Positions 1 through 64,000 of a stretch of 64,000 bases of DNA are shown here, in pieces. The DNA comes from Macrostomum lignano. Lineage: Eukaryota. The position numbers and the translations under genes were made by a program. The notes beneath the pieces are model-generated. The model was not told the DNA's origin, ran no database searches, and saw only the letters and a list, made by a program, of their open reading frames with translations. How positions within the stretch are numbered: position 1 is the first letter of the stretch; every line of letters begins with the position of its first letter. The stretch lies in NCBI GenBank assembly GCA_002269645.1, contig NIVC01001446.1, positions 1 to 64,000 of the forward strand, given 5' to 3'.

Positions 1-464
1 GCTAAAAATACGGAGCCAAAGAGGATGAAATTTTGATGAGCCACCTGCTTATGATGTTGATCAAGCTCAATTGAGAGTTGCAGAGATTAGGGCTGCAGAT
101 CGGGGTAATCGGGTAGAATTTCAAGAGATGCGCCACGTAGTATTGCTGTGACAGATTTAGGTGTGGTAATTATCGAATTGGTGGAGTTGATAAAAATCGA
201 AATGAACTATATAGAATTGGGTGGAGCATTTAATATTATTACGAACCCTAGGGTAAATTTAACCCTGATTTATATACTAGAGACGAATTAGTAAGTGCTA
301 AAAATTTTTACGATGAGTTAGGAGTAGCCCATGTTAAAAATACCAGCTTGTATAAAAGGATTGTTAATTCTATAAATAACATGCCGGCTGTTGGTGAAGG
401 ATTTAAAACTCCTAGAAAACTTGTTTTAGCTGCCGCGAAAGCTGCTGGACATACAGGTATTTAA
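1..464 (+). pseudogene. Frameshifted 3' part of a Maverick ORF of unknown function
   Basis: Protein-like segments in shifting frames (FDEPPAYDVDQAQLRV; GKFNPDLYTRDELVSAKNFYDELGVAHVKNTSLYKRIV...GHTGI*, stop 462-464). Confidence 0.45.
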
Positions 465-491
465 TTAATTGTTAAATTTATTTTTTATAAA

Positions 492-1094
492 ATGGAATCT
501 AAAAAGATTTGTACTACGTGTAAAATTGAGAAACCGATGACTAAAGAATTTTTTTGTTGGAGAAATGACACAAAAAAAATTAAAAATCTTTGTCGATCTT
601 GTGAGAAAGTTAAATGTACTATGTGGAGAATAAACAATAAAGATAAATGTAATAAATATGCAAAAAATAAATATCGCACTGATGAAAATTACAAAAATAT
701 TAGTCTAATTAGAGGTAGAATAAATTGGGCATTGAGAACTTTTCATGACAAGCATTATATCTCCTATCTTGGTTGCACAAAAGAATTCTTTTTTGATTGG
801 TTAAATTTCACAAGAAATTATTATGTTCCAAAAAATTATACTGGAAAGTTAGATATTGATCATTTCATTCCCGCTTCTTCATTTAGTTACAAAGACGAAG
901 ATCAGATTAAAAAGTCTGAAAATTGGAGAAATAAAAGATACTTAACTAGCGTAGATAATAACTATAAAAAAGTTAAGCAACCAACCATTGAAGAATTTGC
1001 AAAACAATTGGTGCTTTCATGTATTTTTAAGGCTATTAAAAATGAGCGATCATGCGACGCATGCGAACCGAAGGTTCGAACAATTAGTATTTGA
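492..1094 (+). CDS. Free-standing HNH-type (homing) endonuclease with N-terminal Cys4 Zn finger
   Basis: CxxC...CxxC N-terminus; YLGC..EFF..WL, LDIDHFIPASSF, N-W-R-N and DN..K motifs typical of phage/NCLDV HNH endonucleases; own AT-rich upstream region (ttttttataaaATG). Confidence 0.8.
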   Translation: MESKKICTTCKIEKPMTKEFFCWRNDTKKIKNLCRSCEKVKCTMWRINNKDKCNKYAKNKYRTDENYKNISLIRGRINWALRTFHDKHYISYLGCTKEFFFDWLNFTRNYYVPKNYTGKLDIDHFIPASSFSYKDEDQIKKSENWRNKRYLTSVDNNYKKVKQPTIEEFAKQLVLSCIFKAIKNERSCDACEPKVRTISI

Positions 1095-2648
1095 AGGAGG
1101 ATTGTTAGATGTTCAAAAAGGATTAACAAGCTTACCACCAATCTTTACTACTGGAAGGTATACAAATGAATTACACATCCCGTCTTACAACTTCGCAGGT
1201 TAACCCGTGGCCTGAGTGAGGAAGGCAATGTCCTTGCTAGTCACTATTTGTGGCGACACCTTCAAATTGCGCGAAACCCGTCATACAGCTTCAAGTACCA
1301 CTTCAATTGAGAAATCTTTTGAAGGAACAGAGGTAACTCCTCTTCCCAAAGGTAACAAGCTTGAAGACACGGTGGCAATGCGCAGCCAAGCTCCTAAGTC
1401 GGCAGATATGGAGAAGGTTCAGAGAGCAGACGGAGGTGGGCGGTAATTTATCCGCTTAAGGTGTGCTCCAGCCTATTTCGAAAGATTTAGGGCAAACTGC
1501 CGGGTACTAGGTTAGATTTGAGATTAAATCCTGATAATACACCAAAAGCCGATTCAATTCCCATTAACGGTATTGATTGGTTAGCATACTATCATGACTT
1601 AGCATACAGAGATGCTGATAAGAACTCACCCGAGGAAGCATTAAGATTAAAACATGAAGCTGATAGAAAAATGATTCAAGGATTAGATAACTTACAGGGG
1701 TTATCGGTAAGCCAAAGATTAACTCGGTGGATGGTTAAAAAAATCTTACAGTCTAAAGTTAAATTTGGATTGGGAATTAATTACAATCAACATGGAAATA
1801 ATTGTGTTGAGTGTTTATTATTAAGTGGCGGCGGGTTAAGTTCTGATGAGGCAAAGATTCTTCATAAAGAATATCGAAAACCTAAATTTTATAGAAAAAT
1901 CATGAACTTCAAAAAGAATGAAATTTGGTATGCTGATTTAATGTCGATGCCGAACGAAAGAGGATATAAATATATCTTAACCATATTAGATGGTTTTACT
2001 CGATATGCGTGGGCTGTTCCTTTAAAATCCAAAAAAGGAGAGGATGTTGCGGCTGCTTTTAGAAGTCTTGGAGAAAAAAGTGAAAGGTTGTGTGTTGATG
2101 AAGGAAAAGAATTTTACAATCCTCATATGTATAAATTATATCATTTTGAAAAAGGACAAGAAAGGAAAAAAGACGCGAATGGGGAGTATATTAATAAAAT
2201 TTATTCTATTTACGGCGAAAGTAAAAACGCATTAATAGAAAGATTTAATCGAACTTTAGGTAAGAAATTGTGGTTTCAATTTAGTCTGAATGGAAATCAA
2301 AAGTGGGTAAAAATATTACCAGACGTTGTGAAAGATTATAACAATTCATATCATTCGGCTATAAAGATGACTCCTCAACAAGCTTATAACAATCCTGAAA
2401 AAGTTAAAGTTACTTTTGGAGAATTTGAAAAAAAGAAAACTAAAGGTTTTAAGGTTGGTGATTCTGTTTATATCTATAAATGGAAAGATAAGTTTGAAAA
2501 GGGAAGAAAAGGATATTGGAAAATAAGTGAGAAATTTACTATCAGTAAAGTTTTAAATACCAATCCTACAACCTATATAATTGCTGATAAGGACGGTGAA
2601 GAAATATTGGGTTCTTTTTATGAGAACCAGCTAATGTCTGCGAACTAA
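1042..2648 (+). CDS. PLA2-like domain fused to Polinton DDE integrase; join(1042..1200,1500..2648), about 435 aa
   Basis: Spliced junction reads ELHIPSYNFAG|PGTRLDLRL followed by IDWLAYYHDLAY and HEADRKM (parvovirus VP1u/adintovirus PLA2 motifs); integrase WYADL, CVDEGKEF, IERFNRTL and C-terminal FKVGDSVYI...YENQL; start codon position uncertain. Confidence 0.88.
1201..1499 (+). ncRNA. Group I self-splicing intron, subgroup IC1, 299 nt, no internal ORF
   Basis: P1 CAGGU(1196-1200)/GCCUG(1210-1214) with U.G at the 5' splice site; P3 1257-1263/1432-1438; P4 UGCGC/GCGCA; P5abc with GAAA loop; 11-nt receptor CCUAAG(1393-1398)...UAUGG(1407-1411); P7 1422-1428/1464-1469; P8; P9.0 AG/CU; omega G1499; removal restores the reading frame. 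Confidence 0.95.
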
Positions 2649-2658
2649 GTTTGAACAG

Positions 2659-2883
2659 TTACTTAAGACAACAGGGTAGTAAATTTTTTATAACAAACAA
2701 AAACAATATTATTACTATTATTGTTACTAAGATTATTATTGACATTTGTTCAACAGATATCAAACTTAAATTTTGATTAAGTTCATTAACCGGCACATTT
2801 CCGATGTAGGAATAATTTACCTTCATTTTTTTATATATATTTTTCATAATAAACGTCGTTTCTGTTATAGAATAATAATTCAT
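2659..2883 (-). CDS. Small single-pass membrane protein of the Maverick, start uncertain
   Basis: Hydrophobic SIIILVTIIVIILFLFVI then KNLLPCCLK*; convergent with the integrase stop. Confidence 0.45.
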   Translation of the reverse strand: MNYYSITETTFIMKNIYKKMKVNYSYIGNVPVNELNQNLSLISVEQMSIIILVTIIVIILFLFVIKNLLPCCLK

Positions 2884-2898
2884 TTTTTAAATATTTTT

Positions 2899-3213
2899 TT
2901 ACATAAAAATTTCAATTTCATTCTCAGAATCACTGGTTTCATATGAACTATTTGTTGATTCGGAATCTGTTGATCTAACCTCCCAATCATCCGAATTTAA
3001 ATAATCTCCAAGTTGAAATATTAACTCTCCCTCTTGTTCTAAATCATACATCTCATCTAACTCTAATGGATAAAGTTTTAGGTCATGTTTATCGTCATAT
3101 TTTAAATAAACTTCATCAATTATTCCGTTCAAGATATGTTGTTTTATTATCTCTGCATTTTTAGCAACAGTCTCAAAAGTATCACTAACAGAAAAGGTGT
3201 AAACTCGGGTCAT
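2899..3213 (-). CDS. Acidic 104-aa Maverick protein of unknown function
   Basis: Intact ORF with AT-rich codons, ATG preceded by aaaa, Ser/Glu-rich tail. Confidence 0.55.
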   Translation of the reverse strand: MTRVYTFSVSDTFETVAKNAEIIKQHILNGIIDEVYLKYDDKHDLKLYPLELDEMYDLEQEGELIFQLGDYLNSDDWEVRSTDSESTNSSYETSDSENEIEIFM

Positions 3214-3303
3214 TTTTAGTAACAGAAAAAGACCCTTCGCGCCTGCGGCGCGTGCGACGGGTTATAGAGAGTTTGTGTGTATTGGGGAGAGTTGGAAGCG
3301 TTG

Positions 3304-3552
3304 ACGATACAAAATAGCCAGCAAACCAAAGCGTTCGACGAGAGCGTGTTCTCACCATTCAAAGAGAATTAATCGTTGTAAGTGTGAAATGACTTGTTTG
3401 ACCGAAATGAAGCGAGGATGAGCGAAGCGAGTTGAGCGAAGTGAAGACGAGCGAAAATGAAGGGAAAACAAGTCATTTCACACTGATAAAGGGTTAAATT
3501 GTTTGCAATGGTGAGAACGGTTTGCTGGCTATTTTGTATCGTATATACTACT
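3304..3552. repeat. Maverick terminal region with nested internal inverted repeats
   Basis: Perfect inverted pairs 3304-3327/3519-3542 (24 bp), 3348-3359/3507-3518 (12 bp), 3381-3399/3466-3484 (19 bp); terminal ACTACT. Confidence 0.8.
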
Positions 3553-4497
3553 GGACTCGCTGACAACCTACCTGGATAGGAACAGTGATTTCTGCATTGT
3601 CAACGTCAGCACAGCCAAGTCAGTAGATGTGCAATACGAATATGTGGAGCTCCGAGTTGCTATGTAGGTTTGGTGCTCAGGTTCTTTTCACTTTGTATTC
3701 TATGCTGATAGGCAATACAAGTTTGTCATGCATTTCAAACTGCAGCGAAGGACAGCATTCTGTCGTGAACCTCATGCTGCTCGCCATCTCCTCTTTGGTA
3801 TTCCGATTGCCGCCGGAATGCGGCGAGAGAATGTCACTGAGCGTCACCATCGTGCTGTCGATGTGCGTGTTCCTGCAGCTCACTGACAATTACATACCAA
3901 CTCAAGGAGATTCTGTACCGCTGCTCAGTGAGTGTCGCGGCCGGACTCTTTTATTTTATTGAGATTAAAAATAGTGTCTGTTGAATAAGGACCTGCTCCT
4001 GTGAAATTCTGCAGGCTGGTACTTCAGCATCGCGGTACTTCTGACCATGGCTAATCTGGTTGCTAACGCCTTCGTTCTGAGTTGCCACTTTGAGCAGTTT
4101 TCTGAGCATGCTCGAGTCCCCAATCGTCTGACTCGGCTGCTGTTTCTCAATAGATTCGTCTGCGGGCGCCGATTTTGTCGAGAGCCGTCCAGAAGTAAAA
4201 ATTTTAACAGTGTTGCGCAACGAAGCTCCATCGGAGTAAGTGTTCGTTTACTGCTAGTGCCGTTTTATCAGGAGAAGCCAAACCAAATGTGTCACGGTCC
4301 CACAGGTCAGTGATGCTGACAGCAAAGAAATGAGCGACATCTCGTCGCGACGAACCGTCAACTTCGACTCGCAGTTGGAGCAGCCTTCGCGTTGCCGGGC
4401 CACTGATGTCAACAGCTGGAGCGCTGTCGTGGCCACTGCTGACCGCTGCTTTTTCGCGATCTTTTTCGGCCTGACGCTGGCTTAGATTCTGCTATGA
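3553..4497 (+). pseudogene. Cys-loop receptor subunit copy 1, 3' half, interrupted by the Maverick
   Basis: DSLTTYLDRNSDFCIV matches copy 3 DSITKYLARNDEFCI; TM1-TM2 exon 3746-3927 with small deletions; TM3-TM4 exon from 4015 with a frameshift near 4305 and TAG at 4483-4485. Confidence 0.85.
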
Positions 4498-5083
4498 GTA
4501 GCGTGTCTGTCTGACAGTTAAAAAATAGTTTCTTGAGTTTAGCTAATAATATATCCTTGGTGACATACTTCTCATACTTTTTTTGGCAGCCATAGGCCTG
4601 CAGCTGCCCCATCAAAATGCTTTAATTTTTAATACGCACTCCACAACAAAACCTAATGCGAGTGAGCCACCCTCTGTGCAATTAGTGGTCTGTAACTACT
4701 TTGTCAATTACGTAAATGGGCTTTGAGCAACGTAGAGGTAATAAAACCTACTTAGCTGCTCCGTAGCGTAACTACCTGCAAACTCTATTTGTCAAAAATT
4801 CAATAAATAGTCTTAACTCTTTTTATAAATTTTATTATCTCAATTTGTCTTCGCATCCAATAATAATTGCCCCTATCGGGTTGTTAACGGGCAGGAATTT
4901 ATTGGCTGCAGCTCAAGCTGTCAACGCTTTTAGAGGTTTTAAAAGAGAAATAATTACCGAGGCAGACTCTACCGGGATGTCCAAGTTGGCTGGGGAAGTG
5001 GGGAATGGAGGGGCTGCAACTGCTGGATAAATAATGAGCCCAAACCACCTGTCTGAGCCGCGTCCAGACTCCAGCTCATTAGC

Positions 5084-7550
5084 ATGCCGCAGTCTCCGCT
5101 ATCAAGCTTCATAGTTTTCTTGCTCTGCCGTGCCGCGGCGGCTGCCTCAGTGTCCCCGGATGAGGCCCTGAAAACGGCGCTGAATTTAAATTCCGACTAC
5201 AACAAAGACGTCCGGCCGCCACCGGACAACGGCTCAGCCAACTTGGTGACCGTCTTGTTCAACTTGAAAAGCCTGGCTCATGTGGTGAGTACTTCGGCTT
5301 TGTCGATTTTTTGTGAGAACAATGTTGAATTTTCGAGCAGATCGTGAGCATTAAATTATTTCTAACCAAACAATGAAGGACTCGGCAACGCAGGAGATCG
5401 TGCTGCAACCCTGGTTCAATTTGGTACGTGACTCATTCTTTTTATTAGAGGCAGGGGGGTTGTGTGCACCCTGGCGCAATTTAAGCGACATAGGCACACA
5501 ACCGGCGAGAGGCATTACTGCCCATTCCGCCGATTCCCCTGAGCAGGCATACAAGCGCGCGGATACGTTACGCAGGCACACACTCACACAGGAGTGTACA
5601 GCGGCACCAACATTATTTATTGTTAGGCATGTACACTTCACTGCGCCTTGGGGGGGTTGGCTCTCAAGGCCGTTAATTGCACAAGCGAGCCAAGCCAAGA
5701 TTCCAATCCAGCCCCAAATTAATGTGGCTGCACTTGGAATCGAGCCTGGGTCGCGGCACACCAGAGCAGCTGCGCTACCGCTGGGCTACGGCCCCCCCTG
5801 TACGTGACTCATAAGTTCAGTGCTGCCGCAGAGACATTGACATATCGAGTTTTATTGCATCATACTCACGGTGCAGCCATGAGCTATCGATTCATTTAAT
5901 TTGCACTTTCACTACAGTACTGGCGAGACAGCCGCCTGGCCTGGAAAGGAAAATTCAACTCTACCTTCGATAACGTGAGCTCCATTTTTGTACCAGCCAG
6001 TCTGCTCTGGCAACCGGATGTGGCCTTCTGCAACCTGTAAGTGCGACACTTTTTCCTTGGGCTTGATCATTCCTATGCAATTGCAGCCATACCGCTTTGA
6101 CAAGTCTCCCAATGGCACCCCGATTGTTCTCTTAGAGAAACTTCAAGATAATGGACTAACGGTGACATTCATCTAATGGTACTCATGTTGACCTTTCTCA
6201 TACTCACCTTTCAGCCTGCACTTCCGGCGCACCTCCAGCGATAAAGTTTTCCTGACTGTGAGCAGCGACGGCATGGTGCTGTTCCTTGTTGAGCTGCTCT
6301 CCAGGTCCAAGTGCGAAATGAATATGGCCAACTTTGCCTATGACACGCAGATCTGCCACCAGCGCGTATCTTCAGTGGTGCACACGAGAAAAACCACTGC
6401 GCATCGAGCCTGGACCACCTGGAATCACGCCTTCCCTCTTCAAGAACCACGACTTCTGCGTGATGAACGTCAGCGTTTCAAATTCTATCGATAAGTGGAA
6501 CTAAGATATTGTTCAGCTGCAGGTGGAAATAAAGGTAGAAACTTCTCAGAATTTGGTTGAGTTGGAACGGGGATCAGACGCTTTTTGTGGACTCCCCTTT
6601 CATAGTCCCCGTTTTATCGCAGAGCCAGTTTCACCTTTGACACTTTCAGCGTAAAGCACTATTCTACTTCATGAACCTGATCATTCCGAGTCTCGTGCTG
6701 CTCTACATCTCTACCCTGGTCTTCTGCCTGCCGCCCGAGTGCGGAGAGCGAATATCATTGAGATTCACCATCGTGCTGTCTATGTGCGTGTTCCTGCAGC
6801 TCAGCAGCAACTATATGCCTCCACAGGGGGACTCTGTGCCTCTGCTCAGTGAGTTTCGAACTAATTTCACTCCAACACTTTGTTCGCTGATAGTGAACTA
6901 CAGACTGGAATATTGTGACTCATGACCTATTTGTCCTCCTCCAATTTCCAGCCTGGTACTTCAGCCTCGCGGTCTTTCTGACAATGCTTCACTTGATTGC
7001 CAACATTTTCGTACTGAGCTGCTACTTTGAGCATTCGTCCGAGAATGAGCATACCAAAGTCCCAGGCCGGCTAACGCGACTTCTGTTTCTCAATAAGTTT
7101 GAATGCGCCCGGCTGCAGTGCAGAATGTACTACCAGGTTCGAAACCACGGCGAAACCGCCGCTGTACGGAGCTCGGTGAGAGTAAGGGAGATACGGAGAC
7201 CTGGGTTGGATTTTGTTAAGCCTGCCAAGCCTGTGTCGGATTTGGCAGACCTGCAAGTTTCTGTGTCCATTTGCGGTTAAAAATTGGCACCCCATTCGCA
7301 GGAATCCAACGAGAGCGAGTTGAACGTCGTCTCGCCCAGGCGACCAGCTACGCCAAGTCAACCGCAGGCGGAGCAGACTCCGCGTTACCGAGACAACGAC
7401 CCTCGCAAAGAATGGATCCCCATTGTTGCCGCCGCCGACCGCTGCTTCTTTGCTGTCTTCTTCAGCCTGAAGCTGGCGCTGACGCTGACGCTGTTAATCC
7501 TGGAGATCACGAACTCGCGGACCAACTGCGACATGTCGAGTAATGATTGA
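5084..7550 (+). pseudogene. Cys-loop receptor subunit copy 2, probably disabled; exons 5084-5284, 5379-5423, 5918-6036, 6215-6534, 6650-6848, 6952-7550
   Basis: Signal peptide, WRDSRLAW, WQPDV, Cys-loop CEMNMANFAYDTQIC, LPPECGERIS; frameshift in A-run 6389-6393, in-frame TAA at 6502-6504 and 7278-7280. Confidence 0.85.
5437..5799 (-). mobile_element. tRNA-derived SINE (family 1), full length
   Basis: Minus-strand head with A box TAGCCCAGCGG and B box GGCTCGATTCC; A-rich tail; 13-bp TSD GTACGTGACTCAT at 5424-5436 and 5800-5812. Confidence 0.85.
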
Positions 7551-8499
7551 AGATGAAGAGTTGTGAAGAACTGGGCAGTCACGACCACGAAGTATTTTGG
7601 ATTAACAGAGACAACTTCGAGTTACAGATGGACTTTAGATAGTCGGAAGAGTATATCCGAAGAAGGAATATTTATTTATCCTAGGAAACCGCAATGAATA
7701 CTATATTTTTAACAGCTGCACAAACTACTACTAGTGCTACTCGTTGCAAATTAACCTACAATAGGAAAGTCCTATAAAATTCTATCACCTTTGACGCAAA
7801 AGAAGCATCACTCACTGACTTTGATGCACTTTTTGGGATCAGCAAAAAGCGGTCATGCTGATTTTATTAATTGAAAGTTTTTGAGCCAACTGACTATGTA
7901 GCTCGTGTCAAAGCAAACGGACAGATTTTATTTGCTCAGCGAATCTCTGTTTGTTAATAACTATCAACGATTGACTGAAAGCTCAAATATGAATAGGATT
8001 ATGAAAAGATTCTGACAGCGGGCCACAAGGCTTGAATCAGAGAGAATGAGTAGAATGCGTTTAGACTCTCTGGGAGCTAGCGAGGAGAAAAACAAAGAAG
8101 AGAAATTGGCACATAAAAAGCAGATACCTGCAAAGACAGGCGATTTAACGTGCAGAAAACGTACAATTCTGAACATTGGAAGGGTGGCCCAGGGAGAAGC
8201 GTGATGTTATATAACGATATGCATATATGCAGTTTTAGTGAGCCACGACCAAATTTGATGGAACAGAGTGCTTTGCCAAGCAAGGTCGGGCCAACGGATC
8301 CGGGCAGAAGGGTAAACACTGAGGCCAGGGATGTGGAACTGACTGAGATGAGTGGATTCTGAGGGATAGACGAACGGAAAGCACTGCCACTAAAAAGTAT
8401 ATAGGATGGCCTGCATGACCAGTGGTGGATGCAGTTAAACCCACAAGACTTCAGCTGAAATTCTAAGCAATTCCGTGCGACCAGGGCTACTGATCTCAC

Positions 8500-10968
8500 A
8501 TGCTGCTACTAGGCCTAATTTTGATCTGCGCTGTCACCGCGACCGCCACGGTGCCAGATGTCTCCTCTGATGAGCGAATTGCCGCGGCACTGCGCTTAAA
8601 GTCTGCCAACGGCTACAACCCGGATGTGAGACCGCCACCGGATAATGGGACGGCTAATCTGGTCCGGGTGCACACCAATTTTAATAGTCTGGTGGCTGTC
8701 GTGAGTTTTGGACGATATCAACTAATGAACTCGACATATGTACGCAAATGTTCCCACATTTACTCATTAATTATTCATTATTTCTGCTGTTCAGAATTCC
8801 GCATCTCAGGAGGTCAGTCTACTCCTGTGGCTTACACTGGTAAGACATATTTAGAGACCGCGAATCCCTCTCTAATGTTCTGCAGATTTTTCAGGATCAG
8901 CAACAGGTAAAAAGTCATCAACTTTTTTCCAGTCCTGGACGGACCGCCGACTTTCCTGGCACGGTCGCTTCAACGACAGTTTGGACAGCGAGACGGCGGT
9001 CTACTTTCCGGCCAGGCTGCTGTGGCTACCGGATGTGTCTTTCATCGATCTGTGAGACCGGGATGTGTTCGTTACCATTTTGATTCTCACTAGCTGCTCT
9101 GTTCTACTAGGTAGATACTCGTTAATATAAATTATATATCATATTTATATTATATATTATATATTATATTTATATTGATATTTATATTAATATAAATGAA
9201 AAAAATCAATGAGTCCATTGGTTGTTTATACGAGTGTACAGTCTGCAATGTGGATACCCACTTTGCTTTTGTATATTCCTCTAACTGGTAAGTAGAAGCC
9301 CTCTATAGAATATTACTGGGACTTTGTACAACATTTTTCTTGCGGATTCAACGAGTTGACGATGCGGCATTACTGAAGCATTTTAAGAGTAAGCAAATCG
9401 TGCGCCTGAACTGCATGGTTAATGGAAGCTCTAATAGACGTTACTAAACTCAAGAACAATAAAGAAGCAATCCACATGATGCTTGCAACGTTACACTGTC
9501 CAACCAAAACTTGCAGCTTGTTCATACAGCGGGTGTCATTTAGCAACGCAATGGCTCACGTTAGCTCTCAGGGATCGGTAATGTACACCTCCCAGTACGT
9601 GATTACCAGCAAGTGCCCAATGAGAATGTTCGAGTTTCCCTATGACAAGCAGCGCTGCGTAGTGCCCATCTCGTCAGCCATTCATTCGAAGCAGGTGCTG
9701 GCTTTGCACATCGGAGCCTACCTAGAGAACGACTCCATCACGAAGTACCTGGCCCGCAACGACGAGTTTTGCATTACAGGAGCGACAATCAGGAAGACTG
9801 CGGACTACTACTTTGATATTCTGCAGTTTGCCATCACTTTCAAGGTAAGAATATTGCGTCTGTATCTAACAAATTTAATTGGCTTGCAAAATTTTTAGGC
9901 AACATCACGTTCCAATATTTTTTTCAGAGACGGCCCATTTTCTACGTGATAAACCTAATCCTGCCCAGCCTCCTGCTGCTCGCCATCTCCACCGTCACCT
10001 TCCGACTGCCGCCGGACTGCGGCGAGCGGATGTCATTCAGCATCACCATCGTGCTGTCCATGTGCGTGTTCCTGCAGATGGTTAACGAGCACACGCCCAC
10101 GCAGAGTGAATCCGTCCCTCTGCTAAGTGAGTTCTGTGGACATAAGTCCAGAAATCTGCTGCAGTTAATTGCACAGGAGTTGTCACTCGACAAAGAGCGA
10201 TATAAATCTATTCGTTTATAATTTACGTTTATGTTTATGAAAATGATTGGTAATGATTTTTGAGTGACAACAGCTAAGTTACTCAAGTCAAAATTCGCAA
10301 AAGAAATTTAGCTATAAACTTAGAGTGGCTTGGGTTATCACGTTCTTTGTTGAGTTGTTTTTTAATGCGAGTCTATCTGCATACCAGACGACCTTGTGAA
10401 TGAATGACTGCATACTTACTTGCCGGACCTCGTAGTTTGTTGTTTATTCTTCTTATAAATGCAGCGCGAGCTCCGGCATCCTTTACTTGTACCCACGGCT
10501 TTGTATGTACCACTTCCTCTCGACGTTATCCCACTCGATTTCAAATTTTTCTCATACGCACTCGCCCACTCTCTTCTATTTCCTGGTCCAGCCTGCTACT
10601 GCACTCTGGCGGTGGTGATGACAATGACCGTCGTCTTGGGCAACGCCTTCGTTCTCAGCTGCCACAGCCGGTGTTGCCGCGCCGCTCCCCCGGGACGTCT
10701 GCTCCGGACGCTGTTCCTTCACTCGTTCGTCGCTCGTCGGAGCCGTCGGCAGCCGGAAGCCGACGGTTCAGTCCGGCAGAGCTTGTCGCCCGACAACGAG
10801 TCTGAGACCGCCTGCGAGAACGCTCTGCGCTGTCAATGGAGCACCATAATTTCAGGCGTTGACACCTGCCTGTTTGCGTTCTATTTTGGCATTACCGTGT
10901 CTTTGGTGATAGCACTGGCCGCTATTGGACTTGTTACAGATGGCCAGAAGTGCATCAATGAGGACTAA
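8500..10968 (+). CDS. Cys-loop receptor subunit copy 3, intact; exons 8500-8700, 8795-8839, 8933-9051, 9517-9844, 9928-10126, 10592-10968
   Basis: Consistent intron phases; Cys-loop CPMRMFEFPYDKQRC; TM1-4 with LPPDCGERMSFSITIVLS; no vicinal Cys-Cys. Confidence 0.9.
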
Positions 10969-11261
10969 TTAGTTGCGGAAAGAGGAATCTAGAGTTGCAA
11001 CTTAAAAATTACGCGTTAACGCTTGCGTCAAGTCGATGGTTCTCTGTTCCGCTCCCTAGACCAGCATATGTGATTCTTTCGACAGCTTTTATCAAGTCAC
11101 AGTTAAACAATAGCAATGTTCAAAATGTCTATGGTAATTTAGTTCAAGGCAATGACATTCATACAATGACCGGTCATTGTTTGGAATTTTTAGAAGTGGT
11201 ATAATTTTTTAAGTTAACGCGTATATTTTAAACTTAACATATAACAATCAAAAGCACACTT

Positions 11262-11834
11262 TTAGCTATAGTTAATTCGTCGCACAAATGTCTCACAAAA
11301 TTTAGTTGAACTTGCATTGATTAAAGCTGCATCCATTGAAACTGAACTTAGCCACAGGGTTGTCGTGACTATTGAAGCCGGTAAAGCATAGGCCCGATTG
11401 GATGGAGACAGTGGCATCCGAGCCAGGAGCAGGGAATATGACTTTCCATCCTGCCGCTTCAATTTAAATTAGAAGTACCTTAAGTACTGATTGAGGGTTT
11501 CGGCCGGCACTTCTGAAACGTCTCGTAGTTTCTCACTCGCTAGGAAATTAAGGAAGCGTTCACCGTGAATGTACATCTGCTTCCTCGTTTCGGCAGGTAG
11601 GCTTTCAATTTCTACTCGATCCATCTCGTTAACATCAAGTTGCTCGCCATCTAGGCACGGCAGTTCATCGTTAGAACGATCACTTTGAATGTAGTCAAGG
11701 AACGCGGCAAAGTCGTCGTTGCGTGGGTCGATGTTTGAAGTCTCGGAAATAAAGTTCAGTTCGAACGAGTCGACATTGCCGAATTCGTCGATAGGCAGAT
11801 TGCGCCAATTGATTGGAAAATGAATTCCTTCCAT
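11262..11834 (-). mobile_element. Crypton-like (DUF3504-type) remnant, internally deleted and frameshifted
   Basis: RFLNFL...VPAETLNQYLRYF...LKRQDGKSYS(PA) resembles the Crypton/KCTD1/ZMYM N-terminal domain; joined to an FSFNGCSFNQCKFN* tail; recombinase core absent. Confidence 0.55.
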
Positions 11835-14800
11835 TCTATCGCGACTCTATGAAATTGATTCTACTCGCCCGATGAACAGCGACTCTTTAAAACTCCGTCG
11901 TCTTGACCATAGACACATAATTCTCCATGATTTCGTGTGTTCTGCCGTTGTCTGGAACTGAACTAACTGATTTTTTCTAATCCTTGGCTTTTACCATAGA
12001 CATGGCAGATATTAAGATGTGGGGGCTTCGCCCCCACACCTTCATTTCCGTCCCCCACCCACTTTGATTTCTAACCCATATCTGACAATTTGGACAATGA
12101 TGTCGCCTGGAATTGAGATTTTAGACAACCACCCATTGTGTAGAAAATGGAAAAATCATTGAGTGACTGCAGTCGGGTTTTAAACTCGACCACGACAGAG
12201 AGTCTTAAATCTTATCCTGCGGTGTAATTTTCGAAAAGTGTAATTTTCGGTGTAGAAAGAAGTTTCTGTAGTGCCCAATGACTTGTCGAGCATTGCTATC
12301 CATACATGCGCATATGATACATGAACGTATGCAAAACATTCGCCGCGCTTGCAGTAGCTTTTTGCTTTTCATGCATGCAGATCAAACTGAGGCAGGATTG
12401 TCTTGGAGATCTTGATGGATCTGTTCTTGCAGTCAGTAGGGGTGCCGTACTGTACAGTGAGTTGTACCTGGTACTTGAATGCGAATATGCGATGGGGAAT
12501 ACGAGTGGCGTCTTGCAACAGTAGCCGAACCAAATCGATGCATCATCGGCCAATCTCGACGAGAATTCTAACAGCAGCAGCCGCCAGACTTCCGGCAAAC
12601 CCACTAGCAGTTCCGGACTCTGGCTAGCCGCCAGGTTGGGCTGTCAGGTGTCGGGCAAAAGTTCGCTTGCCATGTGTCACGAATAGCCGGAATACGTGTC
12701 CCCCAGCCGAAAATAATGACCTTCGGCAGGTCTATCAGCATGTCCTGTTGGACAGACGGGAAAGCGGTCTCGACTGTACCGTGTGGTGCAATCGTCGACT
12801 CCAAGGGTCGGCCCTCTCGAGGGGCTCCTTGATGGGCTCTCTCGATATTTGGTGTGGCACTAAAAGCAAAGCAAACAGACAGCAAAAACCTTTGTTCTAT
12901 GCAAAAAATTTCTCCCTTGACGTGTTGGGCTTGAATGATTTATTATTCTACAGTAAAAACAGATGCAATTAATTTTCCTCGGAAAATCTCTTACCTTAGT
13001 TAAAATATAGGCTTCCATATCTTTTTTTGTCAAGTTCGATTTTGATTTCCATACTATTAGTAGCAAATAGATATGTCATCAGCGTCTGATTCGAATAATC
13101 GTGGAAAAATTATGATTCAAAGATAATATTTTGATTTTTATTCTATGCCTATGATAGGTGTGGGTCGACACCTTGAGGCCCAAACACGAGTAGCTAAGAG
13201 TAACTGAAATCCACTGCTGCTTACTGTATTTCTTGCTGTCTGTCTCAAAGTCAGATAGCTACACGACGAAGGATCTGTTAAGTTTTTTTTACTTTTTTAA
13301 GCAAGCTTCCGGTACAAATGTTGGTGGAAAGGATATCTTGACAAATCGACAAGTCTTCAAATATTGAACGAGGAACAAAACGATTATTTTAGACTAATAC
13401 TAAAAGTATTACTAGTAACACTAATGGTGGTAGTAATGATAATAGCAGTACTAATGATACTTGCAAGTGGACTGTAGGCACCCTGTTGCAACGCCTTCAG
13501 ACACATCGTCCGAAAACCAGTTTCTTCTACTTCTTCTACTTCAAGTAGTAGTTAACCAAGTTTGAAACCTTTTAAAAACTTTAAACTAACTGAATTATCC
13601 AATTAAATGATGTACCGTGCCAGCAAATTTTCGACTCCCTTAACTTAAAAGTAGCCTCAGAGGTCATGAAATGATCTGAGAGGCTGAGAACAATCACAAA
13701 TACTGTATGCAGGCACGCACACAGGGTGTAAAACGGCCCCGACTTTCTAATCGCTAGGCAGGTTTGAAAAATAAATCAATAATGTAAAATGAAAATTCCT
13801 GGGCATTGCAGCACTCCGGTTATCGCAGAGAGATTTACCTAAACGAGAAATGAAAATAAAAAAAGATTTGAAGAGAAACAGACTTGAGAGTGAGAGAATA
13901 TGAGAACTCATAGGGCGCAGATGTTAAATTTTAGGAAACTTTAGAAGGCCAGAGCAAACCATCGCATTGTGTTGGCAGGTCTGAGCACTCCACTTGATTG
14001 CAGAGACATCTGAGGACAAAAGTCGCCTTCCCACAGACTTTGGGAGTAACCCCGTGAAGACAGAAAGTCAGACTGAGGCAGAAACGCAGCCTCACCGGCC
14101 TATTCAAATCCTCCAATTTATCTTTTCCCTAACTTTTCAAGTGTCCTACTACAGGTGGCGAACGTCTCTTCAATGTCATTCTCCAGCAGCCGGGTTTTTC
14201 ACAGAGGAAATTTCCAGCCACATAGAAGAGCAAGCAGAATTTCTGCCGTGAAAGCACACTACCATTAGAGTTCCCGTGTTGCTAGGGTGACTGCAAGCTG
14301 AGGGCAGAATGAAGAACGATTAATTCGTTTCCTTCGACAGGTCGTATTATATTTGAATTATAAGTTCTCTCTTGCAATATAAACTTTTTTATATGCGAGT
14401 AATTATTGATTCTACTAGTATCTAATATCATATTCAGGCAGCATCTCTGCAGTGGCTGTAGCTATAAGAAAGAGAATTTAAAAAGTTAAGACAAACGTTG
14501 CATAGAGCTAGAATAGGCAAGGGTAATTGTTCTATGAAGGTAGGACTAACCAAGGCAACGCAATACATTTTCGTCGAAAATTCAGAAAGTTACTTTAGGC
14601 TAAAAAATATGTCTACTTCTGCCGTACAATTAGTTGAGATACAGTGGTTATATATTTAGTTTGTTTATTATCAAGAAAAAAGACGGATTACGAGCTAAGG
14701 CAGTTTCTAAATAAAGCTTTTTCGCTGCTTTTCAAAAACTTGGTTGGAGAAAAACTGAAAATAAATTTTGAACGCAAGCAGGTATATGTAGGTTTCATGA

Positions 14801-14921
14801 AGTTGAAAATCATAAGCTACTTCGTATAGCAATGTAAGGATATTAAAAAAACTTTTTGTAACCGTTTTTAACACACGCAAGATTTCGTCATTGTTGGATC
14901 ATAATTTCAATGTTAGACTCT

Positions 14922-15674
14922 TCAGAACACGGACTGGCACTCGCAGATGTACTTGCGAGCACTGCTGCAGGAGTCATCGTCAACGCCTCCAGTTGAATAG
15001 CCATGCCAAAGATTTGTGCACTCCAATGACGCAGGACCGTTCGGCTCTCCAGAGTGCCATACGCTGGCGTTCACGGGCAGGTTGCAGGCGGCCCAGAACC
15101 AGTCAGAGTGCGCATTCGAAGTTCCAGATCCGCCAAGGAAAAAATCAGACGAGCTGCCCATCAGCTGCTTCAGCGACCTCAGGTGCAGAGCCTCATCAAG
15201 GTCGATCGCATCAGAGAACTTGGTCAGTCCGGGATCCGCACTGCAGGTCAGGTTGGCGTTGTTCCAGGTGAGTGTCACCGACGTGACCACCTTGTACGAT
15301 GTGCCGTATCTCGTGTGCTCGTATCCGGACGGACACAGGCGACCCGGAGGTACGCCGGGCAGAGACCTCACATACACAGTCACCTGGTGAGTGCAGCTCG
15401 GCACAGACTGCACACGGTGACTGCACGCATCGAACAGGAACAGCTTGCACTGACAGGCTCCAGCTGTCAGCACTGAGAAGGCCTGACACTTGTCCTTCCT
15501 AGCGCAGGCGAGGCTGCATTCGAGCGGAGTGCACAGACCGGACACGGTGCTGGTGAAGTCGGAGCTCACGCAGTCCAGTCCGGTGGTTTGGTGGAATTTC
15601 AGCCTGGCAGAGCTGCAGGACTCGGACAGCACCGCAGGGACCCACAGCAGCAGTAGAAAAACACAAAGCTGCAT
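14922..15674 (-). CDS. Secreted C-type lectin (N-terminal PAN/apple-like Cys domain + CTLD), EPN type, intronless
   Basis: Signal peptide, TWNNANLTC, FFLGG, WHSGEPNG, DDDSC..ARKYICE. Confidence 0.88.
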   Translation of the reverse strand: MQLCVFLLLLWVPAVLSESCSSARLKFHQTTGLDCVSSDFTSTVSGLCTPLECSLACARKDKCQAFSVLTAGACQCKLFLFDACSHRVQSVPSCTHQVTVYVRSLPGVPPGRLCPSGYEHTRYGTSYKVVTSVTLTWNNANLTCSADPGLTKFSDAIDLDEALHLRSLKQLMGSSSDFFLGGSGTSNAHSDWFWAACNLPVNASVWHSGEPNGPASLECTNLWHGYSTGGVDDDSCSSARKYICECQSVF

Positions 15675-15989
15675 TGGGCTTAATTTGTTTTGCTTCTAAT
15701 GAACAAATAATTCGGTAAACGTTAATACCTTTTAAGATACGCCGGGTCTTAACAGGTTAGAAGGAAATTCTAAGGCTTTTATGAACAGTCAGAAAGCAAC
15801 TCCTTTTCAGTCAGAAAACTTCTGATTGGTTTATTTTTTTTAACTAGAACGCAGAAATTTCAGCGAGTAAGTTGCATTTTACTTCCGTACTCTAGCAGTT
15901 TCCTGGAAATGAATTCCAACCTTAATAAACCTCTCTAAACAAGCTCAACCGCCATCGATTGTCTTGCGATGAGCCAGTGCTTTTCTAGG

Positions 15990-17200
15990 AGCAAATAGCC
16001 TCAATTTGGCAGTCCTTGATGATAAAATTATGATCATTTCACATATACGAGTAGTTCTAAGCTTAGTACCTGTTCTTTTTGCAGTCAATTTTCTGCAAAA
16101 GTGGACACGGAGAAGTAGTCTATTGCCCAAAAAATGGCTAGAAAGCGGCATCAGTTTTTCAACTGAGACAAAACCAAAGGATCTTGGTAACTCCTACAGC
16201 GTACTGCGTGTACTGTCAAAGGGAAAACAATTGTAGAAATGGCACTGCACCAAAACCAACCAAAGGCCTTGTGGAGGTTCAATCTCTGCCATCGGAGAGC
16301 AGACAACGCGTCAGTCAATCAAGTCGTCAATAGAGAAGGGCTCTTTGTGGTCTTGCTTCAGTTTAGAGTTTTTTGTCTGTAACCTGCTCAAAGCCTAGCT
16401 CTCAGAAAAGCTTCTGCACTGATGAATGGTCTGAGTATAGCTTGGCCATAGACAAAATTCCTCTTTTTTCCATGGAGTCCTCCGCTCACAGGGTGTACAA
16501 AATTGATTGCTCAGTTGGAAAACTGATTGCGCCTTCTAGCCATTTTGGTTTGGGCCATAGACTACTCTTATTGGGCGAAGCCACAGAGTCTCCGTGTCCA
16601 CTTTTAAAAGCACTGAGTAAAAAATGGACTGCAAAAAGCGATATTAATAAGGTAGAAAAACGCCCTATCTGTACATCTAACTATTGATTCTTAGGATAAA
16701 AGATCAAGTATATTTTCGATACCTTGATATCTATGTTACCATGAAAAGAACGAAATGCGTATTAGAAATGACTCATCAAAATTTTCAAATGGACTTTAAA
16801 AGCACGTAAGGCGATCTCATGAAAAGTGGCGTTGATTGATAGCTGTATGAATAATACATAGCCAGAGCCAGTAAATGAACTGAACTAAAGTTTTACTTGC
16901 AGATTAAAACGTTTTGGAGTTCTTTAAGGCAAAATTTTTCATCCTTAGAGTTCTCAAGGGGTTCTCGTACAGTACTCATGCTTTTCAAGAGACCTGACGC
17001 AGCAGCTAATTGCCTATCATCTAGCCAAGAAGACATGCAGTTTGGAAGACCTGTATGAATGCACAAGAAGCATTGTCAAGTCTACCTCAAACTCCCTAAG
17101 CTCTGTCTATTGTGGGAATTTCCGTCAGCACACTTGCTGTGAAAGAGCTGCATAACACGCCATAGAAACGGCTGAGGGCTGGAGTTGTGAATGTCTACCA
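15990..17200 (+). mobile_element. Highly decayed Penelope-like retroelement (RT and possible GIY-YIG remnants)
   Basis: Broken motifs in expected order: SLVPVLFAVNFL, QTKGLV.GS, LTIDS...YLDIYV, later YCG...CERAA.H; many stops and frameshifts; boundaries approximate. Confidence 0.35.
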
Positions 17201-18302
17201 ATTAGGAAAAACAAAGACATAAAGGACTTCCTAGCTCAATATCCATCCTTGCAGATTTACCTCAGAAAAGCTGCCAAAGTTATTGCCACATTTGTCTTCC
17301 TCAGTTTCATATGACAAGTGTAACGAATGTAATCAGATAATTTGTGTAGTATTTCCCTACATTTCCCCCTGTATTTGGCCTCATCATGGGTGCTGTCTTT
17401 GAATTTCTTCTTGCCTGTGTTGTGTCGTGGCAAGGAGCCCTTAAAAGGGTCGTTTTACTAACTAACTAAAAGGGATATTTTTCTTACTACTCTACTGTAA
17501 GTAGGCGTCACCGTAAATGTGATGCAAACAATTAATACATTTTCTTGTTGCCAAATTTATCGATCGCGTAATAATTCATGGTTGGATGTGTAATATAAGC
17601 GCGGGTTGTCCTAAGTTACTCGCGGTTTCTGCGGAAAACCGCCTAATTACTCGCGGTTTTCCTGTGTTTGTCTATCAAGACACCACAGCCTGCATTTTGT
17701 TGAGTTTCCTTTGACGTGATGTGCAGTATTGAAGCAGCAGCTGTCTGTGGGTCACTAGTTTCTGTCTGCGTGCCACTGCTTTCCTTCTACCATGGTTGGT
17801 TGATGATTGCCAGGCGCATTGTGCCTTGGGGCCCTCACCCGATCGGCAAAAAGTTTTTGAAGCGGAACTCTCCTGCTTGCAAGCTTTAGCATCTCCTGCA
17901 TCTCCTAAAGACTCCTGATGCATTCACACGCCTTTCTCTATGGAGAAAACGTGTTTAAAGTCAAGAATTCTCATTCGAAACTCAATTTCCCAGAGTCCAA
18001 CGAATGGTTTCGGTTGAAGATTGAAAGTCATTGTTAAGATAGCTCGCAAGTGGATTACATAAAAGTCTAGCCCTACGACGCGTAACCCCGCAATTCATAT
18101 TCATACCGTCTGCGCCCCACTCCATAAACCCCACTAATTCTTAATTCCTTTCATTTAGCCCCGTTAATCCTTGTCTTAAAACCCTTGCCACTTACGACCT
18201 CCCCTAAACCACTGTCCCTAAACCCTTCGCCCTTCACCCCTGGCCCTAAAATCCCTGTCAATAAAAAACCTGGCCCTAAACCCTGTCTTTAAACGCCTGT
18301 AT

Positions 18303-18988
<686 letters not shown>

Positions 18989-19611
18989 TTGTCGCTAAAC
19001 AAAAGCAGCTCAAGTTCTGCAGAGCAGAATACAGTCCAGCAAAGAAACAGTGGGGACAGAGTCCAGCACACTATTCACACGCTGGCGCCCTCTCCAGTGA
19101 GCTCAAGCCTTACCTTGACGGTCTAATGGGACCATCTCCGCCTCACCGCTTCTCTACAGAGCCACTCCACCCGCTGTTAAAAGCTACAGTTTAGTTACCA
19201 TGGCAACTTGACTGGGGGGGGGGAATTTCTGCCGCAAAACAGCTGCTTTGAAATTTTGGTTGGGTGAGGCTGTCTTCAACAATGGGGCTGTTTTTCCTTT
19301 CAAAAAGAAAAAACTTTCTAAGAAGGCATTTTGGCAGGATCCAGACAGATGCATTTTGTGACAGCGCTCATAATACGCTCGCACATAAGAATATATTTGT
19401 TGGGACTCACGTATTCTACGTGTAAGGCAGCTCCTAAAGTAACTTTTTTCAGTAAATTAAATGGACAGATTAACGATAGATCACGGAAAATTAGAAATGG
19501 TAGATAATTTTAGTAATAAAACATAGCTAGAGAAACAAATAATTGTACTCATTAGGCTGCTTTTTCCAGTGGAGTTTCCAGCGTTCAAAGTTTTTTAATT
19601 TCCAACCGGCT

Positions 19612-20036
19612 CAGGGCGTAGCCAAGGTCTTTCATTGGGGCCACATCGTGGGGGCGTCATCGTGGCGGCTTTAGCACCAGGGGCTTTAGCACCAGGGGCT
19701 TTAGCTCCAGGGGCTTTAGCACCAGGGGGCTTTAGCACCAGGGGCGCCAGCACCAGGGGCGCCAGCACCAGGGGCGCCAGCACCAGGGGCGCCAGCACCA
19801 GGGGCGCCAGCACCAGGGGCGCCAGCACCAGGGGCGCCAGCACCAGGGGCGCCAGCACCAGGGGCGCCAGCACCAGGGGCGCCAGCACCAGGGGCGCCAG
19901 CACCAGGGGCGCCAGCACCAGGGGCGCCAGCACCAGGGGCGCCAGCACCAGGGGCGCCAGCACCAACTGGCAAGGGAACGCCAGAGTTTTGGCACTCCTT
20001 CGGCCTCCCTTGGCGCCCACCCCGGCTACGGCCCTG
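19612..20036. mobile_element. MITE-like element with CAGGG terminal inverted repeats and internal 15-bp tandem array
   Basis: cagggcgtagcc ... ggctacggccctg ends; (caccaggggcgccag)n inside; no clear TSD. Confidence 0.6.
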
Positions 20037-20318
20037 CAATTTTCCATAATATTTCTGTTTATAGTTTTCCATAATATCCGGATAAATAGAGAATATATCG
20101 CGAATATCTATCTAGTATCTAAGCATTGCTAAAGCTAGCCTTAAATCAAGACTGCGACTACACAAAATGGTACTCTGTATTGTAAGAGTGGTGCATGCAA
20201 TGGAGAGCTACAATGGAAAATTTTGCTGGTGCCGAAAGTTTTAGTTCTTTTTCAGATGGCCTAAGATTCAAAATGGCCCTGTTAACTATTGTATCAAGAG
20301 AAGTTGTCGAAGGCAGTG

Positions 20319-21089
20319 TCAGAACACGGATTGGCACTCGCAGATGTACCAGGTTGAGATGTCGCATCCATGGTCGTCGATGCCTCCGGTGCTAAAATAA
20401 GAGCACAGGTTGGCGCAGCCGCTTCCATCAAAATTAACTCCGTCGGGCTGCCCACTCTGCCAGACACTCGCATCGATGGTCAGGTTGCAGGCGGTCCAGA
20501 CCCAGTTGGACTTGGTTGTGGCAGTGGATATGTCAGTTGTCAGCTTGCCGCCCAGGAAGCAGTCGGGGTTGTAGTCTGCCCGCACCAGCAACCTCAGGTA
20601 CGCGGCTTCCTCGAAATCAATTGCGTCAGCGAACTTCGAAAGTCCCGGTTGCGTACTGCAGATTTGGTTGGCAGTTTGCCAATTCTTTTTTGGAGACGAT
20701 GTAATCTTGTACGAGGTGCCGTATTTGGTATGCTCGTATCCGGACGGACACAGGCGACCCGGAGGTACGCCGGGCAGAGACCTCACATACACAGTCACCT
20801 GATGAGTGCAGCTCGGCACAGACTGCACACGGTGACTGCACGCATCGAACAGGAACAGCTTGCACTGACAGGCTCCAGCTGTCAGCAGTCTGAAAGCCTG
20901 ACACTTGGGCATTTGAGCGCACTGAATGCTGCACTCGAGTGGAGAGCACAGGCCCGACACAGTTCGAGTGAACTCGGGGCTCACGCAGTCCACACCGGTG
21001 ATTGGAGAGAATTTCACTCCGTCAGAGCTGCAGGAATCGGACAGAACTGCCGACACCCACAGCAGCTGCAGCAGTGCGAAGAGCAGCAT
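20319..21089 (-). CDS. Secreted C-type lectin paralog, QPD type, intronless, 256 aa from MLLFALLQ
   Basis: Same architecture as 14922-15674; WQSGQPDG; ATG at 21089 begins the signal peptide. Confidence 0.88.
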   Translation of the reverse strand: MLLFALLQLLWVSAVLSDSCSSDGVKFSPITGVDCVSPEFTRTVSGLCSPLECSIQCAQMPKCQAFRLLTAGACQCKLFLFDACSHRVQSVPSCTHQVTVYVRSLPGVPPGRLCPSGYEHTKYGTSYKITSSPKKNWQTANQICSTQPGLSKFADAIDFEEAAYLRLLVRADYNPDCFLGGKLTTDISTATTKSNWVWTACNLTIDASVWQSGQPDGVNFDGSGCANLCSYFSTGGIDDHGCDISTWYICECQSVF

Positions 21090-21834
21090 TGGACAGCAGA
21101 TTGCTGGAATGATCGTTGAGCAGTGGAACTTCAGTGTGAAATAAACGACTACAGTCTTGCTTCTTGCTTCAATAGCTCCTGTCACGTCTTTCAAGTCTTA
21201 GGAGTGATCTTTTTAAGGAGACATTCAGACAGACACTTCTTGCCGTGGAACCTGGCGCCCGGTGGTTACAAGTCTTCACTTCTCTTTGTTGAGCCTCTTC
21301 CAACTTAACTTGTGACTCTGCTGCGCAGAAAATCGAAACAAAAGACAGCATTTCAACAGCGCCCTCAAGTCGGTCCTGTGCCTCGCGTCCTCAGTCCCAA
21401 CCTCTGTAGGATGATTCCACACCCAGTAAAACCCGCGCAGCAGAGCTAAGGACTACTAAAGTTACTAAAGCCGTCTTTGAGTAGAGCAAGCTCATGGACA
21501 ACTGAAGTAAAAGGACGGGGCATTATATTTTCCAAGAAATGTGCAGGAGGCCGATAAGGCACATATTAGTCGTATCGTTAACTGTAGTTCATTGAGTATG
21601 CTGGGAGAAATCCAAATTTCTAGCGAAGTTTTTGCTCCCCGAATTCGTCTATGGCAAAACCTATTCAGCGCTTTGCGTTCCCCAAATTATTGGCTGCTAT
21701 TTTAGACAGATGTGTTTTCGAAACAGTTTACTATGAGTAGCGAGTTGTACACGTAAACAATAAGTTAGTCTGAGGTAGCAATCGAGCTTGAATCAGGACC
21801 ATTACAATGGTTCTTACGAGTACTTAATGGTGTC

Positions 21835-22360
21835 TCTTGGTGGGCGCCCTGTCTCTTAGTCGGGGCCCCTGTTTCTTGGTGGGCGCCCCTGTCTCTTGGT
21901 CGGGGCCCCTGTTTCTTGATGGGCGCCCCTGTCTCTTGATGGGCGCCCCTGTCTCTTGGTGGGCGCCCCTGTCTCTTGATGGGCGCCCCTGTCTCTTGGT
22001 GGGTGCCCCTGTCTCTTGATGGGCGACCCTGTCTCTTGGTGGGCGCCCATGTCTCTTGGTGGGCGCCCTTATCTCTTGGTGGGCGCCCCTATCTCTTGGT
22101 GGGTGCCCCTGTGTCTTGGTGGGCGCCCCTGTCTCTTGGTGGGTGCCCTTGTCTCTTGGTGGGCGCCCCTGTCTCTTGGTGGGTGCCCCTGTGTCTTGGT
22201 AGGTGCCCCTGTCTCTAGGTGGGTGCCCCTGTGTCTTGGTAGGTGCCCCTGTCTCTAGGTGGGTGCCCCTGTGTCTTGGTGGGCGCCCCTGTCTCTTGGT
22301 GGGTGCCCCTGTGTCTTGGTGGGCGCCCCTGTCTCTTGGTGGGCGCCCCTGTCTCTTAGT
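21835..22360. repeat. 20-bp minisatellite (gggcgcccctgtctcttggt)n; short second array at about 23510-23612
   Basis: Direct reading. Confidence 0.95.
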
Positions 22361-22420
22361 CGGCACAGACTGCACACGGTGACTGCACGCATCGAATAGG
22401 AACAGCTTGCTCTGACAGCT
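22361..22420 (-). pseudogene. 60-bp fragment of a third C-type lectin copy
   Basis: Encodes CQSKLFLFDACSHRVQSVP, near-identical to both lectin genes; abuts the 20-bp minisatellite. Confidence 0.8.
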
Positions 22421-22630
22421 GCATCGAAATCGAAATGGAAAACATAACTTTAATAATCGATTGATGAATAAAAACGGCATTTTTACTCGTAGAAGTAAAG
22501 CCAGATTCTTGGCGCTTTTTATTGTAATTTCAATCCAATACATGTCATCATGTATGTGCTTCTTTGATGAGTACGTGGGTAGCAACACGCATTGCTTGCA
22601 TCACTAATCTGCGGTTTAGAAGCTTTAAGC

Positions 22631-34242: not shown

Positions 34243-36285
34243 CTATTGATTTACTTAGAGGTTATTTGAGGCCTTGATTTTAGGCTGCTTGAGTACTTGG
34301 GTCAGGTATTCATTAGTCGGTGATTATTTTCTTATTAAATTTGCTAGCATCAGCACTGTTGGTAAAATTCGGCAGCAAATTGTATTTCTCGTGCCTGTTA
34401 CAATATGCCTGCTCAACTATCTAATCTCTCTAGATAATTTCGGACCCATTAGTCATGCCACACGACATTGCGCGAGTATGATAAGCATACAATTGGTATT
34501 TTGGCTAACAAGTGGTTTTCTTTGTGTTCTTGGATTTTCATTGTAGCTCGAGTACTTGAGAACCATTTTTTAATGAACATGAATGATATAGTTTTGTTGC
34601 AAAAACTATGAAGACTTCACATTTATTAATTGGACGAAAGCCAATGAAAGAATCATCTCTCTCAATTGCCAGATACGAGTATACCAGGATGCCAGAAATT
34701 ACGAGTTAAAAGCTTTATAGAGCTGATGCAGCTTGAAGTTAACTCGCTGAAGTACATGGGAATCGATGTGAATGAATAGAGGAAGAGAGTTCTGTAAGCG
34801 GTCTCGAACTCGGCAACAATTGGCTGTACCTATGATTGGCTAAGAAACACCAAAACACGACAAGGCGCAAGCCTAGAGACGGGGTAGAGAGGGCAACCAA
34901 TCAGGCTTAACTCGCTTAAACTTGCAAACTCGCTTAAAACTTGCTATGATTTTATGTAGACATACTATTACTAATTCAACAAAGCATGCAAAAATGTGCC
35001 AGACCAGAGTTTCTAACTAATAATTTAACAGAAACAGAAAAGTAGTTTAATCAATATATTGTTTTATAAGCATTAACTGTCAGAGTTATCTTACTCTATG
35101 CTATATACGCTAGCCTACGCTATACTATTTATTTAACTTCTAATAGTAGTATGGGTTAACAGAACACTGCCGCAGAAATTTTCGTGGAAAAGCCGTGGGC
35201 CTAGTGAGTGAAGTGAGTGAACATACGGGCCTATGTAAACGCATTGAGAAACTTATCTATTTGCGAGTCTTACGTCCTGATGCAACGGTAACTTCTAGTG
35301 GTCCTTGGTTAGACTTTGGCGCGCATAACTGGAGGGGGCTGAGACGACTGGGGAGGGGGTGTTAGCGCAGGCACCTGGACCAAAGGAATCAGAGTGCCGG
35401 GCCCTACCTGACCGAGAGCTAGCGATCACTCATTAGTGCAAGTGTACTCGTACCTGCACAAAGCAATATAAACGCTTTTTAAACGTTTAATCGGGCAGTT
35501 GTAATTTCAACTCAAGTCTGACTAGCTGTCTGCTTGCGCTTTTTTATCTGTCTGGACTTGATATCGCGTGACTTGTTCCTGCTTGCAGATCGGAACGGCA
35601 GTCCGTATTAAAACACGCCCTGGGACTCTAATCAGCGTCTCTGGCTATATTTTAAGAAACTTCTTGCTTAAATACGCAGACATCGCTTGTATACAGACAG
35701 TTCGTGTTCAGGTATTTCGACAATTCTCGACAGCCCTCGGGAGCTGAAAAAAGCACCACTGAAGCGTACATGTAAGTAAACTGCAGCGTTGCACATGTCT
35801 GGTATCCTGGACCATCAATACTGTACAAGCAGCACAAGTTATAGCTTAGCTCGTAGATTATTAGGCCGGGTATCAGAGCATCAAAAGGAGCAGCAGACTG
35901 CGGATACGCCTTTCCTCAGTCTTTCTGAAGATGAAACCAGCATGTAGCTGTCTGCAAACTAATCAATTATTCTTCAAACCTCTCAGGCGACTCTCGTGTG
36001 AGTTTTATATCAGAGAGGCCTTGAGTTCAATTAAGTTTTAAGCAAATTTTTTGTTAATCTTATCCACCTGCTTTATGTGGAGCTTGATGGCAAAAAATGG
36101 GTCATAACTAAGGACATTGATAGCAACAGAGTAAGTCAGCAATGCACATCGGATCTTTTCAGTGTATCAGGCTTTCTAAAGTGTCTGAAAATTCGTAGTC
36201 GATCAGTACATTTAGTATAGGGAAAGAGTGCTAGCTTTTGGCTATAGGAATTTAATTGTATGATCAATTTTTTTTCGTCCACAGA

Positions 36286-39200
36286 ATGCAACATCAGCGT
36301 ATGCTCAGCTTGAGCCTGTCTATTCTGGTCGTTGCTCTGAACTGCTCAATATCAATCAGTTCACTCATCTGCGAGAACGGCGGCACTTTTGACTCTCTTA
36401 ATTATGAGTGCATCTGCACTCCTAATTCTTACGGCATTCGATGCGAAACTTTGTTCGTGACTTCGGACCCGTGCGCCGATTGGAAATCCAAACAGGTGAT
36501 TCACGACTCACAAGCAGTGCACAGGCTCGGCAATGCAATGATTTGTGGAGAGTCGCCAGACCTACCGTGTGTGGACTTCTCTGTCATTAAAGCTGACTGG
36601 TACCGTTTGGCATCTCCTGCTGGCGGCCAATTAGTAATTGGCTGTCCGACAGGCGCCATAGCCTGCGGTAGTCAACAAGCGTATTTCCTTGTTAACGAAA
36701 CCATTGAACAGGAAGACAATGCCAACAGAATCCTGTTAAGAGCCAGGGCATACCGCTATCGGCCTAACCTGACCGGCTCATGCTTTTTGTCTGGCGACAC
36801 AAGCTATCCAGTGCGCATTCTGAAGTGCTTCTCTGAGCTGACTCTGTACTACCTTCAGCCTTTACCGAGCTTTCTTAATCACTATTGCATAGGAAGCAAG
36901 GCACCCTGCGACGCTGGCCTCATCTCCGTGGAAGGCACAGGGTTCGAGCCCTGTATCAGACAAACACAGTGTCTGCCAAAGCTGACCGAGAATGCTTTAG
37001 CGCCTCAGTTGCGCTTAGATTATGAAGTGAAACCTAATGGTCAGTACAAAGCTCTTTTTAGGTGCAACGTTTTTGCTTCTTTCCAAGTCAACACAAGCGA
37101 GGCTAATGGAGTGCTTTATCGGATAGAGTTTGAGCTGAACTTTAGAAATGGAACGTCAGTGCTGATTCAGAAATGCGTTTCGAATAATATCTCTATTGGG
37201 GTTGGCAAAAACCGAACTTTTGAGTGCAGGTCCGAGTATGTACTTGCCAGAGAAACCAATGTGTATGGCGGATCACTAACTTGTCGTAGTCGTGCGAAAT
37301 GCCGAAACTCTGGAGCTGAGTACAACTCCATGCCTGTAGTTTCGAATAGTCACGGATTTTACTTCAAGCACTATTTTCAAGGAGCCAGAGATGTGATCAC
37401 ACCGAATGAGCCGACTTCTCTATGCATCGACTCAGTGAACATTCCTGCCTTAACAGAAGTACAGTTTTTCGTCTCAGTGGGTAGACAGCAGATTATTTCA
37501 ACTGATCAAATTGATGTTTCTATTATAAGACGCGATGGAAATGAAAGTTTGAGTTGTGGATTTGCGATGAAAAACGACCGGCGCAAAAACAAGAAGGTGT
37601 GCATCGATATGATGCTCTACAATCATGATCCTGACAATCGAATCCCGCTCGGTTTGACAAAGGGTCAGCAGATCAGCATTATCAAAGTGAATATTTCATT
37701 CGCTTCAATGGCAGACGGTCTTTTCACTGTTTTGAGCAATGGTACTTGGTTCCCTCTTAAAATCCAGAATATCGAAATGAAAGTTGACTTGTCAAGATTA
37801 ATGACAGACGTCACTACCTATTTGCATCTTTACACCGATCCCCAGGTGAAGACGGCAAAGTCAGCCTACACATCCGAGGAAACTTTCGGTATTAGTAATG
37901 GCTACTACAGCTTATTGGCTCACAGAATCCTCCCTTATGAGATACAAGTGAAAGTGGATGGCTGGTACGTAACGGAAATATCAATGCGCTATTTGTACTA
38001 CATAATTTCGATTCGAGGTAGCAGTTCAACCGGATCTATTCAAAATCCGGAAGTTACATATAAAGTTCCTCCGAGAGATCGGGATTCGAGTCGCCGAAAT
38101 TTGACATTACCACTTGAACGAGACGGATTGCCTTTCGGGGTGACAGCAGAAAACGTTGGATATGCAATGAAAATCCGCTTCAAATTGTATGGAACGATTC
38201 TCTACGTGTGGGGCTTCAGGACTGGCTCTTTAAGAGACTGCCTTGGGAACTTTGTAATGAGTAACGCAAATATGCAAGCTGCGTCTTCTTGTGCAAAGAG
38301 CTTTTATCCTGTTGGAAATGGCCGAATCGCTCTGGATGTGATGGTTGTGCCCGGATTTTACGATACACCAAACATGGTGGAAGGACTTATTTATGGATCA
38401 AATCGAGGCCCAATCGATAGTAATATAGACAACATGTTCTCTTCTCAGTTTCAAATGCCCGCCATTAAAGACTATTCTAAACGAATCCAGCCCACTGAAA
38501 TTCTTGGCATCTGCACGTGTGGTAAAAAAGAATTACTGACGAGCAACTGCTTCGTATCAATTAATAATGTCAAAAGAGACAAACGAACGGCTGAAGCAGC
38601 CCCTGTAAATAAAGGCGCGGTTTCCTTTCAGCAACTCCCAAAAAGAGAAATATCGCAGAAAGAGGCAGATGAGTTCTGCAACACGTTCGTGCAGCTTCAG
38701 CTGAGAAGGTCTGTCAGCACTGACATCTGTGCTCAAATGAAAGATCCCACCGGTCAAGCAGATTATATCAGCCAGTTTAAGCTTATATGTGCTCAATATG
38801 CCACTGTGCTTGGAACATTCGACTCGACTCAGTCCCTGTTTAACTCGATGCTGGGCATGTGCTACACAGAGATGACCTACAATGCATCCGTGGTTCTGGG
38901 AAACTCCAGCAAGATTGAGGCTCTGGTTGAAGATCTGTGCCCATCAAACTGCTCAGGCAGAGGCCAGTGTCTAAGTGGCGAATGCGCCTGCATGGACGGA
39001 TTCTGGGGTCCCGGCTGCGAGTTTGAGATCGCCAGGCGAGACGAAATTCCTATCGAGGTTGAGCTGCTGCAACGGAGCATCTTCTGCTCCTCCGACAAGT
39101 GCACGGCTGTCTACCTGAGCGTAAAACCATTGCTGAGGTCCACTGACTCTGTGTGCAACATCCAGCTGAACTCCAGTCTCAATTACTCGACACCGTCTGT

Positions 39201-39611
39201 TTACATCAGCGGAGACATCGTGAAGTGCGAGCTGCAAGAGATACACGATAGTCTATTCGAAGACCAGCGAATGTTTTTGCTGCTTCAGGTAAGGCTGTGT
39301 AAAGCTTCAAAATGCTTAAAAATGGAATCTCATAAAACCCGATCGATCTTGAACAGATCTCGCTGACGGCAGCCGATTGGGAGTCGAGCAACTCGGTGTC
39401 CGTGCTACTGCACCAGGCGCAGTGCGATGGCCGGCCTGTGACCTGCGACAGCGACTTGTTGACCTGCCAAGCCGCGGGTCTGCAGCGAGAGAACGGCGGT
39501 GGCGGCAGCGAGTGTCCGCCAACCCTAGAAAAACGAGGTTGCTTGAGACTGCCGACTGCGAGCCTCCTGGTGACTGTCACTGTGTTGATCGCGCTGATTA
39601 ACTACTACTGA
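36286..39611 (+). CDS. VWDE-like cell-surface protein (EGF, UMOD/D8C-like, VWD-like, EGF, hydrophobic C-tail); join(36286..39288, 39357..39611)
   Basis: Signal peptide LSLSILVVALNC; CENGGTF EGF; DPCADW...WYRL...CPT...CGS; LYTDPQVKT; CPSNCSGRGQC..GECACMDGFWGPGC; in-frame GT-AG intron adds a GPI-like tail; start Met at 36286 or 36301. Confidence 0.75.
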
Positions 39612-40019
39612 CTGATGCTGGCAAAAGGAGAAAAAAGTGCAAAAAGTAGATGTTATGGAGACTCCTTAAAACAGGAAAATTATTTAGCATACTGCTTATT
39701 GCTACGAAGTCTGTTTCCCCTTCAGATTTTCAATGCTTAAATCATATGAAGCACATGCATAAAATTTTCTTCCGTTTGTTCGAATTAAGTGTTTTTATGC
39801 GTAATACTGGTATTCCAAAGCCCTGGAACCCTGATTCCTTTGCTTCAACAAGAGGAAACGCATAAGTAAACACATCTGTTCCAACTTTTGCAAACTACGA
39901 GTTGTGGAAAAGATAATTAAACAGCAAATATATCCTTTCGTTTGTTAAAAAGGAGGGAACTTAACGGTTTCAACTCTTATTGCCGAATCGAGATCGCATC
40001 TGCGTCGGACTCACGACTG

Positions 40020-40240
40020 AAAAGTCGGGGGTTCGATTCTCGACCTACTCGGAACAAATTATGTTCTTGAACAAGACACTTAATTCTCTGTATTACTTCA
40101 GTTCACCCAGCTGTAAAATGGGTGCCAGCATTAGCTGGGGTAATTGAGGGTGTGTGGCGACCCCCCAGTCCTTGGACTGAACAGCCGTACGCAGCCTTCA
40201 GATGCGCCGCGCAATAGCTGCGACTGAGCTGTTGGTTGCA
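40020..40240 (+). mobile_element. tRNA-derived SINE (family 2)
   Basis: B box ggttcgattct followed by the family 2 core. Confidence 0.8.
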
Positions 40241-40248
40241 CATCCACC

Positions 40249-40942
40249 CACAGAACTTACACAGAATGCTCAATCAGCGATTTAATGAAATTAAACTGCG
40301 TAGAAATAGATATGCGTAAAACTACTAATCCGGTGAAGAAACATAAGTAGCCATAGACTAATACTCAAGTGTGTAGCACAAGACCGCCTGATTTATTAAG
40401 TCAGTAACCAGAAACCATGCAGCAATCGAAACGTGAAACGTAGAAACCAGTTAAACTGGAGCACAAAAAGTTTTGAAGTGATGCAACTCAAAAAGTTGGA
40501 TAAAAAACGGAAAAGTGTCATTAAAGCACTGCCATTAGTTGCCAACGTTCATTCGCAAAAATTTCTTGCTCACTGCGTCTGCGCCGAACACTTGCTTCCT
40601 CTTCCTTTGCCTTTGAGTTTCCCGTCGTTGATTGCTGCACCAATGGTGCAGCCGTAGGCGGCAATACAGCGCTGCAAAGCTGATTGCACAACTTACCGAA
40701 TGGGACTCAATGTGCAGATTGAGAGCGGGCTGATTCGCTGCAGCAAATTTTCGCTGAAGGTCTTTGCCAACGCCTTTCTGTTGGAAATAGGATTTGTCAC
40801 TGCCAAGAAAGATTTGCTCCATGATGGCTATGTCTATGGCTACTTATGTTTCTTCACCGGATTAGTAGTTTGTACGCATACCTTTTTCTACGCAGTTTAA
40901 TTTCATTAAATCGCTGATTGAGCATTCTGTGTAAGTTCTGTG
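40249..40942. mobile_element. 694-bp MITE with about 115-bp TIRs and 8-bp TSD
   Basis: CATCCACC|cacagaacttac ... gtaagttctgtg|CATCCACC. Confidence 0.85.
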
Positions 40943-41705
40943 CATCCACCCTTTAATAATAACAATAATCGATTACACCTGCACAATTGTCCATAGACAC
41001 CAGGAGCCACCTGCTGAAGGTGGCGACGGAGTCTGGAGTGATGACTGAATTCTTGAGAGACTAGAACGGAAAAACTGAAAAAATTTTTCTTGCTACTGCA
41101 TTTTGGAGCGGCTCCAGTGAAATCTGCCGGCCCAATTTGTAGAGTGTCGAGCGTCCTTTAGCTGCTACTTGAGTTGTCTTTTACTAGTCAGAAAATCCAT
41201 CCACTGTATAAATCACAATCAAACGCAGATAAGAATTCTACCCTCGGTCCCCTTATAAGAATTAGAATGTCATTTCTGAGAATCTCTCTCCTCGGCCAAG
41301 TCAGTCCTGTCGTACCAGTCCTACTTAAACACCACACGTAGCTCATTAGTTCTGAAAAGTTCATGTAAAATATGCCAATTTCACCAGAGCTGTACAACTG
41401 CGGTTTCAGCTGCAGCCTGGCTAAGATAAGAATTCACCATAGGTTTGATCTCAGTAGCCCAACCTGCATGCGGTTTAGCGCACAGTTTGTTTATCTTTGC
41501 AGTACAGGAAAATTATGTACCTTTGCAAACACAAAATGAGTATTTCACTGCGTAGGCAAAAAAATGAAACAGATATTTTAATGTACCTTGTAGTGCAGTT
41601 TAAAAGCTGGAGCCACCTGCGTTTTATGCAATACAGATTTTGGCCTGTCACCTAAACTATAAAGCAGCGATTGCGCTCAGCTGTCACCCCTGTCCCCATC
41701 GATTG

Positions 41706-42720
41706 ATGAGTCATCAACAGCCGGAATCAACGGAGCCTTCAGTTTCCCCGGCTGCCACGCCTGCGGCGACTGCATTCGGCATGGAGGGGCAGACCGCCGC
41801 CGAGCACGGAAAGTACGTGCAGCTCAATAACATAGGTGAGCTGGTCGCCGCGTGCATATGGTTTGGGCCCGGCGTTCTTGCCAATTGAAGAACTCATGAA
41901 TTACAGAACGTATTCAGCTCAGACTTATTATTCACATAAAGCCAATCACCCAAACCCAATCACCCAAACCCAATCACCCAAACCCAATCACCCAAACCCA
42001 ATCACCCAAACCCAATCACCCAAACCTAATCACCTAAACCCAATCACCCAAACCCAATCACCCAAACCCAATCACCCAAACCCAATCACCCAAACCCAAT
42101 CACCCAAACCCAATCACCCAAACCCAATCACCCAAACCCAATCACCAAAACTCATTCACCCAAAACCATTCACTAAAAGTTATTCACCCAAACAAATTCA
42201 CCCAAACCGATTTATCCATATTCATTCACCCAAAACCATTCACTAAAACTCATCCACCCAAATCAACTCACACCAACCAAACCCAACAGTCTCAGATGAC
42301 GAGGACGCCAGCTCAGAATACGTTCTGGAGGACGTATCGCAAAAGAAGAGCCCAATCGCCTATGCCCGGCTGTTTAACGTGGGGCCCAACAGGCCCCCCA
42401 TAGACTACTACTGGCTGTGCGTGGCCAGCCTCATTGTACAGTTGCTGCTGGCGCCCTACCTGTTCCTCATGGAGCTGGGCTGCGGCATGAACCTGGCGCT
42501 CCGGGCCATTCAAAGCTGCCGCTATTCTCGCTCGTATTTCGCTCGCAGCGAGTTCGAACTGGCTGCCCTGACGGCCTTCAAAGCCGGACGGTACGCCGGC
42601 GGCTCCCTGCTGCTCAGCGCGCTGACTGCCGCTCTGGCAGCCGCCTTCATCCTGCCGATCCTGCTGGTGCAGCCGCAGCCAGAGACTTCGCTAGACTTTC
42701 ACATCATCTCTGAGTCCTAG
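41706..42720 (+). CDS. Unknown multi-pass membrane protein; join(41706..41835, 42296..42720), may continue downstream
   Basis: GT-AG intron keeps frame; GC-rich coding style; hydrophobic YYWLCVASLIVQLLLAPYLFL and LLLSALTAALAAAFILPILLV. Confidence 0.55.
41945..42150. repeat. 15-bp minisatellite (cccaatcacccaaac)n
   Basis: Direct reading. Confidence 0.95.
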
Positions 42721-42789
42721 GTTATATATTGTATAGATAGAACTTGAAACTGATGGACCCAATTATTCAGTGAGTCGCTTCCTGCCTAC

Positions 42790-43410
42790 CTTGATCCTTC
42801 TACCTGTCTACCCAATCCTTAATACAGATGGTACCTGTCTGCCCTGATCCTTAATATAGATGGTACCTGTCTGCCCAATCCTTAATACAGATGGTGCCTG
42901 TCTGCCCAATCCTTAATACAGATGGTACCTGTCTGCCCAATCCTTAATACAGATGGTACCTGTCTGCCCAATCCTTAATACAGATGGTACCTGTCTGCCC
43001 AATCCTTAATACAGATGGTAACTGTCTGCCCAATCCTTAATACAGATGGTACCTGTCTGTCCTGATCCTTAATATAGATGGTAACTGTCTGCCCAATCCT
43101 TAATACAGATGGTAACTGTCTGCCCAATCCTTAATACAGATGGTAACTGTCTGCCCAATCCTTAATACAGATGGTAACTGTCTGCCCAATCCTTAATACA
43201 GATGGTACCTGTCTGCCCAATCCTTAATACAGATGGTACCTGTCTGCCCAATCCTTAATACAGATGGTAACTGTCTGCCCAATCCTTAATACAGATGGTA
43301 CCTGTCTGTCCTGATCCTTAATATAGATGGTACCTGTCTACCCAATCCTTAATACAGATGGTAACTGTCTCTCCCGATCCCTAATATAGATGGTACCTGT
43401 CTCCACTGAT
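42790..43410. repeat. 31-bp minisatellite (cccaatccttaatacagatggtacctgtctg)n
   Basis: Direct reading. Confidence 0.95.
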
Positions 43411-46147
43411 CCATAAAGCATAAATCCCACCAGCCTTAAATGCTAATAAGAATTAAATTTTGTACTTTTAGCTTTAAATAAACTCCACATAACTACGTCC
43501 AAGTTTGGTTTAGTGCAAAATGTACAGTAAGAAAAGTATTAGCAGATTCTACAAGATTTTTCTCTTTGCAACAGTCTATCATTCAGTAGATTGTAAACCT
43601 GAGTTTTGAAATTTGTCGTGATTTGTACATAATAGATAGAATAAGTCAATTTCCAGGCCTATTCTGCTACCATGAATCTGCTATGCTGCGATTGATATAT
43701 AAATGGTGATGAGGCCGCACTTTTTCCCAAATTCTACGCTAGCATATGGGCTCTATACTTGCTAGCCTACTAACAACACGCTATGGGCATTTTTTCTTCT
43801 CTTTATGCAATTTTCCTAGAATCCATACTAATTATATAATTTTGCCACACCAGTAGTTATAATAACATAGGCGCGGCTTTTGGTTCATAAATCATTGCTT
43901 TCGAGCTGGTCTGACAGTAACCTGCGCCTCACTCACCTGGCGCCAGATAGTCTGAGAGGATGCAGGCGGTAGCTTTTTCTTCATCATTTTGACAGGCCAT
44001 CAAGATTTATGAGGTCAAGGCCTATTGTTCGTGTTCACTCAAGCGTGTGACAGCTTTGACAGCTATGCGTTTTACCCCTAAAAGTACGTTGGGATTTGCG
44101 ATTAGCGATTTCTCTTCATTATCTTTACTTTCTACTTAATAAGAGCTTTCTAATGTATATTTTTTCATTAATTTTTGTTATTCCTTCGCGAAAGGTCATA
44201 AATCATTATGTAGCGATTTTGAGTGATTTATGACCGCACCTGTCGTATTTTATGGCCCCGAGGGAACTGATAGGATCTCTTGGTCACGTGAGTTTGGGTG
44301 GCAACAAGCTCAGCCAATCAGAAAATTCGACGTGCGTTATAACAAATCGGCTCAGCCAATCAGAATTGAGGTGTTCCATTATAACAAATTGCGGTCCAGT
44401 TGGCGGCTATTTAAACCGGCGTTTTTGGCCCGTTCGGAACTCATCTGGCTGGAACTCGGCTCCTCCTAGAACTTTGGCCTAACGGAGCCCGACCGTCGTT
44501 TCTTGATCTCAGGATCGCGACTCACCCCCCATCACAATCAAGGACGAATTCGCACGGTCGTCAGCAGCGAACATCAAAGCTGAGAGCATCACCTGCTAGC
44601 TATCTGTGAAGATTGTGACATCAGCATCATCCCGGGCCTACAGCTGCGAAGCACTAAGCCAATCCGCAGGTCACTACGGATTTCCTGGTCTCCGGCTGTT
44701 GAGTTTCTGATTGGTTGGGTGTGAGGCTACCTAGACTTGCTTGATTGGGTGATTCCTTATCTGTCCCCTATTTCAGTAGCTGAATTAGGCGCACACTTTT
44801 GCTCATTTTGTTCAGTAGTGCTGTTGCTGAGGCAGAGATCATTCAATAATACTGTTAGTAGTCTGAAACTCCAATTCAATCTGAGGTGCGAAGTGAATCA
44901 GTGAGAAGGTTAAATCTGACAGTTATTTTTATCGGTTTTATTTCTTTGTTCGCCGATGGCTCTAGATGAGTAGCTAAGCTAGTAGGCGCCGGTCGCAGTG
45001 GACAATGGCAAGGCAGTTCTCAGTCGATCAATCTATCAAATCAGTGAGCAAAATCGCCAATAGTGCAAAATCGGCGCTAGAGATGTACTCTGTGCACTCT
45101 AGGTTCGCCAAGCGGCTCGGGTAAGGAATCATGCGGTCTCTGATGTTCGAGTTAGTCTATCATCAGCGCTACAAGAGGTTAGTTGGCGCGTTGAAGGCCA
45201 AAAGTACATTTCTCGTATTTAGCAATGTAATAGTACATGTAGCTACCCGAATAGTCTCGCCACTGCAAGAATCCCCTGCACAAGTCCCCTCTGTACCTGC
45301 ATGGCCAATGCGATCGAGTCCCAGCAGTGTCCCTTATCATCGGCTGTGACTTCGAGATTGACAGCAAAAAGGCACTAGTTGGCAGGTAAGTGCCAAGCCC
45401 CCTCTAGTCGGAAGCCCGATTTCGAGAGTCCCGGTTTGGTGAGCCAGGACGCACGGGCTGGTGGCAGCGGTTTAGTTAATCTGCGGATTAGCTAATCTCT
45501 ACCTTCAAAAGCCTCCCTGCTTGTCTCTCGCTGTCCCTCTCTTAGTTATAGGACCTAGACTGCTCGCCACACGATCAAGCTACCATGGGGCTGACCATCT
45601 GACAGGAGTGGGGGGCCAGGACTCTAATTGATTTATTTCTGAGACCTGAGGCCCGAAGTCTTCCCCAAAAGGGGGCCGAAAGGCCGAAACCCATCAATGG
45701 ATTTAAACAACTAAAAAATTCAAATATATTTGCAGAAACAGGTTTGAATCAGTAAGAAGAGTGCTGCTCCAGAATGCTCAATATTTTTTAATTTTTAGGT
45801 TTAAAAATAAGATATTCGAACAGCTAAAATCAAAAGCTCCTAAAATTACAGAACAGAAACATATTTTTAACGTTGTGGATGGACGCAAAATTCACCTGTA
45901 TGAGTTGAAGACTCCTGGATTAGAGCCATTTAGAGGAGGACAATGGAGTCAGCTGACCCCTTAGCGAAAATGAGAGTGCCATTCTCTCGCCCGCTGCGCT
46001 AAAACTATGCTGAAATGTTGCGGCCTGGCAGAGCCGTCTCACCTCACTGATTTAACAAACAAATAACAGCAGGTAAAAATGAATGTGAGCATGTACTATT
46101 ATCAACACTTATTAAATTCACTTGAGTTTACTTTATGTGATGTTATA

Positions 46148-46420
46148 CCGGGGCGTCGCCACCAGGCGGGAGTTGGGACATGTCCTGCCAGTAAAAGTTT
46201 TGGGGGGGGACACATTTCGAGTATGCTTTGTCCCCCCTACCCCACCTTTATTATTGACCTGTTGTATGCAAAGCAATAATTTTGCTTCAGTGCGAAAAAA
46301 ACCTAAAATGAGTGCCTGCAGCGCTAACATGATCGCTGATAACACCAATTCTGAAAATAAGGTACATGTCGAATTCTTGGCTTTTGTCCCCCCACCATAA
46401 AATCTATGGCGACGCGCCTG
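46148..46420. mobile_element. Short copy of the hAT-type MITE family at 32651, inverted, with only about two 21-bp units
   Basis: Shared ends and internal segments (ccagtaaaagttttggggggg; tttgtccccccaccataaaatc); imperfect TSD gatgttat/gatgttac. Confidence 0.8.
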
Positions 46421-49400
46421 GATGTTACGTTAATGTAATATGATTTATCATAGATTTTTCAAAGTTGCGTCGCCCGTCGCGACCGCGGCAAAAAGGGAAG
46501 CAATGCTGCTGTTGCTGCGGCGGCGGCGGCGGCGGCGGCGGGGCACGGACTCTACTACTGCTCTTTCCAACATGCAAATGCACGGTAATTTTAAATAGGC
46601 CTGCGATGATTGGAAGGGGATGTCAAGATAACAAAGCCACCGGAAAGTAATTTGGAATCTTTATGATCCAGATGGATTTTTGACAGCATTGTTGTGCGAT
46701 AGAACGATAACTTTTCACTGAGTAATCCTGCAAAACAAAAGCTAAAAAATGTTTTGAATGTAACAAACTAATTTAAACTCCCCTGAATGACTGGCGTTAT
46801 ATTATAATTTTCGACCAAGTCCGCCGTCCGCTTTTCGAAGTCGTTAAAATTAGAGAATCTGAATATATATATATATAATTAAATCAAAGATGCATTTTTA
46901 ATGCATAGTGTAGAAGGTTGTAAAAATATCATAGCACTATTTATATTTAGTACAAAATAGATGCTTATCAATTAGACCCAATCAGACATTGAAATACATA
47001 TTGCTCAGTCAGCCAAATCTGACAGTCTTAAGCTGTCGAATATAATAAGCTATCGTCCCTTTTAGTAGAAGTAAACCAGATCTTGCCATTCTGTTTGCTT
47101 GTCTCTATTGAAATGATTCTGTTTTTTGCGAGGGCATTGCACATATTTTTCAGGCAGTGCAGAACATTAGGCCTAATGATGACAAATATGGGCTTTTGTC
47201 ATAACTCATAAGATGGTTTAGAAATAGTGCTGTAAAAATTAGGTTGGGTTTACCTAAGCAAATCAAAGGTTGCAAGGCTTTGATTAAATAAACATTGAAT
47301 TTTTTAGGATGTTTGAATTCTCAAAACAATATAATTTCTAGTTTAAAATTTATTTTTTAATCTGTTTATTTTATTTACTACTCGTTAAAGCATTATATAT
47401 CATTAAAATACTTGGCTTACTAGTTTATTAAAGGCCCATAATGTTTGTGTCATCTCTTGCTTATAATTATTAGGCCTGGGCCTACTATGATTGATGATAC
47501 AAATTCTAGCTTTTTAGGGGCCTTAGTGCAAAGGCATTTGCCTATTAGGCTAAGGCCTAGAATCAAAGCTGACTCCATAGTTTGGATGGTGACATGACAT
47601 ATATACTAGGATTTCTGGCATAACTATGGCTTTGTTCATTATATTATTTCTTGTTTCAAATTTGTTCCAGCGCACGAAAAAAATGGCTGGATGACTACTG
47701 GCTCCTATGATAATTATTCTACGCGTCTATAAACCACTGGCTCTATTTTGGGGACCCCCAGGACCCAACGGTTTATACGAACACTATTGAGGGAATGTGG
47801 ACACATTGCAAGGCAAAGTTTCGTAACATGTATAGGACAAGTGATAGTCTATTCGAAACTTATCTACAGGAATTTCTGTGATACCGTCTATATACTGGGT
47901 TATTCCATGATAGGGTCATCAAAGGTATAGAAATATTTTTAAAAATTATTTGCAAATGTGAATATTTCATTTTGCATATAATTATGTATAGTTTCATTTT
48001 TATGTAGTTTCATACACATTTATCTACCTCTAGGTATATATATTTTGTTTTGATCATAGTACCCTTGCAAGATTTTAAATGTCCCGCGGGACATTATAAA
48101 AAGTTTAATCTAGTTTTCAATAAGAAAAAAAGTGAATAAACATAATGCATCAAGTGCATAAATAATAAAAATCTTTCTTTCTTATATCTAAAGACTGAAA
48201 TTATAAAGTTTTATGATCTAATATAGTTCTATCTATCAAAATTTTTTATTTTAAAAAGTTTGATTTCCCTTTTTAAGTGTTAAAAATGACCATCATTTTT
48301 TTACAAAAAGTTGTTGTACTAATTTTCAAGAGGTTTATAAGTTGATATTTTTTGCTAAAATATTTTCTGAGCCTATATTTAAGTTTATAGTCATTTTTGT
48401 TAGTTTATGATAAGTGTAACATGTTAAAAAAACCCTGCAAAGTTACCTAACGACCATCATTTTCTGGTATTCTGAAATCTGTTGATCTTCATAAAACCTG
48501 AATTACTATCATTTATTCCTAAATTTTATACAAAAAACTGAATTTACTGATATTCTAAAATCATGTCTTTTTTTTAAATGTGAATTACTTATTCAATTTC
48601 TCTTTCAAAGTTTTTACAGTTTTGATTGTAAAGAAAAATATAGTGGAATTCAAGTCTTTTATTAAAAATGTATACTGTCAATTACTTGTTTGATACCTTA
48701 AAATCATTTTCAACCTGCACTATTAAAAAGGTTGTTCCAATTACTAACCATGCACCTAGAACTCTCCACTTTAGTTTGCAATGCACCTTAACACATGCCC
48801 CAATCTTCAGCATAAGTAGTCTAACTAGACTCAAGTTTTTACTATCCATTGGTGCTACTGCTTATTGCCTAACAAATAATCTGTATTTGCCTTTGGTTTT
48901 GTTAATTGTTATATTCTATTCTTTGAATTCTTGAATAGATTAGGACTGTCCATCTTTATGATCATATATTGAGTTGTGCAATCATGAAGTGATGTTTTTG
49001 TTGAAGGTGCATAAGTACGTTTGATCTGAAATATGAAACAGGTATAATAAATTTTATGGTTAGACAAGCAAGTTATAGTTTTTATATGAACAACTATGGA
49101 TTATAAACAATCTTTTAACCAAGATTGTATCTAAAAATAGAGAATCCTAATACACTTTTTAAAACTGAAGGTCGTTTTTTTGAAACAAATGACCATCAGT
49201 CAACGACCGTCATTTAAGAAAAAATGTGTAACACAGTTAAGTTATCTACTAAAATGTAATAATTGTTTGTAACCATTCATCTAGCTATTGTTTACTTCAA
49301 TTAATGATCAATTGAGACAAAAACTTGCTTGATTCGCAGGAATCTTAAACTTGAGTTATAAAGTTGGATACATAAACTTTCACCAAAAACGACCGTCATC

Positions 49401-50052
49401 AAAAGTTTCTCTCTGCTAAATCAACACAGTAAGACAAATGACTTTAAAATGTATCTTATCTCAATCTAGAGGTCACGCCCATAAATATAGAACTCACAAA
49501 GTCTCAATTTAGTTTGTCTTTTGTATGATTACTGATTATTATTTGCTCCAACCCAACGACCATCATCTCGTGGAATTACCCATCTATAGAATGTGTTTGG
49601 CCACTTTCTCTACTGGGTGTCACATTATTATCCCCTCTAATTATCTTTCTTGTGACTTCAAACTCTAATTTGAACTTTTTTGGTAGTGGGTCATCTTTTC
49701 TGAACTTTTCCAAGTACGGTTTGTCGTAATCTCTAATAACTTGTTGCTTTTTAAATAAAATAATATAACAAATGAAACCATAGTTATGCCAGATTTCCTA
49801 GTATACAACAATGGGCCCTATTAGAATACAATTTTAGATCTTGCTAATGTGCAATATAGGTTATAAATATTATGCTTAGGTATAATAAATGATATTAAAT
49901 GTTATATATAACTTACTTATATAAAATATAACTAATTTTGCAATAGTATAGACTATGGCATAAGCCATAATATCTATGGCAGGCTGCCCTGATGGCCTTC
50001 AAAGCCGGACGATACGCTGGCGGCTCCCTGCTGCTCAGCGCGCTGACTGCCC

Positions 50053-50213
50053 TCAGTTACCCCAGCTAATGCTAGTACCCATTTTATAGCTGGGTGAACT
50101 GTAGAAGCAATGCAGAGTTGAGTGTCTTGCTCAAGGTCACATATTGTTCCAGTGAGATCAAGAATCGAACCACCAACCTTCAAGTCATGCTCTAACCACT
50201 AGGCTACAACCCC
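50053..50213 (-). mobile_element. tRNA-derived SINE (family 2), 5' part
   Basis: A box TAGCCTAGTGG and B box GGTTCGATTCT on the minus strand, then the family core. Confidence 0.8.
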
Positions 50214-50470
50214 TAGAAATGAAAACCTAATTTAGTTATATTGCATAGGCCTATTTAAGAGGTTGGTATAACTTTGCAGTAAATATGTGCACTTCTTGAG
50301 CCACAACCCTAAGTTCGATTCTAGACTTTGACAATGGCTAATAGCGTGTCTAGACTCTAAGTAATCCTAGGTTTAAAATGTTTGCATAAGGCCTATAGAT
50401 TCCATGAGAGGTTTTTGTATCTCTATTATACTGTTGCAAAACTAACTGATGCAATCATTTATGATCCATC

Positions 50471-50689
50471 ATGCCAACAATCAACCAAGTATTCCTTGCC
50501 AATGTTGTCGGCCTACCAGTTCTATATGCGTCCTATGCTATTGGATTTTATAAAAGTCCATCGCTGAGACGTAGAATCAAACGAACTAACGTGTCCCTGT
50601 ACAACAGTCACTACCAGTTTATGGACATTCTTGGAGTGTCGCTGGGCACCATGCAGAGACTGGTGGCTGAGGAGGAAGCTGCAGACTAG
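50471..50689 (+). CDS. Possible terminal coding exon of a membrane protein
   Basis: VFLANVVGLPVLYASYAIGF followed by basic RRRIKR; link to the 41706 gene or its partial duplicate is unproven. Confidence 0.3.
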   Translation: MPTINQVFLANVVGLPVLYASYAIGFYKSPSLRRRIKRTNVSLYNSHYQFMDILGVSLGTMQRLVAEEEAAD

Positions 50690-50769
50690 TATTTATGTTT
50701 ATTCTATTTAAGCGCCTAATTTCAATATATCCCCCAGAAGGTGAAATATTCCACTCTGCTTCCTTAGAC

Positions 50770-51500
50770 TGCTTGTTCCCTCAGAAGCCTGAAGAGGCCA
50801 CCTGTTCCCTCAGAAGCCTGAAGAGGACACCCTCACCCGGTTCCCTCAGAAGCCTGAAGAAACTACCGTTTATGCCCCTCAGAAGCCTGAAGAGGATACC
50901 TGTTCCCTCAGAAGCCTGAAGAGGACACCCTTACCGGTTCCCTCAGAAGCCTGAAGAGGATACCTGTTCCCTCAGAAGCCTGAAGAGGACACCCTTACCG
51001 GTTCCCTCAGAAGCCTGAAGAGGCCACCTCTTCCCTCAGAAGCCTGAAGAAACTACCGTTTATGCCCCTCAGAAGCCTGAAGAGGCTACCTGTTCCCTCA
51101 GAAGCCTGAAGAGGCCACCTGTTCCCTCAGAAGCCTGAAGAGGCCACCTGTTCCCTCAGAAGCCTGAAGAGGCCACCTGTTCCCTCAGAAGCCTGAAGAG
51201 GCCACCTGTTCCCTCAGAAGCCTGAAGAGGCCACCTCTTCCCTCAGAAGCCTGAAGAAACTACCGTTTATGCCCCTCAGAAGCCTGAAGAGGCTACCTGT
51301 TCCCTCAAAAGCCTGAAGAGGCCACCTGTTCCCTCAGAAGCCTGAAGAGGCCACCTGTTCCCTCAGAAGCCTGAAGAGGCCACCTGTTCCCTCAGAAGCC
51401 TGAAGAGGACACCCTTACCGGTTCCCTCAGAAGCCTGAAGAGGCCACCTCTTCCCTCAGAAGCCTGAAGAAACTACCGTTTATGCCCCTCAGAGGCCGGA
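50770..51500. repeat. 29-35-bp composite minisatellite (cctcagaagcctgaagagg + variable spacer) with higher-order structure
   Basis: Direct reading. Confidence 0.93.
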
Positions 51501-53580
51501 AGTTCCCCCAGAAGACTTCCTGATGCCCAAGCATTACTTGATATTGTATTGTGAATAGATTGCAGTTATTGTGACCGTGTACTCGCGTTGATATAAAATG
51601 CGCACTAACTTAATTTCTACGAAATGCTAGTGTTACACTGGATGGCGTCTCTTTTGTCCTTGTAAGCGCTTAAATTTTGTATTTTGTAGTTGAATAAATG
51701 ATTGTTATTTTTAATGTTATTAATTAATCATTAGAATGCTTTAGCTGGGTGAGACTACATCTGTGTGTATCATCTGTTTGTATGCAAAATAAAGTTTACA
51801 ACTGAATGAACTGAAATTCATGATGCATTTTTATTGAAAATTGCTTTTAAAATCGAAATAGTTTTCCAAGAAAATTAGAGAAATTCACTTTGAAAGCTTT
51901 TCGGCCTTATTGGTACTATGCTATACTTCATATTATTGGCTAGCATTGTTCAAAACGTCACTTAACACATTTAATGACCGGTAATTTGACGCTCTAAAAT
52001 TAACAGGAGGAGCAACACTACAATATCTAACAACAAAGTGAAGAATCAGAATTGTTCAAAACAATTGGCTAGTTTGTTTATTTTCAACTCAGCCTGTCAA
52101 TGTCAATCTCAGTAGAGGGCGCTCTCTTTCGGCAGATACCGCTGAATCAATCAGTGCATGATGCCAATGCCAACTGGAAGCGAGACTTACGGCTGCAGGG
52201 ATACAAAACTGAAGCTGTTGACAGATCCTAAGGAGATTTCAGGTGTAATAATGTACGTGCAACTATATGCATTTAGTGGTACTCGCAGACTAATGTAATT
52301 ATTATTCTAAAACCTGTGCACAGAGCCTAAAGCAATAGAAGCCAATTCCTCATTGTTTCCGATCGCAGCGCTGCCGTTTGCCAGACGGGAGTCAAATCAT
52401 TGTTCATTGGAACTCTCCCTCTATCTCAAACCCAGCTAAAATCAAAGGTTCGCTCGACCTTGCACAGATCAGAAGCCCCCCTATGCAAAAGACCTCATAA
52501 TCATCACTGTCAGGACACCATTAGATGCTTAGCATAATTGCGGTGGCAGAATTACATGATGTACTTTAAGCAGTCCATACCTTCAAAACTCCTTGGCCGT
52601 AGTTGGGATTAGAACAGACCTTGCCATAGTATCACAAACCAAGCTACTGCAGTTCTCCTTCTAGGGCCTGGGAGGGTGAGGTCTGATCCCCTTCTACCCT
52701 GGTATCAGTACCTCGGGCCATAGCTCTAACTGTAAGCTATCATTCCCCAGGTTACATCACAATCAAAGCACGTCTAATACACCAGTCCGTACATCACACT
52801 CCAATTCAGAACTCACTTGTCAGTTTCTTGTTAGCAAAAATACCTAGGCTCAGACGATGATGGAGCCAACGATCGGCGACCCAGGCAATTTAAGCAAAGG
52901 ACAAGCTTTTTCGAAAATCAAAAAGTGGGTCATCACTGATTCGTACTGTGTCATGATTTCCGCTCAATGAGAATCAACGCCAATTTCAACAAAGATATGT
53001 TGCATCTTAAAACATCACAAATCTTGGATTTCGCAATGTCTGTGCTGAAAAGTGAAAACGGGCACGTTTGCTGAATAACAAAAATGACCAATTTTATGGT
53101 CTCTGATAGCACCCTTCTTTTACGATATTTCTTATACGAGTGTTAGTTGTTTATCAAATGAGAGCAATTAATTACTATAGCAGTTAAACCATTTTTTATT
53201 TATTTTAGTCTATCAACAAATTAAATGCGCTCCCTCCACCAATTAAATGGCAGGCTTGTTAGCCTAAAATGGTTTTATTGCTTTACGCGCTCATAGCCGC
53301 TTTTCACAGGGTAATAAAACTTATTTTAACTTATTTAATTCCTAGAATTACTCCTAAAGGTGCATACATTTAGGAGTTAAATATAGCACACAGATTGGCA
53401 GACTCCTTAGCAAATCACCTTGACACCTTACACTCCTTAGAAGTCCTCACTCCTATCCCTGGAACAACTCCTAGCTCCTAACTCTTGATTCTTGAACTCT
53501 ATAGCACACAAAATCGATTTACTCTTTGCTAGGACCACTCCTGACTTCTAACTCCTTACTCCCTTGCTCTTAAATCGGGC

Positions 53581-53785
53581 CCCAGAGCAGGCACACAAGC
53601 GCGCGGATACGTACGCAGTCTTACGCACAGGCACACTCACACAGGAGTGTACAGTGGCCCTAACTTTATTTATCGCTAGGCCTGTACAATTTACTGTCTC
53701 ATGGGGGGGGGGTTGCCCGATCAAGGCGGTTAATTAATTGCACGAGCAGAGCCAAGCCGAGATTCCAATTTAGCCCAAACATTAC
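53581..53785 (-). mobile_element. SINE family 1, partial
   Basis: Matches 5545-5725. Confidence 0.75.
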
Positions 53786-54373
53786 ATTAGCAGACAGTGA
53801 AGGGCGGCGCCGGGCCCGAATCAGTATTCTAAAGGCATTTATTAGGGGGGTGATTGCAATTAGATAAGAGGAAGGGTGGACTCCGCGAGTACCGCGACTG
53901 AGGAGAGGCGAGAATGGAGAGCCAATCAGAAGGCAGCGAGGGAGAGAGAGATAATAATATCAAGATTGAACTAGACAGAGGGAAAGAAAACAGAGTAAAC
54001 AGAGACGAGTGAAAGTGAAATAAGCAATGACTTAAGGAAGTCGCGACAACCCCAAATTAATTTGACTGCACATGGAATCGAGGAGCCCTAGTGGTCACTA
54101 TAAGAGCGCCGCGCTAGACCCCCATCTTCATGGATAGTTTGCCTCCGTTGGCGGGGTTTGAGACTCGACCATAGACAAAGAAGGACAATCCGCGACACCA
54201 ACAGCTAAATTTGACCGCTAGAAAACACAATCTGGTCGTGCCACAGACAATTTAAAGCAGCTTATTGACTATCTTGGTAATTTGCGAATCGCGTCGATCG
54301 ATAACAAAAAACACCATTCCAAGCTTCTATTGAACTTCTAACGTTTAGCTTAGACTGAACGTATAACAGCAGA

Positions 54374-55954
54374 ATGAATTCTATCACTAAATCTGACAGC
54401 GAAAAATCAGTTGACAATGGCCTGGCCATCGAGTACCGGCAAAAGCAATTCTGCGACACTTTGGTGCAGAAATTTCTACAACTTTCCGAGGAGAGAAATC
54501 CCAATAGTAGGCGAGGCGGTGGCCGTGGCGTCGGAAGCGGCCTCCGCGAGGCTACAAATATTGTTGAGCGATGGATCCTTAGCTTGCAGCAAGCTGATGC
54601 GGTTAGCGACGGAGGATGCAGCACCAAGATGGATAAGCAGCTGCCGCTGTTCCCAATTGGCATGCGGTCGGATGATCAGAAGGTGAAGCTGCGACATTAC
54701 CTCGTATTTTAGTTGGATGTCTGATTGCCTGGCACACTCTCAGATCCTCCGGCTGATTTATTCAGGCCTCAATAATCATACCGTATATCAACATTTCATG
54801 CGTATGACGTGACTCATACTATATTTCTGATTTTATATTGGCCTTACCTGCTTTCTGTACACCTGTGATAAGCAACTGGCATGTTGATGTTGTCTTTGTA
54901 CGTCTATGACTGAGTTGAAGACCAAATTTTCTCCTTTTTCGTCAGACAAAGCTGCTGGCTTCCGACGCCTACGATAAAGGATTTTGTCGACTGCGTCGCT
55001 CGGCCACCAATTTGGCCATCGGCATGCTGGCCGAGGTCGAACGTTTCCGTCGGAGCTGCCACGACTCGGAAAAGTTCCTCGAACAGCCGGCTATCGAGCT
55101 GCGCATGCTCGACGAGGATCGAGGCTGCATCCGGGTTGGCCATGAGTTTCAATCGTCCGCTTCCCGACGCCTGCCTTACCTGGCTCAGCGGTTCGGCCTG
55201 GCCGCCACGGCCCGCATGCTGCTGCGCTACGAGTCTCTTGGCAGCGGAAGCTATCAGTGGGGCGACCCACTCAGCGTGCACCGGGTCTACTACCGCGACT
55301 TCGGCGCCCGCTATGAAGGCTTCTCGTCGCCATTGAATTCTCGATTCCTTGGACTGGACGAGGCCGGATTCTGTTCGCTGTTCCCCGACACAGACTCTGT
55401 GTTTGGCAGTTTAGGAAACTTTTTCAACATTGATCTGACCAGGTGAATTTCAAGGATTTAGTGAGGAGTTGAAAGGGTGACAGTACAGTCTGGAGTAGGG
55501 GGCTGCAGATAATCTAAATCTAGTCTGAGGATCTGGGAGGATCCGGTGCCATTTCAATATGCAACTGCTGAACGTCTCCAGGCACACGGGAGGCTGGTCC
55601 GTAAACCCACCATTTATCGAGAGCGTCCTCGAGGAGGCAGCTCGTCGAGTCACTGACTGCCTGGACCGCGGGACCCCCAGCTGGTTCTTCATGAACTTTC
55701 CCGATTGGCGCGACTCGCCCGGCTGGTCGATGCTAGACTCGTCGCCGCACAAACTAGCCCGATTCGACTTTTCGCCCGGTGAGTTTCTCATCCAGGATGC
55801 CTATGGTAGGGCATCCCGGCCCAAGATGAAGCTCAGCATCTTTGCTTTGGGTCGTTTGCCTCATGGCTCGCCACCGATTAAACGACTTCGGGACGCTGTG
55901 TTCAAAGCGCGCCCTGTTGACCTAGCTGAGGAGTGGACTGCCGCCACGTTCTGA
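54374..55954 (+). CDS. PCIF1/CAPAM-like cap-adjacent adenosine N6-methyltransferase; join(54374..54682, 54946..55442, 55582..55954), about 392 aa
   Basis: LLRY; EGFSSPLN; FCSLFPDTDSVFGSLGNFF; catalytic NPPF; FFMNFPDWR, all matching the PCIF1 catalytic domain; introns keep frame; no WW domain seen. Confidence 0.8.
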
Positions 55955-57818
55955 TTGAGACTTACGAGTAATACTAGCTTCAAGTAGATACTAGCTCGTA
56001 TGACTAGCAAATTTAGTCTTATCTTTGTTACATTGATATCTGTTGCTAGATTGACGGATAAATTTGTCAAAGTTTGCTGTTTGCATGAACAGAAGCATGT
56101 ATACGTACATGTACTGTTGGTTCAAATCATCTGCTGACTGCTGTTATTGTATTGAAATGATATGACACAAATATGTATTGTCTGCTCTACTTGAGAGTAA
56201 AAAAATCGAAATAAAATAAAATTGCAATAAAAACCTAAAGTGCTTAAAAAAATTAAATTGTCTTGAACATCTTCGAGCTAGCGAAAAGCTACAATATTTG
56301 CAAACTTGCTTTTTAGAAAAACTCTGATATCATCCTGAAAAAAAGTTTCAAAATATAAATGTTATTGATCACGAGCCTCTTTGCAAATTAAAATTGCATG
56401 ATGATGAAAGGCTGGTGATTTTAAGTTAAACAGCTCTCAATAATCAATCCTACTCTGCACCAATATGCGCCTTCAAAGGAATTTAAGCCTGGGACATTTG
56501 CCGAAATGCGAAAGTTTGCATGGCGCAGCAAAGTAAAACAAAATCAGTCAGTTTTTTAAATAAATAAATAGTTTCTTATGCTTTAACGACTGTTTTGCAT
56601 CAGAAATTTATTAACTCCGATTTAGTATGTTTAAAAGAATCTGCTACAAGAGATTATTTAATTTCGTTTTTTGCAACGATTCAAGATGAACGATTTAATA
56701 TAATATTTAGGTAACAAATTGAGGTTAAAAAACAAATAAGATGACATTAAGTTCTTTTTAAAAATAGAGGAAACTTATGTAAAATTAATTGAATTTTTTT
56801 ATTATCAATTTGTGCTTAAAGGCTATACACATTTTCTGGCAATGACATAAGCACTGCTTCTGTTTTACATGGGAATTAGGAATAGAATCTCAATTCAATA
56901 TGGGCGCATGCTGCACATAGTCATAGCATAGGCTATAGTCAGCTACTAAAGGCTTATCCTTAACCTCAAGCGCATTTTTCAGCTGCGACATCTAGTACAA
57001 TTACAATAGCCTAGACCTATGCTATTATCCTAGGTTTGGCTGCTTTGGCAGTAGGTATTTTCTCAAAGTTAAGTCAATTTTCCAGTACAGTAGGAGAGCA
57101 TAGTTAGTGGCACATGGTATGTTACTAAGTAAGATGCAAAGTGCCTACTCTCCCTAAAAATCTAGTTTTATCTTGTTTTGTTATAAAGAAAATTGGGCCT
57201 AGTTGTATTACTATTTCTTAAGTTTATTATTTTAAAGTGGTGCCCTTCAAAAAAGCCTAGTTTCTCATTATAGGCAGCAGGCCCTTGGCCCTAGTGACCT
57301 AGTTCTATGTTTATAGTCATAGAAATGCAAAAGTTTTATTAGGTCTACTAAAATTGTTTTGACCTTATGCTTATTATAGTTAAGTATTATAATTTTTAAT
57401 TTTCCTATGTTAAGCTTAATTTTAAAATTATTTAATAATATATAATAGCTACCTGATTATTAGAAATTGTTATGATAAAAATGATAATATATTGATAGAA
57501 AAATGTAGTAATACTATTAAAAATATAATTAAAAACAAATAATAATATAAATTTTATTGACTTGAAATTTCTGTAAATAAGTATTTCTTTTAAAATTTAA
57601 ATAAGGTTGGCATAAAAAATAATAACTATTTATAATTATCTCAAATATATGAACAATACTCTTCAATATTTTTATTATAAATTTATTTAACTAGGTCAAG
57701 AATTATAGTCTCATAGTTGGTGTCACCTAGAGAATTAGTTAATATCTCACAATCTTACCCAGAGAGTCAGTTGGTAATCTCATAGTCAAGCTCTATTTCT
57801 ATGACTTACAGCATCAAG

Positions 57819-59127
57819 ATGGCATCCAACAAGCAGCCAGAAGTGAAGCACATGGGCTATTGGTACTTTGGTGGAGTCGCCAGCGCCATGGCCGCAGCCT
57901 GCACCCATCCGTTAGACCTGCTGAAGGTGCATCTGCAGACGCAGCAGAAGGCAGACATTGGGCTGGTTCGCATGGGTGTCGTTGTGCTGAAGCGGGATGG
58001 CATTATGGGACTGTACAATGGCCTTTCTGCTTCCATCATGCGCCAGCTGACATACTCCATGACCCGATTTGCCATCTACGAGACCTACAAGAGCAGAAAA
58101 GGCCAGGCCAAGATGTCGTTCGCCGAGTCTGCCGGCGTCGCCCTAATTGGCGGCTTCGTTGGCGGCGTGGTTGGCAACCCGGCCGACATGGTGAACGTGC
58201 GCATGCAGAACGATGTCAAACTGCCGCTGGATCAGCGGAGGAATTATCGTCACGTGTTTGACGGGCTCTACCAGGTGGGCGGAGTCACCTGATATTGCCA
58301 ATTTTGCTTTTGTGCAATTGTTTATTTGCGTGCATGGGATTTAAAAGTGCATGTACTCTTGAGCAGGGCAGTACTACCATGTGTTATCGGGTCCCGTGAC
58401 CAATGCTATGATCTGTGGCAGCCCCACCTATGACCAGTCTATGAGCAGCGACAGCCCACCCTGAACAGTCTATGAGCAGCGACAGCCCCACCCTGAACAG
58501 TCTATGAGCAGCGACAGCCCACCCTGAACAGTCTATGAGCAGCGACAGCCCCACCCTGAACAGTCTATGAGCAGCGGCAGCCCCACCCCATGACCAGTCT
58601 ATGAGCAGCTGCAGCTCCACCCCATGACCATTCTGTGAGCATCGGCAGCCCCACCCTATGACCAGTCTATGAGCACCCCATGACCATTGCAGGTGTGCCG
58701 CAATGAGGGCGCCGTCAAAGTTATGAACGGAGTCTCAATGACGTCCACACGAGCCGCCCTGGTCACCTTCGGCCAGCTGGCCTTCTACGACCTATTCAAG
58801 GGCGCCCTGATGTCCACCGGCTTGTTCGGCGACGACCCGTTGACGCACTTCACTGCGAGCTTCGGGGCGGGCGGCACAGCCACCCTGGTCACGCAGCCGT
58901 TCGACGTGATGAAGACTCGCCTGATGAACGCCAAGCCGGGCGCCTACACGGGTCTCTCCGCCTGTGCCGCCGACATCTACGCCTCCGGTTTCCTGTTCTT
59001 CGGCTTCTTCAAAGGCATCGTGCCGGCGTTTGTGCGTCTGGCTCCGCACACGGTGCTCACCTTCGTGTTCCTGGAGCAGCTCAAGGCTAACTTTGGTTAC
59101 ACTGTCACGGTTGCCAAGGCCGCTTAG
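57819..59127 (+). CDS. SLC25A10: Mitochondrial dicarboxylate carrier; join(57819..58274, 58693..59127)
   Basis: WYFGGVASAMAAACTHPLDLLKVHLQTQQ; LRQLTYS-like segment; NPADMVNVRMQND; three Px(D/E)xx(K/R) signatures. Confidence 0.92.
58410..58690. repeat. About 40-bp minisatellite filling the SLC25A10 intron
   Basis: (cagtctatgagcagcgacagccccaccctgaa)-like units. Confidence 0.9.
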
Positions 59128-59329
59128 ACTGCGATAATTGAAGCTTAGCAGCAGGACTTCTCATCTGACTGATAATTATTGATTTGCGCGAATCGGTCCA
59201 CTATGAGCAAATTTTTGCACCCCCCCAGCGACATCGTCTCATTCTCTCTTGTTGATTGGATTTTGTTAATCTGCTTCAGTTTAGTAGCGGGGCATGTAAG
59301 ATGTAGAGCTGATTCAATTGAAGACGGGC

Positions 59330-59333
59330 AGGC

Positions 59334-59378
<45 letters not shown>

Positions 59379-59391
59379 CAGACAGACAGAC

Positions 59392-59426
<35 letters not shown>

Positions 59427-59451
59427 CAGACAGACAGACAGACAGACAGAC

Positions 59452-59518
<67 letters not shown>

Positions 59519-59545
59519 CAGACAGACAGACAGACACAGACAGGC

Positions 59546-59624
<79 letters not shown>

Positions 59625-59690
59625 CAGACAGACAGACAGACACTAAGACACTAAGACAGACAGACAGACAGACAGACACTAAGACAGGTA
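59330..59690 (+). repeat. (CAGA)n microsatellite
   Basis: Direct reading. Confidence 0.98.
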
Positions 59691-60794
59691 GACTTAGTTA
59701 GGCTCTCATTTCTTCGCTTACAACGATTTCAATTTGCTTTAGGTTTCCCTGAATGCCATTCGATTTTATTAAATTATGATTTAATCGCACTATCGTAGGC
59801 TCAGTCGATAGTGCGAGATGACAATGGCAAACAGAGCCTAAACTACTTTGAGTAGCATGTCTAGGATGAGCGTGAGTAGTATATGAATGCTTTTTAGATA
59901 ATTATTTGTGTGTTAATTTTAGAAATGTAGATTTGTAAACCGCATAGATTCGTAATTTCGTGTGCATTATGTAGCCGTTTTTTATGTTAAAATATTTGAC
60001 ACTCTGCTGTTGTCTTTCTCCTCTTGCCCTTCTCGTACAAGTTTTTTTCAATTCAATTCTTTCTCGGTAGTTTAAAATTCTAAATTGGAAAGTTATTATC
60101 AGTATGCCCTCAAAACTAAAGCAATTGAATCTGAAAGCTTATTAATGCACAATTAAACTTTCATAATTTCATTTTAGCTCTGTTTTATTCAATTTTATCA
60201 CCATAGGCCGGATAAAGAAGTGCATGCAGATTCGGTTTGCACTACTTGAATCTGTCTCATCAGTAGTATTTTAAAGACATTATTTGTTTAGAAGAGAATA
60301 GTAAAATCCGGCATTTTCATTTGTTGGCAATTGAAAACTGCGCTTAATCTATTATTAAACTTGGAATCTTCGGCTTTTGCGAATTCAAATCTAAGAGATG
60401 CCCTTCGTTATCGAGATTAAATAAAAGTTTGAGTAGCGGCCCATTGGTTTGCTAGATAGTCAATTTACCTGTTGTAATTGTTGCGATTAACTTTCTGTTT
60501 AGCTAGGCTGTATAAATGGTTTATTATAGTGCAAAGCGCTATAATAATTCCTGCTAGTTGAAGGTGTTGTATTCTGTATTAAAAATAATTCGGCCAAGCT
60601 ATATGGTTTACATAGCATAAACATTACTTATTATAATGTTGTTTAGAAGTAACCCGTTTGTCTATAATTAGGTTAGCCACATGCCTTGTATGCTAGTATC
60701 CTGAGAATCCTGCTTGATATCACAGTTAAATTGGCTGGTCTACTAATTGAATTACCTGATTTCAAACTTCGGTTACCAGATTTTGGAAAAAAAG

Positions 60795-62693
<1,899 letters not shown>

Positions 62694-62809
62694 GTTCGGG
62701 CAAGACCGGAGTCTTGGCTGGAGCGGGGAGAGAGCATGACGATTGTAGTAGACTGTTGTATTGATTATTCAGCTTTGGGCTTCTTAACTTCAGTCTCTGC
62801 TTCTCTCTC

Positions 62810-62871
<62 letters not shown>

Positions 62872-62884
62872 ATGTCTGTCTTAG

Positions 62885-62949
<65 letters not shown>

Positions 62950-63012
62950 GCCTGTCTGTGTGTCTGTCTGTCTGTCTGTCTGTCTTAGTGTCTGTCTGTC
63001 TGTCTGTCTTAG

Positions 63013-63049
<37 letters not shown>

Positions 63050-63224
63050 TAGTGTCTGTCTGTCTGTCTGTCTTAGTGTCTGTCTGTCTGTCTGTCTTAG
63101 TGTCTGTCTGTCTGTCTGTCTTAGTGTCTGTCTTAGTGTCTGTCTGTCTGTCTGTCTGTCTGTATGTCTGTCTTAGTGTCTGTCTGTCTTAGTATCTGTC
63201 TGTCTTAGTATCTGTCTGTCTTAG

Positions 63225-63261
<37 letters not shown>

Positions 63262-63312
63262 TAGTGTCTGTCTGTCTTAGTATCTGTCTGTCTTAGTATC
63301 TGTCTGTCTTAG

Positions 63313-63363
<51 letters not shown>

Positions 63364-63480
63364 ATGTCTGTCTTAGTGTCTGTCTGTCTGTCTGTCTGTA
63401 TGTCTGTCTTAGTGTCTGTCTGTCTGTCTGTCTGTATGTCTGTCTTAGTGTCTGTCTGTCTTAGTATCTGTCTGTCTTAG

Positions 63481-63533
<53 letters not shown>

Positions 63534-63535
63534 GC
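62810..63535 (+). repeat. (TGTC)n microsatellite with ttag interruptions
   Basis: Direct reading. Confidence 0.98.
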
Positions 63536-63821
63536 CGGCCCGTCTTAGACACAAATATATATTTTATAACAACAGTCACGTCATTTTTATAGAACTTTCC
63601 TGCGTTTTATTGTTGCCTGTTATTTATGTCAACTTTTTATATTGTTGCAGTTTCAAGCGGCATTAAAATTGTTGCAAAGCTTTATTATTACTATAATCTA
63701 GTCTTCAGCAGACAGCTGTGGCTATGCAATAATATTGCTGCAGTTGCCCTGCCTTGTTTGTGTGATCTCTTCTAGTGCATGCTTTTCAATTGTGTCCCGT
63801 TTTATTCGCTTTTTATACTAC

Positions 63822-63925
63822 TGCATAAGATATACTACTGCATAAGATATACTACTGCATAAGATATACTACTGCATAAGATATACTACTGCATAAGATA
63901 TACTACTGCATAAGATATACTACTT
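63822..63925. repeat. 19-bp tandem repeat (atactactgcataagatat)n
   Basis: Direct reading. Confidence 0.92.
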
Positions 63926-64000
63926 GTAATTAAAATTTTTGCTTCTCACGCGATAATTTTCAGTAAGCAACTTTTAGTGCGGCGCTCTGATGTGCTGGCG

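Follow-up and report, generated by a model that had tools for sequence, protein, structure and literature searches.

A group I intron splits an otherwise purged GGNCC site in Maverick elements of Macrostomum lignano and may shield it from an Eco47II-like nuclease

Results

Organization of the locus

The window, that is, the whole stretch of DNA that was analysed, comprises the first 64,000 nucleotides of contig NIVC01001446.1 (assembly GCA_002269645.1) of Macrostomum lignano, and the features of the locus are listed in Table 1. The element carrying the locus is a Maverick, with a pPolB gene, an rve integrase gene, an A32-type packaging ATPase (found in both families described here) and terminal inverted repeats, and the genes in the host flanks are of animal type (ligand-gated ion channels and a C-type lectin). 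Two families of elements were compared, with a protein identity of just 25-67% between them. A Pfam match to the double jelly-roll capsid was obtained in family 2, and this capsid shares 27% identity with an ORF of family 1. A description of family 2 as an integrase-only transposon was dropped, the element being a full Maverick.

Table 1. Features of the nuclease-intron locus (positions in the window)
Feature	Position	Strand	Remarks
Unnamed Maverick gene, 3' part	1-464	+	Upstream of the nuclease slot; conserved there in most copies
A/T-rich gene-start motif, TTAAATTT...AAAATG	471-494	+	Likely an element-type promoter or leader, a putative function
HNH-type endonuclease gene, free-standing	492-1094	+	200 aa; N-terminal Cys4 zinc finger, C-terminal DH...N...N core
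Exon 1 of PLA2-like/rve integrase gene	1042-1200	+	Final codon Gly, directly before the splice site; intronless alleles continuous
Group I intron, ORF-less	1201-1499	+	Presumably IC1-like (P2.1, P5abc); terminal G at 1499
Intron landmarks	1210-1214; 1267/1380; 1422-1428/1464-1469	+	Guide sequence; P4; P7
Exon 2 of PLA2-like/rve integrase gene	1500-2648	+	First codon Pro; remaining PLA2-like domain, fused to rve integrase
104-aa ORF near element end	2899-3213	-	Without family match (Pfam, PHROG)
Maverick terminal inverted-repeat hairpin	3304-3542	.	Host DNA beyond; GC step

The reading frame that a preliminary description had assigned to an HNH endonuclease was confirmed; between its end and the 5' splice site (1200/1201) lie 106 nt, and the ATG at 1042 falls within it. 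A gene-start motif like the one upstream of it is also present ahead of the PLA2 gene of family 2 and of the nuclease ORF encoded in the intron. The two exons share one frame in natural intronless alleles, and the product of exon 2 gave a weak PLA2-like match (E = 0.022) as well as a match to rve integrase. The family-1 locus was surveyed in 138 copies, 150 of 483 candidate exon-2 matches being scored; because copies are related, copy counts do not equal independent events.

The group I intron

The intron matched RF00028 with 60 bits (gathering score 50, E = 8×10−15) in a 501-nt search, and it was missed in a gathering scan of the whole window, as were the introns of L070, L105 and L123 in an Rfam scan of 10 loci. 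The corresponding scores were 85.2 bits for the family-2 form, 80.6 bits for a metagenome form and 30.5 bits for the type B intron. P1 contains a U.G pair at the 5' splice site; all pairs are formed in P2, P2.1, P4, P5, P5a, P7 and P8, P7 including the G-binding pair, and compensatory changes among four intron variants preserve P7. The subgroup, which we take to be IC1-like, was assigned from motifs, and MFE folding of the intron was not significant (z = −1.5). Only one ORF of at least 60 aa has an ATG within the intron; at 72 aa, it is a translation of the RNA core. The long intron of locus L122 was considered as an ORF carrier and rejected, its extra length being a foreign insertion.

Judged from its sequence, the intron is likely self-splicing. 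The window copy ends in omega-G; among 105 anchored type-A introns of family 1, 80 have a terminal A in place of the canonical G, so many copies may splice poorly. Contigs of three presumed-RNA runs and one other run contained no exon joint across the intron; the known intronless alleles were also absent there, and these data are evidence neither for nor against splicing.

The HNH-type endonuclease

The HNH protein gave no informative match against Pfam or PHROG, a word-index homolog search with the single protein as query found nothing, a PDB sequence search found only Hpy99I (E = 0.009), and the ESM atlas returned viral clusters without names, HNH clusters appearing only below 0.9. A profile built from natural HNH copies retrieved 16,260 relatives, and H124, N147 and N156 were invariant across 96 aligned sequences. 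In a check for the beta-beta-alpha-metal fold, the AlphaFold model (pLDDT 91.8) had strands at 120-124 and 148-152 and a helix at 153-159; the top Foldseek rows were almost all HNH domains, each of them weak (best E = 0.048), and VIA placed the zinc-finger part of Hpy99I first (Z 5.8), with Cap5 and BrxU at Z 4.1-4.6. The protein looks functional, and the earlier report of a group I intron that lacks an ORF, beside an HNH-type gene, is borne out.

Elsewhere, close HNH relatives (P0023, P0172 and P0174) share their reading frame with the core of the same intron type, and the tail of these introns is nearly identical to that of PD-(D/E)xK-bearing introns (P0183); among the best 150 HNH relatives, one reads into the intron core. 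Scans of viral contigs with HNH gave only distant relatives, with no intron at the HNH gene in the five loci examined (L230-L234).

Two unrelated nucleases alternate in one slot

The slot beside the intron contained a nuclease gene in all 138 family-1 copies and was never empty or double. The tenant was HNH in 101 copies and an Eco47II-like PD-(D/E)xK nuclease (hereafter PD) in 37. The intron is nearly fixed (135/138), and the combinations were HNH with intron A (81 copies), HNH with intron B (17), PD with intron A (30), PD with intron B (7) and HNH without intron (3), nuclease class being independent of intron type (Fisher's Exact Test, p = 0.81). All three intronless copies, two of which are near-identical, carry HNH, two with intact ORF and motif. 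PD and the intronless allele did not co-occur in family 1, which with three intronless copies is not significant (p = 0.56). The divergence of HNH was correlated with that of the intron at rho 0.14-0.19, compared with 0.38 for the more distant upstream gene. Catalytic motifs were retained in 68/70 full-length HNH ORFs and in 26/26 full-length PD ORFs, and dN/dS was 0.35 for the HNH core, 0.23 for PD and 0.55 for the HNH N-terminus, which is mosaic and fast-evolving. Diversity of the exons peaks within 10 codons of the insertion site, with third-position pi of 0.33 and 0.31 compared with 0.07-0.29 elsewhere.

These distributions bear on the collaborative homing proposed in the preliminary description, in which the HNH enzyme and the ORF-less intron would spread together. 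The adjacency of the two stands (98/138 copies), the absence of the nuclease from intronless alleles does not, and the suggested check on co-occurrence showed that HNH reassorts largely independently. Because HNH reassorts and sits in all three intronless copies, its collaborative homing with the intron is doubtful. HNH is probably not the partner of the intron; as regards a target at the insertion site, the evidence favours the Eco47II-like tenant. As the alternative tenant, it is likely a free-standing homing endonuclease with a target of its own.

The Eco47II-like nuclease inside and beside the intron

In family 2 all 12 loci that were fetched hold an intron of 880-895 nt at the same insertion site, with a PD ORF located in the P2.1 loop. 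A PD gene was found upstream in 24 of 49 family-2 exon-2 matches, and intronless junctions were present at 12 distinct loci. The family-2 intron is thus of the mobile group I type, with an endonuclease ORF in a peripheral loop and both intron-plus and intron-minus alleles. The same intron, at the same site and with a PD gene inside, was found in a metagenome contig (L235), and 11 of 20 database homologs of PD read in frame into the core of the intron. One PD copy (L294) has no PLA2 gene beside it, and scans of viral contigs found no close relatives of PD or of the PLA2-integrase. In the PD tree the free-standing copies are nested among the intron-encoded ones (support 89/87), and an AU test for the direction of PD movement gave p = 0.136; P0003 was counted as intron-encoded by eye in the tree and left out of the AU test.

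The intron-encoded PD matched Pfam RE_Eco47II (PF09553) with 27.1 bits, above the cut-off of 25.9, and the free-standing copy scored 20.6, below it. The residues G45, E49, D65, E76 and K78 of the E...D...ExK motif were invariant in 23 sequences. In the structural model (pLDDT 89.6), PD has a restriction-enzyme fold: the best VIA match, and the sole row with Z of at least 8, was EcoO109I (Z 9.6, rmsd 3.7, 166 aligned), and Foldseek gave EcoO109I with E = 9×10−4 and AvaII at rank 4. EcoO109I and AvaII are listed in PMC7337904 with the recognition sites RG^GNCCY and G^GWCC, and an Eco47II homolog is assigned to GGNCC in the portion of PMC10305163 that concerns it. From family, fold and the site avoidance described below, we infer that PD is a predicted GGNCC cutter.

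Distant PD homologs on giant-virus-like contigs had an adjoining C5 methyltransferase in 14/18 loci, two of which were confirmed by Pfam. No cognate C5 methyltransferase, the second component of a type II restriction-modification system of this type, was found in the Maverick elements, and a search of the same genome with a giant-virus-type query matched three non-element loci only. The search covered the C5 type; a very divergent or non-C5 enzyme could escape it.

GGNCC is purged from the elements

Any Gly-Pro codon pair spells GGNCC. At the insertion site this sequence is intact in intronless alleles and split by the intron between Gly and Pro. Elsewhere it is nearly missing, with 7 sites compared with 143 expected in nine family-1 elements and 1 compared with 42.4 in three family-2 elements. 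Among 256 gapped words GGNCC ranked first by avoidance in 8/8 elements, and the next-lowest 2+2 gapped palindrome was at about half of its expectation. Over about 263 kb of family-1 loci, GGNCC occurred only at three intronless junctions and at six positions in or at a foreign insertion, and a family-2 element had none over 16.8 kb, with a sharp return in the host flank. The host DNA in the window contained 114 sites compared with 148 expected.

The Gly-Pro count was 0 in six intron-bearing elements, compared with 4.9-8.2 expected. Codon shuffles indicated that composition fails to explain 0 compared with 16 sites in two distant families; a shuffle restricted to synonymous changes sometimes also reached 0 GGNCC, which counts against the explanation favoured below. 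Five other Maverick elements retain 5-38 sites, these controls being mildly depleted (observed/expected 0.3-0.8), and in one of them (C754) GGNCC is the lowest-ranking word (5 compared with 16.2). Carriers of HNH were purged as much as carriers of PD. No second purged short word that would mark HNH as a frequent cutter was found, expectations for 3+3 gapped words being too low to judge.

Discussion

Intron and site loss as protection from a short-site nuclease

The purge, the GGNCC kept at the intronless junction and the missing methyltransferase together suggest that a short-site restriction enzyme is likely both homing enzyme and weapon. We consider it probable that the intron, by splitting the sole remaining Gly-Pro/GGNCC, shields the Maverick from the Eco47II-like enzyme and spreads with it, HNH being an alternative tenant of the slot. 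If two elements met in one cell, the PD enzyme would cut a related element that lacks the intron at the insertion site, which is often the only GGNCC it has, and repair from the intron-bearing copy would duplicate the intron (and the enzyme gene), giving a 5-bp cutter the behaviour of a homing enzyme. DNA that is unrelated and rich in sites, such as that of a rival or helper virus, of Mavericks of other families or of the host, would be shredded. Self-protection would rest on the intron together with site avoidance, and the PLA2 loop would regain its Gly-Pro only at the RNA level. The idea, already put forward for this locus, of a weapon against which the intron guards fits these data. With the intron near-fixed in family 1, HNH likely spreads by intronless homing or marker exclusion, replacing what the slot of another copy contains, and the intron may still protect HNH carriers from PD carriers. 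Counting against a mechanism based on PD, a 5-bp cutter would be expected to damage host DNA.

A fuller scenario, for which we see slightly better than even chances, is restriction without a methyltransferase: the Maverick would have captured a giant-virus GGNCC enzyme, purged GGNCC and Gly-Pro and hidden one indispensable Gly-Pro behind a self-splicing intron, with the cutter acting as homing endonuclease and antiviral weapon, intron-encoded, free-standing and HNH-replaced stages coexisting, and active group I splicing of protein-coding mRNA from a virus taking place in animal cells.

Other explanations

Homing driven by HNH, which would cut the allele lacking the intron at the insertion site or close to it, with the intron blocking self-cleavage and both spreading, appears doubtful to us. 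Its relatives inside introns whose tails match those of PD-bearing introns are in its favour, as are the mosaic N-terminus and the observation, in the account of PMC2988022, that intron-encoded enzymes cut within ~25 bp of the insertion site. The exon diversity peak flanking that site also agrees with it, but is equally explicable by co-conversion from PD-driven homing. All intronless family-1 copies carry HNH, mostly intact, although resistant junction variants are possible; HNH tracks the intron less closely than the upstream gene does, intron-reading forms are rare among its relatives, and few intronless targets are left.

The source of the purge could also lie in an outside cutter, supplied for example by a giant virus acting as helper or rival, or by some other partner, with its own Eco47II-type restriction-modification system. 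To survive it, the Mavericks would have lost GGNCC while retaining the intron, and the captured nuclease would be a passenger or altered in specificity. The REase+MTase pairs among the nearest distant PD homologs, the equal purge in HNH carriers and the mild depletion in other Mavericks are compatible with this explanation. We regard it as improbable, given that a PD nuclease under purifying selection lies inside the very intron that splits GGNCC in two host systems and that other Mavericks of the same genome are unpurged; it would in any case alter the source of the pressure and leave the shielding role of the intron intact.

A further explanation assigns the slot nucleases viral roles (packaging, host DNA degradation) unconnected with the intron, regards the intron as a passenger that became fixed at a conserved site and attributes the word bias to composition. 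It is very improbable, because the codon shuffles leave the deficit unexplained in two distant families and two unrelated folds interchange within the intron as well as in the slot. In its favour, free-standing HNH genes of this family occur commonly in viruses where no intron was found close by, a Polinton-like virus HNH is proposed as a packaging aid in the relevant part of PMC12220804, and one PD copy lacks a neighbouring PLA2 gene.

Implications

An endogenous virus in the nuclear genome of an animal has one of its protein-coding genes interrupted by this intron, in more than 150 copies. If GGNCC is cut by the enzyme, this would represent a new means of self/non-self discrimination, in which an intron and genome-wide site loss replace methylation, and a frequent cutter would owe its homing-level precision to the genome rather than to a long recognition site. 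With the nuclease inside the intron, beside it and replaced by HNH, together with natural intronless targets, all in one genome, the long-debated transitions between free-standing and intron-encoded enzymes become testable with natural sequences. The locus also testifies to frequent recombination and conflict among Mavericks, an argument for their behaviour as co-infecting viruses.

Relation to known systems

Collaborative or trans homing is described for phages (Bonocora and Shub 2009; Zeng 2009; T4 mobE), as summarized in PMC2988022, PMC3984707 and PMC11296320. In contrast to these accounts, the present locus belongs to an endogenous virus of a eukaryote, residing in the genome of an animal; its slot is occupied alternately by two unrelated nucleases; and the best-supported partner is of restriction type, its predicted 5-bp site being one that has to be avoided throughout the genome. 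The homing introns of giant viruses such as Bodo saltans virus, as presented in PMC5871332, are similar in that they lie in essential viral genes, mask the target of a proposed weapon against co-infecting relatives and have ORF-less offspring relying on trans-homing. Their enzymes are given there as HNH or GIY-YIG, whereas here an Eco47II-like enzyme resides in an integrating animal Maverick of ~16 kb. Protist Polinton-like viruses, according to the sections of PMC12220804 on their introns, likewise carry RF00028 introns (~300-380 nt) in small integrating DNA viruses of nuclear genomes; those introns occur in cryptophyte, rhizarian and chlorophyte hosts, in a short gene upstream of the capsid gene and without an assigned nuclease, whereas here the host is an animal, the gene is a PLA2-integrase and a nuclease is identified.

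PD shares the PD-(D/E)xK motif, Pfam family, fold and predicted GGNCC site with the type IIP Eco47II/EcoO109I/AvaII group, giant-virus copies included, but no cognate methyltransferase was found here and protection is apparently by site loss plus the intron. I-Ssp6803I is likewise a restriction fold adopted by a group I intron; it reads a 17-bp site in the description of PMC3424549, whereas the evidence here points to a kept 5-bp site made unique through the genome purge. A parvovirus-like PLA2 domain (PLA2X) is described for adintoviruses/Mavericks of animals in PMC8502044, while in the present elements the PLA2 domain is joined to the integrase and interrupted by a group I intron; the mention of introns in the corresponding passage of PMC8502044 concerns group II maturases.

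Structure of the locus and its intron

At its start the window lies within the right end of an integrated Maverick in the animal genome (assembly G000, 764 Mb; contig C1446), and the flanking host genes matched neurotransmitter-gated channels and C-type lectin. The ORF map bore out the preliminary description in that the HNH ORF extends over the ATG at 1042 and stops 106 nt short of the intron (position 1201). The group I intron that it had reported was likewise confirmed, with a model match of 60 bits (E = 8e-15) and paired core helices: P1 contains a U.G pair, P2, P2.1, P4, P5, P5a, P7 and P8 pair, and P7 is fully paired despite sequence differences between the window, family-2, metagenome and type-B introns. 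The presence of P2.1 and P5abc points to subgroup IC1. Comparison with natural intronless copies placed the intron in an FAGPG loop, where it separates the codons for Gly and Pro. The exon 2 product comprises an rve integrase and a PLA2-like stretch, which was weakly matched in the window (E = 0.022) and had a match of E = 2e-8 in the related metagenome contig L235. A motif shared by several genes (listed below) suggests that the nuclease gene is a cassette with its own promoter.

Coordinates of features in the window and in other fetched loci (L)
Feature	Position	Remarks
Motif TTAAATTT...AAAATG	window 471-494; L158, L152, L160	upstream of element genes and the intron-encoded ORF
HNH ORF	window 492-1094	200 aa
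Type-A intron	window 1201-1499	
Long terminal inverted hairpins	window 3304-3542; L164:6989-7437	
Tandem ligand-gated ion channel genes	window 3600-11000	host cluster
C-type lectin gene	window 14922-15674	
GAPGA-type repeat ORFs	window 19595-20072	
A-ending type-A intron (example)	L043:1192-1508	
Type-B intron	L105:1555-1915	23 other copies
Foreign insertion, ~835 nt	L122:1000-1830 (G000:C249)	P8 region of type-B intron; inverted ends
Family-1 fragment	L294 (G000:C1063:100000-105500)	PD gene, then, in place of PLA2-integrase, several Cys-rich, RING-like ORFs
Endonuclease_7 (His-Me) domain	L163:72-1754; L296:73-1536	pPolB-region ORFs, both families
PriCT-2 / D5-type primase-helicase	L295:5949-8444	family 2
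F5/8 type C (discoidin) domain	L162:3694-5739; L295:2851-4197	fibre-like ORFs, both families

Two nucleases alternate upstream of the PLA2-integrase gene

From 483 candidate exon-2 matches 150 were scored, of which 140 belonged to family 1 (that of the window) and 138 of these kept exon 1; the copies are relatives of one another, in part identical, and their counts are not independent events. All 138 had a nuclease match in the slot upstream of the PLA2-integrase gene, either HNH or an Eco47II-like PD-(D/E)xK nuclease (PD), and none had both. The combinations were HNH with intron type A (81) or B (17), PD with type A (30) or B (7) and HNH without intron (3), intron type being independent of nuclease class (Fisher p = 0.81). 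Free-standing PD is an ORF of 161-177 aa unrelated to HNH, often with its stop at the same -106 position. Among 51 intact copies with HNH and intron A, the distance correlations were 0.14-0.19 for HNH and intron, 0.26-0.32 for HNH and exon 1 and 0.38 for upstream gene and intron; by these values the HNH cassette is exchanged between backgrounds more readily than the modules beside it. In the 16 distinct PD copies every module pair correlated (0.33-0.77).

Searches of Pfam and PHROG gave no name for the HNH ORF. A profile of 17 natural variants matched 16,260 proteins at E<=0.001, which marks a family widespread among viruses. H124, N147 and N156 were invariant in 96 sequences, the structure model was confident (pLDDT 91.8), its Foldseek rows were nearly all HNH domains (each weak, best E = 0.048) and residues 1-43 resembled Hpy99I in its zinc-finger part (Z = 5.8). 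The motif gives good, and the fold moderate, support for the predicted HNH identity. Full-length ORFs were present in 70/101 copies, 68 of which kept the motif; the N-terminal half is a mosaic, and its dN/dS (0.55) exceeds those of the core (0.35) and exon 2 (0.09).

PD matched Pfam RE_Eco47II, and the best structural match of its model was EcoO109I; AvaII was one of the restriction enzymes next in rank. The Eco47II-type site is GGNCC (PMC10305163) and the EcoO109I- and AvaII-type sites are RG^GNCCY and G^GWCC (PMC7337904).

A second Maverick family in the same genome (family 2; 25-67% protein identity to family 1 and different gene order) also carries the PLA2-integrase gene, with alleles ~98% identical in exon 2. 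PD was found upstream of exon 2 in 24/49 family-2 exon-2 matches; all 12 fetched loci of this type have a long intron A (880-895 nt) whose P2.1 loop contains the PD ORF, and intronless alleles were seen at 12 distinct loci. One intronless copy (L161, G000:C1874) is preceded by a truncated copy with exon 1 and the 5' intron part. The PD-in-intron arrangement recurs at the same insertion site in L235, and 11/20 PD database homologs read into intron core. In another system, HNH proteins P0023, P0172 and P0174 and PD protein P0183 have a nearly identical intron-core tail, which indicates that both folds alternate inside the intron too. Distant PD homologs adjoin C5 methyltransferases at 14/18 loci in giant-virus-like contigs; a search of the M. 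lignano genome found no such giant-virus-type gene in Maverick elements. In a tree rooted on giant-virus-like restriction-modification enzymes, free-standing PD was nested among intron-encoded PD, and the alternative was also compatible (AU p = 0.136).

Depletion of GGNCC

A Gly-Pro codon pair always contains GGNCC. Nine family-1 elements had 7 GGNCC sites versus 143 expected, six of them in two intronless elements (two being junctions) and one in C757; three family-2 elements had one, a junction, versus 42 expected. Compared with codon shuffles, GGNCC ranked lowest among 256 gapped words in 8/8 elements and then in 5/5 further ones, and intron-bearing elements had no Gly-Pro versus 4.9-8.2 expected in each. 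A 16.8-kb family-2 element had no sites, which came back sharply on entering the flanking host DNA. A further five Maverick elements in this genome, from outside the two families, retained 5-38 sites (0.3-0.8 of expectation), with GGNCC still the lowest-ranked word in one. The survey found no second purged short word in the elements, so HNH is probably a long-site enzyme. In element C3967 the sole non-junction GGNCC sits in a long terminal inverted hairpin. Six sites lie in or at the L122 foreign insertion, in which no nuclease ORF was found.

Intron variants

A terminal G is near-universal in group I introns. In family 1, 80/105 anchored type-A copies end in A with the G-binding pair unchanged; exon 2 was open for 130 codons in 63 of these 80 and interrupted in 17/80 versus 1/25 of the others (p = 0.066). 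A self-splicing intron without terminal G is reportedly known, from a title in the references of PMC5423948. The type-B intron (Rfam 30.5 bits) has the same 5' site as type A and shares P2, P2.1 and P5abc with it and therefore looks chimeric, its core motifs being presumably IE-like. The Pro of Gly-Pro is missing from the exon downstream, and Gly-Pro is lost in the only frame-preserving reading that retains nearby codons, which would be a second escape route.

Proposed mechanism

We consider it fairly probable that the intron and PD, a predicted GGNCC cutter, combine homing, weapon and self-protection in purged elements. PD would cut GGNCC; as the elements lack all other sites, cleavage of an intronless relative would fall wholly or for the most part at the insertion site, an intron-bearing copy would serve as template for its repair (homing), GGNCC-rich DNA would be destroyed, and the intron would stand in for the protection normally given by a methyltransferase. 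Damage to host DNA by such an enzyme and the many A-ending introns are difficulties for this mechanism. In family 1, with the intron close to fixation and the PD gene outside it, this would be collaborative homing in the sense of the preliminary description with PD as the partner. The description had assigned this role to HNH, which fits poorly with the weak linkage between HNH and intron and with the finding of HNH on 3/3 intronless family-1 copies; for the same reasons its target may rather lie elsewhere nearby. A target near the insertion site, as suggested by intron-encoded relatives and an exon diversity peak <=10 codons away, seems unlikely. The interpretation in the preliminary description is supported in part. 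HNH would likely be a second homing-type gene competing for the slot, and we infer that the stronger and stranger system is the GGNCC enzyme-intron pair rather than the HNH-intron pair.

Relation to known systems

Earlier papers describe collaborative homing in phages (PMC2988022, PMC3984707, PMC11296320), endonuclease introns as weapons in a giant virus (PMC5871332) and group I introns in protist Polinton-like viruses (PMC12220804), and a review has nuclear group I introns restricted to rRNA genes and almost lacking in animals (PMC10964413). In the literature covered (main texts, with few subscription journals; including 10.1101/2023.08.22.554363, PMC8502044, PMC3424549 and PMC2441816), neither an animal Maverick with a group I intron nor a short-site restriction enzyme paired with an intron and a purged genome was found to be reported. 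The intron homing variant would be new, and the self-protection logic is possibly new as well. An Endonuclease_7-type domain has been reported in some nematode and oomycete Polintons. At least four further Maverick families, GC-richer, are present in the M. lignano genome.

Follow-up and report, generated by a model that had tools for sequence, protein, structure and literature searches.

A PLA2-integrase fusion gene of an integrated Polinton in Macrostomum lignano carries a group I intron in its calcium-binding loop

Introduction

Retroviral Gag-Pol and Gag-Pro are made by −1 frameshifting, by which retroviruses bring enzymes into their particles, and A_AAA_AAC is a classic retroviral slippery site. 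In Polinton-class elements, PLA2 domains have been described in genes separate from the integrase, namely PLA2X of Alpha adintoviruses (PMC8502044) and 'CAP' of Sf Mavericks (PMC5803895), and three further reports likewise present Polinton PLA2 as separate genes (PMC3671162, 10.64898/2026.06.19.733378 and PMC11296320). For adintoviruses, −1 sites have been predicted in Penton and Hexon-Adenain, and no PLA2-integrase frameshift is named in the accessible part of that work (PMC11071296). Among PLVs, group I introns have been reported to occur in no more than a few groups of protists (PMC12220804), and other nuclear group I introns only in rRNA genes of microbial eukaryotes (PMC3679873). The accessible parts of PMC11131425, PMC12567637 and 10.64898/2026.10.13.758929 contain nothing about the PLA2-integrase fusion, a frameshift in it, or introns in Polintons of animals; the last of them mentions nucleases and possible RM systems. 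We found no paper on these three subjects in mostly non-subscription literature, on which supplementary genome maps (PMC8502044 Figs S1-S2; PMC12220804 Tables S11-S12) may bear.

Here we describe a locus of Macrostomum lignano, whose genes mark the host as an animal, in which PLA2 and integrase share one gene, with a group I intron in the PLA2 Ca loop. Judged from sequence, what appears to be new in its relatives is an integrase lying in the −1 frame behind PLA2, with a putative slippery site between them.

Results

The element and the start of the gene

The window is a 64,000-nucleotide stretch of contig NIVC01001446.1, and coordinates refer to its forward (+) strand. It begins in the interior of an AT-rich element whose right end, TACTACT, lies at 3546..3552 (no strand assigned) and is followed by host DNA with Cys-loop receptor genes. 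The right end is the only one in the window; the TIR and target-site duplication of a Polinton were found in the sister copy C151 (TIR 354 bp, ends AGTAGT, duplication 6 bp), with sizes that fall within the Polinton ranges given in the accessible part of PMC10748475. The element combines an rve integrase with an A32-like ATPase (Pox_A32, E 4e-4, below cut-off), as Polintons/Mavericks do, and its other neighbours are a discoidin fibre and a core protein with a pX-like match (PF05829, E 8e-4), the latter in an ORF separate from PLA2-integrase. In family A, motifs of a putative protease and PolB (KxxxNxxYG; HW, FDS, QxxxxxxCG) were seen by eye. No library match was obtained in family A for pPolB, cysteine protease or double-jelly-roll capsid, and PHROGs, PDB and Pfam searches with the protease and PolB returned nothing useful; the family-B capsid matches PF21738. 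The genome contains at least 96 family-A 3′ junctions, 28 scored family-B RF00028 matches and 24 family-C matches. Two copies (C4985 and C3108) are near-identical to the window copy and have a common flank with it, and therefore represent one insertion. The gene described below is the PLA2-integrase fusion gene of an integrated Polinton.

Upstream of it, an exchangeable slot (492..1094), delimited from the ORF list and a slot table of sister copies, holds an HNH-like ORF in the window, and an Eco47II-family nuclease or another ORF in sister copies. The HNH-like and Eco47II-like ORFs are unrelated. The nearest named ESM atlas cluster of the former was HNH (0.88), which serves as a lead only, and PHROGs, PDB and Pfam searches with it gave no useful match. 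Its 3′ end overlaps exon 1 in a different frame.

Exon 1 (1042..1200), defined from intronless alleles and copies, runs from ATG 1042 through 53 codons to ...NFAG and encodes the first half of the Ca-binding loop; its pN/pS was about 0.3 in 27 copies with open frames. The original prediction had raised the alternative that a 1-nt indel near 1090 altered the true N-terminus, pointing to a CDAC motif in the upstream overlapping frame. Comparison of sister copies spoke against this. When 20 copies were aligned over 1042-1200, the length change was 0 in 14, +30 in three, −30 in two and +7 in one (a copy that is also broken downstream), so that differences of 0 or 30 bases account for 19/20. CDAC sits inside a variable 30-nt unit with mini-hairpins (1048..1078), of which the aligned copies carry 0, 1 or 2, and the start context is constant regardless of the gene occupying the slot, indicating that the N-terminus was not altered. 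The start Met was confirmed by three intronless alleles of the same family A (C3967, C3031 and C1051).

A group I intron in the calcium-binding loop

As originally predicted, the intron opens with an in-frame TAA (1201-1203), and the unspliced frame from 1042 is limited to 53 codons. The intron (1201..1499) is 299 nt long, contains no ORF and matches RF00028 over 1191-1490 with 60 bits against a gathering threshold of 50 (E 8e-15); the 0 matches of the whole-window Rfam gathering scan were a filter miss. We found a P1 helix with a U-G pair at the 5′ splice site (U1200-G1210), a P3-P9 core with G-C in P7, and a terminal G (G1499) with P9.0. P7 is formed by 1422-1428 with 1464-1469 in the P7/P8 catalytic core (1422..1469), and three of its pairs are compensatorily swapped in the family-B intron; we take this helix assignment to hold by analogy to the Tetrahymena core. 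Across 11 copies, 99.3% of 583 cells in the named helices were paired, compared with 37-48% in slid controls, a figure that is not a probability because the sequences are related, and 6/53 pairs had changed on both sides. MFE folding of the intron alone gave z −1.6, which is uninformative for a pseudoknotted RNA.

The junction FAG|PGT was placed at 1200|1500 on the basis of the intronless alleles, which read F/Y-A-G-P-G-T from the same Met, of the homologs (contiguous [YF]xGPG in 50/120 of those listed, a 3-residue insert in 0/120), and of the P9.0 pairs 1470-1498 and 1471-1497, each present in 10/11 copies. The same three lines exclude a 3′ splice site at 1490, which would add GKL. Spliceosomal removal was rejected on inspection of the sequence, as the ends are TA..TG and nearby GT/AG choices break the frame. 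Empty sites were also found in family B (19 exact-pattern matches, 4 checked). Family C gave no Rfam match in 9 loci, and its IE-like core is therefore recognized by eye only. We regard it as virtually certain that the intron and the fusion are real.

It had been proposed that ribozyme efficiency could gate integration; on such a reading, selection would maintain the splicing efficiency so as to limit or time the event. Features in keeping with such a gate are the conserved intron structure, the stop that unspliced RNA meets 0-4 codons past the junction in the copies inspected, and the terminal A of most copies, which could slow step 2. However, the intron is optional. Intronless alleles in the same family keep open frames of 431-432 codons, a presence/absence pair occurs in another 90% cluster (P0003/P0273), and RF00028 had no match in the 19 metagenomic and 6 IMG/VR relatives scanned. 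The stop codon itself is variable, the codon after the junction being TAA in 23, TAG in 1 and TAC/TAT in 9 of 33 readable family-A loci; the TAA at 1201 is incidental, and the TGA that stops the Tyr-codon copies 4 codons later lies within the guide sequence and belongs to its pairing. The position of the intron would be explained by the element's only GGNCC, which it splits as GGT|CC. Unspliced RNA yields neither enzyme, and the intron therefore cannot tune the PLA2:integrase ratio. We consequently hold the gate to be improbable, and favour a ribozyme intron that is selfish or shielding.

PLA2 and integrase in one protein

Removal of the intron joins the 53 codons of exon 1 to 382 codons of exon 2 (1500-2648), giving the predicted protein of about 435 aa with PLA2 and integrase in one frame. 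The PLA2 part of exon 2 (1500..1775; PF08398 and model) begins with PGT, followed by HDxxY at 1593-1607 (His, Asp and Tyr at nt 1593, 1596 and 1605) and a downstream Asp at 1662. Together with the Ca loop and the family score, which is above the PF08398 cut-off in intronless alleles (E 1.3e-8 and 2e-7), these are the marks of a parvovirus-type PLA2. The rve integrase (1851..2648; PF00665, E 8.2e-8) has its catalytic residues at D 1935, D 2097 and E 2238. The residues of both motif sets are conserved in 48-50 of the 50 homologs with the contiguous loop, and 26-27 of the 27 intact copies retain them; both domains are under purifying selection (pN/pS 0.07-0.20). When the frequency of the fusion was checked, 69/120 listed homologs carried PF08398 and PF00665 in one protein. 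Neither the window protein nor either of two intronless alleles gave a Chromo match that would indicate an adintovirus-type C-terminal chromodomain; a chromodomain is present in some relatives. The pX-like domain at the C-terminus of PLA2X was likewise not found, the C-terminus of the window protein being integrase.

The model of a natural intronless allele consists of two confident domains and a low-confidence linker (pLDDT < 50 at 140-160). Its PLA2 part aligned with rice PLA2 2wg7 (Z 7.2, 93 aligned, rmsd 4.2) and its integrase part with foamy-virus (PFV) integrase 4bac (Z 19.8, 245 aligned, rmsd 4.5), and no parvoviral PLA2 chain was among the structural-search matches listed. The linker (1755..1850), a candidate protease site, begins with a conserved K-V-K-F-G-L-G-I and continues into a variable stretch with SGGGL. 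The motif K-hydrophobic-x-hydrophobic-G-x-G follows PLA2 in 38/50 homologs and precedes a hypervariable stretch; SGGG is not conserved, and the strict adenoviral protease consensus occurs in 10/50 linkers only. The core protein of the element contains KQGG-ILP, as does the pX cleavage site, and six G-x-G-[LVI] repeats. The linker K-x-x-x-G-x-G would fit a protease site with Lys at P4, although the GxG motif may instead be part of the PLA2 fold. Indirect support for a polyprotein may be seen in this motif with its linker, in the core-protein repeats and in the −1-frame relatives described next, and we consider a packaged polyprotein rather probable.

A −1 frame in metagenomic relatives

We then consider metagenomic relatives; capsid and ATPase genes are present on the longer of their contigs. 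The loci used, the best 80 of 441, were found with a fusion query, so that the counts are not population frequencies; 39 were fused, 34 encoded PLA2 immediately before the integrase in a reading frame of its own, and 7 had integrase only. Of the 34 split loci, 20 have the integrase shifted to the −1 frame and 1 has it shifted to +1; in the other 13 the frame is unchanged and a stop intervenes. The frame overlap in the −1 loci comes after the GxG motif. A strict slippery heptamer was found in 17/20 overlaps, whereas control windows gave a mean of 1.7 (maximum 5 in 1000), and in 9/38 fused linkers; for A_AAA_AAC the figures were 12/20 and 3/38. The first Met of the integrase frame lies after the catalytic Asp1 in 14/15 cases in which Asp1 was located. 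All 20 loci fall below 90% identity; they make up 11 clusters at a 70% threshold and 3 at 60%. Downstream folding gave z <= −2.1 in 11/19 folded loci (L216 omitted), and the strong stems mostly begin 5-7 nt past the slippery site, with compensatory changes. The remaining 8/19, mostly A-runs, have no stem and may represent errors or slippage at A-runs. A heptamer with a 3′ stem, the composition of a frameshift cassette, is therefore present in these relatives at the sequence level, and a −1 frameshift in them appears highly probable. The window linker contains no slippery heptamer, and its fusion is in frame.

A different reading sees no packaged, cleaved polyprotein here, taking the product to be a protein whose two domains stay joined, or the fusion to be neutral, with the −1 frames arising by decay or homopolymer errors. 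The 13/34 plain same-frame stops and the 8/19 stemless cases would agree with it, as would the published Polinton PLA2 genes that stand apart from the integrase. Against this, the bias towards −1 is 20:1, and A_AAA_AAC with a stem at fixed spacing recurs in sequences below the 90% identity level together with compensatory changes. Furthermore, 21 of 120 database relatives of L258 are fused, and 84/99 of the others start inside the conserved N-terminus, 39 of them after Asp1, late starts to which contig ends and gene callers could contribute. The poorly predicted linker between two well-predicted domains also argues against a permanent two-domain protein, which we consider unlikely. Under the preferred reading of a Gag-Pol-like polyprotein, the integrase would normally be produced as an extension of PLA2, just as Pol extends Gag, and the window's lineage, having no heptamer, would make integrase and PLA2 1:1.

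Splicing and the internal methionine

Expression from the start at 1042 very probably needs splicing. The competing possibility is that integrase is made without it, from an internal promoter or from Met 1671, and that the intron, above all in its terminal-A and family-C forms, merely inactivates PLA2. Translation from Met 1671 (1671..1673), the first Met in frame inside the gene, would yield 325 aa with a complete D-D-E, and its context, AAAAATGA, is that of Met 1042. The last intron base is A rather than G in 73/96 family-A pattern matches, and family C offers no 3′ junction, in frame and following a G, that would restore Pro-Gly. No exon-exon joint was found in the contigs of five runs guessed to be RNA (X14, X15, X16, X17 and X19; two references), an uninformative result.

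On the other side, 11 AUGs lie between 1042 and Met 1671, and this Met is a conserved PLA2-helix residue, kept in 41/50 homologs (chosen for an uninterrupted loop). The terminal-A copies (n=9, picked for open frames, mosaic) still gave pN/pS of 0.31 in exon 1 and 0.08 in PLA2, values that could be inherited or due to mosaicism. According to the accessible part of PMC6545197, a coral mitochondrial intron without terminal G still ligates exons in vivo. Taken together, we think it quite unlikely that integrase is made without splicing, and retain splicing as the probable route to both enzymes.

Absence of GGNCC and an Eco47II-family nuclease

Four 10-kb family-A stretches, which represent one family and are not independent, contained 0 GGNCC against 13.5, 11.4, 11.1 and 11.7 expected, compared with 26 against 28 in the host flank. 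Gly-Pro was absent from the long ORFs in five stretches, and in intronless copies the GGNCC of the Ca loop is the sole site kept. Gly-Pro at this place is not strictly unrecodable, for Gly-Ala occupies the Ca loop of P0010, P0017, P0027 and L188.

A candidate for the cognate nuclease was found in sister copies. One ORF passes the PF09553 RE_Eco47II model (30.9 bits vs 25.9; 87 of 96 alignment members), and its predicted fold, of the PD-(D/E)XK type, has EcoO109I and AvaII as top matches; these enzymes and the Eco47II family presumably read GGNCC-core sites. Family-B introns carry it within P2, as an ORF of 159 aa or longer, in the manner of a homing intron, and no ORF is present in the window intron. 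A 66%-identical copy of the nuclease ORF lies upstream of exon 1 in 13/56 family-A/C loci, all intron-bearing, an association without statistical weight because only 2/56 of these loci are intronless. By eye, no contig bearing an intronless allele contains any of the nuclease's 111 matches. An Eco47II-like gene is missing from the window copy, and none was found in 111 metagenomic and IMG/VR loci. A lineage-wide loss of GGNCC was considered and rejected, the depletion being only mild in fused metagenomic loci (88 vs 124 expected), with most IMG/VR loci showing none. These data suggest, with fair probability, that the intron is linked to GGNCC as a shield or through homing.

Host DNA is full of GGNCC, and a 5-bp cutter would threaten it too.

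Discussion

The mechanism we propose has several steps. The group I intron would probably have to self-splice before either enzyme is made. PLA2 would then likely carry the integrase into the particle in the style of Gag-Pol, the element protease is predicted to cut after K-x-G-x-G in the linker, and relatives would join PLA2 and integrase by −1 ribosomal frameshifting. By interrupting the sole GGNCC of the element, the predicted nuclease target, the intron has probably secured its own persistence. The chain as a whole, a Gag-Pol-like PLA2-integrase polyprotein gene with a selfish or shielding ribozyme intron, is one that we favour slightly. More tentative is the broader picture, which we put forward as a possibility only: a large Polinton lineage may package its integrase with a PLA2 carrier like Gag-Pol, by in-frame fusion or −1 frameshift, and the two kinds of self-splicing intron at one codon junction here may protect the element from its own GGNCC nuclease without any methylation. 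Functional group I ribozymes, many of them lacking the otherwise universal terminal G, would then be at work on mRNA of the polymerase-II type inside animal nuclei.

If PLA2 and integrase form a polyprotein tuned by a frameshift, the route by which Polinton integrase reaches new cells becomes directly testable. If the frameshift is true, many database 'integrases' of the group are truncated gene calls. The introns sit in a protein gene of animal chromosomes, and natural alleles that are intronless or end in terminal G or terminal A can be compared. The GGNCC link suggests that an intron could serve as self-protection against a restriction-type nuclease.

Compared with described systems, the locus resembles PLA2X and 'CAP' in having a parvovirus-VP1u-type PLA2 domain, for which a role in membrane entry was proposed there, in a Polinton-class element. 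Unlike those proteins, whose PLA2 ends in a pX-like domain, the PLA2 of the window is joined to integrase and pX is found in another gene. As in the PLV introns of Paulinella, Desmodesmus and Rhodomonas, which are described in the accessible part of PMC12220804, the intron belongs to RF00028, is in the range of about 300-380 nt and lies within an integrated element; whereas the Rhodomonas intron is in a short gene before MCP, that of the window is in the PLA2 Ca loop and in an animal nucleus, and, unlike the protist introns, some of those in this genome's copies have an Eco47II-family ORF inside or beside them. Mobile group I introns with homing endonucleases, including collaborative homing as presented in the accessible part of PMC11296320, share with it the conserved site, the nuclease inside or adjoining the intron and the intronless alleles; here, in contrast, the nuclease is a relative of short-site restriction enzymes (PF09553), and the element has no such site elsewhere. 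Finally, the arrangement is like Gag-Pol in placing a structural module first and an enzyme second, with A_AAA_AAC and a 3′ stem in relatives, and differs from it in that the element is a DNA virus, the carrier is PLA2, and in the window's lineage the two are fused in frame.

Introns at the Ca-loop junction

The window's PLA2–integrase gene is interrupted at FAG|PGT, within the PLA2 Ca loop, by a family-A group I intron. Inspection of the 3′ splice site in this family revealed that the last intron base was A instead of the universal G in 73 of the 96 matches, while the G-binding pair was unchanged in these terminal-A introns. The group includes that of C151, a sister copy with intact TIRs and TSD. 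We also found a second intron type, family C (24 pattern matches in the genome), which sits at the 5′ junction used by family A (L105 and L108–L119; for example contigs C103 and C486 of G000). The two types have P2 and peripheral sequence in common and differ in their cores, that of family C appearing IE-like by eye. The 3′ end was readable in 11 of 12 family-C loci, and in these 11 the frame was broken just past the junction or the product was without Pro-Gly; the full downstream frame was retained in most such loci.

Exon 1 and neighbouring genes

Short GC-rich hairpin units with GAA/TTCG loops (window 1048–1078; L033:1686–1712; L107) are gained and lost in exon 1 in multiples of three bases, and units of this type are present in intron loops too. 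An exchangeable slot at window 492–1094, and its equivalent in sister copies, holds an HNH-like, Eco47II-like or acidic ORF, and whichever occupies it overlaps the exon-1 start in every case. Elsewhere, a family-B element (L077) carries a primase-helicase (426–2945; PriCT_2, D5_N) alongside a split PolB-like region, and a fibre-like ORF at locus L021 (6222–8276) matches the discoidin (F5/8 type C) domain at E = 1.5e-11. On the host side, about 75 bases separate the element end from the first exon found of a Cys-loop receptor gene cluster (window 3627–10968; PF02932), and a C-type-lectin-like ORF was recognized by eye at 14922–15695 (−).

The junction in other lineages

Many relatives, both fused proteins and the metagenomic L258 and L214, carry a DUF5679 domain N-terminal to PLA2 and a chromodomain C-terminal to the integrase. 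Database homologues that start at PGT or just before (P0003/P0273, P0008, P0012 and P0026; one at 47% identity) suggest by their protein starts that other lineages may be interrupted at the same FAG|PGT junction. In P0010, P0017, P0027 and the metagenomic L188, Gly-Ala replaces Gly-Pro in the Ca loop, possibly an alternative, second route to GGNCC loss.

What the first reader, a model, noticed from the sequence alone, without database searches (positions are those of the whole stretch)
1201..1499. Intact group IC1 self-splicing intron in a protein-coding gene of a Maverick/Polinton in an animal nuclear genome
Seen in the sequence, every core helix pairs. P1 has U1200.G1210. P10 pairs the 3' exon CCGGGU with 1203-1209 (one bulge). 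P3 is CACCUUC/GGAGGUG. P5a is CUUCAAG/CUUGAAG, with an L5b GAAA loop and an exact Tetrahymena-type 11-nt receptor. P7 has the G-binding pair G1424-C1468 and bulged A1423, followed by P9.0 AG/CU and omega G1499. P4 (GCGC/GCGC instead of GCGG/CCGC) and P7 (GAGCA/UGCUC instead of GACUA/UAGUC) carry compensatory changes, which points to selection on structure. Established knowledge: nuclear group I introns are typically in rDNA of fungi, algae and protists, and animal examples are mitochondrial in early-branching lineages; some algal viruses carry IC1 introns in protein genes. Inference: an animal DNA virus/transposon carries a working ribozyme. I do not know of this being described, but could not search.
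Basis: partly seen in the sequence, partly recalled or inferred. Interest (0 to 1): 0.95.

Follow-up and report, generated by a model that had tools for sequence, protein, structure and literature searches.

The report
Group I intron in viral integrase gene
A 299-base self-splicing-type (group I) intron really does interrupt the integrase gene of a virus-like DNA element that the assembly places inside the genome of the flatworm Macrostomum lignano; it belongs to a mobile intron family shared with giant viruses and polinton-like viruses, so the ribozyme is ordinary but its animal location is unusual.

Summary
Window 1201-1499 matches Rfam RF00028 (group I intron) at 60 bits, above the 50-bit cut-off, with E 8e-15. 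Both whole-window scans miss it.

- **Junction.** Removing the intron joins exon 1 (...YNFAG) to exon 2 (PGTRL...). This matches residues 32|33 of the closest intron-less homolog.
- **Relatives.** Nine other elements from metagenomes carry a related intron at the same codon junction. Most integrase homologs have none.
- **Structure.** Across 12 aligned introns, 93.8% of proposed pairs form and 42 of 66 pairs show compensatory changes. This includes the P7 pseudoknot.
- **Wider family.** Related introns sit in giant-virus RNA polymerase and capsid genes.
- **Endonuclease.** Relatives carry an HNH-like endonuclease gene inside the intron. In the window its homolog (492-1094) stands free, just upstream.
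- **Host.** The flanking DNA is Macrostomum lignano (99% protein identity).

Unproven points:
- Integration rests on assembly contiguity alone.
- Only the integrase end of the element is in the window, so "Maverick/Polinton" is not established.
- The IC1 label is consistent with the architecture but was not formally tested.
- No expression evidence was available.

Group I introns were already reported in polinton-like viruses of protists (2025). I call this a new member of a known kind in a new host setting.

The parts
282..464 (+). C-terminal tail of the gene upstream of the integrase module (function unknown)
   Evidence: The last ~58 aa align with the gene that abuts the integrase in the closest relative, L015 (46.7% identity, E 5e-10). 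No continuous reading frame or homology was found further upstream in the window. The number of breaks, if any, is unresolved.
492..1094 (+). Free-standing HNH-like (putative homing) endonuclease ORF, 200 aa, intact; its 3' end overlaps the integrase start codon
   Evidence: tblastn matches ORFs that lie inside the same-site introns of L012 (46% over 89 aa, E 3e-20), L008 (E 4e-11) and L009 (E 1e-8). It also matches a copy downstream of the integrase in L015 (45.6% over 182 aa, E 4e-39). There are 1437 relatives at E<=1e-3. Conserved residues are CxxC...C, G94, D123-H124, P127, N147, N156 and K159. No Pfam or PHROG family matches. The AF2 model has pLDDT 91.5. Foldseek finds only weak hits (best E 0.15), mostly HNH domains.
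1042..1200 (+). Integrase exon 1 (53 aa, ends ...HIPSYNFAG)
   Evidence: Residues 22-53 are 69% identical to P0001 residues 1-32 (E 1e-16). The frame runs into a stop codon at the first intron codon.
1201..1499 (+). Group I intron, 299 nt, with no internal ORF (P1 partner/IGS 1203-1214, P2, P2.1, P3-P9, terminal G 1499)
   Evidence: RF00028 60 bits, E 8e-15. nhmmer with the family profile gives 208 bits and finds a single copy in the window. Covariation over 12 introns is. P2 and P2.1 stems are.
1289..1366 (+). P5abc extension: P5a 1289-1295/1360-1366, P5b 1301-1324 with GAAA loop 1311-1314, P5c 1329-1343
   Evidence: P5a: 7 of 7 pairs show changes on both sides and 100% of cells pair. P5c: 4 of 5 pairs show changes on both sides.
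1386..1417 (+). P6-P6a-P6b with the 11-nt tetraloop-receptor motif (CCUAAG 1393-1398 / UAUGG 1407-1411)
   Evidence: Read directly in the sequence. In P6 and P6a all cells pair and 5 of 6 pairs change on both sides.
1422..1469 (+). P7 pseudoknot (1422, 1424-1428 with 1464-1469; A1423 bulged) enclosing the P3 3' strand (1432-1438) and P8 (1440-1455)
   Evidence: P7: 100% of cells pair and 3 of 6 pairs change on both sides. Four different sequence versions occur in the family.
1500..2648 (+). Integrase exon 2 (382 aa plus stop): rest of the PLA2-like domain, rve catalytic core and C-terminal domain; intact
   Evidence: PF00665 rve E 8e-8; PF08398 weak. 72% identical to P0001 from its residue 33 onward. 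453 homologs at E<=1e-3.
2899..3213 (-). Small intact ORF (104 aa, acidic tail) of unknown function, the last AT-rich gene before the composition change
   Evidence: ORF list. No Pfam hit. No homolog in the fetched relatives. No exact record in the collection.
3304..3542 (.). 239-nt imperfect palindrome at or near the element/host boundary (element terminus or unrelated foldback; unresolved)
   Evidence: Nested inverted repeats with 24-nt perfect outer arms. Unique in the window. GC has already risen from 25-30% to ~45% by about 3215-3230.

Best explanation
Window 1201-1499 is a genuine, structurally complete group I intron. It has P5abc and an IC1-like architecture. It interrupts the integrase gene (PLA2-like domain plus rve core) of a polinton-like or Maverick-type element.

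**Insertion site.** The intron sits between the G and P codons of the conserved Y-x-x-G|P-G-T motif.

**Inferred mechanism.**
- The internal guide sequence (1203-1214) pairs with the end of exon 1 to form P1, with the U1200.G1210 wobble at the splice site.
- It pairs with the start of exon 2 to form P10.
- An external guanosine bound in P7 attacks after U1200.
- The terminal G1499 then takes the same site and the exons are ligated.
- The ligated message reads ...YNFAG-PGTRL... and encodes a full-length integrase.
- Unspliced RNA stops translation at the first intron codon.

**Family and mobility.** The intron belongs to a mobile family that occupies this same site in a minority of related integrases. 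Close relatives sit in giant-virus RNA polymerase and capsid genes. The spread is inferred to occur by endonuclease-driven homing. Relatives carry an HNH-like ORF, or a second unrelated ORF, in the loop of P2.1. The window copy has no internal ORF, and the homologous HNH-like gene stands free 107 nt upstream of the insertion site.

**Host.** The assembly places the element fragment in the genome of the flatworm Macrostomum lignano.

**Shown versus inferred.** Shown: family membership, structure conservation, exact exon continuity, same-site relatives, intron-less relatives, endonuclease homology and host identity of the flank. Inferred: present-day splicing, homing, and true integration.
For: - **Family match.** RF00028 60 bits, E 8e-15, full-length. 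Related introns score 53-105 bits.
- **Exon junction.** It maps to residues 32|33 of intron-less P0001.
- **Same insertion site.** L001, L002, L008, L009, L010, L012, L013, L014 and L017 share it, in integrases 35-72% identical to the window's.
- **Sporadic distribution.** Among the top 120 homologs, 53 have the contiguous motif and 8 start right at PGT.
- **Covariation.** 93.8% of cells pair, against 78.3% when shuffled and 34-47% when slid. 42 of 66 pairs change on both sides, against 9-13 when slid. The covariation score is 0.452 against 0.06-0.10.
- **Guide sequence tracks the exons.** The guide sequence changes with the synonymous third positions of exon 2 and with the last codons of exon 1 across loci.
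- **P9.0 switches.** It is AG/CU in some loci and AU/AU in others.
- **P2 and P2.1.** Both stems form from different sequences in each locus, and the internal ORFs sit in the P2.1 loop.
- **Intron-plus and intron-less copies in one sample.** Exon 2 is 99.2% identical over 1271 nt. A cluster of synonymous differences lies right at the insertion site. This pattern resembles co-conversion.
- **HNH-like ORF homology.**
- **Related introns in giant-virus genes.** One lies after the NADFDGD motif of an Rpb1 gene (L007). Others lie in a capsid gene (L003-L005). nhmmer scores are 165-246 bits.
- **Host.**
Against: - I have no expression or splicing evidence for this copy.
- The thermodynamic fold alone is not exceptional (z = -1.54).
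- P8 and P6b are shorter than in the relatives.
- The gene upstream of the HNH-like ORF can be followed for only ~58 aa, so the element may be decaying.
- None of the window's element proteins is on record elsewhere. The closest integrase is only 72% identical and comes from a metagenome.
- The intron family's other homes are viruses of protists. The element's GC (about 35%) differs from the flank (about 45%). This fits an assembly chimera as well as a recent insertion.
- The HNH assignment rests on a motif and weak fold hits only.
Confidence: 0.8

Rival explanations
1. The intron is real but is now a relic. The element fragment is a dead endogenous viral insertion in the flatworm genome, is not transcribed, and the intron no longer splices or moves.
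For: - Only one end of an element lies in the window.
- The upstream gene can be followed for only ~58 aa.
- There are no further copies in the other 60 kb.
- No identical proteins are on record and no flatworm transcript-derived protein appears among the integrase hits.
- P8 and P6b are shortened.
- Some relatives are visibly degenerate. The internal ORFs of L012 and L008 each have one interruption, the free-standing copy in L015 has one, and the L010 intron departs from the canonical splice-site rule.
Against: - Both integrase exons, the HNH-like ORF and the 104-aa ORF are uninterrupted.
- Every core helix pairs in this copy.
- The changes found only in the window or in its closest branch (P4: window only; P7: window and L002) are compensated on the partner strand.
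- The guide sequence matches this copy's own exon sequences.
Confidence: 0.3
2. The AT-rich segment 1 to about 3200-3550 is not part of the flatworm genome. It would come from a polinton-like virus of a protist, or a giant-virus-associated element, in the culture, and was joined to host DNA by misassembly.
For: - There is a sharp GC step from 25-30% to ~45% near 3215-3230.
- All close relatives come from environmental or unidentified assemblies.
- The intron family is shared with giant-virus genes.
- A 239-nt palindrome lies at the boundary. Such structures can cause assembly artefacts.
Against: - The window is one contiguous sequence whose flank is 99% M. lignano.
- Related elements (L001, L011) are themselves embedded in eukaryotic DNA beside LINE-type and Tc1-type transposon genes. 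They occur there as at least two copies at different sites.
- A GC step is also expected for a recent insertion.
Confidence: 0.2
3. The match is a chance resemblance, or the interruption is something else, such as a spliceosomal intron, a frameshift or a sequencing error.
For: - Whole-window Rfam scans report nothing.
- The MFE z-score is unremarkable.
Against: - The targeted scan gives E 8e-15 over the full model.
- Nine same-site homologs show strong covariation.
- The junction is exact at the codon level.
- The ends are U|UAACCC...CUG|C, not GT...AG.
Confidence: 0.01

Closest known systems
Group I introns with homing endonucleases in giant-virus (Nucleocytoviricota) genes, e.g. Bodo saltans virus polr2a/polr2b (PMC5871332) and an integrated giant virus of Cymbomonas (PMC10675990)
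   Same: - The introns are self-splicing-type and sit in conserved motifs of essential protein genes of eukaryotic dsDNA viruses.
- They carry HNH or GIY-YIG endonuclease ORFs in some copies and none in others, and the ORF-less copies are thought to rely on an endonuclease supplied in trans.
- The family found here is directly related by sequence to introns in an Rpb1 gene (L007) and a capsid gene (L003-L005).
   Different: - The host gene here is the integrase of a small polinton-like element, not a giant-virus core gene.
- This copy lies in an animal genome assembly.
- Splicing was confirmed by RT-PCR in BsV and has not been examined here.
RF00028 hits in polinton-like viruses of protists (Rhodomonas lacustris cluster C3, Paulinella micropora, Desmodesmus armatus; PMC12220804, 2025)
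   Same: - They are group I introns of 309-376 nt in integrated polinton-like viruses.
- They were detected with the same Rfam model.
- They are described as lying in a gene for a ~50-aa protein, which is the size an exon 1 like this one (53 aa) would give.
   Different: - The hosts are protists.
- The gene is described as lying just upstream of the capsid gene and is unannotated.
- No structure, insertion-site or endonuclease analysis was given.
- I could not check whether those introns are homologous to this family, because the supplementary tables held no such entries.
IC1-type group I introns of nuclear rDNA (the Tetrahymena LSU intron type)
   Same: - Both share the core P3-P9, P2 plus P2.1, and a P5abc three-way extension.
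- Both have a GAAA loop on P5b and the CCUAAG/UAUGG receptor in P6a/6b.
- Both have a bulged A next to the G-binding pair in P7, a U.G pair at the 5' splice site, and a terminal G.
   Different: - This intron lies in an mRNA, not rRNA.
- It is only 299 nt, with a short P8 and P9 and no P9.1/P9.2.
- Subgroup membership was not tested with subgroup models.
Collaborative homing of an ORF-less intron with an adjacent free-standing endonuclease (cyanophage psbA; Zeng et al. 2009 and Bonocora & Shub 2009, as cited in PMC11296320)
   Same: - An intron without an ORF lies next to a free-standing endonuclease gene.
- Homologs of that gene sit inside the same intron in other genomes.
   Different: - It is entirely untested here.
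- The endonuclease target is unknown.
- The element is eukaryotic.
- The same HNH-like gene also occurs next to an intron-less integrase (L015), so the pairing is not obligatory.
Group I introns of animals (mitochondrial genes of cnidarians, sponges and placozoans; established knowledge)
   Same: They are group I introns in protein-coding genes found in metazoan sequence data.
   Different: - Those are mitochondrial.
- This one sits in a virus-like element within nuclear-type DNA, beside intron-containing receptor and lectin genes.

Membership tests
Group I intron (Rfam RF00028) | Covariance-model score at or above the curated gathering threshold | tested here: met
   60.0 bits against 50, E 8e-15, model positions 1-253. 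The match is missed when the whole window is scanned.
Group I intron (Rfam RF00028) | Conserved core P3-P4-P5-P6-P7-P8 with the P3/P7 pseudoknot, maintained by compensatory change | tested here: met
   12 introns: 93.8% of cells pair, 42 of 66 pairs change on both sides, and both controls are far lower.
Group I intron (Rfam RF00028) | U.G wobble at the 5' splice site in P1, terminal G at the 3' splice site, and a guide sequence pairing with both exons | tested here: met
   U1200.G1210, G1499 and P10 (1500-1505 with 1203-1209) are present. The guide sequence changes together with the exons across loci.
Group I intron (Rfam RF00028) | Guanosine-dependent self-splicing activity | not testable with these tools
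   No biochemical or expression data were accessible.
Subgroup IC1 | P5abc extension with tetraloop-receptor contact (L5b GAAA with the 11-nt receptor in P6a/6b) | tested here: met
   The sequence elements are present. P5a, P5c and P6a covary. The contact itself is inferred.
Subgroup IC1 | P2 and P2.1 hairpins between P1 and P3 | tested here: met
   Both stems form from different sequences in eight loci.
Subgroup IC1 | 3' peripheral extension (P9.1/P9.2) | tested here: not met
   Only P9.0 and one short P9 hairpin lie between P7 and G1499.
Subgroup IC1 | Placement by subgroup-specific models or phylogeny | not tested
   No subgroup models or reference set were available.
Maverick/Polinton | Retroviral-type (rve) integrase | tested here: met
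   PF00665 E 8e-8 on exon 2. There are 453 homologs, most with PF00665 plus PF08398.
Maverick/Polinton | [quoted passage not shown] | tested here: inconclusive
   The element is cut by the window start. No polymerase domain is recorded in the ~11 kb of the related element L011.
Maverick/Polinton | Double-jelly-roll capsid, packaging ATPase and maturation protease module | tested here: inconclusive
   The module is absent from the window. A DJR capsid domain and an A32-like ATPase flank the integrase in L001, L011, L013 and L014. No protease was seen.
Maverick/Polinton | Terminal inverted repeats and a short target-site duplication | not testable with these tools
   Only one end is present. That end carries a 239-nt palindrome instead.
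HNH (beta-beta-alpha-metal) homing endonuclease | Catalytic D/H...N...N motif on a beta-beta-alpha fold, usually with zinc-binding cysteines | tested here: inconclusive
   D123-H124, N147, N156 and the N-terminal cysteines are at least 90% conserved. No Pfam or PHROG hit was found. The profile against PDB hits Hpy99I at E 0.0088, in the cysteine region only. The best Foldseek hit has E 0.15, though the hits are mostly HNH domains.
HNH (beta-beta-alpha-metal) homing endonuclease | Gene located inside a self-splicing intron or next to its insertion site | tested here: met
   Homologs lie in the P2.1 loop of the same-site introns of L012, L008 and L009. The window copy lies 107 nt upstream of the site.
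HNH (beta-beta-alpha-metal) homing endonuclease | Site-specific cleavage of the intron-less allele | not testable with these tools
   No data. The co-conversion-like tract between L001 and L011 is only indirect evidence.

The most novel reading that the evidence does not exclude
The element is a truly integrated, recently acquired polinton-like virus of a flatworm, and its integrase mRNA is matured in animal nuclei by ribozyme self-splicing. That would be the first group I intron operating in a metazoan nuclear genome. The free-standing HNH-like gene next to an ORF-less intron would also be a eukaryotic example of the collaborative-homing stage proposed for the origin of mobile introns. The sharing of this intron family with giant-virus genes would record genetic exchange between giant viruses, their small parasites and an animal host lineage.
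Probability: 0.2. Interest if true: 0.8.

Novelty: new member of a known kind. Interest (0 to 1): 0.55.

Why it matters
- **Location.** Nuclear group I introns are known from rDNA of protists, fungi and algae and from genes of large DNA viruses. Animals have them only in mitochondria of early-branching lineages. An intact one in nuclear-type DNA of a flatworm, carried by a virus-like element, would extend where these ribozymes are found. Whether it can work on an animal mRNA could then be checked with existing transcriptome data.
- **One mobile pool.** The same intron family occupies giant-virus polymerase and capsid genes and one precise site in polinton-like integrases. This links these viruses through a single mobile intron-endonuclease pool.
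- **Annotation.** Standard whole-contig Rfam scans miss this intron. Gene callers split the integrase into a ~50-aa stub plus a truncated protein, so such introns are probably under-counted.

Tried and rejected
- **Whole-window Rfam scans.** Both the gathering and the E-value scans found nothing. Only the 501-nt scan finds the intron.
- **HNH-like ORF.**
  - The word-indexed protein search found nothing. The exhaustive search did find relatives.
  - Pfam, PHROGs and PDB sequence searches gave no usable family.
  - The fold search gave only sub-threshold HNH-type hits.
- **Exact-protein look-ups.** Two window ORFs were looked up to find other assemblies of the same locus. Neither is on record.
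- **Other element copies in the window.** A search of the remaining 60 kb found none.
- **IMG/VR searches.** The search with the single integrase found no relatives. The alignment-based search gave four loci, one of them with a same-site intron.
- **Source organisms of the NCBI-derived integrase homologs.** The look-ups gave no names.
- **Supplement of PMC12220804.** The files held no intron table.
- **Thermodynamic folding alone.** It is not discriminating, with z = -1.54.
- **Rejected readings.** I rejected a spliceosomal intron, a frameshift or assembly error, and a second intron hidden upstream of exon 1. The last is unnecessary because exon 1 aligns from the homologs' N-terminus.
- **Exon handling.** The exons were analysed separately and never joined into one sequence.
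Full report
**1. What is in the sequence**

The first ~3.2 kb of the window is AT-rich (about 25-35% GC). The rest is about 45% GC and full of tandem repeats.

On the + strand the AT-rich part holds, in order:
- the tail of a gene (282-464);
- an intact 200-aa ORF (492-1094);
- a 53-aa reading frame from ATG 1042 to 1200, which runs into a stop at 1201-1203;
- after 299 nt, a 382-aa frame from 1500 to the stop at 2646-2648.

A 104-aa ORF lies on the other strand at 2899-3213. The 382-aa frame carries an rve integrase core (PF00665, E 8e-8) and a weak match to the PLA2-like domain PF08398.

**2. Is it a group I intron?**

Rfam RF00028 matches 1191-1490 over the entire model at 60.0 bits (cut-off 50), E 8e-15, when 1100-1600 is scanned. 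Scans of the whole 64 kb return nothing, whether at the gathering threshold or by E-value. The speed filters lose the match, which is worth knowing for pipelines.

I also find a P2 hairpin (1215-1238) and a small P2.1 hairpin (1240-1254).

The minimum-free-energy fold recovers P2, P2.1, P4, P5, P5a, P5b and P5c unaided. Its energy is not exceptional (z = -1.54), so thermodynamics alone proves nothing.

**3. The exon junction**

The exons were kept separate throughout.
- Exon 1 residues 22-53 align with residues 1-32 of the closest homolog P0001 (69% identity, E 1e-16).
- Exon 2 aligns from its first residue with P0001 residue 33 onward (72% identity, E 1e-175).

P0001 and 52 others of the top 120 homologs read straight through the motif [Y/H]-x-[Y/F]-x-G-P-G-T-R-L. 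The intron therefore sits exactly between the G and P codons of the most conserved motif of the PLA2-like domain. Removing 1201-1499 restores it in frame.

**4. Relatives of the intron**

Eight of the top 120 integrase homologs begin right at 'PGT'. I fetched DNA for four of them, and each has a group I intron just upstream:
- L001: 59.4 bits.
- L002: 65.3 bits.
- L012, L013 and L014.

A DNA pattern taken from P5b/P5c found L008, L009 and L010 in JGI metagenomes, again followed by 'PGTRLD'. An alignment-based search of IMG/VR added L017, in an integrase only 35% identical. This gives ten same-site introns in integrases 35-72% identical to the window's.

Intron lengths:

| Locus | Length (nt) |
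|---|---|
| window | 299 |
| L010 | 328 |
| L013 | 339 |
| L002 | 835 |
| L001 | 852 |
| L012 | 922 |
| L008 | 1212 |

The same pattern also hit closely related introns in other genes:
- One lies immediately after the NADFDGD motif of a giant-virus-type RNA polymerase largest subunit (L007).
- One lies in a giant-virus-type major capsid gene on 100-132-kb IMG/VR contigs (L003-L005).
- L004 and L006 hold further copies. RF00028 scores across these loci are 53-105 bits.

A profile of the family finds exactly one copy in the window (1254-1507, 208 bits).

**5. Selection on structure**

I aligned twelve intron cores with MAFFT, without reference to structure (A1). I then wrote the window's helices onto the alignment, including the P7 pseudoknot.

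| Measure | Observed | Shuffled | Partner slid by 1-3 columns |
|---|---|---|---|
| Cells forming standard pairs | 93.8% | 78.3% | 34-47% |
| Pairs with a change on both sides (of 66) | 42 | 22.7 | 9-13 |
| Covariation score | 0.452 | 0.172 | 0.06-0.10 |

- No shuffle out of 500 reached any observed value.
- P5a varies at all seven pairs and never breaks.
- P7 occurs in four compensated versions.
- The window's unusual P4 pair and P7 pairs are compensated.

Outside the alignment:
- P2 and P2.1 form from different sequences in each locus.
- P9.0 alternates between AG/CU and AU/AU.
- The guide sequence follows the synonymous third positions of the first exon 2 codons and the last codons of exon 1.

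This is what a ribozyme kept functional in many lineages looks like. For the window copy it shows descent from such a ribozyme with every element still in place. It does not show activity today.

**6. Signs of mobility, and the endonuclease**

L001 (with intron) and L011 (without) come from one ENA assembly.
- They are two copies of one element, at different sites in eukaryotic DNA that also holds LINE-type and Tc1-type transposon genes.
- Their exon 2 sequences are 99.2% identical over 1271 nt.
- The ~25 nt before the insertion site and the first codon after it differ by a cluster of synonymous changes.
- The intron-less copy lacks the U required at the splice site.
- This looks like a co-conversion tract from homing, though that is an inference.

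In L012, L008 and L009 the P2.1 loop contains an ORF homologous to window ORF 492-1094 (E 3e-20, 4e-11 and 1e-8). L001 and L002 carry a different, unrelated ORF in the same loop. L013 keeps only a remnant of the ORF.

In the window the homolog is intact but lies outside the intron, between the upstream gene and the integrase, and overlaps the integrase start codon. In the closest relative, L015, which has no intron, the upstream gene abuts the integrase directly. There the homolog lies downstream of the integrase and has one interruption.

The protein family is large (1437 hits at E<=1e-3). It conserves N-terminal cysteines and a D-H...N...N motif. No curated family matches. The fold matches are sub-threshold but almost all are HNH nucleases. 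I therefore call it HNH-like and a putative homing endonuclease, with moderate confidence.

**7. The element and the host**

Window ORF 36256-39363 is 99% identical to a Macrostomum lignano protein. Other ORFs carry Neur_chan_LBD, C-type lectin and teneurin-EGF domains. A cys-loop receptor transmembrane exon with ordinary splice signals lies at about 3746-3930. The flank is animal nuclear-type DNA.

- The element is cut by the window start, so only its integrase end is visible.
- Relatives have a double-jelly-roll capsid gene and an A32-like ATPase beside the integrase.
- No protein-primed polymerase was recorded in the 11 kb seen in L011.
- 'Polinton-like element' is justified. 'Maverick/Polinton' in the strict sense is not established.

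The boundary is unclear.
- GC rises at about 3215-3230.
- A unique 239-nt palindrome occupies 3304-3542.
- Nothing downstream of the integrase stop is homologous to the relatives.
- Integration rests on contiguity of the assembly, and I could not find the locus in other records.

**8. Comparison with what is known**

- Group I introns with HNH or GIY-YIG endonucleases, ORF-less derivative copies and RT-PCR-confirmed splicing are described in giant viruses (PMC5871332; PMC10675990).
- A 2025 survey reported RF00028 hits in integrated polinton-like viruses of three protists, without further analysis (PMC12220804).
- Collaborative homing of ORF-less introns with adjacent free-standing endonucleases is a phage concept (cited in PMC11296320).
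- Searches combining group I intron with Polinton, Maverick, virophage or Macrostomum found no report for an animal genome or for an integrase gene.

**9. Verdict**

The intron is a new member of a known kind, the mobile group I introns of the giant-virus and polinton-like-virus gene pool.

Three features have not been reported as far as I could search:
- the fixed insertion site in the PLA2-like motif of the integrase;
- the alternation of the HNH-like gene between intronic and free-standing positions;
- the location in a flatworm genome assembly.

The claim that would make it remarkable is a ribozyme working in an animal nucleus. That depends on integration and expression, neither of which is shown.

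Interest is 0.55.

Noticed in passing
window 1-64000 vs 1100-1600: RF00028 is reported only when a short stretch is scanned. Both whole-window scans (gathering and E-value modes) miss a 60-bit, above-threshold intron. Routine contig-level Rfam annotation would overlook this family.
   Followed up: yes
window 3304-3542: There is a 239-nt imperfect palindrome with 24-nt perfect outer arms between the AT-rich element and the first recognisable host exon. It is unique in the window. It could be an element terminus, an unrelated foldback element, or an assembly-prone structure.
   Followed up: partly
window ~3746-3930 (+): An exon encodes a cys-loop receptor transmembrane segment, with an AG acceptor and a GT donor. 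If the ligand-binding exons lie upstream of the window, the element sits inside an intron of this receptor gene.
   Followed up: no
window 18305-18988, 26313-27017, 30324-31343, 32728-34091, 62810-63534 and others: The host part is packed with long tandem arrays of period 4-31 nt, up to 1.4 kb. Several long 'ORFs' and the strong GC/AT-skew spikes are artefacts of these arrays.
   Followed up: partly
window 46500-50000 and 56000-58000: Two further AT-rich stretches (25-37% GC) lie in the host part. They share no similarity with the element at 1-3560.
   Followed up: partly
L004 (IMG/VR UViG_3300045733_000773, 5.9 kb); L006 (1.2 kb): L004 holds three introns of this family on one short viral contig, one of them in a giant-virus-type capsid gene. 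L006 holds two introns within 1.2 kb. The family can be very dense in giant-virus genes.
   Followed up: partly
L007 1981-2291 (JACCDO010770855.1): A close relative of the window intron (RF00028 104.7 bits) lies directly after the catalytic NADFDGD motif of a giant-virus-type RNA polymerase largest subunit.
   Followed up: partly
L001 5245-5844; L002 776-1477: A second, unrelated intron-borne ORF (about 160-230 aa, no family match) occupies the same P2.1 loop as the HNH-like ORF does in other loci. Its reading frame runs on into the ribozyme core.
   Followed up: partly
L001 vs L011 (ENA ERZ25070786): These are two copies of one polinton-like element at different sites of an unidentified eukaryotic genome, beside LINE-type and Tc1-type genes. 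One has the intron and one does not. A cluster of synonymous differences is confined to the insertion site.
   Followed up: yes
window 1042-1104: The integrase start codon lies inside the 3' end of the HNH-like ORF. It adds about 21 residues that the closest homologs lack. At the position of their start codon the window has a leucine codon.
   Followed up: partly
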